A DNA stretch of 64,000 nt, taken from positions 45,945 to 109,944 of IMG/VR virus record IMGVR_UViG_3300022562_000354. The stretch is one strand, 5' to 3'. A program made the translations under genes and the position numbers. The notes beneath the pieces are model-generated. The model saw only the letters and a program-made list of their open reading frames with translations. It did not search any database and was not told where the DNA came from. Positions 1 through 64,000 of the stretch are shown piece after piece; positions within the stretch are counted from its first letter, which is position 1, and every line of letters begins with the position of its first letter. The DNA comes from a virus.

Positions 1-1
1 T

Positions 2-646
2 GGTCTTCAACTCTCCGGTGAAGGCAGCGTGAAGCCAAAGCTCACCACGCTTGATGCCCCGGAGAACCTTGTCGATGTTGTTGAGGCCGCAGAACTTTCC
101 CCAAGCGAGGCCCTTGTTGGCCTTGGCCTCTTGGTAGTTGTCCCAGACCTCTTGCCCATCCTCACGGATGTTGCCTTGGATCCGAGCGTTGTGCTGGTAG
201 ACGAGGAGCTTGTGGGCGTTCTGCGAGAAGTGAAGAACGCCATCCCGAAGACCTTGCTTCTTCTCTTGGCCGATGACCAGTCCCTTGGAGATGATCTCCT
301 GCGACTCTTTGAGGATGGTGATCGCCTTGACCCGGTTCTGCTCCTCGACCGTGGTAGAGATCAGGTGGGCGTAGTTCGTACGGATGTACGGCTTTTGCCC
401 CTCGTAGTCCTTGATACGCTCGACGACCTCTTGATCCCGCTTGGCCTCGAAGAAGTCTGCGAGGGTCTGCCTAGCTGGGATCTCCAGGCGTTGATGGAAG
501 TAGTTGAGGACGAAGTCGTAGACCCGCTGGTCAGCCGGCTGCGTCCACTCAACATGGGAAGCGACGAGCTTCTGGAAGTTGGCGACGAGGTTCTCCTGAG
601 AGACCCCACCATCCATGTCGATGACGGACCGTAGGAGGCCCTTCAT
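2..646 (-). CDS. DnaB-like (SF4) replicative helicase, N-terminal part; runs off the window start
   Basis: Not in the ORF track because no stop lies in the window. Hand translation from the ATG at 646 (ATGA overlap with the stop of 643..1527) gives MKGLLRSVIDMDGG...GKFCGLNNIDKVLRGIKRGELWLHAAFTGELKT. This matches the DnaB 'G...lD....G...GeL...aa..G.gKT' lead-in and Walker A. Confidence 0.8.
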   Translation of the reverse strand, partial: MKGLLRSVIDMDGGVSQENLVANFQKLVASHVEWTQPADQRVYDFVLNYFHQRLEIPARQTLADFFEAKRDQEVVERIKDYEGQKPYIRTNYAHLISTTVEEQNRVKAITILKESQEIISKGLVIGQEKKQGLRDGVLHFSQNAHKLLVYQHNARIQGNIREDGQEVWDNYQEAKANKGLAWGKFCGLNNIDKVLRGIKRGELWLHAAFTGELKT

Positions 647-1527
647 ACTGGTCCGCCCCCCGACCGTCGCTTCTTGGGGTTGAACTTGGACCGCCCCCCG
701 CCAAGCACGGGATCGAGAATTGGGTCCAGATCAACCTCCGGTTCAGGCTCCGGAGCCGCCCTCTTTGGGCGTTGCTTGGGTTCGGCTACAGCCACGGCCT
801 TGGTGGTCTCGTCATCGACGGACAGCCCGACGTCATCGTCGGTAAGCCCTGGGCCGCCGCCTTCGATGGGGAAGACCTCAAAACGGTCACGGATGTAGTC
901 GGCCACGTCCCGGCTCCACGTGTAGTGACCTTCCTCAAAGGGAGAATCGGGCTCCTCCACGAGCCACGTGGGTAGCCTCAACGCTTGCCGTACCATGAGG
1001 GCCTCTTTCAAGATGCCGCCCATGGCTTGGTTCTTCCACCCGAGGAACCCCAGCCGAATGATGGCGAGGGTGTGCATCGGGCCAATGAGGTCTTCGATCG
1101 TGTTGTAGGTGGCGATCTCATCCGCCCGTTGCTTCTTGCTGCGGGCTTGGTTCGACTCCTTGCCGAACCAGACGTTGCGGAGCTTCTCGTCCGTCACGAC
1201 CGTAAACGAGAAGCCCTCCAGACCCACCGTGTTGAACTTGCAGATGAACGTCCACTTGAAGTGGGAGAGTATGGCAGACCACCACCCCTTCAAGATGAGG
1301 TTGTTCTTCGTCCTGTCGATGACCGGGGGCTCCCCGTGCTCCACGGCCGGCTGGTAGAGCGGGCTCTCCTGTCCGAGCTTTGCCATGGCAATCTCAGGCC
1401 CCAGCCGAAGCACCACCCGCTTGTTGTAGACGCACACGCAGGACTGCATCCGGTCCGCCTCGACCTCGATGCGATGACCTAGCCCGTGGCAATGCGGGCA
1501 GTCGGGATCCGGTGTTACTGAAGCCAT
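643..1527 (-). CDS. DnaC/IstB-like helicase-loader homolog with N-terminal Zn finger and degenerate Walker A/B
   Basis: CPHCxGxG...CVC Zn ribbon, followed by AAA+-like landmarks NLILKG, LAIIRLGFLG, ILKEALMVR...PTWLV and YIRDRF. Translationally coupled to the DnaB-like gene. Confidence 0.55.
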   Translation of the reverse strand: MASVTPDPDCPHCHGLGHRIEVEADRMQSCVCVYNKRVVLRLGPEIAMAKLGQESPLYQPAVEHGEPPVIDRTKNNLILKGWWSAILSHFKWTFICKFNTVGLEGFSFTVVTDEKLRNVWFGKESNQARSKKQRADEIATYNTIEDLIGPMHTLAIIRLGFLGWKNQAMGGILKEALMVRQALRLPTWLVEEPDSPFEEGHYTWSRDVADYIRDRFEVFPIEGGGPGLTDDDVGLSVDDETTKAVAVAEPKQRPKRAAPEPEPEVDLDPILDPVLGGGRSKFNPKKRRSGGGPV

Positions 1528-1538
1528 CCGGGAATGCT

Positions 1539-1545
1539 TACACCG
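1539..1545 (-). promoter_or_regulatory. CGGTGTA motif, 11 nt upstream of the ATG of 643..1527
   Basis: The same heptamer occurs at the same spacing at 3814..3820. Confidence 0.5.
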
Positions 1546-1556
1546 ACACCAATTCC

Positions 1557-3269
1557 CTACTTTTCACGGAGCGCGAGAACAAGGTCCCGTAGCTCGCCTT
1601 CCCCACGGTCAAACTTGAGCGCCCCTACGGCCGCCTCTCCGATGACCTGGTCGATAAGCCCCTTCTTTTTCCTCAGTTTTTTCACGACCTTATGGTCGAT
1701 AGTCTCGCGATCCTTACCCTTCTTACCGGGACGCTCTGCGATGAGGTGGATGGCGAGCACCTTCTGGTGAGGGCTGCCGATGCGGATCATGCGTCCGAGG
1801 AGCTGGACGTAGTTCCCCCAGGACCACGGGGAGTCGAAGAAGATCATCCCAACGGCCGCCTGGAGGTTGATGGCCTCGCTGCCGGCGTCGGTGATGAAGA
1901 TGACCTTCACGTCGCTGTTGAGGTCTTGGAACTTGTCCTGAGCCTTCTTGCGGTCGGAGTCCTTGTTGATCTTCCCCGTGATGGCGACGCTCTTGATGCG
2001 CTCCGCCGTGAGGAGCTTCTGGAGCCTCCCTACGAGCTTCTCGAAGCGGGTGTAGATGATGACCTTCTCGCCCTCAAACTCCTCTTTCAGAAGGTCGATG
2101 AGAGCCTGCTCCTTAGCGCTCTTGCCCTCGAAGTGCCCAACCCCGATGTCCCCCTCCTCGAACTTGAGGAGCCCGATCGAGTCGACGACCTCTTGCGTGT
2201 AGATGAGGCTCGTTAGCTCCTTCGTTTCCTTGTAGTCCCTCACGTCCCCGTCCCCAAATTCGAGGATGCCAGTGAGGGCCTCTTGGTACTTCTTGTCCTC
2301 CGCTGGGCTCAGCTCGCAAAGGACTTCGCGGGTCGTGAGGGAGGGTAGCTCGTCGCTAACCAAGTGCTTGGGTCTTCCGTAGAAGTAGGGGTCGATGGTC
2401 TCTCGAAAGTGGTTCAGGTTCTTGTACCCAACCACGATGGGGATCTTGGCGCCGCCCTTCACCCGCTGCATCTCGGTGACGCAGTAGACGTTGATGAAAG
2501 CGGTCTTGGACGAGAACGTACCCGGTCGGATGACTTGGTAGATTCCGAAGCCTTCCATGAGGTTGTTCTTCAGGAGGGTCGCCGTCAGACCCCAACATCG
2601 GAACGAACGCTCCGAAAGAAACCTGCACGTCTGGTGCGTCTTCGTGCTCGGATTCTTGAAGGCGGTCGCCTCGTCGAAGATGGTGACGACCTTGGGGATC
2701 CGGTGAGTCAGAGCGTCCAGGTAGCCTCGGCCGGTCACCGCTTGCGTACCCGGCTTGGAGCCCGGCGCTGGGGGTGTCTTGGTGATGCCCTCGTCCCAGT
2801 CCTTGACCATCGAGTGGTAGTTCGTGATGAGGACCGAAGGACCCTCGCTCTTGAACCATGCTTGGTAGGACTCTTTGCGTTGTTTTGGGGTGCCGGTCCC
2901 GATGTACGTCGTGATCCCGGTCGTGAACTTCTCGATCTCGCTGGCCCACTGGCGAATGGCCGACTTGGGACAGACGACGATGACCTTGATCGAGGAGTCA
3001 CGCTCCCAGAGATAGCAAAGGGCTCCGATGGCCTGGACGGTCTTGCCGAGTCCGGTGCCATCACCAAGGACCATCCGGTTGACCATGAGCAGGTGGAAAA
3101 TCCCCTGGCACTGGTAGTACCGGAGCTTGAAAGGCTGCGGTGTCCCGTCGAGACCTATGAACTCCTGACGAAACATCTTCGTCGGGTTCAAAGCCATGGT
3201 CTTGGAAGCTCGGACTTGCTTGAGCTGCTCGTAGACAGGGTTCGTTGTAACAGAGGCCGTCATGGTCAA
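1557..3269 (-). CDS. SNF2-family (SF2) helicase/ATPase
   Basis: LRYYQ, GDGTGLGKT (motif I), VVCPKS, IFDEAT (II), LTAT (III), KVIIYTRF, AGSEAINLQAA (V), QLLGRMIRIG (VI). Confidence 0.92.
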   Translation of the reverse strand: MTMTASVTTNPVYEQLKQVRASKTMALNPTKMFRQEFIGLDGTPQPFKLRYYQCQGIFHLLMVNRMVLGDGTGLGKTVQAIGALCYLWERDSSIKVIVVCPKSAIRQWASEIEKFTTGITTYIGTGTPKQRKESYQAWFKSEGPSVLITNYHSMVKDWDEGITKTPPAPGSKPGTQAVTGRGYLDALTHRIPKVVTIFDEATAFKNPSTKTHQTCRFLSERSFRCWGLTATLLKNNLMEGFGIYQVIRPGTFSSKTAFINVYCVTEMQRVKGGAKIPIVVGYKNLNHFRETIDPYFYGRPKHLVSDELPSLTTREVLCELSPAEDKKYQEALTGILEFGDGDVRDYKETKELTSLIYTQEVVDSIGLLKFEEGDIGVGHFEGKSAKEQALIDLLKEEFEGEKVIIYTRFEKLVGRLQKLLTAERIKSVAITGKINKDSDRKKAQDKFQDLNSDVKVIFITDAGSEAINLQAAVGMIFFDSPWSWGNYVQLLGRMIRIGSPHQKVLAIHLIAERPGKKGKDRETIDHKVVKKLRKKKGLIDQVIGEAAVGALKFDRGEGELRDLVLALREK

Positions 3270-3802
3270 TCCCTGGTCCGCCAGAGGTCCGCCGAGATAG
3301 GTGGAAGCCGCTCGCCAGCCGCAATGGCTTCAAGCCGCTCAGCCTCCATTCTAGCCTCTATCTCCTGCATTCGCCTCAAGTCCTCTTCCGTGGGCTCAGG
3401 CTCCGCGAAGCGTCGGTCCTCATCGGCGAGTACCCGCTTCACGTGGTCGATGAAGGCTTGAGGGGGCTTGACGTTGTGGGCCTCGATGTAGTGAACGAAC
3501 CCTTGCGGCCAAATGAAAGCCGCATCCCCTTGGCACGTAGAACCGTTGTGGGTGCCGCAAATACGGCAAGATGACCAACCACGCCATTGAATGAGGTCCG
3601 GCTGGTTCTTGACGTAGGACAGCACGATGGCCTTTTCTTCGGGATCCCAAGACGGGTCCACGAAGTCCCTTGGATCTGGAAGAAAGTCGTACCTCTTGTC
3701 ATGGTACGACCCTTCTGCGGATCTCCAGTAGCCGAGCGCTTGACGACCCTGAGCTTCGCGGGGAGTGTTGGGGTGAGCGACGAACATGGAGGGAAGAGAC
3801 AT
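3266..3802 (-). CDS. Hypothetical protein, putative metal-binding (CxxC...HYxxxH)
   Basis: CRIC and WPQGFVHYIEAHNVKPP motifs. GAGG lies upstream and the ORF overlaps the SNF2 start. Confidence 0.65.
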   Translation of the reverse strand: MSLPSMFVAHPNTPREAQGRQALGYWRSAEGSYHDKRYDFLPDPRDFVDPSWDPEEKAIVLSYVKNQPDLIQWRGWSSCRICGTHNGSTCQGDAAFIWPQGFVHYIEAHNVKPPQAFIDHVKRVLADEDRRFAEPEPTEEDLRRMQEIEARMEAERLEAIAAGERLPPISADLWRTRD

Positions 3803-3813
3803 CCCTCGCTTAC

Positions 3814-3820
3814 TACACCG
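3814..3820 (-). promoter_or_regulatory. CGGTGTA motif, 11 nt upstream of the ATG of 3266..3802
   Basis: Second copy of the motif at 1539..1545. It sits at the boundary between the lysis and replication modules. Confidence 0.5.
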
Positions 3821-4432
3821 TCACCAGAAGGCGAAGTACAACCCAGCTTGGGGGTTGTGGAGGAGCGTCCACCACGAGAATGCGTAGCCACCGTACGCCC
3901 CGAAGTTCTTGGTGAGGTCTACCCCAACGCCAGCTCCGACCGAACGGAAGCCAGTCGCCACGTTCAGGTTGAACTGGCGGTAGTGAACGAAGTCCCAGAG
4001 GATGCCAACGTCCACGGCTTCTCCAGCCGTGTCCTGCTTGAAAGCATCGACGAAGAGGAAGCTCCCCGCGAACTTGGGTCGGAATCGGAAGCCCCAAACG
4101 GGAGGCTCTCGCTTGGCTACAGCTACATCGAGCTTCCCTTGAGCTTCGACTTCGTAGTTGCACCACGACATCTTCACGGTGTACGGACGTGGCTGCGCTC
4201 CCGAATAGTAGACGCGACCCTCTACGTCCGTGACGATGACAACCGGATCAAGCTGAAACTTCGGCTTTTCCGTCTGGAGGCACTTCTTCTCGCGGAGGAC
4301 TTGGAGGAGGACTTCCATGTCCTCCTTGGGCACGCAGGTAGCTCCGTCAGGACAGGTCTCTTGGGCTTGCGCGTCCACGGGCAGCGTGAAGGGGGCGATC
4401 ATCGACACGAGAAGAGCCCTCCAGCGCATCAC
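3821..4432 (-). CDS. Secreted protein with C-terminal amphipathic beta-strands (putative outer-membrane beta-barrel protein)
   Basis: Signal-peptide-like N-terminus ending AQA, four Cys in the N-terminal half, and about six alternating strands ending ...AGLYFAFW. The start may be the ATG at 4429. Confidence 0.6.
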   Translation of the reverse strand: MMRWRALLVSMIAPFTLPVDAQAQETCPDGATCVPKEDMEVLLQVLREKKCLQTEKPKFQLDPVVIVTDVEGRVYYSGAQPRPYTVKMSWCNYEVEAQGKLDVAVAKREPPVWGFRFRPKFAGSFLFVDAFKQDTAGEAVDVGILWDFVHYRQFNLNVATGFRSVGAGVGVDLTKNFGAYGGYAFSWWTLLHNPQAGLYFAFW

Positions 4433-4989
4433 CCACCGTACTTTGCAAGTAGGTCATCAACCTTGGCGGCGGGGATGCCCGACTTGTCCTTGACCGTCAC
4501 GATGTGGACATCCGGCTTGACCACGACGACTTGGTCCACGTCCTTGTTGGTGACCCCGTCAGGCAAGACGATCTCGGTAGGCTTGTCTTTGCCAGGCTCC
4601 GTGAAGACCACCTTCTTGGGGTCGGAGAAGAGCCCCGGCTCCGTGATGGGCACCACGACCGCCTGAGTCATCCCCTTCGAGTCCGGGGTGCCTGGCTGGA
4701 TGAGCTTTCCGTCTGGGCCAACACGGTCTGGATCGACCGTGTTGGCAACGTCTACGACGGACCCTTCACCCTCCGGGTCCTTCTTCCCGAGGAGCTTCCC
4801 GATGAGCCCACCGATCTGAAGCTCCTTGAAGCCCATCGAAACGAGCACGATCGCCACGATGACGAGCACCACCACGAGGATGGGACCGATCGCCTTCGAG
4901 GTGACCCACGAGAAGGACGACTTGATCGACTCCCAAGCACGGGAGCCCCAAGAGGGCTTCTCAGGGGCGGGAGCGGGGGACGGAGCCAT
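4429..4989 (-). CDS. Single-pass membrane protein (i-spanin-like position)
   Basis: The ATG at 4989 (MAPSPAP...) follows GAGG directly after the holin stop. One strong TM segment, ILVVVLVIVAIVLVSM. The track's longer start at 5328 would overlap the holin. Confidence 0.65.
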   Translation of the reverse strand: MAPSPAPAPEKPSWGSRAWESIKSSFSWVTSKAIGPILVVVLVIVAIVLVSMGFKELQIGGLIGKLLGKKDPEGEGSVVDVANTVDPDRVGPDGKLIQPGTPDSKGMTQAVVVPITEPGLFSDPKKVVFTEPGKDKPTEIVLPDGVTNKDVDQVVVVKPDVHIVTVKDKSGIPAAKVDDLLAKYGG

Positions 4990-4991
4990 GC

Positions 4992-5474
4992 TCAGTCCTC
5001 GTTGCCAACCCCGCCGACCTTGGGCTCGTCCTTGGCCTCTTCCGCCTTGGGCTCTTCCTCTGCCACCGGGCCGGGGGGATCCGAGGTCATCGGAGGAATC
5101 GAGGGCGTCTCGACCTTCACTCCCTTCACGCCAACCTTCACCCCCTTCATGGGACCGCTCTGAACCCACGACCGAACACGGGCGTAGATCAAGGCGGAGA
5201 AAGCCCCGCAGATGGCTCCGTAGGCGATCCGACCCGAGAGCGAGCCATGAACCACGGCAGGCCACACAAAGGTCTTCATGACGACCCCGAGAATGGCGCC
5301 GTTGGCGATGGGGCCGATGGGGAGCCACACCTCTCGCCAGATCCGGTTCTGCTTGGCGTCCTTCCAGAAGCCCTCGACAACCTTACGGATTACGTAGGTC
5401 ATCAAGTAGATGGCGAGGCAGAGAATGAGAGTCTGTGAATTGACGAAAGACTCTACGATGTTGTCAAGGTCCAT
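4992..5474 (-). CDS. Putative holin (three TM segments, charged C-terminal tail)
   Basis: Hydrophobic segments TLILCLAIYLMTYVI, WLPIGPIANGAILGVVM and IAYGAICGAFSALIY. GAGGAG RBS. Lies downstream of the tail genes. Confidence 0.7.
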   Translation of the reverse strand: MDLDNIVESFVNSQTLILCLAIYLMTYVIRKVVEGFWKDAKQNRIWREVWLPIGPIANGAILGVVMKTFVWPAVVHGSLSGRIAYGAICGAFSALIYARVRSWVQSGPMKGVKVGVKGVKVETPSIPPMTSDPPGPVAEEEPKAEEAKDEPKVGGVGNED

Positions 5475-5498
5475 AAGACCCTCCTCAAGTGCCGAGCG

Positions 5499-5513
5499 TA
5501 TAAAAACAAACCG
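5499..5513 (-). promoter_or_regulatory. Putative late promoter, CGGTTTGTTTTTATA
   Basis: AT-rich motif about 25 nt before the holin start. Related copies precede other structural genes. Confidence 0.45.
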
Positions 5514-5519
5514 GCGAAA

Positions 5520-5828
5520 CTACCCGGCCTTCACGTCTACCGAGAGGGTCTCTGCTAGCTCGACAGAGTGGTTTTGGGGCGTTCGAGCCGGTTGTGCAGG
5601 CGGAGCTGGCGGGGGAGGCGGGGCCTCGGGCTTCGGGCAGATGTCATCCACCTTCCCGGACTCCCACCGAGAGACCCAAGCCAGTCTCTCGTGGAGGTCT
5701 TTCCTCTGGGGCTCCGTAAGGTGCGGATTAGAGAGGAGGATGTGGAGTTGCTGCCTGGCTTGGGCCGCCCCCTTCGCTCGAATGTCCGCAGGGACCTCGT
5801 GAATGGTGATCCTACCCCTCGCCATCAC
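5520..5828 (-). CDS. Hypothetical protein with Pro-rich C-terminus
   Basis: Coupled to the stop of 5825..10390 and fills the gap before the holin. Confidence 0.6.
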   Translation of the reverse strand: MMARGRITIHEVPADIRAKGAAQARQQLHILLSNPHLTEPQRKDLHERLAWVSRWESGKVDDICPKPEAPPPPPAPPAQPARTPQNHSVELAETLSVDVKAG

Positions 5829-8800
5829 AAGCTCCCAGGCGGCAACTTGTTGGACAGCGTGATCGTGGCCGGGTCAACCTCGTACTTCACGTGGTTCATG
5901 ACGAGAGGGTGGCCTTCGATGCGGTAAAGCTCGGCGGCTGAAACACCCTCGCCGGTCCCGTTCGTCCCGATGTACAGCGAGGACGAACGAGGAACGTTGG
6001 GTTCCAACGTGTGTGTCGTGGTCACGATCGCCATCATCAACTCATCACCAGCCGAAGCCTCGTTCCCACCCACGTTGGTAACCGAGTTGCGGACCAAGAA
6101 GGCGCGACCGACGATGACCCTGGACGAAGGGTTGATAACGTCGAGGTTGTCGTAGACCGTGAAGACCTCACCGCCCGGCCGGTCCCCGCTAGCCGTGAAG
6201 GCCGACCCTCCTCGGAAGGTCCGGAAGTTGGTGAGGAGCGTGTAGTTGCCCGACTCCCCGTCCACTTGGACCATCACCTCACCCGCCTGACCCGACGAGA
6301 GCGAGGCAGGGAGGAGGTTGATCTCCTCTTGCTCCAAGAGCTTCGTCTTCGCCAAGCTCGTCGTACCGAAGCCCGCCCCTACCTTGTCGAGATAGGTGAG
6401 CGAAGCCTTGCTGACGTTGGTGAAGAAGCCTCCCCGGAAGTCCTTGTCCTTCCAGAAGCCACCGATGGGGAGTCGCTCCGAGCAACCGAGGTACTCAGGG
6501 TTGACCTCCGAAGCTGTCGCCCCGGTGAGAGCCCCCATGAGGATCCTTGGACGCGGATCGATGCCGGTAACCGGGGGGTAAGCCCCTTGGTCCTCAAAGC
6601 CTACGTTTCGGATGTCGTAGGCGTTCGCAGGAACCACGTCCCCAGAGAGTCGGCCGGTCCCCAACGTCGTGATGAAGCCGACCGAGGCTAGGATCTCCAG
6701 AGCCTTTTGGTTCGGCCTGGTGAGGCTGGCTTCGTCGAGCTGTGCCGAGGCGAGTTGGTAGGCCGTCGTCGTTTGGAACGGACCGGGGCTGTACCCAAGG
6801 TCAAGGTACGTAGACTGGCTGCCCCACGGGTCGCCCATGTACGGCGTACGAGAGTAGTTGATGAGAGCCGTATCCGAGGCGCTCATCGGCCCCGGCAAGA
6901 TCGACACGGGACCAAAGATGGCGACGTTCGTGTTCGTCGCCCGGACGCCCGTGTTGGCCTGCGTACGGTCTCGGGAGAGAATCAACCGGAAGGGTTTGTT
7001 GAGGTCGAACGACCCTCGGTCAAACCCGAACAGCGACGCCTCGATGACGTAGTGCTTCGACGAGAAGGTCGGGATCGGAACGGGAGACTTGCTGAGATCC
7101 AGAGCGTCCGCGTTGATGATGAACGTCGAGTCACCGTCGTCGTCGATCTCGATCCAGAAGGTCGGCCCCTTGAAGTTCTGCCGGAGCAAGTTGACCGCCC
7201 CGACACCCAGCGACTCACGGGTCGAGGCGTTGACCCCCGATCCGTTGGCCTTGTAGTCGCTGGCCTCGTACACGGCAAAGAGCCGGGCGATGCCGTAGAA
7301 CGGCGGAAGCTCCAACCCTTGTCGACCAAGACCGCGAGAGTCCGTGAAGAACCGGGCGCCCGCGTGGGTGATACCGCCGAACGAGAACGTCGAGTTGTAC
7401 GTCGCAGGAACGATGGTCAAACCGGAGAAGTTGCCGGTGGACATCGAGGCGTACGAGAGGGGGACGTTCGACGTGTAGTTGATGTACTGCTTGCAGTGGT
7501 CGGAGTCCGTGACCGACGTGTTCAAGCCTTCACGCGACTGAAGCATGAAGTTGAGTCCACGGTGGAACACCGTCCCGTTTTCAGGGAGAATGGGAGCGTG
7601 AACCGCACCCCAGCCGGGCACCAAGTGCCTTGGGAGGGTCACGTAGAAGTTCTTGCGCTCCGCATCGGAGTCCCCGGACCCGGAGAAGAGTCCAAGGGGG
7701 TCGACCGTTCCCCACTTGGCCGTCGTTCCGTCCAGCTTCTTCAAGGGCATGAGCCCTTGCGTGTGGTAGACGGAGTAGGTGATGTTCGTGTCGGTCGGGA
7801 TGGGTCGATCGACGTCGATGGTTGTACCCGTGAAGCTCACGACTCGGTAGTGACCCTGAGCCACCCCACTTGGGATGTAGAGCAGGTCGTCTTCTACGAT
7901 GCCCGCAGCGATGAAGCTGGCCGCACCGTCCGTGAACGTCGTGGACCCAACCGAAGACCCCGTCGTACCCGTCGCGAACGAGGACGTGTAACGGTTCGTG
8001 TTGGACCCATCCTGAGTCCTGATGCCGGTTGGCGTCGCCGGGTAGGCGATACGACGGAACGGGGTGACGATGACCGTCTTGCTCCCCAAGTCCGCGTACG
8101 CCTCAGCCGTGACCGGGAGAAGACCCTTGAAAGTCTCGTTCCGGAACTTGCTCCAGAGAAGTGCCCACCCCGTACGCATCGGGAAGTTCGTAGAGGGCAC
8201 CGCGCTCGGTTGAATCAGGAGGTCCGAGTTGGGGTTGAACAGGGTGATGTTGTGGATCGAGTCCGGCCGCCTCGATAGACCACGCCCCGGCCCGTACTGG
8301 AGATGGGCCGTGATGTAGAGGGTCTGGGCGAAGGGGAAGGGTACACCCGCCCCCTTGAACTCGATCACGACGTCATCGACCGCATCCGGGTTGGACGGGG
8401 TGATGGAGTACCGATGGGGCGGGAGAGGCTCCTCGTACCCGTCGATCCGAATTTCAATGGCCCCACGGCCCTTTCGGATGACGTACGTGCTCGTAGTGGC
8501 CGGAACGACTCGGTCTACAACGAGAGCATTTGCGTCAGTAACACTCTCGACGCGGTAGTCTCCCTTGGCGGCACCCGTGAAGATGACCAGCGTGTCACCC
8601 GGCTCTACCCCAGGAACGAGGAAGTCCACGGTGGAATCCGTGAACGTCGTAGACCCATCAGAGATGCCGTTGGCACTCTCAGCGGGCACCTCGTTCAAGA
8701 AGCGGACTTGGTCGGCATCGGCGCCAGGGACCGTGTTCTTGAACTGAGAGACGGTGACCTTGATGCGGTCACCAAGTCCATCCCCATCCGCCAGCTCAGT

Positions 8801-10390
8801 GTCCCACTGATTTGCGGCTCGCTGCCGCGTTGTGAGGGCGTTGATGCTGAGCGACCACGAGGTACCGACCGGCTGTTGCGCCGGAATGACGACCGGGGCC
8901 GTGAACGGGGTGCAGAGGATCTCCACCTTCTGCTGGACCGCTGCATCGGAGAAGACCATGCGGACGTTGTCGGGGGTATCGAGCCCCGTAACACCCAACC
9001 CGGCCGCCGAACTGCTGATCTTGTCCTCGTAGAAGACGATCGGACCTTGGGGGCCGACACCTGAACGCTTCCAGTTGGACCTGAGCTGCCCCTTGAGGAG
9101 CTTGTCCAGGTTCGCCGACAGGAGCGTCTGGTAGTCGAAACCAGCCGGGTTGACGATGTGCCGCAGGTCGAGAACGTCCGTGGCAGCGATCTGATCCGAG
9201 AAGAGCCCATCCGGACGGCCGGAGAGGATCTTGATGGTCGAGCCAGCCGCGTGAGCCTCGGCGATCGAGCCGTTTACCCCTCGTACGAGGCCCTGAACGG
9301 CGGTCCCGCTGATCGACGAGTACGTCATGTACTCGTCGTTGATCTGAATCAGGACCGGCGAGGCAGGAGCCAAGGGGAGGGCGATGTTGTCCGCTGAGAT
9401 GAGAGCGAGGGCGGTCGAGCTTTCCGTGATGGAATTTAGAAGGGTCGGGACCGTACTGAAGGTCTTGATCCCCGTCCTATCCGTCGCCGTTGGGTTACGG
9501 TTGAACGACCCGTTGAGATTCTGGCTGGGGTCACCGGCCCAAACGACCGAGTTGCGACGGAACACGACGCAAAGGGGGATGGCGTACGAGTAACCATCCA
9601 CGGTCCCAAGGTCGTTCGCCGTACCGTCACCAGCTCGCCAGAGACCGGGATCCCCCAATTCCTGACGCATGTTCGTGAACGTGTACGAGGTCGTAGCCGT
9701 AGCCGCCCCTTGAGCCTTCACGATCGTCGGGTCGAACCCGCTCGGGTACGTGGCAAGACCGATGAGGCCCTTCACGACTCGGATGCGATACTGGATCTGA
9801 ACGCGCTGCGTCGTTTCGACCCCGATGGCCGGGTCTTGGATGTCGTCCGCGAGGAAGCTGAAACCACCCTCGACGTTGCCGTAGCGGTAGATGCCAGATG
9901 AGCTGGGCTTGTTGAGGCTGGAAGGCCCCGGTGGGATCCTCGCCTGCCAGACTTCGAGGAACACGAAGTCCGCTCGGAAGTCACCGCTGTTCGACGGGGG
10001 TGGGTCGAGTGCGATCTTGTTCCACGTGTCCGCGTTGTTTGGAGAGCCCGGAGGGGTGCCGGTCTTGGTGCCGGACACGGGGATGAGCCACCCGTTGACG
10101 TTGGCCCACATGATCGAACGGGTCTCACCCGTTCGTTGACGACCGAACTGGAACCAGTTTGACCAGATCGGGTTCGTGAGGAAGTCCTTGGACGGGTTGG
10201 TCTCGTTGCCGAGAAAGCCAGAAGGGCTCCCTCGGAGCACGAGCTGCTGGCGCCAGTCCTGCGAGAGCTGCTGTAGAAGGTTCAGCTCGCTGTCGAGCGG
10301 GGGCTTTCCTTGTTGCCACAAAACAAGCGAAAAGTTCGCTTGCTTCGGGTCCAAGACCCGCGAAACCCCCGTGCCGAAGTTATCACCCAT
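5825..10390 (-). CDS. Baseplate/tail-fibre-associated structural protein (DUF4815/DUF6519-like N-terminus)
   Basis: FSLVLWQQGKPPLDSELNLLQ N-terminal motif. Paralog of 20627..23266. Carries two TFTD..A.F...G modules. Confidence 0.7.
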   Translation of the reverse strand: MGDNFGTGVSRVLDPKQANFSLVLWQQGKPPLDSELNLLQQLSQDWRQQLVLRGSPSGFLGNETNPSKDFLTNPIWSNWFQFGRQRTGETRSIMWANVNGWLIPVSGTKTGTPPGSPNNADTWNKIALDPPPSNSGDFRADFVFLEVWQARIPPGPSSLNKPSSSGIYRYGNVEGGFSFLADDIQDPAIGVETTQRVQIQYRIRVVKGLIGLATYPSGFDPTIVKAQGAATATTSYTFTNMRQELGDPGLWRAGDGTANDLGTVDGYSYAIPLCVVFRRNSVVWAGDPSQNLNGSFNRNPTATDRTGIKTFSTVPTLLNSITESSTALALISADNIALPLAPASPVLIQINDEYMTYSSISGTAVQGLVRGVNGSIAEAHAAGSTIKILSGRPDGLFSDQIAATDVLDLRHIVNPAGFDYQTLLSANLDKLLKGQLRSNWKRSGVGPQGPIVFYEDKISSSAAGLGVTGLDTPDNVRMVFSDAAVQQKVEILCTPFTAPVVIPAQQPVGTSWSLSINALTTRQRAANQWDTELADGDGLGDRIKVTVSQFKNTVPGADADQVRFLNEVPAESANGISDGSTTFTDSTVDFLVPGVEPGDTLVIFTGAAKGDYRVESVTDANALVVDRVVPATTSTYVIRKGRGAIEIRIDGYEEPLPPHRYSITPSNPDAVDDVVIEFKGAGVPFPFAQTLYITAHLQYGPGRGLSRRPDSIHNITLFNPNSDLLIQPSAVPSTNFPMRTGWALLWSKFRNETFKGLLPVTAEAYADLGSKTVIVTPFRRIAYPATPTGIRTQDGSNTNRYTSSFATGTTGSSVGSTTFTDGAASFIAAGIVEDDLLYIPSGVAQGHYRVVSFTGTTIDVDRPIPTDTNITYSVYHTQGLMPLKKLDGTTAKWGTVDPLGLFSGSGDSDAERKNFYVTLPRHLVPGWGAVHAPILPENGTVFHRGLNFMLQSREGLNTSVTDSDHCKQYINYTSNVPLSYASMSTGNFSGLTIVPATYNSTFSFGGITHAGARFFTDSRGLGRQGLELPPFYGIARLFAVYEASDYKANGSGVNASTRESLGVGAVNLLRQNFKGPTFWIEIDDDGDSTFIINADALDLSKSPVPIPTFSSKHYVIEASLFGFDRGSFDLNKPFRLILSRDRTQANTGVRATNTNVAIFGPVSILPGPMSASDTALINYSRTPYMGDPWGSQSTYLDLGYSPGPFQTTTAYQLASAQLDEASLTRPNQKALEILASVGFITTLGTGRLSGDVVPANAYDIRNVGFEDQGAYPPVTGIDPRPRILMGALTGATASEVNPEYLGCSERLPIGGFWKDKDFRGGFFTNVSKASLTYLDKVGAGFGTTSLAKTKLLEQEEINLLPASLSSGQAGEVMVQVDGESGNYTLLTNFRTFRGGSAFTASGDRPGGEVFTVYDNLDVINPSSRVIVGRAFLVRNSVTNVGGNEASAGDELMMAIVTTTHTLEPNVPRSSSLYIGTNGTGEGVSAAELYRIEGHPLVMNHVKYEVDPATITLSNKLPPGSL

Positions 10391-10426
10391 TGGCGCTCAT
10401 CTCCATCTCGTCTAGCCCTTGGGGTC

Positions 10427-10440
10427 TATCAAAAGAACCG
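10427..10440 (-). promoter_or_regulatory. Putative late promoter, CGGTTCTTTTGATA
   Basis: Intergenic and resembles the motifs at 5499 and 24016. Confidence 0.45.
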
Positions 10441-10444
10441 GGGT

Positions 10445-11128
10445 TCAGAAGAGGACCGCCCACGAGCCGATTAGGACCCGGTCAGGTACACCGCCTCCGT
10501 GAGCGGTCAGCCGTGTGAACCTCAAAACAACGCTGGTTCCACGACTGGGGATGGGAACCGAGATGAGAGCCTTGTCGGTGGTGGCGACGAAAGAGCTACC
10601 TCCGTTGAAACTGACCTCGACGGAAACATCAACGTCGGGGGTCAGCTCCTTGTAGGAACGAACGTAGGCGGAGTCCTTGTCATCCGTATCGACGTACGTG
10701 AAAAGCTCGTACGTCAGGAGAGCCTGCGCAGGCCCCGGAGGGGCTCCGCCCCAGATGATCGCCTCGGGCGTCGTGGTGAGCATGGGGGTATGAGGGGTTG
10801 GGTTCGAGAGGCTCGTGTGATAGAGCCCGATGGTCCCCTTGTCCCCAAGCGTGACGCCCGTGGTGAGAAGCTCGCTTGTATTGTCGACCCCGGTGGCGTC
10901 CAACATCGTATCGTAGACGACCTGCGTGAACGACCCGTACGTCCCAAGTATGCCTTGGTACTTCTTGGTGAGAAGGTTCGCGAGGCTCGTCGGGTTCTTG
11001 ACGGACACGTCGTCGGGGATCCGAACAACGTAGTTGCCGGTGATGTCCGTCTGAGGGTTGACTCCCGTGGCGGCAACAACGCCGTTGATCTGGTCGTCGA
11101 AGTGACTGATGAGGTAGTGGGTCGACAT
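10445..11128 (-). CDS. Beta-rich virion structural protein
   Basis: VEVSFNGGSSF motif. Lies between two tail genes with tight spacing. Confidence 0.6.
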   Translation of the reverse strand: MSTHYLISHFDDQINGVVAATGVNPQTDITGNYVVRIPDDVSVKNPTSLANLLTKKYQGILGTYGSFTQVVYDTMLDATGVDNTSELLTTGVTLGDKGTIGLYHTSLSNPTPHTPMLTTTPEAIIWGGAPPGPAQALLTYELFTYVDTDDKDSAYVRSYKELTPDVDVSVEVSFNGGSSFVATTDKALISVPIPSRGTSVVLRFTRLTAHGGGVPDRVLIGSWAVLF

Positions 11129-11131
11129 AGC

Positions 11132-14100
11132 TCACTTCCTCTGGTTGGAGCTAGGTAGGATGTTTCGTTCTTGAGAGCCGTTTGGATTGAGCTTCCAACC
11201 GTACTTACCAAGTGCGGTCGAACGAACGTTCGTGAGCGTCAAGGTGTCTACCTTCCCAGCGGGGGTCGAGAGTTGGACCCCGACCTTCGGACGACGGATG
11301 TACCGGATGGCGGTTGCCGAGTCAGCCGTCACCTCCCCGATCTCAACACCCCCGCTCTTGTGAACCTGGCGTGCGAGGTTGATGTAGCACTCGGAGATGT
11401 CAGCAACACCGGAGAACCAGACGTTGTCGATCGACACCCCATCGGCGTCCAGAACCTCTACGGCAGGGAGTCCTGAAGAGAACGTGAGCAAGAAGGTGTC
11501 CTCGCGAGGAAGGATCCACTTCTTGAAGTCTGCTTGGTTCGAGATGAAGCCAGCAACATCGCTGACCTCCGTAGAGTCAACATCCGTGAACGACTGATTG
11601 CCGCTCCGCGACAAGACGTTCCACCAGTAATACGTTTGCGGTCTGACAATCGTGTAGCTCTCGAACGTGACCGCCGTACCCGGTGGATCGTAGTAGGGGA
11701 GGTTGATCGAAAGGTGCGTGGCATCGCGCACCTTCTCAACGATCCGGTACATATCCCCCCAAGGACCGCTGAACCAGATGGAGTCCCCCACGGCGACGCT
11801 ATCGGCGATGAAGTCGTCACCGGCAGCAAACATGGACATGTAGTTCGGGTTGGAAAAATCTGCCGTACCAGAGGTGATAGGTTCCTCCCAGGTGGCGACG
11901 TACCGAAGGCCAGCTATGTAGTCATTGGGAGACCCCGCTCCGTGGGTCATGGTTCGACCAGACCACGCGGTCACGTCGTAGTTCCAGTAGGTGTACGGCG
12001 TGCCGGCGGTGCCGTATTCGTAGTTCTTCACCCAATCGAAGTAACCGCCGACCCAACTGACCGATACCGACCACTTGTTGAGCTTGTCGTTCCAAACGAC
12101 GTGAACACCGAAGCAGTCGGCCCAAATACCTGAACCATACTGCGGACCCGGCCACGTGCCGTTCGTGTTCCCGAGGAAGTGTGGGTTACCGTCGAACCAG
12201 ATGTCTTCCCCGAAGTTATCGTTAGACAAGACCTGGAAGTCTCTCGTAACGTGATAAAAGGTGATGAAATTGTAGTTTGCCGTAACAACGAGGAAGGTGT
12301 CCCCGTTGAAGGCCATCGCGTGGCTGGCTCCCGTCCCTGAGAAGAACAGGGCCACGGGCTCCCGGCACCTCCCCTCGGGCAACGTGAAGGAGGTGATGTA
12401 GAGGTCGTCGAAGTAGCCATCGTGGTAGAGGATGATGTACTCGCCGGTCTTCCAGTCGTACTCCATCGCCACGATGCGGCTGACGTCGAGCGGTTGAGGG
12501 GCTCCGCTGATCCAACCCTTCCAGACGATAGGCTGAGCCATCGTCGCCAGCGCTGTAGCCGGAACGTCAACACCCGCAGGCAGAGGTAGCGACGTCTTGA
12601 TGGAGGGGTTCAGAACTCCCCCAGAGGGACCTCCGATGGCTTGGTGACCAGCCGGCAACCCTCCGCTTTGGATGTGTCCGTACGCATCGATCGGACCCCC
12701 TTGGAGGTCCGTGGACAGGTATACCGTTCGGGTTCTCGGATTGAAGCTAACGATACCGTAGGTACCAACGTTGAGGTTGGTACCCGTATCCTTCGTGATA
12801 ACGAGAAGGTCCCCTGGTAGGGGGAGGGCGATGTTAACGTTGTCGAGAACGAGGGAGCTGTTGTTAATAACCCCCAAGCGCAGCTCGGAGCTGTCACCCA
12901 TGTTCTTGATGACGTTATCCGCTCCGATCGCCTTGATTTGTTGCTTGTGACCAAAACCCTCCTCGGGTACACACACGCACTTCGGGATGTTCCGACGCGT
13001 GGCCGTGGAGAGCCCCCCGTCCTCCAAGTTGTCCATATGGGCGAAGGTGATCACAAATTGGTGACCATCCCAAACTACCTTCGGTGAGCTAAACACCGAC
13101 TGGTCAGCGTAGGACGCATTGATCGCGTCAACGTCGATGGTGTGCGCTGGCACACCCATCCCCTTCACGGGATACAGGTCAGATGCGAACGTGGTGTCTG
13201 ACGGAGGATTGGCTGCAACTGGGAAGAGGCTGTAGCCGATCATGGACCCACCAGCCGCTACCTGATAGTTGGTATGGTTGGTGTTCATCAGACCCATCGT
13301 CCAAACAACACAGAAGACCTTACCGCTGAAGGCCACGTCAATCAGGATCATCTGACGAGCCTCTCCATCCCCAGACATGCTGTGGAGGATGGACGAGGCG
13401 ACAACGCGAGGAGCGTTCGGCCTTGAAACCATAACGGCGGGAGTGGTGTTACCCTCAACCACGTTGATTCCAGTCAGCTCGTTCGGGATCCAATCCGTGC
13501 CTTCGCTTCCGGGGAAGCGAACCATGGAGACGACCCCACGGACCTTCGGTTGAACCTCAACGTTGTTTGCACCGATCCACGGAGTAGCGCCCGCGTGATC
13601 AGGGTCATGGGCGCATTGGATCACGTGGTGAGCGTAGAATGCGACGAAGTCCTTACCATCCCAAATGACCCGTGGTGCATGCGCTTGGGCCGGGATGATG
13701 TAGTTTCGGTCTATGTTGTAACCCCATTGGTTCTGCGCGGGTTCTGTAGAAGGCGGGCCGGGGATGATCGGACCACGGATCCGAAGGGCGTCCGAACCAA
13801 GAGCGTTCGTGTAGACACCGTTTACCCCACCTCGGTACGAGGACTCCTCGTATGGGTTCGCCCTGGCGTAGCCAACGACCCCGGCTGTGTCATTGAACCC
13901 ATCGAAGTTGATGTGAGCGAAGAAGTTGCGGAACCCGTCCGTAGCGAAGAAGGGGTTGCCTCCAGTGAGCCAACCGTGCCTCGTAAAGATGTGGTTTCGA
14001 GCTTCCAGCCGGAACTTCTGCTGTTGGGCGCCTCGGATCGCCATGTCCTTGAGGCCGCTACCCCAAGGACCAAAACTCTGACGGTAGAAGCACGTGAGGT

Positions 14101-17100
14101 TGTTGAGCGTGTTGAAGGGGGCGTTCACGCTTCCCGTCAGAACACGATCCACGAAGCCGTAGAAGTTGTCGCCCCACGAGATCGCCAGCATGGGGAACTC
14201 GTCCGGTCGAACTTCAGAGCACCCCTTGGGGGATCCGACAGCTACGCCTCGGTAGTGTAGATCGAGGTCAATTCGACTCCCAGGGATGAGGTCGTTCCAA
14301 TTAATTTTGGAGCCGGGTGTGGTGCGATCATCCCCAAAGAGGAGGGTACCGCCCCCGCTCTTGTCGTCGTCACCCCACATACCCGCTCGATAGATGACTT
14401 CCGAGCTTCGATAGAATGCGGGGTACGTGTCTGGGGCGATGACGGCAACGTCTCGGGGCTCCTCCGCAAACGTCCAGAAGTTGGTGGAAACGGTGACTTC
14501 ACCGTCTGGGTTGACACGGTAACCGGGGTTCTTGATCCCGCCCTTCGTCACGTTGTAGGACTGCTCCGGGGTGCCGGAACCGCCCATGACCAACCGCCAC
14601 GTATAGACGTTCCCGATGGTAAGACCGGGAACCGCACCCGAGAGCTGGATGACGTGCTCCGAGTGCGTATTGGACGCATTGGTGACGATCGACGCGTATT
14701 GGTCGACCGCTGGGAAGTAGGCGTACCCTCCGGCAACGGTACCAGGGAGCGGAGTCCCGTCGATCCCATTGTCTTGGAAGGTGGTCCCACCCCAGATCAT
14801 CGTGGGGTCCGAGAGATAGTAGTTACCGCCCGTGAAGATGTACTGCCCCGTGTCCGATTCAATTCGGTTGACGGAGGGGCTCACCACCGTCCAGTCCTGA
14901 CCGGACCACGTGACATCCGGGATGAACGAGCACGGGCGGGTTTCGGACCAAGGGATCGAGTAGAACCTAGCTCCGATCGACATCTCCCAGTTTTCGGCCG
15001 TGGAGACCGTGATGCCGTTGTTGTTGGGGAGCGCCATGACCCGACCACCCAAAGCTCGCTGGGAGGTCGTGGAATCGGACGCAGCACGCGTGTAGAAGTG
15101 GTTGGGGGTTGTTACGAAGTTGGTAGACAGACCCGAGTACCCGGTGTTCTGCCAGCCACCAAGATTGGTGGCTCCCGGACCCTTGATGTAACCCTGCGCT
15201 CCGATCAATACGAAGCAGGTACTCAAGTGCAACCGATGAGCCGACTGGCTGAGGGCAACCCCGCCCGTCTGGTCGATGAGGTTCGTATTGAAACCCCCGT
15301 CCCAGTTCTTGATCGTGTTCTTGGACAAGAACGTGTTTGTGTCGAACGACTGGTACACGAGGATCCAGCCGTCATCCCCCTTCGAGAGCCTCGGGAAGTC
15401 CGGCTCTCGGATATCGTTGAGGTAGACGTTGGCCAAGGTGGTAGCAGGGACCGTCTTGGGAGTTCCTCGTCCTCCAACCGCCGCACGAGGAACTTGGGCA
15501 GTCGCTCCATTGTGCCAGATCGTATAGATCGTTGAACGTGGGATGATGTAGTAGTCGAACGTACCTACCACATTGGAGAGGGTTTCGTTGTTGTCCCATC
15601 GAACGTTCAAGGTGCCTACAGAGACCGCCTGAACGACACCTCGGTACCCACGATCCGCTGCCGTTGGTCCAACGACCAAGACCCGAGATCCAACGGCCAC
15701 ACCCACTGCGGCGAAATCCGGGTAGGCTGGGTCCGTCAACGTGCAGTTCGGGGAGCCGTGAATGTACACTCCGGTCGTACCGTGAATCACGGCATGGCGG
15801 CGAGCGGACCAGCAGAAGAGGAACCCGGATTCCCCATCTTCGGAAACATCCGAGCCTGAAATGACATGCCCACCGCTAAGTCCGAGGTCCCCGCTGTAAG
15901 TCTCGGTACCTGTTGTGGCGTCGAAGATGCGCCACCGGCCGGACATGTTCGTCCCGCCTGGCGTGAACGAATTTGAGGAGGAGATTCCGATCGTGTACAC
16001 ACCCCCCGAAACTTGAGGACTTGACGCAATCGAAGGTTGCGTCGTGAGACCCCCTGGGGCCACGTCGATCGAGTTGGGGAACCGCGTGGCGAACGAGACG
16101 GCTCCTTGGGCGAAGGTGGGGACAACGACATTCCAATGGACCGCAGGGCCGTCCGGAGCAGATCGCTCCTCTACCCATACGACGGCGTACTCGTCCGTGA
16201 AGGGTTGGTGCGAGATACGAGGGTAGTGAGCCGGAGTGTACTCCGCCACATTGGTCAAGGCGCCCGTAGCGTACGTGAACAGATTGGCAGATCCGTCCTT
16301 GACGTTGAGCATGTTAGGGCCGAGGACCGAAGTACCGTCCGGGTTGATCTCGTCGAACCAAATTGAATTGGTATCGAGATCCGCGTAAACAACACCCCAC
16401 ACTCGACGAGTCGGGTTCCAGACGCAATCGAGCCCTTCCAGGTTTCCGGTTGAGCCCCAGTCGCGGTAAGGAGCCGTACACTGCGGCGTGGACCCCTGAA
16501 CGAACGGGGTCTCCACAGCGGCCGGGCTTGCCCCAACTTCGTCCGTGTCGAAGTCGTAGACACCCCAGGACGTGTTCGGCCCGAACTTGAAAACGGTAGG
16601 CCAGTAGAAGTGGTAACCGCTGATGAACTTGGATTCGAGCTGGGTGGCCCGTCCTTCACCTTCCACCATGACGCCGGGGGGCACGTTCACGGTCTTGGCG
16701 ATGAAATACTTACCCTTGCGGAGATGGACCGTACCGTAGCCTTCGATGGCCGACGCGATGAAGGCCGCCCGAAGTGTCTGGGCTTGCTCCGTGGTATCCC
16801 CAACGAAGCCGATGTACTTGGCGGTCGGGTTGTAGTCACCGCCAGGGCTCTGCGCGGGGGTCTCACCGCCGCCGACCGTGATTGCCGTCTTGTCGGCAAT
16901 CACAAGCTCCCTTGCACTGGTTGGGTGGCCTCCACCCAACCCACGACCCTGACGGATCATGGTGGGGGTGACTTGAGGCTCCCCGCTAGAGGTCCCGTCC
17001 TCTTTCAGACGGAAGCCTCGGAAGGGGTTGGAGCTGCCGAAGTAGTCGTGCTTGAAGCCGAACCCGAGCTTGGTTCCGGGATCCCATGACGGCCAGTTGG

Positions 17101-18397
17101 AGCTGTCACCGAGGGCTTCGAGAGCCATCGAATAGGTCTTGTCCGCGTCGAGCGTACCAACCTGACCCATTCGCCAGACATCGTAGACGGGGTCGTAGAG
17201 GATCGCTGCGCCGAGCTTTGTCGCCTCTCCCGTGGTTCGCTGGTCATAGAGCGCTCGAACCGCACCGGCCGGGGTGAGGTCCCCAGCCAAGATGTCTACG
17301 ATCTGAAAGAAGACCGCGTAGAGCTGGAGGCGGCCCGTAGACGGGTTGACCCCTTCGATACCCCCGGTGGGTTTGAAGTCGTCACCGGCTCGGGGGGCGA
17401 CCGAAAGGCGGAGAATCCCGGCCTTGTAGTCGATCGTCATTCGTTGGTCGCCGATATCGATCGTTGAGTCGATGATCGGGTTCAACGTGGCGATCGGAGA
17501 CAACAGGTCCGGGTCGGTTCCCGCAGCGTTGCTCCGGTAGAAAATGGGGCGGTACCCGAGTTGTTCGAGGTTGCCCGCAGGACCCGCTCCTCGAAAGACC
17601 GCATCCGCACGGTCTGCGACCGAGGTAAAGCTGTCGACCTTGTTGATTCGAGGGTGGGCTACGTTTTTGACATGCCCGTAGTAGACATCGTTCGCATTGG
17701 GAACCGTCGCATCGTGCGTGGTGACCCCAGCGAACCAATCGTCGAAGAACAGGAAGCTCTGCTCCTGCCCGAGCGGTCCCGAACCGGGGATCGCGAAAAG
17801 TTGGACAGGCCGTGGCCGAACAACCGTGAACCTGTAGTAGTAGCTATCGACGGTGAGTTGGGTGGTAGGAGACCCGTACGGAGCGTTGATAGACGACAGA
17901 GTCAACGTCGTGGCGGTCGCCGAATCGACAACCGCCGTTGTCCAACGGTTGGAGGCGAACCCAACCGAGGACGCGACGATGAGGAGGATGTCGCCAGGTA
18001 GGACGCTACCGAACCCGGAATTTGCGTCCTCAAAGGTCGTCGCAGTCGCAGCGTAACCAACGAGCCCGGCGCTGTTGTAGATGGTATCGACCCCGTGCCA
18101 ACGAACGGACTCGGCGGTATTGAGGTCATCCCAAACACGGCAAGCGGATGTCCCGACGAACTTCCCAGGGGCGGACGGGGGCACAAGCCCAACCACCTCG
18201 TCGATCGTGATGTGCGGACCAGTATCGTACTGCTCCGCGTTGATCGACCCGACACCAACCACAGATTCAGGGGCGAGCCCCGAATCTCCAACGGTCAGTG
18301 CCTTCCCACCTGCGTAGAAGTCAGACTTCCTGAGCTGCTCCAGCTCCAGGCGGGTGAGGTTCGAGTAGCTGCCGGTTGACGTGAATGTTCCAGCCAT
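11132..18397 (-). CDS. Giant tailspike/receptor-binding protein (pectate-lyase-like beta-helix plus propeller-like repeats)
   Basis: 2421 aa. GTVHLRKGKYFIAKTVNVPPGVMVEGEGRATQL is a typical beta-helix entry. Fourteen P-x-(V/I)-x-W-x-G-x-x-(F/W/Y)-like blade motifs. Confidence 0.7.
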   Translation of the reverse strand: MAGTFTSTGSYSNLTRLELEQLRKSDFYAGGKALTVGDSGLAPESVVGVGSINAEQYDTGPHITIDEVVGLVPPSAPGKFVGTSACRVWDDLNTAESVRWHGVDTIYNSAGLVGYAATATTFEDANSGFGSVLPGDILLIVASSVGFASNRWTTAVVDSATATTLTLSSINAPYGSPTTQLTVDSYYYRFTVVRPRPVQLFAIPGSGPLGQEQSFLFFDDWFAGVTTHDATVPNANDVYYGHVKNVAHPRINKVDSFTSVADRADAVFRGAGPAGNLEQLGYRPIFYRSNAAGTDPDLLSPIATLNPIIDSTIDIGDQRMTIDYKAGILRLSVAPRAGDDFKPTGGIEGVNPSTGRLQLYAVFFQIVDILAGDLTPAGAVRALYDQRTTGEATKLGAAILYDPVYDVWRMGQVGTLDADKTYSMALEALGDSSNWPSWDPGTKLGFGFKHDYFGSSNPFRGFRLKEDGTSSGEPQVTPTMIRQGRGLGGGHPTSARELVIADKTAITVGGGETPAQSPGGDYNPTAKYIGFVGDTTEQAQTLRAAFIASAIEGYGTVHLRKGKYFIAKTVNVPPGVMVEGEGRATQLESKFISGYHFYWPTVFKFGPNTSWGVYDFDTDEVGASPAAVETPFVQGSTPQCTAPYRDWGSTGNLEGLDCVWNPTRRVWGVVYADLDTNSIWFDEINPDGTSVLGPNMLNVKDGSANLFTYATGALTNVAEYTPAHYPRISHQPFTDEYAVVWVEERSAPDGPAVHWNVVVPTFAQGAVSFATRFPNSIDVAPGGLTTQPSIASSPQVSGGVYTIGISSSNSFTPGGTNMSGRWRIFDATTGTETYSGDLGLSGGHVISGSDVSEDGESGFLFCWSARRHAVIHGTTGVYIHGSPNCTLTDPAYPDFAAVGVAVGSRVLVVGPTAADRGYRGVVQAVSVGTLNVRWDNNETLSNVVGTFDYYIIPRSTIYTIWHNGATAQVPRAAVGGRGTPKTVPATTLANVYLNDIREPDFPRLSKGDDGWILVYQSFDTNTFLSKNTIKNWDGGFNTNLIDQTGGVALSQSAHRLHLSTCFVLIGAQGYIKGPGATNLGGWQNTGYSGLSTNFVTTPNHFYTRAASDSTTSQRALGGRVMALPNNNGITVSTAENWEMSIGARFYSIPWSETRPCSFIPDVTWSGQDWTVVSPSVNRIESDTGQYIFTGGNYYLSDPTMIWGGTTFQDNGIDGTPLPGTVAGGYAYFPAVDQYASIVTNASNTHSEHVIQLSGAVPGLTIGNVYTWRLVMGGSGTPEQSYNVTKGGIKNPGYRVNPDGEVTVSTNFWTFAEEPRDVAVIAPDTYPAFYRSSEVIYRAGMWGDDDKSGGGTLLFGDDRTTPGSKINWNDLIPGSRIDLDLHYRGVAVGSPKGCSEVRPDEFPMLAISWGDNFYGFVDRVLTGSVNAPFNTLNNLTCFYRQSFGPWGSGLKDMAIRGAQQQKFRLEARNHIFTRHGWLTGGNPFFATDGFRNFFAHINFDGFNDTAGVVGYARANPYEESSYRGGVNGVYTNALGSDALRIRGPIIPGPPSTEPAQNQWGYNIDRNYIIPAQAHAPRVIWDGKDFVAFYAHHVIQCAHDPDHAGATPWIGANNVEVQPKVRGVVSMVRFPGSEGTDWIPNELTGINVVEGNTTPAVMVSRPNAPRVVASSILHSMSGDGEARQMILIDVAFSGKVFCVVWTMGLMNTNHTNYQVAAGGSMIGYSLFPVAANPPSDTTFASDLYPVKGMGVPAHTIDVDAINASYADQSVFSSPKVVWDGHQFVITFAHMDNLEDGGLSTATRRNIPKCVCVPEEGFGHKQQIKAIGADNVIKNMGDSSELRLGVINNSSLVLDNVNIALPLPGDLLVITKDTGTNLNVGTYGIVSFNPRTRTVYLSTDLQGGPIDAYGHIQSGGLPAGHQAIGGPSGGVLNPSIKTSLPLPAGVDVPATALATMAQPIVWKGWISGAPQPLDVSRIVAMEYDWKTGEYIILYHDGYFDDLYITSFTLPEGRCREPVALFFSGTGASHAMAFNGDTFLVVTANYNFITFYHVTRDFQVLSNDNFGEDIWFDGNPHFLGNTNGTWPGPQYGSGIWADCFGVHVVWNDKLNKWSVSVSWVGGYFDWVKNYEYGTAGTPYTYWNYDVTAWSGRTMTHGAGSPNDYIAGLRYVATWEEPITSGTADFSNPNYMSMFAAGDDFIADSVAVGDSIWFSGPWGDMYRIVEKVRDATHLSINLPYYDPPGTAVTFESYTIVRPQTYYWWNVLSRSGNQSFTDVDSTEVSDVAGFISNQADFKKWILPREDTFLLTFSSGLPAVEVLDADGVSIDNVWFSGVADISECYINLARQVHKSGGVEIGEVTADSATAIRYIRRPKVGVQLSTPAGKVDTLTLTNVRSTALGKYGWKLNPNGSQERNILPSSNQRK

Positions 18398-18421
18398 AGG
18401 TTCCCTGCGCTAGTCCAACAG

Positions 18422-18435
18422 CATAAAAGGGTTCG
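18422..18435 (-). promoter_or_regulatory. Putative late promoter, CGAACCCTTTTATG
   Basis: Intergenic, about 25 nt before the ATG at 18397. Similar to 38350..38363. Confidence 0.4.
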
Positions 18436-18453
18436 TCTCGATCAGAGGCATCG

Positions 18454-20625
18454 TCACGGCGGGAGCCACTCGATCTCGTCGAGGTAGATGTTCGTGTTGG
18501 GGTTGATGATCGTCACACGGACGAACAACAGGTACTCACCGCTGCCGTTGTCAGCCGTGAAAAACTGCGTGTCGTACGAGAAGATCATCTCAGGCGTGCT
18601 GTCCCCCGAGACAGCCGTACGGCAACCTCGGAAGTCGCTGCTCTTGACCAAGTCCGGTACACCGTTGGCTCGTCCAAGATCGAGCCACCCGGATTGCTGC
18701 GGAACCTTGATCTGAATGATCATGCCGCCCGCGTGGTCCGTGACCTCCGCAGGGTCGATGACAGGAGAGCCCGCAAACTGGGATAGAAACAGGTTGGTCT
18801 GCGGACCCGGCTGGTTGATTTTGATGCGGATCCGACCAGTGTTTCGAGCGATCCCTGTGTTGAAAGCTCGGACCCAACGACGCTTATGGTTGGCCGAATC
18901 CCCAGCCTGAACCGCTGCGTAGTCGGACCCTCCAGCTTGGACTGGGCGGATGGCAGCGGCAGAGAAATCGACGCTTGGGTAGATGAGGCGGCCACCGTGG
19001 CACTGAAGACCCCCATCATCGGCAACGAGCTTCGCCGTCGAATCGTAGATATCCCCACCAGAGGGTAGGAGCGAGGTACCAGCCCAGGTCGCCCCAAAAC
19101 TGTTGATGTGGCGGTAATCCTCCAAGACGAAGTGGTCTTGGGTCTCCGTCTGCTTGTTGTCCGTGAGGGCGTTGGCCGTGTCCCACGTATTGTAGAGGAT
19201 GTTTAGGTCGCTGGTGCCCGTAGCTGCGGTCGAACCAGGGTTACGCCAGAGGGCGAGGTAGTTGGAGTAAGGCCAGTAGGTGAAGCGAGAGGCCCCAGCC
19301 ACCACGAGCCCGGTCTGTGTAAGTCGAGCGGTTTGACCGATCGCTGGAGGAGACCCAAGCGAGTAGTCGAGCGCCGTCCCGTGATTCAAGATCGTGGGGG
19401 TGCCTTCGTCGTAGAGTTGGTAGTCCACCAACGGACCGCCGAACTGGCTCAAGTCCCCTTGGACGATCGGGTAAGGTGCCTCGAAGCCTACCGGAACACT
19501 CGCCGAAGCGACCGTGTTCGTGTAGTAACCGTCGAAAAGGTCCCCGCAGACCCCAACCACATCCACCGCAAAGCTCGGAGAATCGTAGTATTCGATGCCG
19601 GAGACAAGTTGGGTAGTCAACGTTCCAGCCGGGGTCGTCGTTACCGCCGTAGGCGTCGGCGCGATAACGGAGGTCTTGTAGACGTTGAGGCGTTCGACGT
19701 TCTCGTACTCGGGACCGGAGGACGCGGAGTAGAGGTTGTCTGCGGTGAAAGAAGCCGCCAAACCAGCCGGTTGGATGGCCGTGAGGGTGTTGGCGTACTG
19801 CTCTCGCCAGTGAACGAGGAGGAAGCTGTCCGCATCCCCAGCCGCAGCGATCGTGTACGGGATGTTGAACTTCGCGAGCTGGTAGAGCGAGAAGTCTTGC
19901 CCATACGGGCTGTACTCCGAGCCCGGATAGTTGGCGAGGTAGGGGAACCGATCCGCCAAGCTGATCCAGTCGATACCGGAGTTGGAGGCCGTGTAGTCCG
20001 TCTGGCCGGTAGACCGTGTCAGCTCATCGAAGGCCGACCCTGGGATGCCGGGAGGGGGTGGGTTCTGCGCCAACCAAATGGCTGCGATGAGGGTTGTTTG
20101 GGCGGCGTTGGTGAAGTCCCCATCGGTCGTGCTGTAGAGAGCCAACACACCTCGGTCGGCCGGATACAAAGTCCCCGACAGAGAAACGGACGTGTCCGTG
20201 TTGACCGATACGTACTTGGTGACAACCCCGACCCCGCCGTCCGTCCAGCCTCCGTGGTACGCATCCTCCCCAACCGTGAGGACGTTGTTCCAGTAGGGAA
20301 CACCATCGTTGGGGATGTTCAGGTTATCGTACCCAATCCGGTCGGGACGAGCAGGAAAGAGCTGAGCCAGGGCCGCGAGCGCATCGGAAACCGACTCACC
20401 GTCGTACGGACCCCCAGCGGATCCAAGGAGCGGAGAACCCGAGTTGGGGTCCGTCTCCGGAACGCCGATGGCCGAGGCCATGTGAGCGTCGATGGGGTCG
20501 CCGATGTGCGCAGCGAGGTCCCCGGAACCAGAGAACGGGAAGGCGAGCGCAGACGCCGGGACCTGACCAGCCGCCAGCTTGCCGGGGCCGGGTTGAACGA
20601 CGGACGGGTCATTGTTGCTCGGCAT
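18454..20625 (-). CDS. Tail fibre/virion structural protein
   Basis: AHIGDPIDAHMASAI paired-His motif seen in trimeric fibres. G/T/S/D-rich composition. Confidence 0.6.
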   Translation of the reverse strand: MPSNNDPSVVQPGPGKLAAGQVPASALAFPFSGSGDLAAHIGDPIDAHMASAIGVPETDPNSGSPLLGSAGGPYDGESVSDALAALAQLFPARPDRIGYDNLNIPNDGVPYWNNVLTVGEDAYHGGWTDGGVGVVTKYVSVNTDTSVSLSGTLYPADRGVLALYSTTDGDFTNAAQTTLIAAIWLAQNPPPPGIPGSAFDELTRSTGQTDYTASNSGIDWISLADRFPYLANYPGSEYSPYGQDFSLYQLAKFNIPYTIAAAGDADSFLLVHWREQYANTLTAIQPAGLAASFTADNLYSASSGPEYENVERLNVYKTSVIAPTPTAVTTTPAGTLTTQLVSGIEYYDSPSFAVDVVGVCGDLFDGYYTNTVASASVPVGFEAPYPIVQGDLSQFGGPLVDYQLYDEGTPTILNHGTALDYSLGSPPAIGQTARLTQTGLVVAGASRFTYWPYSNYLALWRNPGSTAATGTSDLNILYNTWDTANALTDNKQTETQDHFVLEDYRHINSFGATWAGTSLLPSGGDIYDSTAKLVADDGGLQCHGGRLIYPSVDFSAAAIRPVQAGGSDYAAVQAGDSANHKRRWVRAFNTGIARNTGRIRIKINQPGPQTNLFLSQFAGSPVIDPAEVTDHAGGMIIQIKVPQQSGWLDLGRANGVPDLVKSSDFRGCRTAVSGDSTPEMIFSYDTQFFTADNGSGEYLLFVRVTIINPNTNIYLDEIEWLPP

Positions 20626-20626
20626 C

Positions 20627-23266
20627 TCAGCTTCTCCTGTTGAGGAGGTTCCCGGACAGCCGGAATACGCTCGCTACGGTCGTGTTATCGAGAGCCAAGA
20701 ATTTGATGCTGTTCTCAGCGTCAAATTCAGCCCACCGGACGAAGAGCACCAAGAAGAGTGTCCCCTTCTTCGCGAGAACGGAATCCGAGGTCGTCTCCAT
20801 GACGGTTGGCATCACGACCTTGTGGATCCGCTCGTCAGAGAGCGGTTGACCAAAGGCGTTGGGCTTGTAGTCCGTTGGGACGCTCGGGAAGTAGGTCCGG
20901 TTTTCAATGTCCGCGTCGATGAGCGCACGGCCGAAGGTAACCGACTCTGGGTTCGGAACGTACGGAACCACGGAGGTCGTCCTCAAGAGGCCGGTCGTCG
21001 CGTTGAAGTCTGCCACGAAGACCCCAAGGTCTCCGTCCAGCTCATGCTCCCCAGAGAACCCGCCACCGACCTTGATGATGCCGCCCGTCTGTACGTACGC
21101 GAACGGGTACGGGTAGCCCTCGCCTTGAGAACCTGAACCCGTGGTGATCGAGTAGAGGAAGGGGGAGATCCAACGAGGGATCAACGTGAGGCTTGTACCA
21201 AGAAGGGCCGAGCGCACTGTTTGAGCGGCTCTCGCTTGGTAGTAGATCGTCATCTGAACGCCGGACTGAGGCATCGGACGGATGGCCTCATAGTCCACGT
21301 CGATGATCTGACCGGGCGCCGCACCAGGGGCGTTGAGCGTCAAGTAGCGCCCGTCAGCCGTAAGGGAGCCACCCGAACCAGCCAAGGGGACACCATCCAC
21401 GCGGACTTGGGTGAGCGACTGAACCCTCTCCGGCAGGATGTACTTGTCCGAGCTTCCCTCGGTCGACTCCGATGATATCGACACGCTCTGCCCAAGCGTC
21501 CTGTACTGGAGCTGGACCTCGCGATGAGCTTTGTCGATCGCTTGGGTCTGCATCATGCTCCACGCCACGGGATCGGTTCCGGGGAGAGCAGGGAGACCTG
21601 GGTTGTTGATGTAGAAGCTGTCCGCCCCGAAGTCGTCCGTTGGCGTCTTGGTGAGCCCGTTTCCGGGCGGGTAGCCGATGAGCAAGTCAATGTACATCGG
21701 CTCGATCGTCAAGCCAGGAATCGGAGGCTCCCCGAGCGTGATGGTGATGGTGCCAGGGGGGTACGTCCCAAGACCCTCGATGCTCACAATGGGGAAGGGT
21801 TGGCGTCCTGTCAGCGTGGTCGCCTGCGTAAAACCGACCTCCAACGCTTTCTGAACCGCAAGGGTGCCGTGGATGCGAGCCCCAAGAACGTCTACGATTC
21901 TCGTGCCGGTTGGCGCACGGGAGATGAATCCGATGGTCCCTGGGAACGGGAACTGAGAGATGGCAGCCGGATTGATCGTGACCGTTGTGCCCGTTTGCCA
22001 AAACGCATCGGAGACGCCTGGATCGCCAGGGGCGATCATGAACGTCATGACCTCGTAGATGACACGGTCCGAGAAGAACCGGCGCGAACAGTCGAACTGG
22101 CCGATGAACTCGGCCCCCGGCGTGTCACCCGTGAGGACACCGTCTCCAGGGAGGGAGCCTATCTCGTCCGCAAAGAAGACCGTGTGCCCGTGGACACCGC
22201 CTCCAAGCGACGTGACCTCCCATTCCGTCTTGAGGGCGTTGTCGAGGAGGTATTGAAAGTTCTTCTCCCCGACTTCGTTGTACGAGCCCCAGCCCGTAGG
22301 GGACACCGCCTGACGAAGATCCGCGATATCCTTGAGGACGAAGATGTCGTGGAAGAGACCGTCCGGACGATCTGAGGGGCCGGGGGTGGCCACCCCTCCG
22401 TTGTGGTTCAAGTTTCGGGAGAATGCCGTTGTGTTGCGCCGGAACACCCCGACAAGGGGGATGGCGTACATGTAGCCGTCGACAGTCCCCAAACCGTTGG
22501 CGGGGTTTCCGTCCCCAGCCACCCAAAGACCAGGATCCCCGTTGGCGCTCTGACTCGCGTACGTGAACGCCGTGGCGGCCCCGTCAGGGGTACCAGCGTT
22601 AGGCGGCACCGTGTTGGCGACAACCACGGGATCATCAATCCCAAAGGGATAGGCGAAAAGGTCGATCCCAGTGATGACCCTCAGACGGTATTGAATTTGA
22701 ACACGTTTCGTGGTTTCGGAACCGACCACTCCGTCGAGGATGTCGTCGGCGTAGTTGAGAACCGCGTCATCCGCTGCCTGAATCTTGACGTTGCCGTTTC
22801 GCCAGATACGACCCGTCTGACTCTTGCCGTCCGTGTTCGGAGACGCGGAGAGCAGCATCCGCCAGACTTCAAGGATGACGATGTCCGACCTCTTGGCGCC
22901 ATCCCCCGAAGGTCCGGCTCCAAGGTTGAGCAAGTTCGTCGTCGTACTGCCCGTGTAGGCGACCGTGATAGGCCACCCGTTGACAAGAGCCTTGAGGTTG
23001 TTGGCAAGGACCAGCGTGTTCGCAACGACCGAAGGGACGAAAATGGCGTTGGCCGTGTCCGAGGTGTTGAGCGGGTCATGGGTCAACCACCCCGAAGGGG
23101 AGAGCCGCCTTACCGCTTCGAGGACTCCTCCGAGGTCGATGTCCTCGGAAAGATTCAGCTCCTTGTCGAGAACTGGCTTGCCGGCCTGAAAGGCAACGGT
23201 CTCGAAGGAACGGCCATCGGGATCGAGGTACCCTGAAACCGCAGGGCCGAAATTCTTAGAACCCAT
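20627..23266 (-). CDS. Baseplate/tail-fibre-associated protein, paralog of 5825..10390
   Basis: Shares FQAGKPVLDKELNL, VNGW, LEVW, ETTxRVQIQYRxRV, GDPGLWxAGDG, LGTVDGYxYAIPL..VFRRN and RPDGLF with 5825..10390. Confidence 0.72.
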   Translation of the reverse strand: MGSKNFGPAVSGYLDPDGRSFETVAFQAGKPVLDKELNLSEDIDLGGVLEAVRRLSPSGWLTHDPLNTSDTANAIFVPSVVANTLVLANNLKALVNGWPITVAYTGSTTTNLLNLGAGPSGDGAKRSDIVILEVWRMLLSASPNTDGKSQTGRIWRNGNVKIQAADDAVLNYADDILDGVVGSETTKRVQIQYRLRVITGIDLFAYPFGIDDPVVVANTVPPNAGTPDGAATAFTYASQSANGDPGLWVAGDGNPANGLGTVDGYMYAIPLVGVFRRNTTAFSRNLNHNGGVATPGPSDRPDGLFHDIFVLKDIADLRQAVSPTGWGSYNEVGEKNFQYLLDNALKTEWEVTSLGGGVHGHTVFFADEIGSLPGDGVLTGDTPGAEFIGQFDCSRRFFSDRVIYEVMTFMIAPGDPGVSDAFWQTGTTVTINPAAISQFPFPGTIGFISRAPTGTRIVDVLGARIHGTLAVQKALEVGFTQATTLTGRQPFPIVSIEGLGTYPPGTITITLGEPPIPGLTIEPMYIDLLIGYPPGNGLTKTPTDDFGADSFYINNPGLPALPGTDPVAWSMMQTQAIDKAHREVQLQYRTLGQSVSISSESTEGSSDKYILPERVQSLTQVRVDGVPLAGSGGSLTADGRYLTLNAPGAAPGQIIDVDYEAIRPMPQSGVQMTIYYQARAAQTVRSALLGTSLTLIPRWISPFLYSITTGSGSQGEGYPYPFAYVQTGGIIKVGGGFSGEHELDGDLGVFVADFNATTGLLRTTSVVPYVPNPESVTFGRALIDADIENRTYFPSVPTDYKPNAFGQPLSDERIHKVVMPTVMETTSDSVLAKKGTLFLVLFVRWAEFDAENSIKFLALDNTTVASVFRLSGNLLNRRS

Positions 23267-23282
23267 CTCAGAGGATCTCCTC

Positions 23283-23297
23283 GATTGAACGATTACC
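23283..23297 (-). promoter_or_regulatory. Putative promoter, GGTAATCGTTCAATC
   Basis: The 12-mer TAATCGTTCAAT recurs exactly at 53887..53898. It is followed by GAGGAG and the ATG at 23266. Confidence 0.45.
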
Positions 23298-23315
23298 TAC
23301 GGGGTGGGTCATGGC

Positions 23316-23987
23316 TCAGAAGCTCAGTCGCCAGACGATCTCCAGCGTCGAGGTGGCGGGCTTGTTAATGACGGGGAACGTGAGGTAGTTCACCAAGGTC
23401 TCTTTGGTGGTCAGGTCTTCCAGCGGGTCGTAGGGACCGTTCGGCGGGAGGACCGGGTTACGCACGGACATGTTGGTCGAGATGTTGCCCCCGATGAGGC
23501 CCATCTCGACCAGAGGGCCGACCGCCTCTGACTCCGTGTAGATGGTTGTGAAGTCCACCACGGGGGTCGGGATAGCGGTCGGGACGCCGGCTGCGTCGAT
23601 GAACTGGGTGTTGGCGAAGGTCTTGCGCGTCAGCTCGGAATAGAGAGAGCGTTGCGTCGTAGACGGAGCCGGTGGAGCCAAGGGGTTCCACCCGATGTCC
23701 CCAGTGCCCATGGCGAGAACGTAGATCCCTTGGGGCGGCTCCTCGTTGTCCTTCATGAGCCGAGCGACGAGGATCGAAGCATCCTTGACGATGATGTTCC
23801 GTAGTTCCCGGCGATCTTGAAGAGCCCCCGTCTTACCGTCGCGCAGCGTCATGAAGACGTCGCCACGAATACCAGGGGCTTTCTCCTCGAACCGCGACTT
23901 CAGATGCCCGAAGAAGCGGGAAGCTACGCGGGAAAACCTCTCGTCCAGTTTCATGTTCATCTTCTCCGGGTCTGCGTTGCAGCTCAC
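23316..23987 (-). CDS. Tail-collar/fibre-like beta-sandwich protein (DUF3751-like)
   Basis: NIIV...LAMGTG...LYSELTRK...EAVGPLVEMGL...FPVINK...LEIVWRLSF. Start codon uncertain. Confidence 0.7.
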   Translation of the reverse strand: MSCNADPEKMNMKLDERFSRVASRFFGHLKSRFEEKAPGIRGDVFMTLRDGKTGALQDRRELRNIIVKDASILVARLMKDNEEPPQGIYVLAMGTGDIGWNPLAPPAPSTTQRSLYSELTRKTFANTQFIDAAGVPTAIPTPVVDFTTIYTESEAVGPLVEMGLIGGNISTNMSVRNPVLPPNGPYDPLEDLTTKETLVNYLTFPVINKPATSTLEIVWRLSF

Positions 23988-24015
23988 GAATGGAGCTTCA
24001 ACACACCGGAGAAGC

Positions 24016-24029
24016 TATAAGAAAAACCG
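24016..24029 (-). promoter_or_regulatory. Putative late promoter, CGGTTTTTCTTATA
   Basis: Intergenic AT-rich motif matching 10427..10440. Confidence 0.45.
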
Positions 24030-25778
24030 TCAGATGGTTTCCAGCTCCTCGGCAAGCCCCAAAGTCTCGGTCAGGTGAACACCAAGTGCAGTTTCAACAC
24101 CCTCAGCGAAGCTCATTGCCTCAGCCAAATTGACCTGGACGACCGTTTCACCCGGTACCAGGTCGAAGTCCTCCGTGAAGGCCATCGTCTCGCCGACGTC
24201 CGTACTCGTGCTAGCTACGGTCCCAAGACTCTCGGTGAGGTGGAGAATCTCGGCTGGGTTGATGTAGTGGCGCCGTAGCGTCGTGACAGACGGCGGGAAC
24301 GGAGAGAGGTTGTCAGCCGTCGTGAAGGCGTAGGGCGGGGATGGATTGCCGTCGAACAAGACCCACGTGGTCGCATTCAAGAGCGACACATCCTCGGGCA
24401 AGTGGACTTGCGTAAGGGTGAACGTGGCCCCAATGTCGATCGGCGGTGGGAGCGCATCCTCTTCCGCATCGGATAGATTGAGCTTGGCTTCCCCGAGACG
24501 ATAGAACCCAGCGAAAAGAATCGACGTATTGAGGTTCGTCGCAACAGGCGTGGGGACCACGCCGCCGCCGTGAGTGAAGAGCGGGGGCGGGTCAACTGGT
24601 TGTGGGAACGTGTACTTGTCGAAGGCTTGCGTACACGTATCAACCTTGTCGACTTGAATCGACGAGGTAGCCGCTCCGCCCGTCTTGAGGGAGGGTGAGA
24701 AGAAGACCAACCCCTCGGGGTTCCCAAAGAGGCTGCGAACCCCAGGATCGACACTGGCAACAGGAAGATCCGGTAGAACATCCAACCCCTCTTGGAGTAG
24801 GACGGCTTCCGAAAGGCTCATCTCGACGGTCGAGCGCCCATCCGGGTTCTTGGTGATGTTGAGCTTCTCGATGAAGGGGATCGTCTCGGTTAGCTGGACC
24901 GCGTGTTGGGTCTTGTTGTCAAACCCAGAGTTGGTGACCAGCAGATCCTCAGATAGAGTCAGGTACTCCGCCAAGGCGTTCGGATCTTCAGGTCCAAACC
25001 GTTGGGCATCGACGATGACCGAGACCGCCTCTTCAATGCGGACGATTTCGGATAGGTCAGGCCCTTTGGACTTGATCGCCCGTACTTCCCCAGTGAATAG
25101 GGTCAGGGGGACCGAAGTACGTAGCAGCGTCTTCGACCACGTGAATACTTTGGTCGGAGGGAGAACCACCAACCCATCGGATGTGGTGACATTGGAGGAA
25201 ACCGTCACCACGTGCGGGATGCTGGGAACCAACGAATCGACGGTCAGAACCACGCGGGTAGCGTCCGACCCCTTGTTTGGAGTCGCATCCGTGACCGTCA
25301 CGGACGTACCATCTACCGTTTGGACCGTGTAGTTGGACGGATCCGTCAAGGCGCTGTCCACCAACATGGGCTGGTGGAAGACGAGGTTGATTCGAGTAGC
25401 GCTGAGAGGGCGAGCTATGAAACGAGAGGCGACCGGGAAGCCAGTAAAGTCGGCCGTGTTGTAGAGGGGGTCGACCGTAACGAGGTCAAGACCTTCCACA
25501 TCCGGCGATACCGTGACCGTGTAGGGCTCGAAATTCTGCTCGGTGGTGATGACCCGGATGGAGTTGGGGTCCGAGTCCGCAACGACACGGAGAGCCGTGA
25601 GACTGCCACTGAAGTCGTAATTGGCAACGTCCAGGGTGGCGGCGGCCGTCAGATCGATGGGCGCCGTGAAGGTGATAACCACCGTGAAAGGGTTGATGGA
25701 CGTGGCCCCGAGGACCGCGAAAAGAGTCCCTCCACCACCGAAGGGTCCACCACCGTAAGGGCCGCTACCGTAGGACAT
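24030..25778 (-). CDS. Ig-like-domain virion protein with short acidic repeats
   Basis: Two Ig-like units (VITFTAPID...VANYDF; LVFHQPM...PSNYTV), a GSGPYGGGPFGG N-terminus, and eight E-x-x-x-(L/F/I)-x-E repeats. Confidence 0.68.
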   Translation of the reverse strand: MSYGSGPYGGGPFGGGGTLFAVLGATSINPFTVVITFTAPIDLTAAATLDVANYDFSGSLTALRVVADSDPNSIRVITTEQNFEPYTVTVSPDVEGLDLVTVDPLYNTADFTGFPVASRFIARPLSATRINLVFHQPMLVDSALTDPSNYTVQTVDGTSVTVTDATPNKGSDATRVVLTVDSLVPSIPHVVTVSSNVTTSDGLVVLPPTKVFTWSKTLLRTSVPLTLFTGEVRAIKSKGPDLSEIVRIEEAVSVIVDAQRFGPEDPNALAEYLTLSEDLLVTNSGFDNKTQHAVQLTETIPFIEKLNITKNPDGRSTVEMSLSEAVLLQEGLDVLPDLPVASVDPGVRSLFGNPEGLVFFSPSLKTGGAATSSIQVDKVDTCTQAFDKYTFPQPVDPPPLFTHGGGVVPTPVATNLNTSILFAGFYRLGEAKLNLSDAEEDALPPPIDIGATFTLTQVHLPEDVSLLNATTWVLFDGNPSPPYAFTTADNLSPFPPSVTTLRRHYINPAEILHLTESLGTVASTSTDVGETMAFTEDFDLVPGETVVQVNLAEAMSFAEGVETALGVHLTETLGLAEELETI

Positions 25779-25784
25779 GCTTCA

Positions 25785-28700
25785 TCACGGGGTTGGATCG
25801 ATCAAGAAGTCGACGTTCCCTGTCTCGACGTTCTTGATGAGTTGGTACACGTGGTAGTCCCCGTCGAGGAAGTCGAAGGGGATCGCTCCGAGAGTCGTGT
25901 TGGAATTGAGATCGAGGAGGCGCACCTCTCTGTCCCCAAGCGGGGTACTCACGAAGGCCAAGGCGGCGGTGAGCCCGAAGGCATTGAACCCGAAACGAAC
26001 GCCCGTGTCTCCTGTCCCCGCTGTCGCATCGTTCAAGAGCTTGAGCCGGAAAGTGACCTTGGTGCTCAGACCTACAGGGTCCGTAAGCGGCGTGTGGTTG
26101 CGGTAGATCGTGTTCGTCGAATTGGACGTGGAGTACGTCAAAATCGACGAGAAGGCATTGGCCGAGACCCCACCGGGGTCATCGGACTCCAAAATCCAGG
26201 GCGTATGAAAGCCGGGGTCGTTCTCCGGGAGAACGTCGGCGTTGTAGACCGCACAGACTTCCTTCGTCCAGTTGAGCTTGAGGACGATGGGGTTGTACTC
26301 GTCCGAGAACGGAGCCACATGGTCCTCTTCGCCCTCGGTCTGCTCGAAGACATCGAGGCAGTTGTAGAGGACATCATCCGGGACGATGAGACGGACCTTT
26401 GTGGTGGCGTCGTTCGTTACGAAGTCCCCATCGTTGTTGAGAACGTCCTCCGGCTTGTTCAAACCCGAGACGAACTCAAACGTGGGCGTCGGCCTCCGTA
26501 CCTCATAGGTCTGGGTAGAGGGGACCAACGGGGTGCCCTCGTTGAGCCGCGTGAAGGCGATAGCCCCCACGTTCTCCACGTACTCGTTCCAAGGGTACGG
26601 GATGCCCGTAGAGGAGGAGCTGAATTGCGTGTGGTCGTGAGCGATGGACCCGAAGAGGTGCTCCGGGGACGACATGACGTTTCGCTGGTTCAGGAATTGG
26701 TGATGCGGAACGATGCGCATCTCTGTTGGGGACCTTGTCACTCCGTAGCGAACGAAGTCCCAGCTCGTCTGAGAGATGTTCGCGGGGTCAAAGGCTCCCC
26801 ACGTGATCGAGGCTAGGCCGTTGTTGATGGCCCACGGGATCCCCAACTTGTTGGACGGCAGTACCACTTCGCTGTAATCGACCCGGATGATCGGTGTGGG
26901 GTTCGTGTCAAAGAGGAGTGACACCGAACCCCCTGGGTCTTTCACGAGCCGATAGCGGTGGGGGGAGGTCCAATCGGTTTCGTCTGGGATGCGGTAGGCG
27001 ACCTCACTCGGGATGGTCGGGAAGACCCCCGAGATCGTCAAGGTGGTGGACCCGACACCTACGACTTCGTAGACTCCCTTGTTGGAGCCAACGTCGATCA
27101 CCAGGTCCGACCCGGCGACAACCCCCGCTGTTGCGAAGTCAGCCGTTGGGTCGGTCAGAACGTTACCGGCAACGGAGGCGTGCCCCGAAGCCAGCAAGGG
27201 AAGGTGGTACCCGATCAGAGAATCGGAGTCGGACCCCTTCCAGATGCCCACGTACTTACGCACCCCGCTCGTCGGCTGCGCTCGCCAGACGTTGAAGTAG
27301 TGCCAATCGACCACGGACTTCGCAGAAACGCTGGCCCCGGTAGAGGAACCAAACGAGATGGTCGGCGTCCCCAAAGATGCGATGAACGACGTGTAGGGGT
27401 AGTTCCCGAGCAGGTCATCGTCGATGAAGAGCGAGACCAGGTCCCCCGTTGTATTTTTGACGATTCGATAAACGTGAGCCTGCCCGTCGCCCCAGTTGAA
27501 AGTGAACTCCGAACCGGGACCAAGCAACGTGCCGTCTGAATGGAAGGCGACCTTCTTGACCCCGGCGTCCTCACGCAAAAGCAGACCGATGGCTCGATCC
27601 CCATCAAAGATGTCGATGGTCGCACCGCAGAACCCAACGGGTGTGGCGTCGTTGACGAACGAGACCACCTGGAGCTTGAACTCCCCGTAGTAGTCGATCG
27701 CCGGAGCAACGATCCGGTCGGGGGACGCGAGCCCCTCCGTGTCCTCCACGTAGTACACCCGCCCGTCTGCGAGCGAGGTGTCCGAGATCCTCAAGATCCG
27801 ACCCTGCATGGTCGCGGAGGCGTTCCCCAAAGAGGACCATGCGTCGGGGGTCGCGTCTCCAGGGAGGGACCGCCCAGGGTAGCTCACCTTTGGTTGCGCT
27901 AAAGTGGGGAAGAAGCTGAGTTGAATCAGCCGAACCCCATCGTCGATGGCGATCATCACGGCATGCGGATCGATCCCATGCGTGTAGGTTCGCAGTTGGA
28001 CATCCACGTCCAGAACCACGTCGGCGGAGATTTGGATCAGAGGTTCGATCCTCGTGAACCCCCGGAAGTCTCCCCCTACCAGCCCGGCATCTTGTGTCGT
28101 GGCCGAGGTTGAATCGAGGAGGAGTTGACCCCCTGATAGGAGCGTCTCGTTACCGTGGTACCCAATAGGCGTCCACGGGTAGATGGCGTCCTCGGGGGTG
28201 GCAGAACCCTCGTAGGAGACGAAGACCGAGGGCGTGGACTGGGTGGGGTTCGTGGGGAGAACGAGGTATCGGAATACGTCCCAGAGGCTCTCATTCTCCG
28301 CCTGGCGGTCGAGAGAGCCGAAGTAGACCCCTTGGAGCTGGTCGAAGGGGTCATTCAATTCCTCCAAGAAGGGAAGCTCGTCGTCAAAAATCCGAAGGGA
28401 CTCGACGACTTCCCCATCTACAAAGAGCTTTACGATCCCATCCCGACCTCGGAAGAATCGGTAGCTGTGTAGGACGGACCAGTCGAAGTCGAACGGAAGC
28501 CCCGAAGGGTCATCGTTCGCAAGGATCCCTCCCGACCACGCGGATAGATCCGCCAGTTTGTTCCCGAACCCCCGCTTTAGGAACCCGAGCTTGCGGGTGC
28601 CCCCGTCGTCCAAGTAGCCGAGCACGACCGCCTTCTGGTCGTCGCTCCAACCTACAGCGATGCCCGTGAAAACCCCGTTGGGGGTTGCCGTGTTGACCTT

Positions 28701-31199
28701 CATACGCCACGTAGCCGCGAACACGTGGGAGAAGGTCAGGTCGACGGCTCGGGTCCAGAAGATCGGGTTGCCCGTAGGGAACGGACCAGGGGCGTTGCTC
28801 TGAACCGTGAGGTTCCCATCCAACACGCTCGCCGTCCCAACCCCAAGACGCTGCCAGGGTGCCGTCAGGTCGTTCTCAGGGAGCGTGTCGGCCGTGTACG
28901 CCACGGTCGTAGATTCGAGGGTGCGTTGTAGCGGCGGGTAAGCGATCCGGTGGATCGGGGTGTTGAGAACGAGCAGGTTGGGGTCATTGAGGGCAACCGA
29001 ATAGGCCCGCTCGTACGCCTTGTAGTGCAGCTCCCGGAGAAGCGGTTGAACGAGGTCGGCGCGATTGTCGTCAGGCTCGAAGGTCGCCGGCTGTACCGTG
29101 ACATTGCGGTAGCGATACGTATGCTGCGTCGGGTTCTTTCGCCCAACGTCGTTCGTCCAGTTGTTGAGCCTGAACTCCTTGGAATTGAGACGGCGAAACT
29201 CGATCGTAGGGTCTTTGATCCAATGGTAGTCGATCTTGACGTCGTCGTCTGAGCTGGGGGCGGTGTAGAGAACGACCTGCCCTAGCAAGCCGATGACCGA
29301 CTGCGCGGGGGTAACCACGTTGTTGACCCGAACGACAACGTCAACGGGGTCGTCGGCAATCTCTCCTGTTCGTGGGTCGATGAGCGCCCACGACAACGCC
29401 CCATTGTTTGGATCTGGGAGGCTGAAACTGGCCTGAAGACGTACCCGCTGGGCGGACACGTACCCCGTGATGAGGTAGCTGCCTCCGTTGATCGTGGAGT
29501 TTCCAAGCTCGATACGAAGACCGACGTGGCTAGCGTTGAACGAGCTGTTGGGGAAGTAGACTTCCGTGGAGGTGAACTCGGTCGTCCCAAAAACGCTGAC
29601 AGTGAAGGTTTGGATCTCCGCGTTGATTCCGCTCTGGAGAGTCAACGGGGGCTTCACGATAGGCCCCTTGTCCGTGAAGATAGACCGGCTCACGAGGGGC
29701 GTAGCAGCGGAGAAGACGGCCTCGTTGAAGATGGGGTCGATGGGGTTACCGGCCGCGTCCTTGGGGGTTCCCGTCGCGTTCACGGTGAGCGTGTAAGACC
29801 CGTCAATGAATCCGGCTGTCTCAAGGGCGACGGTACGCTCATCGATCGCCTTGACCGAACGGATGGCGATGTCCGAAGGTCCCGTGAACGAATACTCGTC
29901 CACCGAGAGCAAGTCATCGTCGATCCGCATGGGCTCGGTGAACGAGATGACGACGGCGCCGTCCTCGGGGAAGAACTGGACGCTCTCGATCTGGGGTTTG
30001 GAACCAAGAGCCGTGAAGTCTCGTTGCCCGGAGAACAAGATCCCGAGCGTCGTCCGCACGTTGATGATGCGGCCCGTGTAGACCTTGCTCCCCGTCGATT
30101 CAGTCGTGTGGAGGTACGCTGCGGTACATCCTCGTGCGAAAGTCCACGATAGCTGCCCGGTTCCGGGTGTGAAACCAACCCCAGGAACGTAGGTCCCATT
30201 CAACGGGTCGTTGGTGGGAAGGTCTCGGTCGAGGATGAGCTTAGAGCCGTCAATACCTACGATTCGGTAGGGAAGGAGAGGCTCAAAGAACGCCGAGCCA
30301 GAACCCGTAATGAAGAGGTAGCGACCTACGGTGGCCGCCTGCAAGAAGCTCCCGGTGACCGTGTCGAACACTCGGGATTGGAACGAACCGATGAGGGTCT
30401 CGACAACTTGACCTGACGTACCCGTGAGGATTGTGTCAATGACCGGCTCAACCCGACCCACCGTTACTGAGATCGCTCCGTCGCTCTTGGCTTCGATAGA
30501 GTAGTGGTTTGAGTCGTTGACATCGTCGATCCGCATTTCTTGCGGAAATTCAACGAAAACGGTCCTCTCATCGACACTCGTGAACCCAAGCGCACCGACT
30601 TGGAGATCCTCAGAGATGTTGAGGGTGTCTGCCTGAACATCGACAACGGGGCCGTAGACTTGTTCGAGTGCTTCGACGAGCGAAACGGAGTCGTTCGCGT
30701 TCGCGACGAACGGGGAGATGTACTCAACGAACGTCAGGGTTTCCGAGACGTTCGTGTGAAGCCCAAAGGACACGCTGTCGCTGAGCGTGACCGTGTCGGC
30801 GGCGTTGATCGTCGCCCCTGCGATGTTGACCGTGTACTGGACGGCCAGCGGCTCACCGAAAAGGTCTAGGGCGGCGATGTCGATGACAAGAGGATTGCCG
30901 TCCGCGAACGTCGGGTGCGTGGTGACGTTGACGTAGAGGTCCGGGCCTTCAAAGACGATCGAGCCGCCGAACCCAGCCAGGAACTCGGCGTTGCGGATGA
31001 CCTGAGCCCCGTTGAAGAAGACCTCCAGGGTCCACTCGTCAAACTCGGCCGGGGCGTTGACCTGGAACTGGATCGGGTCGTCAGGTAGTACGCCCGTGCC
31101 ATCCGGGGGCGGGGTGGCGGCGACGAGCGAGATCCCGCCCGAGACGACCGCTGAGCCGCCGAACGGGGTAGTGCCGAAAGGATTTGTTCCGAAGCTCAC
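25785..31199 (-). CDS. Large multidomain tail/adhesin protein (Ig-like plus four ConA/LamG-like repeats)
   Basis: 1804 aa. ISFTEPM Ig-like units. Four Y-x-(A/G)-x-x-(L/T)-P-(E/G)...W starts and four H-x-Y-(R/Q)...V-x-(L/F)-x-x-D motifs. Confidence 0.7.
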   Translation of the reverse strand: MSFGTNPFGTTPFGGSAVVSGGISLVAATPPPDGTGVLPDDPIQFQVNAPAEFDEWTLEVFFNGAQVIRNAEFLAGFGGSIVFEGPDLYVNVTTHPTFADGNPLVIDIAALDLFGEPLAVQYTVNIAGATINAADTVTLSDSVSFGLHTNVSETLTFVEYISPFVANANDSVSLVEALEQVYGPVVDVQADTLNISEDLQVGALGFTSVDERTVFVEFPQEMRIDDVNDSNHYSIEAKSDGAISVTVGRVEPVIDTILTGTSGQVVETLIGSFQSRVFDTVTGSFLQAATVGRYLFITGSGSAFFEPLLPYRIVGIDGSKLILDRDLPTNDPLNGTYVPGVGFTPGTGQLSWTFARGCTAAYLHTTESTGSKVYTGRIINVRTTLGILFSGQRDFTALGSKPQIESVQFFPEDGAVVISFTEPMRIDDDLLSVDEYSFTGPSDIAIRSVKAIDERTVALETAGFIDGSYTLTVNATGTPKDAAGNPIDPIFNEAVFSAATPLVSRSIFTDKGPIVKPPLTLQSGINAEIQTFTVSVFGTTEFTSTEVYFPNSSFNASHVGLRIELGNSTINGGSYLITGYVSAQRVRLQASFSLPDPNNGALSWALIDPRTGEIADDPVDVVVRVNNVVTPAQSVIGLLGQVVLYTAPSSDDDVKIDYHWIKDPTIEFRRLNSKEFRLNNWTNDVGRKNPTQHTYRYRNVTVQPATFEPDDNRADLVQPLLRELHYKAYERAYSVALNDPNLLVLNTPIHRIAYPPLQRTLESTTVAYTADTLPENDLTAPWQRLGVGTASVLDGNLTVQSNAPGPFPTGNPIFWTRAVDLTFSHVFAATWRMKVNTATPNGVFTGIAVGWSDDQKAVVLGYLDDGGTRKLGFLKRGFGNKLADLSAWSGGILANDDPSGLPFDFDWSVLHSYRFFRGRDGIVKLFVDGEVVESLRIFDDELPFLEELNDPFDQLQGVYFGSLDRQAENESLWDVFRYLVLPTNPTQSTPSVFVSYEGSATPEDAIYPWTPIGYHGNETLLSGGQLLLDSTSATTQDAGLVGGDFRGFTRIEPLIQISADVVLDVDVQLRTYTHGIDPHAVMIAIDDGVRLIQLSFFPTLAQPKVSYPGRSLPGDATPDAWSSLGNASATMQGRILRISDTSLADGRVYYVEDTEGLASPDRIVAPAIDYYGEFKLQVVSFVNDATPVGFCGATIDIFDGDRAIGLLLREDAGVKKVAFHSDGTLLGPGSEFTFNWGDGQAHVYRIVKNTTGDLVSLFIDDDLLGNYPYTSFIASLGTPTISFGSSTGASVSAKSVVDWHYFNVWRAQPTSGVRKYVGIWKGSDSDSLIGYHLPLLASGHASVAGNVLTDPTADFATAGVVAGSDLVIDVGSNKGVYEVVGVGSTTLTISGVFPTIPSEVAYRIPDETDWTSPHRYRLVKDPGGSVSLLFDTNPTPIIRVDYSEVVLPSNKLGIPWAINNGLASITWGAFDPANISQTSWDFVRYGVTRSPTEMRIVPHHQFLNQRNVMSSPEHLFGSIAHDHTQFSSSSTGIPYPWNEYVENVGAIAFTRLNEGTPLVPSTQTYEVRRPTPTFEFVSGLNKPEDVLNNDGDFVTNDATTKVRLIVPDDVLYNCLDVFEQTEGEEDHVAPFSDEYNPIVLKLNWTKEVCAVYNADVLPENDPGFHTPWILESDDPGGVSANAFSSILTYSTSNSTNTIYRNHTPLTDPVGLSTKVTFRLKLLNDATAGTGDTGVRFGFNAFGLTAALAFVSTPLGDREVRLLDLNSNTTLGAIPFDFLDGDYHVYQLIKNVETGNVDFLIDPTP

Positions 31200-31242
31200 G
31201 CGACCACCTGGCTTAGCTTCGCGATAGGTAGGTCACCGAGCC

Positions 31243-31548
31243 TCAAACCACCCACTGTTCGGCGATGACTACATCCACAAGAGGGTTGGCTCCACACTTG
31301 GGGCCAGCGTACTCCGTCGCGGTCGGATCTGGAGCATCTTGTACGACCCACGTTCGATAGGTCACGGTTGGAAGGCAATCGACGTCCAGCCCCCGCATTT
31401 TGAAGTAAAGGGTGAGTGTGACGCCGCTTGATAGGAAGGCGGCCTCTACCCCATCCTTGGTGACAAAACGGCCCTTCTCCGTGCCGTTGGCAAACAGCCC
31501 TGGGCTTACGGTGACAAGGTCAGTGAGGTAGCCGTCTCGTTCCGCCAT
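31243..31548 (-). CDS. Small two-Cys protein, paralog of 32545..32889
   Basis: YFKMRGLDVDC...TYRTWV...CGANPLVDVVIAEQW. Confidence 0.68.
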   Translation of the reverse strand: MAERDGYLTDLVTVSPGLFANGTEKGRFVTKDGVEAAFLSSGVTLTLYFKMRGLDVDCLPTVTYRTWVVQDAPDPTATEYAGPKCGANPLVDVVIAEQWVV

Positions 31549-31551
31549 GCT

Positions 31552-32535
31552 TCAGACCAACAACATCTGCGTGGAATCCCCAAGCCAGGGGAAAATGAAG
31601 CCTCCCGCTGCCACAAATTGACGGGTGCTAGCGTTGTTGGGGAAAGTGTCTCCATCCAAGACTGCATTGGCTTTCCACCATAGGTCAGGGACGACACCCA
31701 AACGAGAAGTATCCGGCGAGGTGAAGGTGGTAGCCCCTACTGGATAGAACGGCCACTCCCCGCTGAATGCGCTTGCCGCGTTCATCGAGATGACAGCCAG
31801 ATTCCCGCCTGTTGTTGCGGCCTCCCCTCCGAAATTGACGTTGATCGTGCCAACCGAACCTCTCGCCCGGACAGGGGGGCTACCAGCCGAAGCCCAAAAC
31901 GTAGTGAGAGGGGCGGAAATACCCCCTCCGTTGTTCCCTAGGGCAACGCTGAGACTGGGGTTAGACCATCCCGTAGGTGGGTCGTTTGGCTTGACAAACA
32001 TGAGGAAAGTGGGTTGCGCCGAACCCCCGCGCCAAACTTGAACAATGGTGCAAGCCCCATCCGTGGACTGCCAGGCGTGGACTTGATGCTGCGTGTCCGC
32101 GTTTGAAGACCATGTGGTTGTGGAAATGAGGACGATTTCATCCGTTGCGGTAGGGCGAGCGGTTGTCGTACCTCCCGTGAACCCAGCCGAGGGGGATACG
32201 ATGATCGAACCGATGTACGCAACAGGGTGGTTCGCGTCGATGCAAAGCTCAAAGTTGGTCGCGATACCCGTCTGACGTAGGACAATCCACGAATGAGGGC
32301 TACCTGACGTTGCCTTGACGATGTTGGCGGAGGTGGTCCAACGGTCCACCGCATCCAAACCAGCCGTCGAGCTGTTACTGCTCCCTCGTACCACCCAAGG
32401 CAGCGTCCCGAACCCAATAAGCAGGTTCTTGATAACCCACCAAATGTATTGGTCCGTCGCTGCGGCAGTTCCTTGCGCAGTAACGGTGTTGTTTGCGCTG
32501 ATCTGCCAGGTCTTTGAGAGGGTGGGTAGAGCCAT
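31552..32535 (-). CDS. Virion structural/receptor-binding protein, possible distant member of the 32886-36560 family
   Basis: Same overall layout: early helix, SWIVLR strand, and a C-terminal RLGVVPDLW...FIFPW resembling LAGSLPWIR...IIVPW. Confidence 0.62.
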   Translation of the reverse strand: MALPTLSKTWQISANNTVTAQGTAAATDQYIWWVIKNLLIGFGTLPWVVRGSSNSSTAGLDAVDRWTTSANIVKATSGSPHSWIVLRQTGIATNFELCIDANHPVAYIGSIIVSPSAGFTGGTTTARPTATDEIVLISTTTWSSNADTQHQVHAWQSTDGACTIVQVWRGGSAQPTFLMFVKPNDPPTGWSNPSLSVALGNNGGGISAPLTTFWASAGSPPVRARGSVGTINVNFGGEAATTGGNLAVISMNAASAFSGEWPFYPVGATTFTSPDTSRLGVVPDLWWKANAVLDGDTFPNNASTRQFVAAGGFIFPWLGDSTQMLLV

Positions 32536-32544
32536 GGTCGTCTT

Positions 32545-32889
32545 TCAGAGCTGCCAGAGGTCCGCTATGATCTCTTCCACCAAAGGACCACCGCAAGGCA
32601 GGGCTCCGGGGTAGGATTGACTGGAGTTTGTTGTCACCCACGTCACGTATGTTGGGGAGCCGCAAGCGGAATCCCGAGCCCGCTTTTTGTAGTAGGTCGT
32701 CACGGATACACCATCGCTGGCGACACCGATGGTAGCTTGCGGGTGGTAGACACCCGCACGGTCCACAACACCCCCCGTCGTGTCGTCCAGAGCTTGCGTT
32801 GAACTTGCGTACGCCGCTTGGGCGTACGTTGCGACACCACCCGTGAGATCGTCGAGGTCGTTGTCCCCGTTGGTGTTCTGAGCCGTCAC
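32545..32889 (-). CDS. Small two-Cys protein, paralog of 31243..31548
   Basis: YYKKRARDSAC...TYVTWV...CGGPLVEEIIADLW. Coupled to the stop of 32886..34112. Confidence 0.68.
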   Translation of the reverse strand: MTAQNTNGDNDLDDLTGGVATYAQAAYASSTQALDDTTGGVVDRAGVYHPQATIGVASDGVSVTTYYKKRARDSACGSPTYVTWVTTNSSQSYPGALPCGGPLVEEIIADLWQL

Positions 32890-34112
32890 GGGAACGCTCC
32901 AGTGGTTCCTTCTCTAGTGACTCCAGAACCATGGGTCACCGTGTTGTTCCAAGGCACGATGATCTTGGGTGTAGAGACCGTGGCCGTGTTCCCAAGGACA
33001 ATCTTCCTAGCATCGGAGGAAGTGTCCAAGTTGGCGATGTTCGCCACCTCTCGGATCCAAGGGAGCGAGCCCGCTAGACCCCCGTGGTAGTCATACGGAC
33101 CCATAAGGATGGGCATCTCATCGTAGGTAGCCGGAGAGAACCATCGGTTTGGCTGGGCTGTCGTAGAGAGGACTTCATCGATCCGACCAAGGATGATCCC
33201 CCGGACGTCCGTGCCATAGGTCTCGACCGCAATGCCCCCCTGGATAGTCGAGTTCGTTCCGGCATAGTCTCCGTAGATGTTGCCCGTGCCCATACCTAGA
33301 GCCCCTTGCCCCTGCAACATAACGTATGGGTACGTTGGCGTGAGGCCCGCCCTTGGTGTGTAAATGCCGTGGTAATTGAAGGCGTAGAGACTGTTGTTGT
33401 AGTCCCAGTGGAACGAGAACCCATCGTAGTCCGCGACCATGTGGTAACGAACGGCGGTACCATCAAAGGCTCGATAGAATAGTTGAACCTGATTTTGCTG
33501 GCTGGTTACGTGAGACGGAGTTGAAGCTCCCGTCCCTACCACGGCGAGGGGTTGGTTGCTCCGGGGAAAGACGAACCGACCCGTCCCCCCGCTTGCAGGA
33601 TTCTTCCAAACGGGATCGCCCTTGGCCGCCGCCCCAAGGTTGATGGTCCCGTTCCATGGGTTGAAGTCGCCGCCAACCCCCACGGCCATTTGAATGCCAA
33701 CCACCCCGGAGCCGCTGCTCAGACCCGTCCCTTGGATGACCCCGAAGATGGAGGCAGGGAGCCCGTTCGTACCGGAGTTGTAGGCTGCTCCTTGATCCGA
33801 GCGGGCGAACTGAACCAGTGTGTAGAAAGGCTGGGTACGAGGACCAGCGTAGGAGCCATTGGCGGGGCTGGTTGAAGCCGTCCTCCATTCCACGACGAAG
33901 AAGGCGTGGGTTTTGAATGGGGCGCCCCCATCATGGTAGTCCGTCCCGGTGCCCGCACCATCCCCGTTCCAACGGGTGATGATCGTGACGACGTTTTGTG
34001 ACTCCAGAAAGGTGAAGAAGTCGTAGACGGCTTTGAAGACTTCTTGGGCGTTCGTGTATTGAGTACCCGTGTTGGAGCGACACTCGACCTTGCCGTAGAA
34101 GGGACCGGACAT
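32886..34112 (-). CDS. Tandem paralog 3, putative receptor-binding/fibre-tip protein
   Basis: GKVEC, AQEVF, YAGPRTQP, FPRSN, HMVADYD, GIYTPRAG, IREV and PW motifs shared with its neighbours. Confidence 0.72.
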   Translation of the reverse strand: MSGPFYGKVECRSNTGTQYTNAQEVFKAVYDFFTFLESQNVVTIITRWNGDGAGTGTDYHDGGAPFKTHAFFVVEWRTASTSPANGSYAGPRTQPFYTLVQFARSDQGAAYNSGTNGLPASIFGVIQGTGLSSGSGVVGIQMAVGVGGDFNPWNGTINLGAAAKGDPVWKNPASGGTGRFVFPRSNQPLAVVGTGASTPSHVTSQQNQVQLFYRAFDGTAVRYHMVADYDGFSFHWDYNNSLYAFNYHGIYTPRAGLTPTYPYVMLQGQGALGMGTGNIYGDYAGTNSTIQGGIAVETYGTDVRGIILGRIDEVLSTTAQPNRWFSPATYDEMPILMGPYDYHGGLAGSLPWIREVANIANLDTSSDARKIVLGNTATVSTPKIIVPWNNTVTHGSGVTREGTTGAFP

Positions 34113-34123
34113 ACCTACATCTC

Positions 34124-35335
34124 CTAAAAGTTGATCCCCTCACGGAACAGACCTGACCTGGGTTGGACCCCCTCGGGCCACGGAGCGCTGATTTTGATCG
34201 TGTTCCCAAGGTTGTTGGAACCACCGATGGTGATTCGCTTTCCGTCCGGACTCAGGGAGTAGGATTCTCGGTTCCCAACCTCACGGATGAAATCGATCTG
34301 ACCGGCGTACCCGAAGTGAGTGGGCACCTCGTACATGAAGACAGGGATGGGAAACTCGTCCCACGTAGGGGTGGATGAGTATTGGTTGGGGTTGAGATAG
34401 GGGGACAAGGACTCCAAAGCCCCAACGTATCGATCGATGACGCAACCACGGACCTCATCTACAGCCGGATTGGCGGACGGGATCCCCCCTCCATTGTTGG
34501 GGTTCGAGGTCATGCCTCCTGTACCAGCCGTGTTCCCAAAGACGTAACCTCTGGTGTACGGGAGAACGCTCGTGACCGTGCTTAGGCACACCATAGGGTA
34601 GTCCGGAGTGAAGCCGGGCCGTGGCGTGTAGAGACCGAAGTAGGTCATGGCGCAGTCGTCCGTCTCCCCACCTTCATAGAACATGACGATCGAATCATCG
34701 TCAGCCATGATGTGGTGCCGAGACACGGTGTGACTGAAGGCGTTGTAGTAGTGGGTAAAGCAGTTGTGGCGAAACGGACTCGCCCCACCAGGCCCATGTG
34801 TACCACCCGGCCCGTTGCTCCGAGGGAAGACCAAAACACCCGAACCCCCTGAAGGGGTTGCCCAAACGACCGCCCCCTTTGTGTTGGTTCCGAGCGTCCC
34901 ACCCCCGTTCCATGGGTTCTGGTCTCCACCGATCCCGATGGCGAACTGAAGCCCTACACGTGATTCGGATCCACCGCCTGCGGTGTTGTCAGCAAGACCT
35001 GGGTTACCAGGGGACGCCCCGAAAGTTCCGACATCTCCTCGATTCCACTGGATCAGGACGTACCAAGGAAACGTCCGAGGCCCCGTGTAAGAAGGGTTAT
35101 CGGCCACCGTGTTCATTCGGAACACGGCGAAGGCGTTGTTCAAAAAGGGGTTCGCCTGATCCCAGTAGTTGACGTTCGCGGCACCCCCGCCCACCCCACC
35201 ATGACGAGCGATCTCCGTCATGTTCGGATGAGAACTGAAGAAGTTGTACAGGTTCGTGAAGACCCCTTGGGCGATGGTATAGGAGCTGGAGACGTTGAAT
35301 AGGCTCTCCACCTTGCCTTTGACTGTCCCCGCCAT
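34124..35335 (-). CDS. Tandem paralog 2, putative receptor-binding/fibre-tip protein
   Basis: GKVES, AQGVF, YTGPRTFPWY, FPRSN, HIMADDD, YFGLYTPRPG, DFIREV, REGINF. Confidence 0.72.
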   Translation of the reverse strand: MAGTVKGKVESLFNVSSSYTIAQGVFTNLYNFFSSHPNMTEIARHGGVGGGAANVNYWDQANPFLNNAFAVFRMNTVADNPSYTGPRTFPWYVLIQWNRGDVGTFGASPGNPGLADNTAGGGSESRVGLQFAIGIGGDQNPWNGGGTLGTNTKGAVVWATPSGGSGVLVFPRSNGPGGTHGPGGASPFRHNCFTHYYNAFSHTVSRHHIMADDDSIVMFYEGGETDDCAMTYFGLYTPRPGFTPDYPMVCLSTVTSVLPYTRGYVFGNTAGTGGMTSNPNNGGGIPSANPAVDEVRGCVIDRYVGALESLSPYLNPNQYSSTPTWDEFPIPVFMYEVPTHFGYAGQIDFIREVGNRESYSLSPDGKRITIGGSNNLGNTIKISAPWPEGVQPRSGLFREGINF

Positions 35336-35345
35336 CAGAACGACC

Positions 35346-36560
35346 TCACGGGAAATTGATCCCCTGCCGAGTGAAGTTGCTCCGAGGAACGGCCGCCCCT
35401 ACCGGGTTAGTCGCATCCGACTTCCACGGAACGGATAGCTTCGTCGCTTGGGAAGCGTTGGTCCCAAAAAAGACGCGGGAGCGGTCCGAGGTGCCGTCGT
35501 TGGTCCCCACGTCGTAGACCTCCCGAATGAAGTCGATGTGCCCCGCCAACCCGTAATAGGAGGGAGTCTCCGATCCGATCACGGGGATGTTGTACTCGTC
35601 ATACCTTTCATCGGAAAACATGTTGTTGGGGTGGGTGTAGATGTTGTGGAACTCATCCGGACGACCGAAGATGACCCCCCTTACGTTGTTCGTGGCCACC
35701 GTGTTCCAAGCAACTCCACCGTTTCGGTTGGTGCCGTTCGTGGTCCCGTACAGCGTGTTCATCGCCAACGGGAGATTGTACTCCATGAGATGCACCATCG
35801 GGTAGTCGATGGTCAGCCCAGGACGAGGCGTATAGAGCCCGAAATACTGAGCCTGGTAGTTGTTGTCATCCGACTGGGAATTTAAGAACAGGATGCTATC
35901 GTCGTCGGCGAGGATGTGTAGTCGGGTTGGGGACTCAAAGCTGATCGGGTAAAACCCCGCCGAAGCCTCTCTGTTGGTGGCGTAGGAACCTCCAGGGCCG
36001 TTCGCTCGGGGGAAGACGTACGACCCCTGGAAGCCAGCCGGCGCCCCCGCCGTGGTCTTCCAAACGGGGGAAGCCTTGGTGTTCGTCCCAAGTGTACCGC
36101 CACCGTTCCAAGCGACCTCGCTGGTCCCTGGAGTCGTCCCCACCGGGATCGCAAACTGCATCCCGAGGGTCGAGTAGGAGCCACCGTAGTTCGTGGAGTT
36201 GTCCACGACTCCAGGGGACGCTCCGGTTCCGTTCCAAGCCGACTGGTCGAACCTCGTCCACTGGACGTAGATGTACCAAGGGAACGTCCTTGAGCCTGCG
36301 TAACCGGAGGCCGCTCCGCTCTCCAACGTGGCGTCATTCATTCGGAAGACGCACCAGCAATTTGTCAGGAACGGGTTGGTTTCGTCGTGAAAGTTGACGC
36401 TGGCCGCCGTGCTACTGACCCCGCCGTAACGGGCGATTTGGGTCATGTTCGGATGGGAGTTGAGGAAATCGTAGATGCACTTGAACACGTTCTGGGCGTT
36501 GGTGTGCCGAGAACCCGTGTTGATGTAGCAGTCGATCTTCCCTCTAAGCGTTCCTCCCAT
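35346..36560 (-). CDS. Tandem paralog 1, putative receptor-binding/fibre-tip protein
   Basis: GKIDC, AQNVF, YAGSRTFPWY, FPRAN, HILADDD, YFGLYTPRPG, DFIREV, RQGINF. Confidence 0.72.
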   Translation of the reverse strand: MGGTLRGKIDCYINTGSRHTNAQNVFKCIYDFLNSHPNMTQIARYGGVSSTAASVNFHDETNPFLTNCWCVFRMNDATLESGAASGYAGSRTFPWYIYVQWTRFDQSAWNGTGASPGVVDNSTNYGGSYSTLGMQFAIPVGTTPGTSEVAWNGGGTLGTNTKASPVWKTTAGAPAGFQGSYVFPRANGPGGSYATNREASAGFYPISFESPTRLHILADDDSILFLNSQSDDNNYQAQYFGLYTPRPGLTIDYPMVHLMEYNLPLAMNTLYGTTNGTNRNGGVAWNTVATNNVRGVIFGRPDEFHNIYTHPNNMFSDERYDEYNIPVIGSETPSYYGLAGHIDFIREVYDVGTNDGTSDRSRVFFGTNASQATKLSVPWKSDATNPVGAAVPRSNFTRQGINFP

Positions 36561-36563
36561 CGA

Positions 36564-37736
36564 TCAACCCCATGTGAAGACGAGTCTGGCGTTGGTACAC
36601 GTGACGCGATCCGTCGAGCCCCCCGTGGTCGTCATCCGAAGATGGACCTCGTAGTCCTTCACGTCTGCTGGGAGCGTGACGACTTGCTCCAACGTGTCCG
36701 GGATGGATGAGGCCGATGACAAGGGTGTCCCGACGTAACCCCCATCCGTCAAGTTGTAGAGTTGGATCTCAGCCACCTTGCCTACCGTGGCCTCAACCGC
36801 TGCGACGAACTTGATCTGCGTGTTGGAAGGGAACTGCGTGGGATCGGCTCGGCACGTACCGACCCGCGTGAAGATGTTTTGGTCCGTGGTTCGGTTGCCC
36901 GCTAGAAGCTCGATGATCTCGTACTTGCGGAGGTGTTGAGCTTCGGCGAGGTTGGCCCGAGCGGCTACCCAGTTGGTGCCGTCGTAAACAGCCTCAAGCT
37001 CGTACGTGATCGTACCGCTCGGGGGTGCCGAGATGGTGTTGATCGGAGATCCGCCAACCCCGTTGTTGAGGATGAAGTCCCCAGCCCCAGCCGTCATGGC
37101 GACCAAGAAGCGGAAGCGCTTTCCGTCCGACAAGGCCGGGAGCGCCAGCTCCTCGGTCCTGTCCCCGGCCCCCGTCATCGCGATGACCCGATAGGGCTTC
37201 TCCGTACCATCCGTCAGGGTGACAGTGACGGGAGTGCCCGACGAATGGGTGACCGCTTGCGTATGCCCTACGTACCGACCAACCCGAGCCTTGAGGAACC
37301 GAAGATAGGCGTCGAGTTGGAAGTTCGTGGCGGCGTTCGCTCGGCCACCCCAACCCGCCTTCTGAGCCAAGGCGGTCTGGTTCGTCATGTTCCCCGTCTG
37401 CCCCGCAGACGGGAGAGTCAGAGCGTCCTCGTCTTCGACCCCGAAGAACTTGATGTCCGTCGTGGTCCCGTTGACGCCGTCCGTTCTCGTAAGGCGGACG
37501 ATGTAGACCCCATCCGAGGTCGGGGTCACCGTCGCTACCTGCAACGTGTCGTTGGTGATGACCGGGGCCGACCCCACGGGAGCCGGCCAGGAGAGGATCT
37601 CCCAGAGGTAGGAGTCCGCGCCCGCACCCCCATCGTCCGTCAGCGTAACCGTCTGGTTCGGCTGAAAGCCGAACACGGACTGCCCGCTGCCGCCGATGAC
37701 CGCACCTTGGGTGAACTGACACGTAGCTAGAGCCAT
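36564..37736 (-). CDS. Fibre/adaptor protein with N-terminal PKD-like Ig domain
   Basis: TVTLT...SYLWEILSWP...TPTSDGVYIVRLT is a PKD-like pattern. Also contains a YDGTNW motif. Confidence 0.62.
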   Translation of the reverse strand: MALATCQFTQGAVIGGSGQSVFGFQPNQTVTLTDDGGAGADSYLWEILSWPAPVGSAPVITNDTLQVATVTPTSDGVYIVRLTRTDGVNGTTTDIKFFGVEDEDALTLPSAGQTGNMTNQTALAQKAGWGGRANAATNFQLDAYLRFLKARVGRYVGHTQAVTHSSGTPVTVTLTDGTEKPYRVIAMTGAGDRTEELALPALSDGKRFRFLVAMTAGAGDFILNNGVGGSPINTISAPPSGTITYELEAVYDGTNWVAARANLAEAQHLRKYEIIELLAGNRTTDQNIFTRVGTCRADPTQFPSNTQIKFVAAVEATVGKVAEIQLYNLTDGGYVGTPLSSASSIPDTLEQVVTLPADVKDYEVHLRMTTTGGSTDRVTCTNARLVFTWG

Positions 37737-37792
37737 CGGTTACGCCACCGCCCTCTCACACCTTGACACTTTACATGAGGACTCTCCGCTAA

Positions 37793-38326
37793 CTAGCTGA
37801 GAGTAATGGAAAAAGTCACGGTCAAAGTGTCGTTTGTGAACAAGGTACGGGGCGAGAACTGGATCTCGTGAGCCATGGTCCCGGCCGCCGCATCATCGAA
37901 GAGCGCCGTCTTCTGCACCTGCTGGGGTCCGGGGACGCCCGTGTAGGTAAAGATTTTTTGGAGGACCGACTGCGTCCCGGTACCCGTGGGGAGGGTCACG
38001 GTGGCGAGGGCTCGTTGAAGACCGGCTGTGCTCGGGGTGTTGGTGATCTCCCCAGCGAGGACCGTGTCCGCCTGGTCCGGCGCACCAGAGTCGTTGGTCA
38101 GGGCGATGTAGTTGAGCCCCGTCCCAAGACCCGTACGTTGCCCACCCGCACCATAGAGGTACGTGTGGATACGGACGCGGCCGGCGTCGGTCACGATGTT
38201 GGAGGACTCCTGCTCGTCGATGACTTTGCGGAGCCACAGGCCCTTCTTCTCGTCGTAGTCATACGGCCTCTCGTGCCGGATGACCGCCCGAGCCCGAGGT
38301 CCGCTCACAATTTCATTGATCAGCAT
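37793..38326 (-). CDS. Tail-collar/fibre-like beta-sandwich protein, relative of 23316..23987
   Basis: NIVTDAG...YIAL...DTVLAGEI...ALFDDAAAGTM...DTLTVTFSITLS. GGAGG RBS. Confidence 0.7.
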   Translation of the reverse strand: MLINEIVSGPRARAVIRHERPYDYDEKKGLWLRKVIDEQESSNIVTDAGRVRIHTYLYGAGGQRTGLGTGLNYIALTNDSGAPDQADTVLAGEITNTPSTAGLQRALATVTLPTGTGTQSVLQKIFTYTGVPGPQQVQKTALFDDAAAGTMAHEIQFSPRTLFTNDTLTVTFSITLS

Positions 38327-38349
38327 TCGTTCCTCCTACCGGGGGCGAA

Positions 38350-38363
38350 GATAAAAGGTTTCC
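38350..38363 (-). promoter_or_regulatory. Putative late promoter, GGAAACCTTTTATC
   Basis: Intergenic, about 24 nt before the ATG at 38326. Confidence 0.4.
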
Positions 38364-38368
38364 ACGCC

Positions 38369-39187
38369 CTAGAAGTCTCCACCGTGGTCCTCGTCCGTCA
38401 CGGACTGGTTCTCTTTGACACCGAGACGGTCCCGGTCCTTCAAGCCTTGAGGGAAGACCCGGAAGTCGTCGTAGTAGTAGTTGGACAAGCGCCACCGAGA
38501 GGAGTCGAGGATCTTGCCCCCGTCATCTTGGTTCGGGGTGTAGTCGTCCCGAAAGAGGTAGCGGATGCGGAAGAGCGTGTGAGCCGGTCGGATGATGTCA
38601 AGAATCAACCGAATGTTGGAGTCGAGCGTGAAGACATCCTCCGGGAAGCCCGCCCCACCCAGAGCTTCAATGTCGATCTGGAAGCCGAACTGGTCGCTGA
38701 TATCGAGCCCGGAGGCCCCCGCTCGAACGAGGAGGAAGTTCTCCGTGACCGACACCCCATCCGAAACGAACAGCTCGACACCGTCCCTCATGCTCGACGG
38801 GACCGATCCTTGAAAGTAGATCCGAATGACGTTGAGCAGGAAGGACTTGAATTCAACGTCGTCGAAGGTGGTCTGCGGGAGCTTCCCGTTCAAGAAGACG
38901 AGGTACCCGATGATGCTGTAGAGAAAGTCCGAGCGGGTGTTGAGGAAGTTGGAGTCGAAGTCCACGTCCTCCAAGGCCAGCTCCAAGCGAGCCAGCTCGA
39001 CCGCTACGGCCTTCACTTCGTTCGTGTAGTTCGGGCCTTGGATCGTGGAGACCCAGTTGGACGGGAGCAGGTTTAGGAGCGTGGTGAAGATGGACTGCGC
39101 TCGCTGAGCAAGGCGGAAGTTGTACTCCTTGCCCTTCTGCTGGATCGTGTAGTTGACCCGAGTGAGCGAACGGTCGAACCTCGCCAT
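38369..39187 (-). CDS. Baseplate wedge subunit (P2 gpI / T4 gp7-like)
   Basis: Follows the J-like gene. LLNLLP, FLY..IG, D.EFK..L and IIRPAHT motifs are typical of this class. Confidence 0.7.
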   Translation of the reverse strand: MARFDRSLTRVNYTIQQKGKEYNFRLAQRAQSIFTTLLNLLPSNWVSTIQGPNYTNEVKAVAVELARLELALEDVDFDSNFLNTRSDFLYSIIGYLVFLNGKLPQTTFDDVEFKSFLLNVIRIYFQGSVPSSMRDGVELFVSDGVSVTENFLLVRAGASGLDISDQFGFQIDIEALGGAGFPEDVFTLDSNIRLILDIIRPAHTLFRIRYLFRDDYTPNQDDGGKILDSSRWRLSNYYYDDFRVFPQGLKDRDRLGVKENQSVTDEDHGGDF

Positions 39188-39189
39188 GC

Positions 39190-42100
39190 TTACTTCGCCT
39201 CGCGGAAGGTGATCGTGAACTTCCCGAGGTCCAAGAACTCGACGCCCGAAGCGGTCATGTCCTTGGTGCCGACATCACCTCGAATGACGTAACTTACCGC
39301 GTAGTTATGGTTGGAGGGCTCATCCGGTGGAACACCGGCCCCCGACAGAGAGATCACGATGTGGTTGGCCGTTCGGCGCAGAATCTCCGCATCCTGAGTA
39401 GCCGTCGTCAAGAAGCCGTCTGCTACGAGAGTGGGCGTGTCCGTGTAACCCAAGATGACGGCGCCATCATTGCCGATGATGAAGGCTTGGTTCGCATCGG
39501 AACATACGGACGAGAGCGTATCGACGATGGTGAGAGGCTCATCGTCTTGGAAGACCCCCTTGTGTTCCGTAGGGAGCCCACCACCGTCCGTTGTGGGGAA
39601 CTTGAGAGCGCTCGTTAGGATGAAGGCGACGTTGCCGCCGATGTCCAAGGTGGCGAGATGCTCACTGGCAGAGGTAAGCGTTTCACGCAGCTTTCTTGAG
39701 CCATCGGCGTAGGCCATACGCGCGAGGGGGATGACCTGGAAGTCGACTCCCTCCGAGGCATCAATCGAGTGGATCAGGTCGGACTGAGCGATCCCTTGGC
39801 CGATGAGGCGACGGTTCAACTCCAAGCTGACATTCGACCGGATCGTCGGGTCCGCCTTGTCACGGGTAGCGCCGGAGAGGAGCTGGACCGTGGTTTCGAT
39901 CTCGACCGAATTTTGGACCGCTTGCTTGACGATAACGTCGGCAGTCGTATGGCGCCGCGAGTTGATCGTGCGTTGGAGCTGTTGGAGAAGGTCGTTGATG
40001 ACGTACGAGACCGTGAAGTTCTCGTCGTGGACATAGTCGACCGAGACCGTAGCCCCGTTGGGGATGTCCGAGCTGCTTGTACGGACAAGTTTCACGGGGG
40101 TTGTAGGTGTACCCTCGATGATCTCGAAGTCTGGGACCGTCTCCTCCGGTCCGTCGTACTCCACCGTACGGTCGGCGTTGAAAACGCGGATGGTCTTGGT
40201 GTTGATACCGATCGAAAGGAGGGGCTCCTCGATGAAGCCGATAAGCACGTGTTGCTCATCGTTCACCGGAAGGCTGTCTCCAGACGGGATGCCTCCCACC
40301 TGGTTGATCGAGAGAAAGTCCGAGGCGATCGTGCTCTCCCCTTCAAGAAGAGGGTCCTCGGTCTTGTAGAGGTCGTAGCCAAGGGTGGGATCCAACGTGC
40401 CCGAGATTTCACCGACAACAGAAACGACGCGTCGGACAGGCTGGAAGGTGAACTTGAACTGGTTGAGCGCTCGGAATCGGTAGTCTGCCGTGACAACGTC
40501 GTCGATGTTCGTGACAGGCTGACTAACCAAGAGCGGGTTCAATTTGAACGTCTGGTAGTCGATGATCGTGACCCCGGTAAGGTCGTAATCGAGACCTTGG
40601 GTGACGTTTCGTACGCCGAGGCCATTCGCAGAGTCGTCGAGGATCTCCGTTACTGGGGTCGAGGGAGTGACGCGGCTGTCCTGAACACGGAAGATCAGGT
40701 TGGCAAGGTCAAGGATTTGGCACTGAACGTCACGGGCCACTGAGAAGGTGAAGGCGAACTTCTCCGTGACCTGACGCTCGCGAAGACCCTGAACCCACAC
40801 GTCCACCTTGCCGCCGATGTGCTTGCGGCGGATGTCGTCGTAGTCCCGCATCATCAAGTCGTCCCCAGACTTGATGACCTTGGCCTTCAAGACGCCGATC
40901 TGCTCGGCAGTGGTGGAGGTGTACCCACCCTCCGTACCCGTATCGACCGAGACGAAGCCCAGCATGGCTCGGGTAGCCAAATCCGCGTTGGACTCCCGGT
41001 CGCTCCCAAAGACCGTCGCCTCCGTGTTGGTCACAAGGAGGCCCGTCACCCCTTGGGCACTCTTGATCTGCCCGGCCGGTCGGTTCCCATCGGCGCCAAC
41101 TGTCTCTGCGACGATGTCTACCGTCAGCTCATAGCGCTTCGTGTCGAAGTTGTAGTAGGCGTCAGCATTGGCTGCGGACAGGATGAAGGTGCCACCTACG
41201 AGGAATCGAACAGAGGGGATACCAAGCGAAGCATCCGCATCCGTGGTCACAATCGTACCGGAGGGGACCGGAAGGTCGAAGAGGGGCTTAGATGTCGTGT
41301 AGAAGACAGCCTGACCTACAGCCGGCCGACCTGGCAAACGCTTCTTGTTGGCGTTCCCGGCGAGCTTGTCAAAGGCGGAATCCACGAGGCTCTGAACCGC
41401 CGAGTTGCTCGTGAAGCCGAGGGCGGCCCGAAGCGCCGTCTTGTAGGCGCTCGCTTCTACGAAGTCCGACTCCCCGTCGTTGTTAGCGTCATCGATTTGG
41501 AGGAGCGTGAGGAAGCTCTGCGCCCGGTGGACGAAGTCCAAGAGGAAGTAGAGTCGCTCCGCCTCCGAGCTGAATGGATCGATCGACACGTCACGGGTTG
41601 TCGAGCCCGGAACCAAGCTGATCTCTTGGTTCACCCGTTGAATGGCGGTGATGAATTGGTTGGTGATCTCGAACTGCGTCCGACCGGGTAGGTCTCGGAT
41701 GGCCGTGTCGATGGTGAGCGGAGAGCCAAGTACCTCTTGAGAAAAAGGGCTCTCGATCTCCGTGCTCGTCGAATCGTCGTAGTATACGGCCGTAACGACG
41801 TAATACAGCGGGTCCGTGTCGGCGACGTTAACGAACTGGTCGTCGTTCAGGATGCCGGGTCCTCCAGCTCGCGTATGCCGGAAGTAGACGAACTGCGTGA
41901 GGGTTCTGTCTTGGAGGGTGGAGGCGAACTTGAACTGGTTGGTGAAGGCGGTGATGTCGTAGGCGCGATCAAACCGAACTTCGGTCTCGTTTCCGAACTG
42001 GTCCTCCTCCGTGACGCGGATCCGAACCGACTGAGCGATGGACTCCTCCGAGGCGTCCCAGACCACGTTGTCCGTTCCAATGTCGAAGAGGTCTTCCTCG

Positions 42101-42684
42101 TAGACATCGGAGGCGGTGGTGACGAGGTTCTCATTGATGCGGAAATAACCGGCCGTCCCACCCGGAGAGACGGAAGCATAGTAGTGGAACCCGATGAACT
42201 TGGGGCCGCCGTTATCGGGCTCGGGGGTACCCACGATCGCCAGCGGGCTAAGGGTGTTCACAACCTGCGAGTCTGGAATCGCGGCGAGAACGTCAACCGC
42301 ATCCCTACGGCGGCGGACCCGGATACCCGAGGGTGCCTCCGCCGTGGCGATATCCGCTGCCCTGACCTTGGTGATATTGACGATAGAGGCACCGCTCACG
42401 CCGCCGATGATGTCGATCGTGCGGATGAGGATGACGTTCTTACCGGGCTCCAAAATGAAGCCGGTCGGGTAGTTGTCCGGGTTGGGAAGGGTGAAGTTGG
42501 GGAGGTCGAACTTCACCAGGGTCGGATCAGAGACGAACGGAGCCCCGTTGATCGAGACTTGGATGTCCGCCGTGCTTACGTCAACCTGACCTTCGATGAA
42601 GATGGCCTCTTGGTTCGTGTTGAACGTCAACGTCTGGGTGTAACCAGAACCGTCTCTCAGGGCGATTTGCGGTGCGAAGGCCAT
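39190..42684 (-). CDS. Baseplate J / T4 gp6-like wedge protein with N-terminal Ig/FN3-like extension
   Basis: PGSTTRD, AVGQAVF, VPSGTIV, IVAETVGADGN, TN...GSDRESNADLATR, GTEGGY, GKVDVWV. Confidence 0.85.
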   Translation of the reverse strand: MAFAPQIALRDGSGYTQTLTFNTNQEAIFIEGQVDVSTADIQVSINGAPFVSDPTLVKFDLPNFTLPNPDNYPTGFILEPGKNVILIRTIDIIGGVSGASIVNITKVRAADIATAEAPSGIRVRRRRDAVDVLAAIPDSQVVNTLSPLAIVGTPEPDNGGPKFIGFHYYASVSPGGTAGYFRINENLVTTASDVYEEDLFDIGTDNVVWDASEESIAQSVRIRVTEEDQFGNETEVRFDRAYDITAFTNQFKFASTLQDRTLTQFVYFRHTRAGGPGILNDDQFVNVADTDPLYYVVTAVYYDDSTSTEIESPFSQEVLGSPLTIDTAIRDLPGRTQFEITNQFITAIQRVNQEISLVPGSTTRDVSIDPFSSEAERLYFLLDFVHRAQSFLTLLQIDDANNDGESDFVEASAYKTALRAALGFTSNSAVQSLVDSAFDKLAGNANKKRLPGRPAVGQAVFYTTSKPLFDLPVPSGTIVTTDADASLGIPSVRFLVGGTFILSAANADAYYNFDTKRYELTVDIVAETVGADGNRPAGQIKSAQGVTGLLVTNTEATVFGSDRESNADLATRAMLGFVSVDTGTEGGYTSTTAEQIGVLKAKVIKSGDDLMMRDYDDIRRKHIGGKVDVWVQGLRERQVTEKFAFTFSVARDVQCQILDLANLIFRVQDSRVTPSTPVTEILDDSANGLGVRNVTQGLDYDLTGVTIIDYQTFKLNPLLVSQPVTNIDDVVTADYRFRALNQFKFTFQPVRRVVSVVGEISGTLDPTLGYDLYKTEDPLLEGESTIASDFLSINQVGGIPSGDSLPVNDEQHVLIGFIEEPLLSIGINTKTIRVFNADRTVEYDGPEETVPDFEIIEGTPTTPVKLVRTSSSDIPNGATVSVDYVHDENFTVSYVINDLLQQLQRTINSRRHTTADVIVKQAVQNSVEIETTVQLLSGATRDKADPTIRSNVSLELNRRLIGQGIAQSDLIHSIDASEGVDFQVIPLARMAYADGSRKLRETLTSASEHLATLDIGGNVAFILTSALKFPTTDGGGLPTEHKGVFQDDEPLTIVDTLSSVCSDANQAFIIGNDGAVILGYTDTPTLVADGFLTTATQDAEILRRTANHIVISLSGAGVPPDEPSNHNYAVSYVIRGDVGTKDMTASGVEFLDLGKFTITFREAK

Positions 42685-42685
42685 G

Positions 42686-43819
42686 TCAGCTCACCAAACT
42701 GAAGTCACGTAGAGATTGACGGAACGCCCCTTGAGCGGAACCCCCTAGCAGGTCTTCTGGCTGCGGCAGTTTGACCCCACGCGTCAACAAGAGGGTCTGT
42801 CGGGACCGGCTTTGGATCTCGACGTTGACGAAGATGACCGTTGGGTCCTTCTGGCTCTGATCCAACTGGACGCTCGTAAGCCGGAAGGGGAACTCCCCGT
42901 CATCAAGGAACTGCCCCACATTCTCCTCTTGCTGCTTCTTGATCGACTGCCATCGGTTGAACGTTGTGTAAACGTCCGAAACAATAGCGTTTTGGACGAT
43001 ACCTCGCGTGGACAACTTCTGTCCAATTTGCTCAACGATGGTGGCCCCGTACCACGGGTGGAAGGGGTTGGACCCTCGAACCGTGTAGATGATCTTCTGA
43101 AGCTCTTGAATGAGCAGGGCTTCGGACCGAGCTTCCGCAATCGATCCATCCGTACCGTAACGCCAGTCGTTCTCAACTCCGACCCCACCACAACGACGGC
43201 ACTCTTGACGGATCGTCGTGTAGTTGATCTCCACGTGGTCATCGAAGCCCCGCAGGGGGGAGTCGAAGACGATCATCCGGACAGGTCGATCGAGCAGAGT
43301 GTCGGGGTCGTTTACGAGTGTCCAGCCAGGAGCAACCTCCTGTCCTCGAAACACCCGATTCGCCTTCACACCCAACGTTGACGAAAGGGTGCTCGAAGGG
43401 TCGATGAAGACGGTGGAGTCTCGCCCCGACAACTCTGACCTGAAGATCATGAAGTTGCGGTCCGCCGAAAACCGAACCCCTTTGAGGCGTTGGTTGAGCT
43501 GGTCGGCGATCCTTGAGACGGGCATCCGCGTGCTCGTAGGGAGCGTTGCTGTCTGAAGCGCCCCTCCGTTGACCCGCACATGCAGAAGGTTGTTGACCCC
43601 CTCCACAATCGTAAACGGCCCTTCCTTGGTCCCGGTAGACCTGGCGGGGACGTGAACTCCAGTGGATGGGACCATTAGCTCCCCGTTCAATCGAACGACC
43701 ACGGAGTCGGCCGAGGAGATCGGTCGAACAGGAATCACGGCTTGCTGCTCCGTCAGAAGCAGAAGCTCGTCCACAACGAGATGTGGACATAGCTGGTCAA
43801 TCTGACGGTCGTAACTCAT
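42686..43819 (-). CDS. gp25/GPW-like baseplate wedge (sheath-initiator) domain fused to an N-terminal domain
   Basis: C-terminal LIQELQKIIYTVRGSNPFHPWYGAT motif. CRRCGGVG. Directly upstream of the J-like gene. Confidence 0.75.
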   Translation of the reverse strand: MSYDRQIDQLCPHLVVDELLLLTEQQAVIPVRPISSADSVVVRLNGELMVPSTGVHVPARSTGTKEGPFTIVEGVNNLLHVRVNGGALQTATLPTSTRMPVSRIADQLNQRLKGVRFSADRNFMIFRSELSGRDSTVFIDPSSTLSSTLGVKANRVFRGQEVAPGWTLVNDPDTLLDRPVRMIVFDSPLRGFDDHVEINYTTIRQECRRCGGVGVENDWRYGTDGSIAEARSEALLIQELQKIIYTVRGSNPFHPWYGATIVEQIGQKLSTRGIVQNAIVSDVYTTFNRWQSIKKQQEENVGQFLDDGEFPFRLTSVQLDQSQKDPTVIFVNVEIQSRSRQTLLLTRGVKLPQPEDLLGGSAQGAFRQSLRDFSLVS

Positions 43820-44571
43820 GACCCACTCTCCCCAGAGATGGCGTAGCCGCTACCGCTACGTTCAATCACAAGACCATCTGGGTTGTTACGAGTCGGGCCG
43901 GGGTCGTACTCCGACATCGGCGCGTGCGTGAGCTTGCCGAAGGGGTCTTTGCCCTTGTCGTCGATGATGGCCCGGTAGTTCTTGTTGGCGAACAGTTGGT
44001 TGACTTCCGTTACGATGTTCTCCAACGAGTTGGCCACATCGGCGGATTGCTTGATCTTTTTCAGCTCATCGATCTCGGCTTGGAGCTGGTCGCCGTAGTC
44101 CAGCATGCGCCGGATCTTCCGTTCCAACGCAGCTCGACGATCGAGCGTAGCCGCCATGAACGACTTGAGCCGCTGGACGTACTGAGCCGTTGGAGCATCC
44201 GCGAGCCCTTGCGCCGTCAAGGGCTCTCCGTTCGACATCACCTTCGGAGCCGACACTTCAGAGCCCGTGGGGAGGAAGACGCTTTGGTCGGCGAGGGATC
44301 GGGTCTGAAGCTCGTAAAAAGCGTCTCCCCCGAGAGCCTCGTACGCTTGCATGAGCTTGCCGATGTAGGTAGGGGATCCGCCCTCGGCCCCCGTCTTGTA
44401 CTCCGTGGGTCGTCCGGCTGCGTCATACGTGAATCGTAGGTAGCCGACACGACCTTGCTCGACGGTGAGGTGCTTGATCCTCTCGTCGATGAGCAGAAGT
44501 TGCTTCCGCGCATACTCCGTGAGCCGCTCGAACTGGCTCTTGTTGAAGGTACCTCCAAAGTAGAACGGCAT
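43816..44571 (-). CDS. Hypothetical helical/coiled-coil virion protein
   Basis: 251 aa, coupled to the gp25-like gene, with a heptad-like segment LERKIRR...IDELK. Confidence 0.65.
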   Translation of the reverse strand: MPFYFGGTFNKSQFERLTEYARKQLLLIDERIKHLTVEQGRVGYLRFTYDAAGRPTEYKTGAEGGSPTYIGKLMQAYEALGGDAFYELQTRSLADQSVFLPTGSEVSAPKVMSNGEPLTAQGLADAPTAQYVQRLKSFMAATLDRRAALERKIRRMLDYGDQLQAEIDELKKIKQSADVANSLENIVTEVNQLFANKNYRAIIDDKGKDPFGKLTHAPMSEYDPGPTRNNPDGLVIERSGSGYAISGESGS

Positions 44572-44589
44572 CCTACCTAGCCCCTTCGT

Positions 44590-46743
44590 TCAGAAGATTA
44601 GCGAGAAGGCCGTGGCGAAGGCTTCAACGTTGGGTCCGGAGTAGGCCAGAGCCACCCCACCCGTGTAGCCACCCGGACCAGACGGGGGTTTCGTCCCTCC
44701 TGCTGTGTCGATAGCCTGGATCCAAGCCGGGATCCCACCGTCCGTGTCAGGAACCGACAGGAAGTAGAAGCCCGCCGAGAAGCTGTCGAGATAGTTGAGG
44801 ATTTCGATCAGGAACTTGATGAACCGCTCCAACACGTCAATTTTGCGGATGAGCAGGTCGATGAATGCTTTGATCTCGTCGAGAGCGCTCTTGAATGCCT
44901 CCAGAAGCGCGTCAATACGGGCGAGCAATTCGTAGATGAACTGCCCAGAAAACGGGATGATGTCGCGGAGCAGGCTGATTGAAACCCAGTCGGGAGGGAC
45001 ACCTCCGAGCGTAAAGCTCTTGAGGAAACGCACCGCATTCAGAACGTTGAGACGTACCTCCAAGCTCGTGTAAGCGAAGCTGTACGTCTGATAGACAAGA
45101 CGATGGTACTTTTCTGGGAAGTCATCCGGTACCTTGGTGAAGTTGATCACCAGCTCCTCAATCGAGGAGACGCTCTCCAAGTACCCCTTGCCGCCTGAAA
45201 TAGCCTTGGGGAGAGACTTGTAGAGGTCGCGGAGGGAGGTAAGCATCCCGCTATTTTCAAGCAGGGTGGCGGCGACTCCGTTCGTCAAACGAGCGGCCTG
45301 AGCCTTCACGGAGAAGTAGTTGTAGGTAACGTCCGGGTTGTCGACTGGGGTGTCATCCGGCACGTCTGTACCTTGTCCACCTTGAACCCCACCAAGAGCC
45401 CCAAAGTTCAGGTTGGGTACGATGCGCCCTAGAGGCCCAGCGAGGTTCAACAGAGAGCCCCGACCAACTTGAGCGACCGGAGTATCCCCTGTGTTGACCC
45501 CTTCCTCATCGAAGGTGGCATCCGGGGATGCTTCAAGGTGGAACCCGAGCGCAAACGCTGCCCGGAAGGTGGCATTTAGAACCGCGATCACGTCGAAGTC
45601 GGCTGGTACAGACTTCGGCACTCGTCCCGTGGTGATACCCGAAGGGCGACCCATGATGGCCGGATCGTTTGTATCCGTGGAGGGCCACTTTTGGATCGAC
45701 TCACCTCCGTTTTGCGGAGTCTCCGGATCCTTCAGGTTGAGGGAGGTCCCGGAAACGTCCAGGGAGCCGCTAAACGCACGGACACGGTAATAGTAGGTCG
45801 TATCCTCGGTAACGTCCGTGTCGATGTACCGGAACTTGCCAAGCTGCCCGAGGAGAAACGTCGATGTATTTTGGGTCGGGTCGATGACGATGTACTGCTC
45901 AAACTCACGCCAGAAGTCGCCGTGCTCGTCCCGAATTTGCTTCTTCCGCTTGACCCGCTTCCCCTTCTTGTCCTCGAACCGGGTCTCGTCCTCGATGACC
46001 TTGGTGGGCGGCCCACCAGCCACACTGGTCTTCTCGATCAACCACTTCTGAGGGATCAGCTCACTTGAGATCGTTGGGAGGATGTCGCTGAAACCAGGGT
46101 CGGGCGGAAACTGGTTCGTCGCCAAGGACCACTCGACCGCAAGCCCTTCCAGCTTCGCTCCGAAGACGCTCGCCACTTGTAGGATGGGATCGATGCTCTC
46201 TCCCCCCAAGGCCCCTGGCTTCTTACCAGCCGGGAACACCTTGAGGTTCGACGGTGCCGGATACTGAGGAGCGATCGAATCCTTGCCGAAGAACCGAAGG
46301 AGGATGGCGAGGAGCCTGAGCATCCCGAAGACCGACTCCGCGTCGGCCACGATGATGACGAACCCGCTCTTGTTGATGCCGGGGGCGGGCTGCGGGCGGA
46401 ACGGGTCCTTGCTGTCAAAGAGAGACGCCTTGAACCTCTCCGTGAACGCTTGGTACCCACCTCTGAAACGATCGAAGTTGGGGTCTATGGTTGGATTGGG
46501 TACGTCGAAGTACCCGTACAGACCCGTTCTCTTTAGGGACTCGAACAGTTGAAGGATGAGCTTGAGGAGAGCCTCGATAAGCGCCCGCAAGGGGTTACCG
46601 AAGTCGATGAGGAACATCTGGATCGTCTGGAGGATCGCCTTGAGAATCTCCAAGAAGATGAGGAGGGTCTCAAGAATGCCACGGACGGACTCAAGTAAGT
46701 CCTTCCCAGGGATCTTGATCTCAAAGGCTTTCCAATCCGACAC
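44590..46743 (-). CDS. Virion protein with amphipathic helical termini and a central FN3-like domain
   Basis: YIDTDVTEDTTYYYRVRAF is an FN3-like motif. Long Leu/Ile-rich helices at both ends. Confidence 0.68.
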   Translation of the reverse strand: MSDWKAFEIKIPGKDLLESVRGILETLLIFLEILKAILQTIQMFLIDFGNPLRALIEALLKLILQLFESLKRTGLYGYFDVPNPTIDPNFDRFRGGYQAFTERFKASLFDSKDPFRPQPAPGINKSGFVIIVADAESVFGMLRLLAILLRFFGKDSIAPQYPAPSNLKVFPAGKKPGALGGESIDPILQVASVFGAKLEGLAVEWSLATNQFPPDPGFSDILPTISSELIPQKWLIEKTSVAGGPPTKVIEDETRFEDKKGKRVKRKKQIRDEHGDFWREFEQYIVIDPTQNTSTFLLGQLGKFRYIDTDVTEDTTYYYRVRAFSGSLDVSGTSLNLKDPETPQNGGESIQKWPSTDTNDPAIMGRPSGITTGRVPKSVPADFDVIAVLNATFRAAFALGFHLEASPDATFDEEGVNTGDTPVAQVGRGSLLNLAGPLGRIVPNLNFGALGGVQGGQGTDVPDDTPVDNPDVTYNYFSVKAQAARLTNGVAATLLENSGMLTSLRDLYKSLPKAISGGKGYLESVSSIEELVINFTKVPDDFPEKYHRLVYQTYSFAYTSLEVRLNVLNAVRFLKSFTLGGVPPDWVSISLLRDIIPFSGQFIYELLARIDALLEAFKSALDEIKAFIDLLIRKIDVLERFIKFLIEILNYLDSFSAGFYFLSVPDTDGGIPAWIQAIDTAGGTKPPSGPGGYTGGVALAYSGPNVEAFATAFSLIF

Positions 46744-46744
46744 G

Positions 46745-46948
46745 TCAGCCCCCGTACGTGAGGCGGTCGAGCTTCTTGCGGAGCATGTCCACCTCCATCT
46801 CCGAGACCTTGATGGTCTTCTGGATGATGTCCTTCATCTGGTCGTTGATCTTGAAGTTCGTCTTGTACTCCCACTCGGCCTTCGGGGGCTCTTTGGTCTC
46901 CTCAGTCGGCGTGGGGTCCTCGGCCGGCGTGTTGTTCTCTTCGGACAT
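46745..46948 (-). CDS. Small coiled-coil hypothetical protein
   Basis: Fills the gap exactly with 1-nt spacing on each side. GGAGG upstream. Confidence 0.6.
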   Translation of the reverse strand: MSEENNTPAEDPTPTEETKEPPKAEWEYKTNFKINDQMKDIIQKTIKVSEMEVDMLRKKLDRLTYGG

Positions 46949-46949
46949 G

Positions 46950-49900
46950 TCAGCCTCCCACCGCTAGGAGTTTGATTAGGTTTTTCACGACCTTCTCTTG
47001 GTTCTTGATCCGCTCGGAGACGGCACGACCCTGCTTGACCAAAATGCCCTTCTCCAAGTTGATCCGGGCATCGATCCACGTGAACCTCTTGTCGTAGAGG
47101 CGCTCTCCTGAAGCCGTGAGCTTGTCGATCGTAGGCAAACCAGTCGAGTTAACGTAGGTCTGTCGTGCGAGCACCGTGGTCTCTCGCCCCGTCACGTCCG
47201 AAGGTCCAAACCCGAGGGCGAAGTATGAAGAGTCGACGACACCCGGTGGGACCAAGACATCTACGGGGGTCGAGAGCAGGTTGGCCCACGTCGAGATCGT
47301 CCCGTAGTATTCGTAGGTCGCTTTGCGGACAGCGAAGAGGTCTTTCAACGCCTTCGCGGACACTCCAAACGTCTTCACAACGCGGAAGGAAACGCCTGCT
47401 GGGAAGGCTGCGAACCCAGGGGAGTCGCTGATCTTCAACGTGGTCGCGTCCACGACCTCGCTGATTGTGTAGAGCCCCTCGTTCGTTTGAACTTGAGGGA
47501 GGTAAACGAGGTCTCCGACCTTTACGCCAGAAGCCAGGAAGTCCACCGAGATCCCGACAAGCGTGTCCGAGGCAGTTGCGTTTCCTGTGGCGACGGTCGG
47601 ACTGAGCCGATCGGTGAACACCTCCGCAAACACACCATCGATCGAGTTGATTTCGCTGTTTGAGTTGGTGAAGAGGATGCCAGCTTGGGCGGTGGCCGAA
47701 CCCGAGGAGAGCCCGCTGTAGGTGTTGAGCGAGTTGACGACACGGTAGGCGGCCGGTGTCGTGGCATCGGAGAAGGCGGCCGTGAGCGTGAGCTGAGTTG
47801 CAGAGATCACGGCGGCAACCTGTCGACGCTCAAGCTCCGCACCATGGGCGGGCTCGGTCAGAACAACCGTGTGCCCGGCCTGTACCCCGTTGCCCGTGAA
47901 GTTGGCTCCTGCATCGACGACCGTTGTTCCCGAGATGAACGAAAATGAGCCGGTTTGAAGCGGGGTGGCCGTCGTCACCAAGAAGTTGAAGCCCGTGTCT
48001 GTCACTGAAAACGGGACATCCACTGTGATTGTGCCGGCACCTACAGCCGAAATCCGCCTGAACTGCGTAAGCCCGTTCGCACCGTCAAGGATGCGAACCA
48101 AGTCCCCAACGAGGGGGAGCGGAGCGGCGAAGGTCGCCGTGATGATATCCGCCGTCCCATTCAACGAGCCTACGGCCGTGAACGGGGGCGTTGTGTACGT
48201 CTGAATAGACCCTCCCCCACCCACGTAGGACAGCTCGGTTTGGAGGAGGGTGGGTTTGGCTCCTGCCTCCGAGGTTGGAGCCACCTCCCTCGTGTACGTG
48301 GGGTTGATGAGGGGGAGCCTTTGGTCCCCGTCGTCATCGTAGGGCTGACCAAACAACCCCGGTGGGCGAGCCGGCTCGGTGAGCTGGTTGTTGTAGGTGA
48401 TCCCGGTTTGGAGAAGCTCCTCGCTGTTTGGCGTCTGGACGAGAAGCTCGGTCGCGATACCCACAACGGACCCATCAAAGGGAGGGTACGGTGTGACGTA
48501 GAGCAGGAAGCCCTTGTCCGCTTCCAGGGAGAGGTCGAACCCAATGCGGTAGCTCTTGGCGTAGGCCGTGTCCGAGGACGCCAAGTGAACCGTCGCCCCA
48601 GCGGGCACGGACCCTGGCAACGGAGTGGTGAAGCCCAGGGTGTTCGCCCCCACGGAGTTGATCGTCAGAGGCGAGCCTTCGGTCACGATGTAGGACCCGT
48701 TCTCGTTCCGAACGACTACCTTCATGCCGGTCGTGAAGGCTTTGCGCAGAGGGCCGGGCTTCGTCTCTACGGCAGCGGTCGTGTCAACGGTCAGACTGAA
48801 CGTCCCCGCACCCGCAGCGGTCGTCACACGGGCTCGTGGGAGGCGGCGGAAGGCCGTAGGGTCGGTTCCCGTGAGCTTCTTGGCCCCGAGGTCTAGGATC
48901 TCCGACTTGTCCTCGGCAGACGTGTCCAGACCCCCTGTCGTGTAGTTGTAGGTGATCTTGGCGGTTGGGTAGAACCGGCTGGAAGCGCTCGCCTCGTAGG
49001 TCTTGAGATAGGTCCCCAGGTACTTAAAGGGGGTGAGAGGAGGGGTGTAGTCGATCGGAAAGTCCGAGATTTTGAAGCTGTCGTCGATCTGATTGTTCGC
49101 GACGGCGAACGAGGAGACGACGGACCCCGTGGTCCCGTCGAACTTGAACCGACCATCCCAGTCCCCCACGATACGACCATCCATGTTCTGTAGGATGTCG
49201 TCGAGGAAGTTGGTCACATTGTTATAGAATTTCAGGTACTCCCGAGCGAGGAGGTCTTCGTTGGCGAGCCGCCCTTCAGGGAAGAATAGAGATTCAGCCC
49301 CTTTTTGGTAGAGCTTGGGGTCGGCCGAGTTTTCCGTGCGAGGCCCACCCCCACCAGACGAGGAGTCACTCTTGTACTGGTCCGCGACCTCGGCCTTGTA
49401 GTTCGTGATCGTCTCGATGCGGAAGTAGAAGGAATCCGGAGAGTAGGTGGAGAAGTTGGCGGCGAGCTTCTGGTTGACAAGCCCGTTAGCCTCGTTGGGG
49501 GTAACCGCACACGTGTAGGACGCTTTGAGCTGCCCCGGAGTGATGAACTCGTGCTTCGCGTAGAGGATGGAAAACTCCTCCATGGGGAGCAGCGGGCCTA
49601 CGAAGGTGAGGTTCCCAGCGTCGTCGATGCTGTAGTCGTCCGGAGTCTTGAGGATGACGCCAGGCTGCCCTTCGAGCTGTCGGAAGACCCGGACGTACTC
49701 TTGAATCGCCGTGTACGGCGGGGGGATGGCAGGGGACGCCGAGGTCTTGACCTTGACTGGAGCGCTCTCGAAAACAGGTCGGACCGAACGTCGCAACACA
49801 TGACCCGGAGACGTGTACTGACGCGCCGTGGCTTGCGTGAGAGTGACCTCAGTGCGGTTCAACGTAGCGTCGTAGGTCGACCCGGAGACGAGGTGAAAGT

Positions 49901-52900
49901 CATTGACCGTGGGTGACCCACCCGTGAGGTGGAGCACAATACCCGTTTGGTAGATGTTCGTCAGGTCACCCGCGAGCTTGATCTTGTTCATGCCTCGCGG
50001 GATGGGATCGAAGGCGGCCGACTCAACGATGAAGTAGGACGGCAGGAAAGGCAGGGAGGTCAATCGACAAGGCCCGGAGGAGACGAACAACTTGGGGCCG
50101 TTGAAAGAATCTCGAAATACTGCCGGGGCTTCGATGGTCACCGTGGTCTCATCGGCCCCTGAGTCGTAAGTGGACCCGGCGATGTAGTAGACCTGCTCGT
50201 CCGCGATTCTCAGCACGTGGTTCGCGGGGAACACGGTTGTTTGGTCCCCTTTCGCCTTGAAGCTGGTCTCCCCTTCCGTGATGTAGACCTTGAACAGATT
50301 GATCGAAGGCCGAAGAACCGAGGTCGTGTTCTCGCCTCCGATAGCGTTGTAAATGTAGTAGTCGATGTAGACGCGCTCGCTTGGGTCCACGATGGGGCCG
50401 TGGGGCAGCGCATCCGTGATCTTTGTCGCTCCCGACTTGGTGGGCAGCACGTCCGACAAGAACGTGATGATGGAGCTTTCAGGTGTGATCGTGACCTGGG
50501 TTTCGTCCTGCGGACGCCCCCCTCGATACACGGATGGGGCGGGCTCCAAGGCCACGTCCCTACCGAGAGGGTTGAAGGGGATCTGGGACGTCGGAACTGG
50601 ATGGTCCGTTAGCTCCTTACGGACCAAGAAGGTCGCTCGCTCCTCGATGACCCCTGGGTAGTTCTCGTCTGTCGAGGAGTACGTGACGAGAATCTCGTCC
50701 AACGAAAGGAGACGCTCGGTCGTCTGGATGAGGCCGAGAATCGGCTCAATCAGGTAGTCCTTGCTCTGCGTGAGCTTTCGTACCCAGTAGACATCCGACC
50801 CGCCCGTCACGTCGTCTTGGCTGAAATTCAGGTTCCCCGTGTCTTGACTAACCTCCACAGTCCCTTGAGAAAGCGAGGTGGGGGTCGTGAAGCTGGAATC
50901 ATCGGGGACAACCGTGAGGTCGTAGAAGGCGAGGTTGATCCGGAGGCGGGACACTCCGATTTGTTCGAGCGGGATGTTCAAACGAGGAGAGTTGGTGATC
51001 GCCCCGATCGACCGGATCTTCTCGACCTTCGTGTTGGGGTCGACAAGGATGGCCTCTTGGAAGTATCGATCGGCGACGATCTCCTTTCCTCGCCGAAACT
51101 CGAAACTGATGTTCGTATCGGCAACAGAGGCCGGGGGCTCGAACGTGACGTAGAGATCCGCTACCGTGTCGACCGTGTAAACGCCCTTGTTCGGACCCGA
51201 GAAGATGAAAAGTAGGTCCCCTGGCAGCACGCCAGCCCCAGCGAAGTCCGCCCCCACCTTGTTGAGCGAGTTGAGGGTGAAGATTGTCGCCCCTCCCCCA
51301 TCATGGATGAGCGCCCCGTCCGTCTCGATGAACGTGATCACGCCCGACATGGGCTCCAAGAGCACATCTTGGTTGAAGACCAGCGGCACGAACCCGAGCC
51401 CCTGATCCAATTCAAACGACGTGTACGAGGAGTAGACGAGGGGGTCCGGGAGCTGAATGACTCCCGTGGCGGTGGGGATCGAGACGATGTAGTCGTTTCG
51501 ACGGTTAGCGAAGTTGAACTGCTTTTGGTCGAAGTCGATCACGTAACCGATGCCAGAGGGAGGCGAGGGTACGTCGAGTCTTGGTAGGACACCCGTGAAC
51601 TGGCCCGTACCCTGCTTAATTTCGTAGGTCATGGGGTACGCTTCGTCGTCGATCGGCAAGACCGGCATGAAGACAAAGGGCGCCCCTACGATCGGGTCAG
51701 CGAAAATGGCATCAGTGGTCGTGTAGATCGCGTGCGTGTCCTTCAGGGCGGGATCCGCCGCATCCAAGTCCACGGGCGTTCGGAAAAGGCGAAGGGATAG
51801 ACCTCGTTCAAGGGGAAGGTCCCCAACGATTACCTCGGCTGCGTAAGAACCGTAGGCCGCGACGTCAGCCACGGAGAACTGGACAGCACCGCTCGTGTTG
51901 TCCACCTGCACTTCCCCCGACTTGCCGTTGGCATCGAAGACCGAAACACGGGTGAACGTGGCGAACTGCGTGATCCCCTTCTCGATCTGATAGGTCGCCG
52001 CATCTACCGATGGGAATTGCGGAGCAACCTTCAACTGGGTCTCTGAGACGACCTCGGAGATAGAACGCCGAGCCCCAGCGTAGGGGCCACCTGTTAGGAC
52101 GGCAACGTCCCCGACTTTCACCCCAGCCGTTTGGAACGTTGCCGAACCATCGGTCAGCGTAGCAGGGTCCGAGAAGGTTGCGCTTCCTGAAGGGAAGGCA
52201 GGGAGCGCCCGGAAGACCAAGTCAGCTCCGTAACTCGGAAGCGGAGAGACGTTGGAAGGGCTCGCCACCGTCCCGAGAGACTGGTGAGCTAGACGCTTCG
52301 CTCGCTCAAAGAGCACCCCATCGTAGTAGACGGACTCCCCCGTGTTGTTGGCGAGGTCGGTGGCGTTGAACTTCACGAGGCCCGTGTCCCGAGCCCACTC
52401 GAAGGTCCCCTGGACCGGGTTGACGGAGAAGCCGGCCTCCGTAGCCACATCGATCGGCGTCAACCATAGGCCGTACCCAAACCGAACGTTCGGCGTCTGG
52501 TAGGAGGCTCCAACCCCAACGCCAGGGATCGGGTTGAGCAGGATGTCATCCGTACCCGCCACGCCGATGACGCCGTTCGTATCGCGTGCCCCGAAGAACG
52601 TCTGTTGCTGGTAGTAGACTTTCTCCCCGTTGTACGTGACCACATCGGCGGGGTTCCAATTCAGGTTCCCCGTGTCCGAGCTAAGCTCTACCTCCCCCAC
52701 GGCAGGGGATCCGAACGAACCATCATCCGGGACAAGAGTGATGGGGAAGGTTGTCCCACTCCCGATCGAACCTACGGAAATCCGGTACGGGCTGAGGGAG
52801 AACGAAAAGGACGGGGGTAGCTTGACCTTGAGACGGGTGGTGTTGGCGTCAGGCGTGATGCTGCCTAGCTCCGCCCGCTTCTTTCCTTTGAGGGGGACGA

Positions 52901-53162
52901 ACCTGTTCTCCGCCCCATCGTAGTCGAAACGCTGGAAACCCGACTCGTTCTTGACCCAACCAAACTCGCAGTTGGGGAGGTCCCCGTCGACAACGACGAG
53001 GGTTAGGTACTCAACCCGCCCAGGATCCGATTCATCGAGCCCGAAGATGCTGTCGTACGTGACCTGATCGGAGATGAGGTTGTCCGGCGATGAGGTGAAC
53101 GGAGAGTTGGCACCACCGATGCGGGGTTTCTCAAGGACGTAACCAGCGAGATCGAAGCCCAT
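46950..53162 (-). CDS. Giant baseplate structural protein with repeated beta modules
   Basis: 2070 aa. Repeats such as GEVELSSDTGNLNWN, GTVEVSQDTGNLNFS, GTFEWARDTGLVKFN and GEVQVDNTSGAVQFS. Lies between the spike and wedge genes. Confidence 0.72.
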   Translation of the reverse strand: MGFDLAGYVLEKPRIGGANSPFTSSPDNLISDQVTYDSIFGLDESDPGRVEYLTLVVVDGDLPNCEFGWVKNESGFQRFDYDGAENRFVPLKGKKRAELGSITPDANTTRLKVKLPPSFSFSLSPYRISVGSIGSGTTFPITLVPDDGSFGSPAVGEVELSSDTGNLNWNPADVVTYNGEKVYYQQQTFFGARDTNGVIGVAGTDDILLNPIPGVGVGASYQTPNVRFGYGLWLTPIDVATEAGFSVNPVQGTFEWARDTGLVKFNATDLANNTGESVYYDGVLFERAKRLAHQSLGTVASPSNVSPLPSYGADLVFRALPAFPSGSATFSDPATLTDGSATFQTAGVKVGDVAVLTGGPYAGARRSISEVVSETQLKVAPQFPSVDAATYQIEKGITQFATFTRVSVFDANGKSGEVQVDNTSGAVQFSVADVAAYGSYAAEVIVGDLPLERGLSLRLFRTPVDLDAADPALKDTHAIYTTTDAIFADPIVGAPFVFMPVLPIDDEAYPMTYEIKQGTGQFTGVLPRLDVPSPPSGIGYVIDFDQKQFNFANRRNDYIVSIPTATGVIQLPDPLVYSSYTSFELDQGLGFVPLVFNQDVLLEPMSGVITFIETDGALIHDGGGATIFTLNSLNKVGADFAGAGVLPGDLLFIFSGPNKGVYTVDTVADLYVTFEPPASVADTNISFEFRRGKEIVADRYFQEAILVDPNTKVEKIRSIGAITNSPRLNIPLEQIGVSRLRINLAFYDLTVVPDDSSFTTPTSLSQGTVEVSQDTGNLNFSQDDVTGGSDVYWVRKLTQSKDYLIEPILGLIQTTERLLSLDEILVTYSSTDENYPGVIEERATFLVRKELTDHPVPTSQIPFNPLGRDVALEPAPSVYRGGRPQDETQVTITPESSIITFLSDVLPTKSGATKITDALPHGPIVDPSERVYIDYYIYNAIGGENTTSVLRPSINLFKVYITEGETSFKAKGDQTTVFPANHVLRIADEQVYYIAGSTYDSGADETTVTIEAPAVFRDSFNGPKLFVSSGPCRLTSLPFLPSYFIVESAAFDPIPRGMNKIKLAGDLTNIYQTGIVLHLTGGSPTVNDFHLVSGSTYDATLNRTEVTLTQATARQYTSPGHVLRRSVRPVFESAPVKVKTSASPAIPPPYTAIQEYVRVFRQLEGQPGVILKTPDDYSIDDAGNLTFVGPLLPMEEFSILYAKHEFITPGQLKASYTCAVTPNEANGLVNQKLAANFSTYSPDSFYFRIETITNYKAEVADQYKSDSSSGGGGPRTENSADPKLYQKGAESLFFPEGRLANEDLLAREYLKFYNNVTNFLDDILQNMDGRIVGDWDGRFKFDGTTGSVVSSFAVANNQIDDSFKISDFPIDYTPPLTPFKYLGTYLKTYEASASSRFYPTAKITYNYTTGGLDTSAEDKSEILDLGAKKLTGTDPTAFRRLPRARVTTAAGAGTFSLTVDTTAAVETKPGPLRKAFTTGMKVVVRNENGSYIVTEGSPLTINSVGANTLGFTTPLPGSVPAGATVHLASSDTAYAKSYRIGFDLSLEADKGFLLYVTPYPPFDGSVVGIATELLVQTPNSEELLQTGITYNNQLTEPARPPGLFGQPYDDDGDQRLPLINPTYTREVAPTSEAGAKPTLLQTELSYVGGGGSIQTYTTPPFTAVGSLNGTADIITATFAAPLPLVGDLVRILDGANGLTQFRRISAVGAGTITVDVPFSVTDTGFNFLVTTATPLQTGSFSFISGTTVVDAGANFTGNGVQAGHTVVLTEPAHGAELERRQVAAVISATQLTLTAAFSDATTPAAYRVVNSLNTYSGLSSGSATAQAGILFTNSNSEINSIDGVFAEVFTDRLSPTVATGNATASDTLVGISVDFLASGVKVGDLVYLPQVQTNEGLYTISEVVDATTLKISDSPGFAAFPAGVSFRVVKTFGVSAKALKDLFAVRKATYEYYGTISTWANLLSTPVDVLVPPGVVDSSYFALGFGPSDVTGRETTVLARQTYVNSTGLPTIDKLTASGERLYDKRFTWIDARINLEKGILVKQGRAVSERIKNQEKVVKNLIKLLAVGG

Positions 53163-53175
53163 TCGTTCCTCATCT

Positions 53176-53745
53176 TCATACGATCTTCCCGATACCTACA
53201 CCGCCACCAGGGGAGGGGCCGGGAGCCCCAGCAATCGGCACCGGAACGGTGAACGCTTGCAGGGCGATCTGGAGAGCAAGAGAGATGGCGTTGCACTTTT
53301 GGACAGCACTCGGACCTGTCATTCCCACGGACGCTAACCCTGCTTGCAAAGAAGAAAAAGCGGGCGGCCCGAGGACCCGAGCCAAGCCGACCCCACCCCC
53401 GCACCCAGCGTGAACCGAGATCATGAGCCCTTGCGCAAATCCGGCTGCCAACCCGAGGCCGAGCCCCGTCGCCTCCAGAGGGGCCATGGGTCCAAGCTGA
53501 CCGTTGGCTGCATACGCTGCGATGAGGTTGCCGATCAACAAAGGGGGAGGAACGGCGAACGGAGCCGAACTGACCCCGGCCCCGATAGCCCCCGTGTCGG
53601 TCGTTTGGACGATGAGCTGAGGAACCCAGATCATGAGCCCGGTACCGATACCCAAGGCTAGCTTCGGGGTGGCGGGGCCGAGCATCGCGCCTCCAATGAG
53701 GCCAACCGTGATCGCTGCCGTGAGGTTGACGGGGGTGAGCGGCAT
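53176..53745 (-). CDS. Very apolar Gly/Ala/Pro-rich protein at the spike-tip gene position
   Basis: 189 aa with only about six charged residues. Downstream of the spike gene. Confidence 0.65.
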   Translation of the reverse strand: MPLTPVNLTAAITVGLIGGAMLGPATPKLALGIGTGLMIWVPQLIVQTTDTGAIGAGVSSAPFAVPPPLLIGNLIAAYAANGQLGPMAPLEATGLGLGLAAGFAQGLMISVHAGCGGGVGLARVLGPPAFSSLQAGLASVGMTGPSAVQKCNAISLALQIALQAFTVPVPIAGAPGPSPGGGVGIGKIV

Positions 53746-53918
53746 CAGGCGGCCTTCTGGTTCAAGTAATCGGCGAGACGCCGGAAGACCTCGGAGTCCG
53801 TACAGTTCTGCTTCATCGTGTTCGCGAAATGGCTGATCACGGCGATGTTGCCGGGGACGTAACCCAACGAAGATTGAGTCACCACCATTGAACGATTAGC
53901 GATCCGCTCATAAGTCAT
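53745..53918 (-). pseudogene. Truncated HNH-type homing endonuclease remnant (57 codons)
   Basis: Hand translation: MTYERIANRSMVVTQSSLGYVPGNIAVISHFANTMKQNCTDSEVFRRLADYLNQKAA*. It matches the C-terminal 'GY..GN...IS..AN..K' HNH motif and lacks the upstream CxxC/SLDRID part. Confidence 0.7.
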
Positions 53919-53921
53919 TGA

Positions 53922-56132
53922 TTACACACTTCTTATCAAGGCGCACCCTTGGAGCGGAAGCGACGTGATCCAATCCAGCGAAGGGCTACCAGGGGGGTGC
54001 ATTGGAAGGCCACGGCACACCCCGAGGACTGCGGCTGGGCCTCCAAGAAGGACTTGAACCGAGGTTAGGTTGATGGCGACGGCTGCCGTGAGGTTCATGG
54101 CGAGCCCGGCTGTGATGGCGACGGCGCCAGCACCAGCGGTGAGAGACAGAGCGCCAGCGCCGGTCGTCACCGAAATGGCACCGGCTCCGGTTGTGACGTT
54201 GATGGCACCGGCTCCAACGTTGATGGTGAAGGCCCCAGCCGCATTGTTGAAGGTCGTAGCCCCAGCCGCCACCGTGGTTGTCTTGGCGCCGGCCAAGAGA
54301 GTTTCCGTTACCGCACCAGCCAAAACCGTTGTGAGACGACCACCCAGGGCGATCGTCTCCATGATCTGCATGGCGTAGTTCGCTTGGGTCTTCCCTGAGA
54401 TGAGGAGGTTTAGCTCCCCAGCGTTGAGGGTATACCCACTGAAAGCGTTGACGTTACCTCGGCTGCACTGGAGAGCGTACCCGCCTGAAACCTTCTTGGA
54501 GTAGGCCCCGTTGACGATCTGTACGTCGTTGCCCGAGATGGTCGTCTCATCGTTGCCGACGATGTTGGCGCTTCGAGCTACGTCATCCGTGTCCGGAACA
54601 CCCGTGTAGTTGGTTTGGACGGAGCTGTGGTAGTGCGTCGTGATCGCCTTACCGTTGGCGTCAGACCCTACGTCGAGGTGGATACCGCCTTCGAGAGACA
54701 GGTGGACCGAAACCTTGTCCGGAGCGGCAGCTCCGATGCGAGCCTTGAAGGCACCTCCAAGGTTGGCTTCACACGAGATGTTGGTGGTCGACTGGTTCTC
54801 GACGGTTGAGCCAGGGATGTTGACGAACACCTTGCCCTGCTTCATGACCGAGACAGCGAACTTGTCCTTCGATCCAGCCCTCGGGGGGTTGATTTGGAGC
54901 AGGTAGGCCGCCGCCATGGTCAGGGCCTCGTCGACCCCGACACTCGGAGGGCGAGCGGCTTCTTCCATACGAAAGCCCGTAGGAGCCTTGAGTTGGTGGA
55001 AGTCCTCAAAGAGCTTGGGCTTGAGGGGTCGTGCGTACTGCCTCTGACCTAGCGTTGAAAACTGGTCGTTTCCGATGACCGTACCAAAGACCTGCTCGAT
55101 GTACGCTCGGGGGCGATCGATCTGGAAACCGTCGATCTCCTCCAGCACTTGCTGTTGGAGATCCGTATCGTGGCTCATCTCCAGGCGGCGTTCGGTGAAC
55201 GCCCGCATGTTACCGCCCGTCCGACCCGTACCATCAGGACCAAGAGCGTCCTCGAAGTTGGTGGCTGGGTACTCCGAAGGGTAGAAGACCTGGCGGTTGT
55301 TGGAGTACGTGAGAGTCGGGAACTCCGTCTCGTCGTTGATCCGGTCGAGAATGGTCCCCGTGCTCGTGTTGATGAACGTATTGGAGCCGATCCCCGCTTG
55401 CCCTAGCTCATCACGCCCGTAGTACCTATCGTCCTCGGTACGAACCGTTCGACTGAAGCTCCCATCGGCCTCTTGCTTGAAGATTTCAAGGGGGAGGTTC
55501 ATACCTCCCCGTCGAGCGGCCCCGGAAAACAAGTAGCAAGCCGAGTCCGATTCAACCCGGTGAAGAGCCTGAGAGACCAAGGTTCGGTCCACCGACCGAA
55601 GCTCGAAGAGGTCACCTGCTTGATTGGCGAACTTCACGTCCGCAGACAGGTGCATCTCTGAGCCCGCAGCGCTCATCCCCATCACATCACCGGGACGCCC
55701 CATGATGCGCTTGTAGCGAATGGGCTTGCCGAAGTGAGCCTCAACCCCCTCCGCATCTTCGGGTTCAATGGAGTCCGGGTTGACGGGCGCCCACGGGTCG
55801 AAACGCATACCGGCGAGATTGCCGGAGGGGATGTACCCGAGGATCACTACGTCGTAGATTTGCTTTTGGCGCTTACGGTAGGCCACGTGGACAACCGACC
55901 CAACCTCGGGGATGCCCCCGAGGAAGCTCCGAGGGCCGCACATGGCTTGCGTGAGGTCGATCTCGAAGCGTTCTTCGCTGCCCGTGACAATCCTGAGATC
56001 CGCCTTCATGTGGATCTCATCCACGCGGGTCAAGATGCCGATCTTGGTCCCAGAGAACTTGGTCGGGTCGTCTCCGCTGGCAAACTCCTTACCGGGGATT
56101 CGACCTACAGGCTGCCTGGGGTGCGCCATCAC
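53922..56132 (-). CDS. Central baseplate spike (gp5/VgrG/gpV-like: OB-fold plus beta-helix)
   Basis: N-terminal OB-fold pattern (GIL..VD...GIPEVGSVV...VILGY). C-terminal IVGNDETT/ISGNDVQI/VNGAYSKK/VSGGYALQ octads followed by AGA repeats. Confidence 0.82.
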   Translation of the reverse strand: MMAHPRQPVGRIPGKEFASGDDPTKFSGTKIGILTRVDEIHMKADLRIVTGSEERFEIDLTQAMCGPRSFLGGIPEVGSVVHVAYRKRQKQIYDVVILGYIPSGNLAGMRFDPWAPVNPDSIEPEDAEGVEAHFGKPIRYKRIMGRPGDVMGMSAAGSEMHLSADVKFANQAGDLFELRSVDRTLVSQALHRVESDSACYLFSGAARRGGMNLPLEIFKQEADGSFSRTVRTEDDRYYGRDELGQAGIGSNTFINTSTGTILDRINDETEFPTLTYSNNRQVFYPSEYPATNFEDALGPDGTGRTGGNMRAFTERRLEMSHDTDLQQQVLEEIDGFQIDRPRAYIEQVFGTVIGNDQFSTLGQRQYARPLKPKLFEDFHQLKAPTGFRMEEAARPPSVGVDEALTMAAAYLLQINPPRAGSKDKFAVSVMKQGKVFVNIPGSTVENQSTTNISCEANLGGAFKARIGAAAPDKVSVHLSLEGGIHLDVGSDANGKAITTHYHSSVQTNYTGVPDTDDVARSANIVGNDETTISGNDVQIVNGAYSKKVSGGYALQCSRGNVNAFSGYTLNAGELNLLISGKTQANYAMQIMETIALGGRLTTVLAGAVTETLLAGAKTTTVAAGATTFNNAAGAFTINVGAGAINVTTGAGAISVTTGAGALSLTAGAGAVAITAGLAMNLTAAVAINLTSVQVLLGGPAAVLGVCRGLPMHPPGSPSLDWITSLPLQGCALIRSV
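54105..54320 (-). repeat. Eight degenerate 27-bp (9-aa AGAxxxxxx) coding repeats
   Basis: AGAVTETLL AGAKTTTVA AGATTFNNA AGAFTINVG AGAINVTTG AGAISVTTG AGALSLTAG AGAVAITAG. Confidence 0.85.
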
Positions 56133-59100
56133 CCACCGCCAAGCTGGTTGAGTTGAGCTTGCTTGTTCGCCAAGTCTCGCTGAGCCTCAGCGATCTGCCT
56201 CTGGAGATCCTCGGCGTTGTCCGTGTTGCCAACCGTGACGTTGCCGCCCGTGTTCTGACGTTGAACATCACCCAAGCGCTTGTTGAGCCGGGCGATCAGA
56301 CCCTTTAGGTTGGTGATTTCTTGCCCCAACTGAGCCTTCTGCGTGTTGTTCTTCAGGTTGTTGCCGAAGTCGGCAAAGGACTTCTTGAGGTCGTTGGCGG
56401 CTGAGTTGAACTGGTTGGCCGTCGCGATCGGGTCACCTAGACCGGAACGGTTGGAGGAGCCGAACGGAGGGGCGAAGGCCCCGTACTCTTGGTTCAAGAC
56501 CGCACCGCTCGTGAAGAGATCGGGGAGGGGTCTTGTGGAGCTGTCCGCTTCCGTCCCAGACGGGTTGCCTCGCAGCTTGTTCTCCAAGTCCTGATGGGGG
56601 CCATCGAGGGCCGAGTAGAGGTCGAAGAGGAAGCTGTCCACGGTGGATTTGATCTGTGCGAACTTGGTAGCCGGAACCGGCACCTTCAAATCCGGCGCCG
56701 TACCTCCTCGAATGACACCGCCACCCTGCGTGGCCGCATCGTTTCCGAACAGATTGTCAGGCACGGGTGACGAAGGGTTGATGTTCTTGAACTGGTACCC
56801 GACGTTGATGAACGCGAGGTCCGCACGACCCGTCTGGCAGTCGCACATATCGTCATCGGGGTACTGCTCGCCCTTCACACCCATCTCCGTGAGCGTCAAG
56901 GCTCTGGAGAGCTGTCCCGCTTCAACGCTTGCATCCACCCCGAGAGCGTCGGGAGAATTCAACGGCTTGGTGTCGACGAACTTCTCCTCCGTGGCTTTGA
57001 AGGAGGGTTCATCAGGCTTCCCAGGGCTAATCGTGGCCGCTGTCTGAAGATCGTCTGGGAGCATCCTGGCGAGGGCGTCGGCCGGGTTCGCATAGGCTGA
57101 CGTGACGGCGGTGAGCCCTTGGGACTGTGCGTTGAGCATGGCGAAAAGGTCGCCCGTCAAGGCCGTTTGAAAGTCGATCCCCTCACCACCCTTGAGTCTG
57201 GAGTTGCTCTTGCCAGACTCATCCAAGATGAGAGAACCATCTCGAAGGGCAACACCCCTGCCGTACCGGAAGTGCCCGATGACCTCGAAACCTCGTTCGT
57301 CAGAGACGGGCCGAATCATAGCCGTACTCTTTGGTAGATCGGACTTCTCTGACCCTTCCCCCGTAGTCGTGATGTTCTTACCGGGGACCAGAGCGAACTG
57401 CGTGATGGCTTCGCTCGTGTCGTGAGCGTAAATGTAGACACCTGCGGAAGTAAGGCCGTATTGGTAACGGTTCTCACTGTGCTTGGTCGACCACTTCTGC
57501 ACATTGGCGTCGACCAGCCGCTCCTCTTCTTCCTTGCTGGCTTTTTCCCGAGCCGCATCGGTCTTAGCTGCGTTCTTTTTCTTGGTGGCTGGGTTGGAGC
57601 CCTTCTTCTGACCTGTCGCCCCGGAGTGTATTTTCTCCATAAGTTTCGAGTCAATAGGGCGGGTGTAGACCATCACCACGTTCGGGTAACCAACGATCTT
57701 CCCGGTCTTCGGGTGACGCAAAACCAACGGCTCGTAAGGTTCCGTGCTCTTGAGGACCCCCTCCTCGTAGTCAATAGGAGGCGTGGTGGCCGCCCCTCCA
57801 AGCTCCAGAGTGAAGGTTTTTCGGGCGAGCTGCTTTACGGTAGGCTTCGTGTCTTTTTTCGCATCCGCCTTCTTGGGTTCAGGCTTGGCGGGGGACGTCC
57901 CCTTGACTCCTTTGGGGTCGCTAGCGAACTCCTTGACCAACGTTTCAATGGTTTTGTTGATCTTGCTCGCCCGGTCGTCACCCGTCATCTTCAGGGCACC
58001 AATACCCTTCGGGGCGATGAACTTGGAACGTCGAGCCGTGAGAGACAACGTCGTCGTCGCGCGACCACCGAAGGAGATGTTGTGGCTGATCCCTTTCAGG
58101 TACCAAATCTGGTCCTTGGGTGCGACGTAGACGGGGAACCCAAGGCGAAGCTCAGGGCGGAGTGGAACGGTGATCGACCCCGAATGCCTCCGCGAGTTGA
58201 GGCGGTCGAGGATGTCCATACCGTGGTAGAACATGATCTGCGGATCACTCATCCACTCCGAGTTGTAGGACTGAGGGCGCCAACCGTACTTGCGGAGCAA
58301 GTGGTAGTCCGTAACCGACGTGGTAGGCGTACACTCCTCCCCAACTCCGTAGTCGATGTTGCCCCCGAACCCACCTTGAATCGTCATCTGCGTGACGACT
58401 TCCGCCTCGGACTCCGAGAAGTTCCAGTCGATGATGTCGATGTCCTGCACCCAAGAAACGGGCTTGTTGGCAAAAATGTCGAGGTTGTAGAAGGGTGGCT
58501 TGAAAACGATGTCCCCCGTCACATCCATGAAAAACTCGAAACCTAGAGCCTCTTTGCAGGTGTTCGCGATCTCCAACTTGGTTTGGTACTCGGCCTGCCA
58601 GAAGTTCACCTGACCCGCTTGGGTGAGCTGCGTTCGGAACGCCGTGACCCCAGGATCCGTTGGGTCAAAGATGAACTGGGTGGCGTCATCACCGCCATTT
58701 GCAACACGGATAGCCGTAGAGGCTACCAGCGGCTTGCCTTTGGTACGCTTACCCTTCTCGTATGCAGAAGCCAGCGAGTCACCTCGGACCCCGACCCCGT
58801 TGGCACCGTAAAGGAGTAGGCTGGAGCGGATTCGAGAGAACCGGCTCTGCCAGTACCCCATGATGTCGGTCATGACCGCATTGAAGGTTTTGGTTTGCGT
58901 GTTCTCCTTACGCAGAGTGACAAGGGAGCCCGTGCCGACGATGATGTCCCCGAAGGACATCTGAGCCAGCGTCATGATCGTGTCGTAGGGATTGGTCCCG
59001 AAAAACACGTTGCCGCAAATGTTACGACCGGCTTGACCAGACGGAGCGGTGAACGCCGGGTTGACGTTCATACGACAGATTTCCCACCACTTGAGGATGT

Positions 59101-59512
59101 CCGCACAGTTGATCGTGACCGTATGCTCCCCGCTGGAGTAGTTGTCGGTCACCTCTGTCGTGAGACCCCAGAAGATCGGGTAGTATTGAGGCAGCCCGTT
59201 GATGAGGTAGTAGCCCTTCGCGAAGATTTCGATCTCCATCATCGGGGAGATCATCGGCACCCCGTCGAAGTAGAAGTCTTCGATGGCGTGCCGAGGCACA
59301 GTCATGGTGATGTTGGCCGAGCCGGGCACGCTGTCCACACTCAGGTCGACCTGGATTTGAGTGATCCACTGAGAGAAGTCGAACTTCTTCTTGCAGCTCG
59401 GGCACCCGATGATATCCGCCTCGCCGTTGATGTAGACGATCGCGTCCGGAGCCGTGACGACCGTAGGCCGAAAGTTGGGCTGGTAAGTACCCTGGTAAGG
59501 TCCGCGAGCCAT
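56129..59512 (-). CDS. Baseplate hub protein (T4 gp27 / Mu gp44-like) with long C-terminal extension
   Basis: IFWG...V.D...TINCAD, FEFFMDVTGDIVFKPP, KYGWR, GSITVPLRPELRLG, ISHNISFGG..TTTLSL. Immediately upstream of the spike gene. Confidence 0.78.
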   Translation of the reverse strand: MARGPYQGTYQPNFRPTVVTAPDAIVYINGEADIIGCPSCKKKFDFSQWITQIQVDLSVDSVPGSANITMTVPRHAIEDFYFDGVPMISPMMEIEIFAKGYYLINGLPQYYPIFWGLTTEVTDNYSSGEHTVTINCADILKWWEICRMNVNPAFTAPSGQAGRNICGNVFFGTNPYDTIMTLAQMSFGDIIVGTGSLVTLRKENTQTKTFNAVMTDIMGYWQSRFSRIRSSLLLYGANGVGVRGDSLASAYEKGKRTKGKPLVASTAIRVANGGDDATQFIFDPTDPGVTAFRTQLTQAGQVNFWQAEYQTKLEIANTCKEALGFEFFMDVTGDIVFKPPFYNLDIFANKPVSWVQDIDIIDWNFSESEAEVVTQMTIQGGFGGNIDYGVGEECTPTTSVTDYHLLRKYGWRPQSYNSEWMSDPQIMFYHGMDILDRLNSRRHSGSITVPLRPELRLGFPVYVAPKDQIWYLKGISHNISFGGRATTTLSLTARRSKFIAPKGIGALKMTGDDRASKINKTIETLVKEFASDPKGVKGTSPAKPEPKKADAKKDTKPTVKQLARKTFTLELGGAATTPPIDYEEGVLKSTEPYEPLVLRHPKTGKIVGYPNVVMVYTRPIDSKLMEKIHSGATGQKKGSNPATKKKNAAKTDAAREKASKEEEERLVDANVQKWSTKHSENRYQYGLTSAGVYIYAHDTSEAITQFALVPGKNITTTGEGSEKSDLPKSTAMIRPVSDERGFEVIGHFRYGRGVALRDGSLILDESGKSNSRLKGGEGIDFQTALTGDLFAMLNAQSQGLTAVTSAYANPADALARMLPDDLQTAATISPGKPDEPSFKATEEKFVDTKPLNSPDALGVDASVEAGQLSRALTLTEMGVKGEQYPDDDMCDCQTGRADLAFINVGYQFKNINPSSPVPDNLFGNDAATQGGGVIRGGTAPDLKVPVPATKFAQIKSTVDSFLFDLYSALDGPHQDLENKLRGNPSGTEADSSTRPLPDLFTSGAVLNQEYGAFAPPFGSSNRSGLGDPIATANQFNSAANDLKKSFADFGNNLKNNTQKAQLGQEITNLKGLIARLNKRLGDVQRQNTGGNVTVGNTDNAEDLQRQIAEAQRDLANKQAQLNQLGGG

Positions 59513-59515
59513 TGG

Positions 59516-61465
59516 TTACCTCGGTAAGCCCAGCAAAGCATTCTCAGCATCGAACTGAGCGATTTGTTCGGCCGACAAGCCGGTCGTGTTAACCGGAGCT
59601 GCCACCGGCCCGCCGCCAATAGATGAAAGGTCACTTGGCAAGCCCGTCGAACCCCCTCCCGTAGTACCAATCGGAGGCTTAGACCAAGACCCGTTCTCCA
59701 GGTACTTGTCGGGACGGTCAAGAAGGAAGGATGCCCTAACCGTGAAGGAGAAGTTGTACTCCAGGGTGTAGGGCTTGTCGTCCGTCTCCGTGATGTTGAA
59801 ACTGTCAAACGAGCCAATGTAGAGAATGTCGTCGTAGTAGATGTACATGGACCCCACCATCGAGATCCGGTTCCAGTCCTTCCCACCTTCCCGCTTGCTG
59901 CCGATATGCAGGCTCGCGTTGTTTCGGTAGAGGAGCCACAGGGAGAGGAAGTTGTGGTAGGACGCCGAGAAGTTACGGGCGACACGGGTTAGGCCGGGAG
60001 CCTCCCCCGCAGCATCGGGACGGGGGTTGTTGGCGTCGATCGCAAAGAAGCCAGCGATCTTCCCCGAGGCTTCGATCTTGTCTTGGTTGTCGCCCCAGTG
60101 CTCGATGACAGGACCGTTACGAGTCCACCCGCCGTCCGAGATGATCTTCTCGCTACTGTTCTTGAAGCTGGCCGGATTGACCAGCATCCGAAGTGGCGGA
60201 GTGTTCTTCATCTCCTCCAGGCGACGAGCTGTCTCCTCTTGCTCCTGCCTCTGCGCCGCTAGGAGGTTGGTCTCGATGGCGTTGACCTTGTCCGCGTAGC
60301 CGTTGTCCTTGGTCTTTGAATCAGCTTCGCGTGAATCAGAGGCGCTCTTCGCCCCGTCATCCTGCCAATCCCCAGCGGAGGTCTCCGAGGTGATGCCGGC
60401 TTTCTGCTGAGCCTTCTCAAAGGCGGGGTCGTTGAGCCACCTTTGGTAGTGCTTCTGCATGGCCGCTGAGTATTTATCCGGGTTCGCCGTGTAGTAACCC
60501 TTTGCCCCCAAGGCCCTCGCGTACCCGTCCACGTCCCCGTTTTCAATATGCTGCCAAGCGTCAGCGTACCTCCCAGTTCTCTTGGAGTTGATGAACGACG
60601 CCATGGCCGTGTCGAGGTCGGGGTACGTGTTGAAGTAGCAAGCCGGGTTGTCCTTTGCTTTCCCTGGAGCGCAGATGATTGCGGTCTTGGGTGCGACAGC
60701 CTTCTGGTGTCCAGGGTTCGAGTCGAGGACCCAAAGCCCTGTATCAAGGTGCGACTGGACAGACCCAGGGGGAACCCCCTCCCAAACCCGGTCCAACGCT
60801 TGGTAGTTGAGCGAACTACCCTTACCATGCTTGACGTTGCCGAGGTTGTAACCCCAACAGCTATTCTCCCCACACTCCCCGGAGAACTGCGCGTAGAAGA
60901 TGCCCGCCTGTTCCTTGGTGGCGTTGGGTAGGATTTTGAGGAGGGCGGCGGCGAACTGAGCCTTGGATACCGGCGTTCGTTTGGTTTCTTGGAGCTGATT
61001 GTTACCCGGTACCTTGCCATCGCGGACGGGAACCAAAGCGCTACCCCCGTTTGTAGCTCGTGCTTCAGGGGCGTCGATACGGGGACCGGCGATGTTGGAA
61101 ACCGAGGCAGAACGGTCGAGCAGCTTCTTGGTCAGATGCGCCGCTGGAGGGATGAGCCCGACCACGAACATCTTGGCGTTGGGCTTGACCTGCGTGACCG
61201 GGATGAAGTCGTCGCTGATCGCGTCGTCAGAATGCGTGAAGTTGGAGTAGAAGGTGAGGACCGAGTAGACCTTGGGGCTGTAGTAGTCAGCCGCCGATTC
61301 AATCTGCTCTAGGACCCTCCCTTTGGACTCCGCAGGTCGAACCGCGTTCTGAGCGTTCGCCCCAGACCTGGAGGTAGCCGGGAAGCCATCGCCTGTTGGC
61401 TTCTTCTGGTTATCCGGGTGGTAGGAGTCGATGACCTCCCCGAGACTCTTGAAAAAGTCGGCCAT
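59516..61465 (-). CDS. GH73 (glucosaminidase/FlgJ-like) peptidoglycan hydrolase fused to a tube-initiator-like domain
   Basis: AQFSGECG...NLGNVK...FNTY...RY...ALGAKGYYTANPDKY. The C-terminal domain aligns with 61469..62275. Confidence 0.75.
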   Translation of the reverse strand: MADFFKSLGEVIDSYHPDNQKKPTGDGFPATSRSGANAQNAVRPAESKGRVLEQIESAADYYSPKVYSVLTFYSNFTHSDDAISDDFIPVTQVKPNAKMFVVGLIPPAAHLTKKLLDRSASVSNIAGPRIDAPEARATNGGSALVPVRDGKVPGNNQLQETKRTPVSKAQFAAALLKILPNATKEQAGIFYAQFSGECGENSCWGYNLGNVKHGKGSSLNYQALDRVWEGVPPGSVQSHLDTGLWVLDSNPGHQKAVAPKTAIICAPGKAKDNPACYFNTYPDLDTAMASFINSKRTGRYADAWQHIENGDVDGYARALGAKGYYTANPDKYSAAMQKHYQRWLNDPAFEKAQQKAGITSETSAGDWQDDGAKSASDSREADSKTKDNGYADKVNAIETNLLAAQRQEQEETARRLEEMKNTPPLRMLVNPASFKNSSEKIISDGGWTRNGPVIEHWGDNQDKIEASGKIAGFFAIDANNPRPDAAGEAPGLTRVARNFSASYHNFLSLWLLYRNNASLHIGSKREGGKDWNRISMVGSMYIYYDDILYIGSFDSFNITETDDKPYTLEYNFSFTVRASFLLDRPDKYLENGSWSKPPIGTTGGGSTGLPSDLSSIGGGPVAAPVNTTGLSAEQIAQFDAENALLGLPR

Positions 61466-61468
61466 GTC

Positions 61469-62275
61469 TTACCTCTTGGTAGGCAGGGGGGGTGGGGGGC
61501 TAAACAAGTTGTCGTTGAACTGGTCTCCAGTTAGCCCGGTTGGGGTATTGGCTGAAAAGTCAGGGGCTTGGTTCTGTGCGGACTCGGCGAGCTTGTCGTT
61601 GGCCTCCGTTGACGCAGCCCCAGCCTCGGGTTTCGTCGCGATGAGGTTCCTCGCTTGAAATTCTGCCGTACGTCTTGGGTAGATGTCTGCGTTCACGGGG
61701 ATCTTGAAGATCGTTTTCTCCACCTTGAAGGTCCACGACAGCTTGAAGGCGAAAGGGCTCTCTTCGGTTTCCTCAACGGAGAAGCTCCGAAAGTACCCAA
61801 GGTACGTCCCACGGTCGTACATGAGCATCACATGCCCTTGGAGCACGATAGCCCCCGTGGGGTCATAGACGCTCCCGTTGTTGCGATACAGGTCGTAGAG
61901 GTCCCTGTACCTATCCCAAGCGATCGTATGGTGCCGGATGACCGAGGAGAGCCCCCACCTCAAGTTGACGAAAGCGCCCGTGGATTGGTCGACAGAGATT
62001 TCACCGAGGTCGTCCCCCCAGTGCTGCTCCACGAAGCCACCTCGCGTCTGGAACCTCTCCACCTTTTTGTTGAAAGTCTCGGCGAAACTAGACGGGTTCA
62101 CATGCGCAATAAGCGCATGAGGTAGGAGGGCGCGAACCTCGTCGTAGGGGCTCGTGATTTGGAACGCAAGAGGTATGAAACCCTCTCGTTTCTCAGCCCC
62201 GTGACGGTAGGTAGCTTGACCCGGCGATTCGAGCGGATCGAACCTCGATGGGTTGGCCGAGCGGATGTACGGCAT
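61469..62275 (-). CDS. Tail tube initiator / baseplate gp48-gp54-like protein
   Basis: Follows the tape-measure gene. VNPSSF...TRGGFVEQHWGD...YLGYFRSFSVEETEESPF..KLSWTFKV. Confidence 0.68.
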   Translation of the reverse strand: MPYIRSANPSRFDPLESPGQATYRHGAEKREGFIPLAFQITSPYDEVRALLPHALIAHVNPSSFAETFNKKVERFQTRGGFVEQHWGDDLGEISVDQSTGAFVNLRWGLSSVIRHHTIAWDRYRDLYDLYRNNGSVYDPTGAIVLQGHVMLMYDRGTYLGYFRSFSVEETEESPFAFKLSWTFKVEKTIFKIPVNADIYPRRTAEFQARNLIATKPEAGAASTEANDKLAESAQNQAPDFSANTPTGLTGDQFNDNLFSPPPPLPTKR

Positions 62276-64000
62276 TAGGTGAACTTCTCCCTACGTTTGT
62301 ACTCGTAGATCGCCTCGGCCACCTTGACCTTGAGGTAGTTGGCGAGGTCTTGCCCTCCGATTCCGTTGACGTTGACCTGGACGTTTCCTCCCCCTCCGCC
62401 AGCACCAGCCCCAGCGGGGAGGATGCGTTCTCCCTTCCCGATTGAGGCCAACCCCTCCCCCATGGGGATCTTCTGAACTTGGGCGATACCCCCACTAACC
62501 GAGGTAACAACACCACCCTCGGCATTAGGCTTCAGGAAGTCGGCGTTCTTGACATCGTCCTTGAAAGCCGTAGCCATCTGCCCCACTTCTGCGAAGCCCG
62601 ACTTCTGCATCCGTTCGATCAACTTAGCCGGGTCATTGGACGAGTACATGGCGTACTCGAAGAGCCCCTTACGGATGGCAGCGAGCGACCCCTCTTCGAT
62701 CGCCTTCTTGAAGTGCTGCTCGATCGTCATGCTCTTGTCGATCTTGATCCCCTTGACCCGCATAGCGTTCCACAGGTCTTGGAGACTCTTGACCGTGTAG
62801 GCCGAGCCGTCTTCGATGGCGGCCTTCTGCTCCTCGATCGCCTTCGCGGGATCCGGGGCGGCGAGAGCTTGTAGCTGGGCCTTCGCCGCCTCCGCTTGTG
62901 CCGCTGGAGCTACTGGAGCTGCGGGCGGGGGTGCTGCGGCGGCGGGCGCTTTAGGTGGAGGCGCTGCGGCTTGAGGTGGAGCCGCTGCGGCTGGACCGGG
63001 AGCTGGAGTGCCGGGAGCTGGAGTGCCGGGAGCTGGAGTGCCGGGTGGGGCCGCCTGACCGGGTGTCGCGCCCGGAGCGGCAGGCCCTCCGACCTCTTTC
63101 TGGTAAGCGGCTGTCGCCTTCAACATTTGCTCAGGGCTGAGTGTCAGCCTGAGCTTGTCGAGGATCTTGGCCTGCTCATCCATCGAGAAACCAGCCTGCG
63201 ACAAGGTGGTTTCAAGACCATCCCCTCGTTCGATGCTGGCAAAAGCCTTAGACAATTTGGCGTAATCGATCTTCCCATCGAACGCCATGGACATGCCTTG
63301 TTGAAGGCGATCCTTTTTTGTCTCTTTCGAGGAGTGAACCCACGAGTCAGCTCCACCAAGGTTGGCCTCTAGGGCGCCGACCGCCGCACGGTACTTCGCG
63401 ATTGCTTTCGCGGCGTCAGCGTCAGCTTTCGCTTTCTCAGCGGTGGTTTTCTTGTACTCCTCCGCGAGTTTAGCCTCATCCTCGCGGGACATAGTGCTGC
63501 TAGCGGTCTTGAGTTTCTCCCCCTGCTCAACCCACTTCTTCTCCACTTCCTTTTGCTTTTTAGTGGCGTCCTCTCGCTCTTTTGCACCGGAATAGAAAGT
63601 CTCCCCCATGTCCTTGGCGCCCGAGGTGTAAAACATCTTGTGGCGAACATCATCGGCCGACGTAGCGTTGGCCGTCAGGTCGATCAGCTCCTTGTTCTTG
63701 GTCTTGGCGGCCATGACTTGGAGCTTGCGGACGTCTCTTTCATCGGTGCTGCCGATACCGAACTTGGCAACGATGTCCTCGACGGCTTCCCAAACGCCTA
63801 CCAGGACCTTGTAAAGCCAGTTGAACAGAGCGTCGATGAGGATGTCCATCTTGGCAAGCATGTCCTGTGATAGCTTGCCAGACTCGTAAGCAGCCTTGAG
63901 CTGCTCCTCAGCCTTCTTGGCCGCATCCTCCCTGGACTCGTCCATCGACTTGTAAATCTGAGTGGACCCGGCCGCATCCACTTTGGCGGCATCCGTAAGG
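62275..64000 (-). CDS. Tape measure protein, C-terminal part; begins beyond the window end
   Basis: The frame stays open to 64000. Ala/Lys/Glu-rich and helical, ending AEGGVV...GERILP...VNVNG as is typical for TMPs. Upstream of the hub and spike genes. Confidence 0.75.
   Translation of the reverse strand, partial: LTDAAKVDAAGSTQIYKSMDESREDAAKKAEEQLKAAYESGKLSQDMLAKMDILIDALFNWLYKVLVGVWEAVEDIVAKFGIGSTDERDVRKLQVMAAKTKNKELIDLTANATSADDVRHKMFYTSGAKDMGETFYSGAKEREDATKKQKEVEKKWVEQGEKLKTASSTMSREDEAKLAEEYKKTTAEKAKADADAAKAIAKYRAAVGALEANLGGADSWVHSSKETKKDRLQQGMSMAFDGKIDYAKLSKAFASIERGDGLETTLSQAGFSMDEQAKILDKLRLTLSPEQMLKATAAYQKEVGGPAAPGATPGQAAPPGTPAPGTPAPGTPAPGPAAAAPPQAAAPPPKAPAAAAPPPAAPVAPAAQAEAAKAQLQALAAPDPAKAIEEQKAAIEDGSAYTVKSLQDLWNAMRVKGIKIDKSMTIEQHFKKAIEEGSLAAIRKGLFEYAMYSSNDPAKLIERMQKSGFAEVGQMATAFKDDVKNADFLKPNAEGGVVTSVSGGIAQVQKIPMGEGLASIGKGERILPAGAGAGGGGGNVQVNVNGIGGQDLANYLKVKVAEAIYEYKRREKFT
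62996..63045 (+). repeat. Perfect 15-bp tandem repeat (CCGGGAGCTGGAGTG x3.3) encoding PGTPA repeats in the TMP
   Basis: Directly visible. Lies within a Pro/Ala-rich linker. Confidence 0.9.

Follow-up and report, generated by a model that had tools for sequence, protein, structure and literature searches.

The window examined here, a 64,000-nucleotide stretch of viral DNA, belongs to a 110-kb huge-phage fragment (IMG/VR record IMGVR_UViG_3300022562_000354) that CheckV rates as 23% complete. Three ORFs follow one another on its minus strand: a holin-like gene (5474-4992), a gene for a single-TM protein (4989-4429; hereafter TM186) and a gene for a secreted outer membrane (OM) beta-barrel-like protein (4429-3821; hereafter OMP). 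An earlier note, made from the sequence alone, had read them as a lysis cassette in which a barrel-type protein may replace the lipoprotein of canonical spanins. The features on which the discussion draws are these:

5825-10390, minus strand: tail-fibre-like protein of 1521 aa (phrog_1101 tail protein, E 1.5e-4), preceding the module
5520-5828, minus strand: small conserved gene of 102 aa, between the tail-fibre-like and holin-like genes
4992-5474, minus strand: holin-like membrane protein of 160 aa (phrog_1299 holin, E 6.6e-5; hydropathy)
4429-4989, minus strand: TM186, a Pro-rich, Cys-free single-TM protein of 186 aa in an i-spanin-like position (ORF and translation)
4828-4893, minus strand: single transmembrane helix of TM186, residues ~33-54 (hydropathy; helix in the model of a fused homologue)
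4432-4461, minus strand: C-terminal motif V-D-D-L-L-x-K-Y-G-G of TM186, near-universal at the extreme C-terminus of homologues
3821-4429, minus strand: OMP, 202 aa plus stop (AlphaFold2 pLDDT 89.7)
4364-4429, minus strand: predicted Sec signal peptide of OMP, residues 1-22, with predicted cleavage between AQA and QETC (alignment of 35 relatives)
4106-4363, minus strand: N-domain of OMP, residues ~23-108, with a helix at 35-53 and a small sheet (AlphaFold2, alignment)
3824-4096, minus strand: C-terminal six-stranded amphipathic beta domain of OMP, residues 112-202 (DSSP strands; barrel model)
3824-3850, minus strand: beta-signal-like C-terminus of OMP, Q-A-G-L-Y-F-A-F-W, which fits polar-x-G-x-x-aromatic-x-aromatic
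3814-3820, minus strand: CGGTGTA motif immediately following the OMP stop, 11 nt before the ATG of the next gene
1557-3269, minus strand: SNF2-type DNA helicase (phrog_62 DNA helicase, E 6e-88; synteny), following the module

The tail-fibre-like gene holds the same position before the module in nearly all related loci, and the 102-aa gene, whose start overlaps its stop, has tblastn matches in most near relatives. GAGGAGG lies upstream of the holin-like gene start, TM186 starts 2 nt after the holin-like stop, and the OMP ATG overlaps the TM186 TGA (ATGA), in agreement with the coupling of the last two genes proposed earlier. No promoter-like or terminator-like sites were found within 3200-6200. 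Across the whole 110-kb contig, 16 of the 20 copies of CGGTGTA precede an ORF start by 34 nt or less, and 11 of these by 8-11 nt. The copy after the OMP stop is likely a promoter-like start of a new transcription unit; the OMP gene would then close the late block, with the holin-like protein, TM186 and OMP all expressed late. The 178-aa gene downstream of the cassette matched DUF7919 in searches of Pfam, PHROGs and NCBIfam.

The 160-aa protein is a weak holin candidate by sequence. It matches Pfam Phage_holin_5_1 (Hol118-like) at E 0.018 and 15.8 bits, below the cut-off of 22.4, and its hydropathy profile has two strong hydrophobic segments (residues ~13-33 and ~49-70), a weaker, Gly/Ala-rich segment at ~73-97 and a C-terminal tail that is Lys-rich, then acidic. 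Three TM segments, as first described, are plausible, but the third is weak. A holin homologue or small multi-TM ORF lies upstream of the TM186/OMP pair in ~32 of 45 related loci but is absent from ~13, including all of the most distant clades, and the conserved holin linkage on which the earlier reading had been made to depend is therefore partial.

TM186 contains 19 Pro, no Cys and one TM segment. It has no family match in Pfam, PHROG or NCBIfam, and its relatives, at least 263 on contigs of up to 620 kb, are all unnamed. A conserved motif, K-E-L-Q-I-G-G-L-L-G-K-L, directly follows the TM helix. In 43 homologues the N-terminal flank of this helix mostly carries 2-4 K+R and the C-terminal flank mostly 2, a positive-inside count that modestly favours an N-in orientation. 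The TM186-homologous half of a fused relative is modelled by AlphaFold2 as a TM helix, coil and short strands with no long helices, in line with the suggestion that the soluble domain is not a coiled coil; a search of the ESM Atlas with this soluble part returned nothing. The V-D-D-L-L-x-K-Y-G-G motif directly abuts the OMP part in fused ORFs and is a candidate docking peptide for the OMP N-domain.

OMP carries a predicted signal peptidase I type cleavage site. A lipobox ([LVI][ASTVI][GAS]C) at the conserved Cys is absent from OMP and from 89 of 90 full-length relatives, the single match lying inside the h-region, off the conserved Cys, so that the absence of a lipobox noted earlier extends to the family. 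The same is true of the four Cys: C26, C32, C50 and C90 do not vary among 35 aligned relatives and probably form two disulfides in the N-domain. In the C-terminal domain a dyad repeat separates face A (83% bulky hydrophobic, 0% charged) from face B (31% Gly, 21% charged, 19% polar). The polar inner face is the most conserved, with R115, K119, D171 and N175 invariant and R117, D140, N154 and N156 nearly so. The aromatic, beta-signal-like C-terminus (QAGLYFAFW) is likewise shared, since W or F is the last residue in 83 of 90 relatives and 64 of 90 have a strict G-x-x-hydrophobic-x-aromatic in their last 14 residues.

The OMP family comprises ~100 clusters at 50% identity. OMP itself has no Pfam match at E up to 1 and none in PHROGs or NCBIfam, while OMP_b-brl (PF13505) gives weak, sub-threshold matches in 5 of 87 family members (best E 0.0024). 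OMP thus shows the traits of a BAM-dependent OM barrel (Sec signal, dyad-repeat strands, aromatic beta-signal) with profile scores below the curated threshold, and these sequence hallmarks support an OM beta-barrel rather than a lipoprotein. OMP would accordingly be expected to insert into the outer membrane.

AlphaFold2 gives OMP six long strands (residues 112-200), which agrees with the roughly six amphipathic strands first read from the sequence, and folds its C-terminal part into a closed meander barrel (n=6); in two independent monomer models (OMP and a homologue; pLDDT 95-98) the six strands close on themselves. The best PDB match to this domain in VIA-align is 9xzt, BBn6 (Z 9.1, rmsd 2.4 Å, 80 of 90 residues; Z 9.2 for the independent homologue model), a de novo six-stranded barrel with n=6, S=8 (PMC12478100). 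The barrel geometry is alike, but identity to the OMP domain is only 5-6%, and BBn6 is designed, water-soluble and built around a hydrophobic core, whereas the phage domain is hydrophobic outside and polar and Gly-rich inside. OM proteins come next among the VIA-align matches (Z 4-5), and the weak structural matches include Opacity/OMP_b-brl/OmpW-annotated proteins of uncultured phages. Foldseek of OMP against the PDB found nothing at E ≤0.001, a profile search of PDB sequences gave no match, and the ESM Atlas returned unnamed clusters only, plus a PagL lead at 0.85.

Small OM barrels (OmpX, OmpA-TM, PagL, the OMP_b-brl family and phage Lom/Ail) resemble OMP in their Sec signal, dyad-repeat antiparallel meander, C-terminal beta-signal, polar charge-paired interior and aromatic-rich exterior. 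They have eight or more strands, against the six predicted in OMP, which adds a periplasmic N-domain, predicted to be disulfide-bonded, and a putative obligate inner membrane (IM) partner. Eight strands are the minimum known for natural monomeric OM barrels, and the closed six-strand model may be an artefact of single-chain folding.

Alternatively, the six-strand domain could be the protomer of an oligomeric OM barrel (e.g., 2 x 6 or 3 x 6), held to the inner membrane by TM186, that breaches the OM as a pore, or serves export, rather than acting by fusion; the earlier note had favoured this version. The sub-minimal strand number, the lipid-facing hydrophobic face on all six strands and the strong conservation of a polar, charge-rich inner face are consistent with such an assembly. 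Nevertheless, both monomer models close, with 80 of 90 residues matching a crystallised barrel of n=6 and S=8, and an inner face with 31% Gly suits a very narrow, filled barrel better than an open pore, so we regard the oligomer as quite unlikely. A TonB/TolA-like reading was set aside: no family match was found, and a barrel of six strands cannot act as a gated transporter.

All 45 assessable non-duplicate related loci, which lie on contigs of up to 529 kb, contain the pair, with TM186 always upstream of the OMP gene and both between the tail-fibre-like gene and the SNF2 helicase. Both proteins are conserved at ~29-85% identity, and the arrangement is far beyond chance; the adjacency in related phages that the earlier note had asked for thus holds in 45 of 45 loci. 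The gap between the two genes is at most 1.9 kb in relatives and, where present, contains NUMOD3 homing-endonuclease or DnaJ-domain inserts; these ORFs had been considered as endolysins and were rejected on that identification. Relatives were not found in GTDB genomes, and neither OMP nor a fused form had a tblastn match among 50,697 GenBank phage records.

In distant relatives, TM186 and OMP are fused in single ORFs of 351-410 aa, which fall into at least seven 50%-identity clusters. Most fused ORFs retain an internal, cleavable-looking signal peptide. A second type, without one, is represented by P0123, P0207 and P0208 (P0213 falls in P0207's cluster), with P0207 and P0208 down to 53% identical to P0123. 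The signal-less fusions were found in several independent assemblies (JGI, ENA, Logan), on up to five contigs, and P0123-type fusions lack the first OMP Cys pair but keep the second. The viral-contig scans found no loci encoding fused forms, and the metagenome scan returned split pairs only. Such natural fusions are strong evidence that both halves work together across the periplasm, and those without an internal signal peptide would place both soluble parts in one compartment, the periplasm.

Neither the cassette nor its immediate neighbours contain an endolysin domain (Pfam, PHROG), as the earlier note had remarked, and none was found beside the cassette in relatives. Phage_lysozyme, Amidase_2 and VanY were absent from the phage's own record and from up to five relatives; GH19 was also absent, but this search was uninformative, the GH19 control having matched no control genome. 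The only muralytic domains found in relatives lie tens of kb from the cassette, namely SLT inside ORFs of 617-693 aa and one M23 peptidase. A lipobox-plus-neighbour scan found no candidate for a canonical i-/o-spanin or u-spanin in either the 110-kb contig or G003, a complete relative of 512 kb. The one credible lipoprotein of G003 was rejected as an o-spanin, having no type II TM partner and lying ~290 kb from the cassette; four further lipobox matches there are embedded in large structural genes or leave too short a mature part. A diderm host is a reasonable, if circular, assumption for this phage; the ends of G005, a record flagged 'provirus', gave nothing readable about the host.

These features invite comparison with two-component spanins (lambda Rz/Rz1; PMC6139136). 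Both consist of adjacent or overlapping genes beside a holin-like one. The first encodes a protein with a single N-terminal TMD and a chain in the periplasm, and the product of the second goes to the OM, here by prediction. An IM-OM bridge is predicted for each, and bimolecular and unimolecular forms exist. However, the OM partner of known systems is a lipoprotein, whereas here a beta-barrel with a beta-signal and no lipobox is predicted, and the IM partner has neither coiled coil nor Cys, which precludes an intermolecular disulfide. The sequences are not similar, the cassette here has no endolysin beside it, and the pair is far more conserved than is usual for spanins. A coiled coil is typical but not strictly defining of i-spanins, since more than 120 of them have no coiled-coil prediction (PMC6139136). 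The single N-terminal TMD of i-spanins is clear in TM186; P0123-type fusions without a signal fit a periplasmic C-terminal domain, while fusions that keep the signal complicate this.

The periplasmic part of the T1 u-spanin, gp11, is beta-rich rather than coiled-coil (PMC6139136). Like gp11, the P0123-type fusions would be a single chain in both membranes with a beta-rich periplasmic part and a Cys-free linker. The polarity is reversed: the N-terminal lipoprotein signal and C-terminal TMD of u-spanins are replaced in fused relatives by an N-terminal TMD and a C-terminal barrel without a lipobox. The OM anchor is thus an N-terminal lipid in gp11 and a putative barrel here, and the two share no sequence similarity.

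Taken together, these observations are best explained if the pair is an envelope-spanning complex, a spanin analogue with a beta-barrel OM anchor, a reading to which we give about even chances. TM186 would sit in the inner membrane through one helix, N-in and C-out, with its Pro-rich, strand-forming chain spanning the periplasm. OMP would be exported by Sec, its N-domain oxidised to two disulfides and its six-strand domain inserted into the OM through the BAM-type beta-signal, and the periplasmic N-domain would be the docking site for the DDLLxKYG peptide at the C-terminus of TM186. Made late, together with the holin-like protein, the bridge would do nothing as long as the peptidoglycan is intact; after degradation of the wall, it would destroy the OM by fusion or local rupture. 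It would thus be a functional analogue of Rz/Rz1 in which a beta-barrel replaces the lipoprotein anchor, with the fused relatives as its unimolecular version.

Several lines of evidence favour this spanin-analogue reading. The ATGA-coupled pair lies 2 nt after a holin-like gene at the end of the tail-fibre block, with no promoter- or terminator-like site in 3200-6200 and with the next unit apparently starting after the OMP stop. The pair persists in every assessable locus and also occurs as single-ORF fusions, some without an internal signal peptide. OMP has a Sec signal and a beta-signal, its Cys pairs are invariant and its strands show a dyad repeat, hydrophobic outside and polar inside; a few family members give weak OMP_b-brl matches, and OM barrels figure among the fold matches. 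The positive-inside count of TM186 is mildly N-in, the T1 u-spanin offers a precedent for a beta-rich chain in the periplasm, and the scan of the phage's own contig and G003 gave no canonical spanin candidate. Of the non-canonical two-component OM-disruption system first proposed, the barrel-like OMP without a lipobox, its linkage to the TM protein and the fusions stand, whereas the lysis role comes from context only, that is, from a position at the late-block end beside a weakly supported holin. The topology, the insertion into the OM, the interaction between TM186 and OMP and the late timing are likewise inferred.

Other observations argue against a role as a spanin. The pair has no homology or experimental link to proven lysis proteins, the holin call is weak, the holin neighbour is missing in ~13 of 45 loci, and no endolysin is adjacent. 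Spanins are usually fast-evolving and patchy, whereas this pair evolves like a core gene set. A six-strand monomeric OM barrel has no natural precedent, and the internal signal peptide in most fusions fits a simple N-in/C-out chain poorly unless there is an internal start.

The pair may instead form an envelope module apart from lysis that remodels or masks the cell surface so as to exclude superinfecting phages, hide receptors or stabilise the envelope over a long infection, comparable to lambda Lom/Bor or T5 Llp. Phage OM beta-barrel proteins exist, including among the weak structural matches, and the gene directly follows tail-fibre genes, which is also the position of lom in lambda; the missing endolysin, the non-universal holin adjacency and the core-like conservation also agree with this explanation. 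However, exclusion genes and morons are accessory and occur sporadically, while this pair occupies a fixed position in every assessable relative. Moreover, exclusion proteins need no inner-membrane partner, still less covalent fusion to an IM anchor, and the pair, instead of having a promoter to itself, runs in the same direction as the late structural block and is coupled to it. We therefore consider a function apart from lysis rather unlikely. Even without a lytic role, the pair belongs to the core of a large lineage of uncultured phages, as an envelope module conserved throughout.

A further explanation is that OMP acts as a decoy BAM substrate, an incomplete, IM-tethered barrel that stalls BamA late and thereby weakens OM biogenesis and integrity. 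BAM blockage acts slowly relative to the lysis timescale, and the well-packed, highly conserved closed-barrel model points to a stably folded end product; the proposal is also purely speculative, and we judge it very improbable. In its favour, the beta-signal is near-perfect to consensus, the strand count is sub-minimal and an IM tether would hinder release from BAM. Beta-signal mimicry is moreover an established BAM-inhibiting killing mechanism of lectin-like bacteriocins (10.64898/2026.09.25.754295, PMC13463100).

Returning to the spanin analogue, it is doubtful, though a real prospect, that this huge-phage lineage carries an unrecognised spanin class built on a natural six-stranded monomeric OM barrel, inserted by BAM and encoded by two genes or one fused gene. 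Such a barrel would be smaller than any known OM protein, with a fold so far essentially seen only in de novo design, and would offer a test case for the minimum size of a BAM-assembled barrel. Among phages that infect Gram-negative hosts, ~15% lack a recognisable spanin, and the sole characterised alternative given in the same preprint is a cationic peptide (bioRxiv 10.1101/515445); a bridge anchored by a beta-barrel would be a third solution to OM disruption. The pair, currently labelled 'hypothetical' everywhere, would then also help annotators to locate lysis genes in huge phages, where lysis systems have essentially no annotation.

TM186, a 186-aa single-TM protein, and OMP, a 202-aa secreted protein, are encoded by a gene pair that is core to an uncultured lineage of huge phages. 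The window takes up the final 64 kb of an IMG/VR virus record that is 110 kb long and has a CheckV completeness of 23%. OMP relatives form about 100 clusters at 50% identity, all without a name, and in IMG/VR they occur on contigs that reach 529 kb and include two rated complete; the more than 260 TM186 relatives are likewise unnamed, on contigs of up to 620 kb. No OMP relatives were found in GTDB (one genome per species) or among 50,697 GenBank phage records. Across 44 viral loci compared by tblastn and ORF calling, the shared order is tail-fibre-like gene, small gene, holin-like gene, TM186, OMP, SNF2 helicase and 294-aa gene, with both TM186 and OMP assessable in 43. TM186 directly precedes OMP in all nine metagenome loci where both genes could be assessed, and contigs that are long enough again place the pair between the tail-fibre-like gene and the SNF2 helicase. 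With duplicates removed, TM186 lies upstream of OMP in 45 of 45 assessable loci, at a gap of at most 1.9 kb. The wider gaps are occupied by NUMOD3 homing-endonuclease or DnaJ-domain ORFs, not by lysis enzymes. At four loci, inserted ORFs separate the holin, TM186 and OMP genes:

Inserted ORFs that split the cassette
L001:9273-9935
L002:6891-8186
L004:8506-9585
L012:5981-7711

The inserted ORFs encode several proteins with a DnaJ domain and a product resembling NUMOD3 homing endonucleases; in one relative a DnaJ domain is fused onto the holin-like ORF.

ORF calling places all real genes of this part of the window on the minus strand, in the order 1521-aa gene (tail-fibre-like by its match to phrog_1101), 102-aa, 160-aa, 186-aa and 202-aa genes, then the next gene:

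Genes and CGGTGTA motifs around the cassette
minus strand, 102-aa gene, its start overlapping the stop of the 1521-aa gene
5474-4992, minus strand, gene for a 160-aa membrane protein, 45 nt after the 102-aa gene, GAGGAGG site ahead
4989-4429, minus strand, TM186 gene (186 aa), 2 nt past the 160-aa gene
4429-3821, minus strand, OMP gene (202 aa), ATGA overlap with the TM186 gene
3814-3820, minus strand, CGGTGTA, 11 nt ahead of the ATG of the 178-aa gene
3266-3802, minus strand, 178-aa gene, next gene, 18 bases beyond the OMP gene
1539-1545, minus strand, CGGTGTA, 11 nt ahead of the ATG of the 294-aa gene

The 110-kb contig has 20 copies of CGGTGTA; an ORF starts no more than 34 nt downstream of 16 of these, and for 11 of those 16 the distance is 8-11 nt. 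The motif is a candidate phage promoter that would yield near-leaderless mRNAs. Because CGGTGTA sits before ORF starts, the OMP gene looks like the end of the late structural transcription unit. Neither a sigma-70-like promoter nor an intrinsic terminator was detected within 3200-6200. ORFs behind CGGTGTA often have no Shine-Dalgarno site, and in the window alone the motif is not enriched (7 observed versus 5.6 expected). The product of the 178-aa gene matches DUF7919 (E 3.4e-7); since this gene is common only to the closest relative (L001), it falls outside the conserved module. The structural region at 10445-62275 has almost no annotation, and ten mid-sized ORFs within it gave no Pfam match at E 0.001 or better.

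The earlier note had described a 3-TM holin-like gene, a single-TM protein and a coupled secreted protein with four Cys, no lipobox and an aromatic end. The first of these held in part: the 160-aa protein matches PHROG holin family 1299 (E 6.6e-5) and has two strong hydrophobic segments, but the third is weak. Its tail is Lys-rich, then acidic, and Pfam Hol118-like holins matched below cut-off only; it is a putative holin. The other two were borne out. TM186 combines a single TM helix with 19 Pro and zero Cys; it has no family match in Pfam, PHROGs or NCBIfam, and its gene is joined to that of OMP by the ATGA overlap. OMP has a signal peptide of the classical type that ends in AQA|QETC, a context with no lipobox, and four invariant Cys, every one within the N-terminal third. 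Its C-terminal half shows an alternating-residue pattern and closes with QAGLYFAFW, which fits the BAM beta-signal consensus (polar-x-G-x-x-aromatic-x-aromatic). That OMP is a decoy jamming BAM seems very improbable.

A single-chain AlphaFold2 model of OMP, built from the window protein with 35 relatives (pLDDT 89.7), comprises an N-domain (helix 35-53 plus a small sheet), predicted to be periplasmic, and six long strands within 112-200 (pLDDT 95-98). Among 48,161 PDB representatives searched with VIA-align, the top match was BBn6 (9xzt), a de novo design that aligned over 80 of 90 residues at Z 9.1 and rmsd 2.4 A, followed at clearly lower scores (Z 4-6) by de novo transmembrane barrels and natural OM proteins such as KdgM, OmpW, OmpU, CarO, TamA, OmpA and NspA. 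The fused relative P0123, modelled independently (pLDDT 83.9), again had BBn6 in first place (Z 9.2). In BBn6 the strands form a meander barrel with n=6 and S=8. Family-wide, bulky hydrophobic residues make up 83% of one strand face and charged residues 0%; the other face, with 31% Gly, 21% charged and 19% polar residues, carries invariant R115, K119, D171 and N175 and nearly invariant R117, D140, N154 and N156. The predicted strands have the polarity of a membrane barrel, opposite to that of the soluble BBn6 design. OMP_b-brl matched weakly in 5 of 87 family members, and Atlas gave a weak PagL lead. The only significant BFVD match is an uncharacterised 324-aa protein from an uncultured phage, and its alignment to the fused model (E 1.4e-6) is better than that to OMP alone. 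An oligomeric pore version of the pair appears improbable.

An exhaustive search for OMP relatives revealed proteins of 335-410 aa whose C-terminal half matches OMP and whose N-terminal half is TM186-like, sharing its TM helix, the QIGG-type motif behind the helix and the D-x-L-K motif. At least seven fusion clusters retain the signal-peptide h-region and AxA site in frame, which points to an internal start or else to an unusual topology. Fused ORFs of this kind (proteins P0159, P0174, P0178, P0179, P0173, P0153, P0135 and P0152) may hold a nested gene in frame. Were translation to restart at the conserved TM186 motif D-[LM]-L-K, this motif would provide the n-region. In another, independent fusion type (P0123, P0207, P0208) the signal peptide and first Cys pair have been lost; identities of P0207 and P0208 to P0123 go down to 53%, and P0213 belongs to the cluster of P0207. 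These signal-less fusions come from three sources, one form occurring on five contigs of up to 64.5 kb. Since their barrel could exit the cytoplasm only behind the N-terminal TM helix, the soluble part of TM186 and OMP would both be periplasmic; the TM186 positive-inside count points mildly in the same direction.

The most economical explanation, to which we give about an even chance, is that TM186 and OMP would form a periplasm-spanning bridge between inner and outer membranes, made late beside the holin-like protein, in which a BAM-inserted mini-barrel would stand in for a lipoprotein anchor, as a spanin analogue. The function is read from genomic context; the match to holins is weak, some loci have no holin neighbour and the surroundings contain no endolysin. 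A lipoprotein anchor is common to every spanin described (PMC6139136), and we found no literature report of a barrel-anchored spanin. OMP lacks this defining lipoprotein character, so the pair is classed as working like, rather than being, a spanin. The division into two-component and unimolecular spanins is mirrored by the split and fused forms, whose parts are here homologous, and T1 gp11 offers a precedent for the beta-rich linker.

The cassette had been noted to hold no endolysin, and we found none there, elsewhere on the same contig or, in relatives, close to the cassette. Muralytic domains turned up in relatives only tens of kb from the cassette, and they may belong to virion enzymes:

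Muralytic domains in relatives' genomes
G001:82364-82516, SLT domain
G002:263918-264082, SLT domain
G004:139849-140013, SLT domain
G005:274174-274347, SLT domain (all four inside 617-693-aa ORFs)
G003:344903-345199, M23 peptidase, in a 376-aa ORF

A canonical spanin elsewhere would have spoken against the earlier proposal; a heuristic lipobox-plus-neighbour scan detected neither a canonical spanin pair nor a u-spanin in the own contig or the complete 512-kb relative (G003). The region L060:8145-9333 carries the single credible lipoprotein of G003, which has 115 aa and is Pro-rich past the lipobox Cys; its gene overlaps the start of a 296-aa ORF with, by eye, papain-type cysteine peptidase-like motifs, and close by, the opposite strand encodes a LemA-like TM protein. 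Linkage to the holin is conserved in part of the lineage: a holin homologue or small multi-TM ORF lies just upstream of the pair in about 32 of 45 loci but is missing in the most divergent clades. Alternatively, the pair could be a non-lytic envelope module, which we consider unlikely relative to the spanin-like bridge. In one divergent clade, two ORFs between the tail-fibre-like gene and the pair (L049:6077-7517; L052:6076-7528) come after a 147-149-aa protein that carries a hydrophobic segment at its C-terminus, and resemble, by eye, a response regulator and a histidine kinase.
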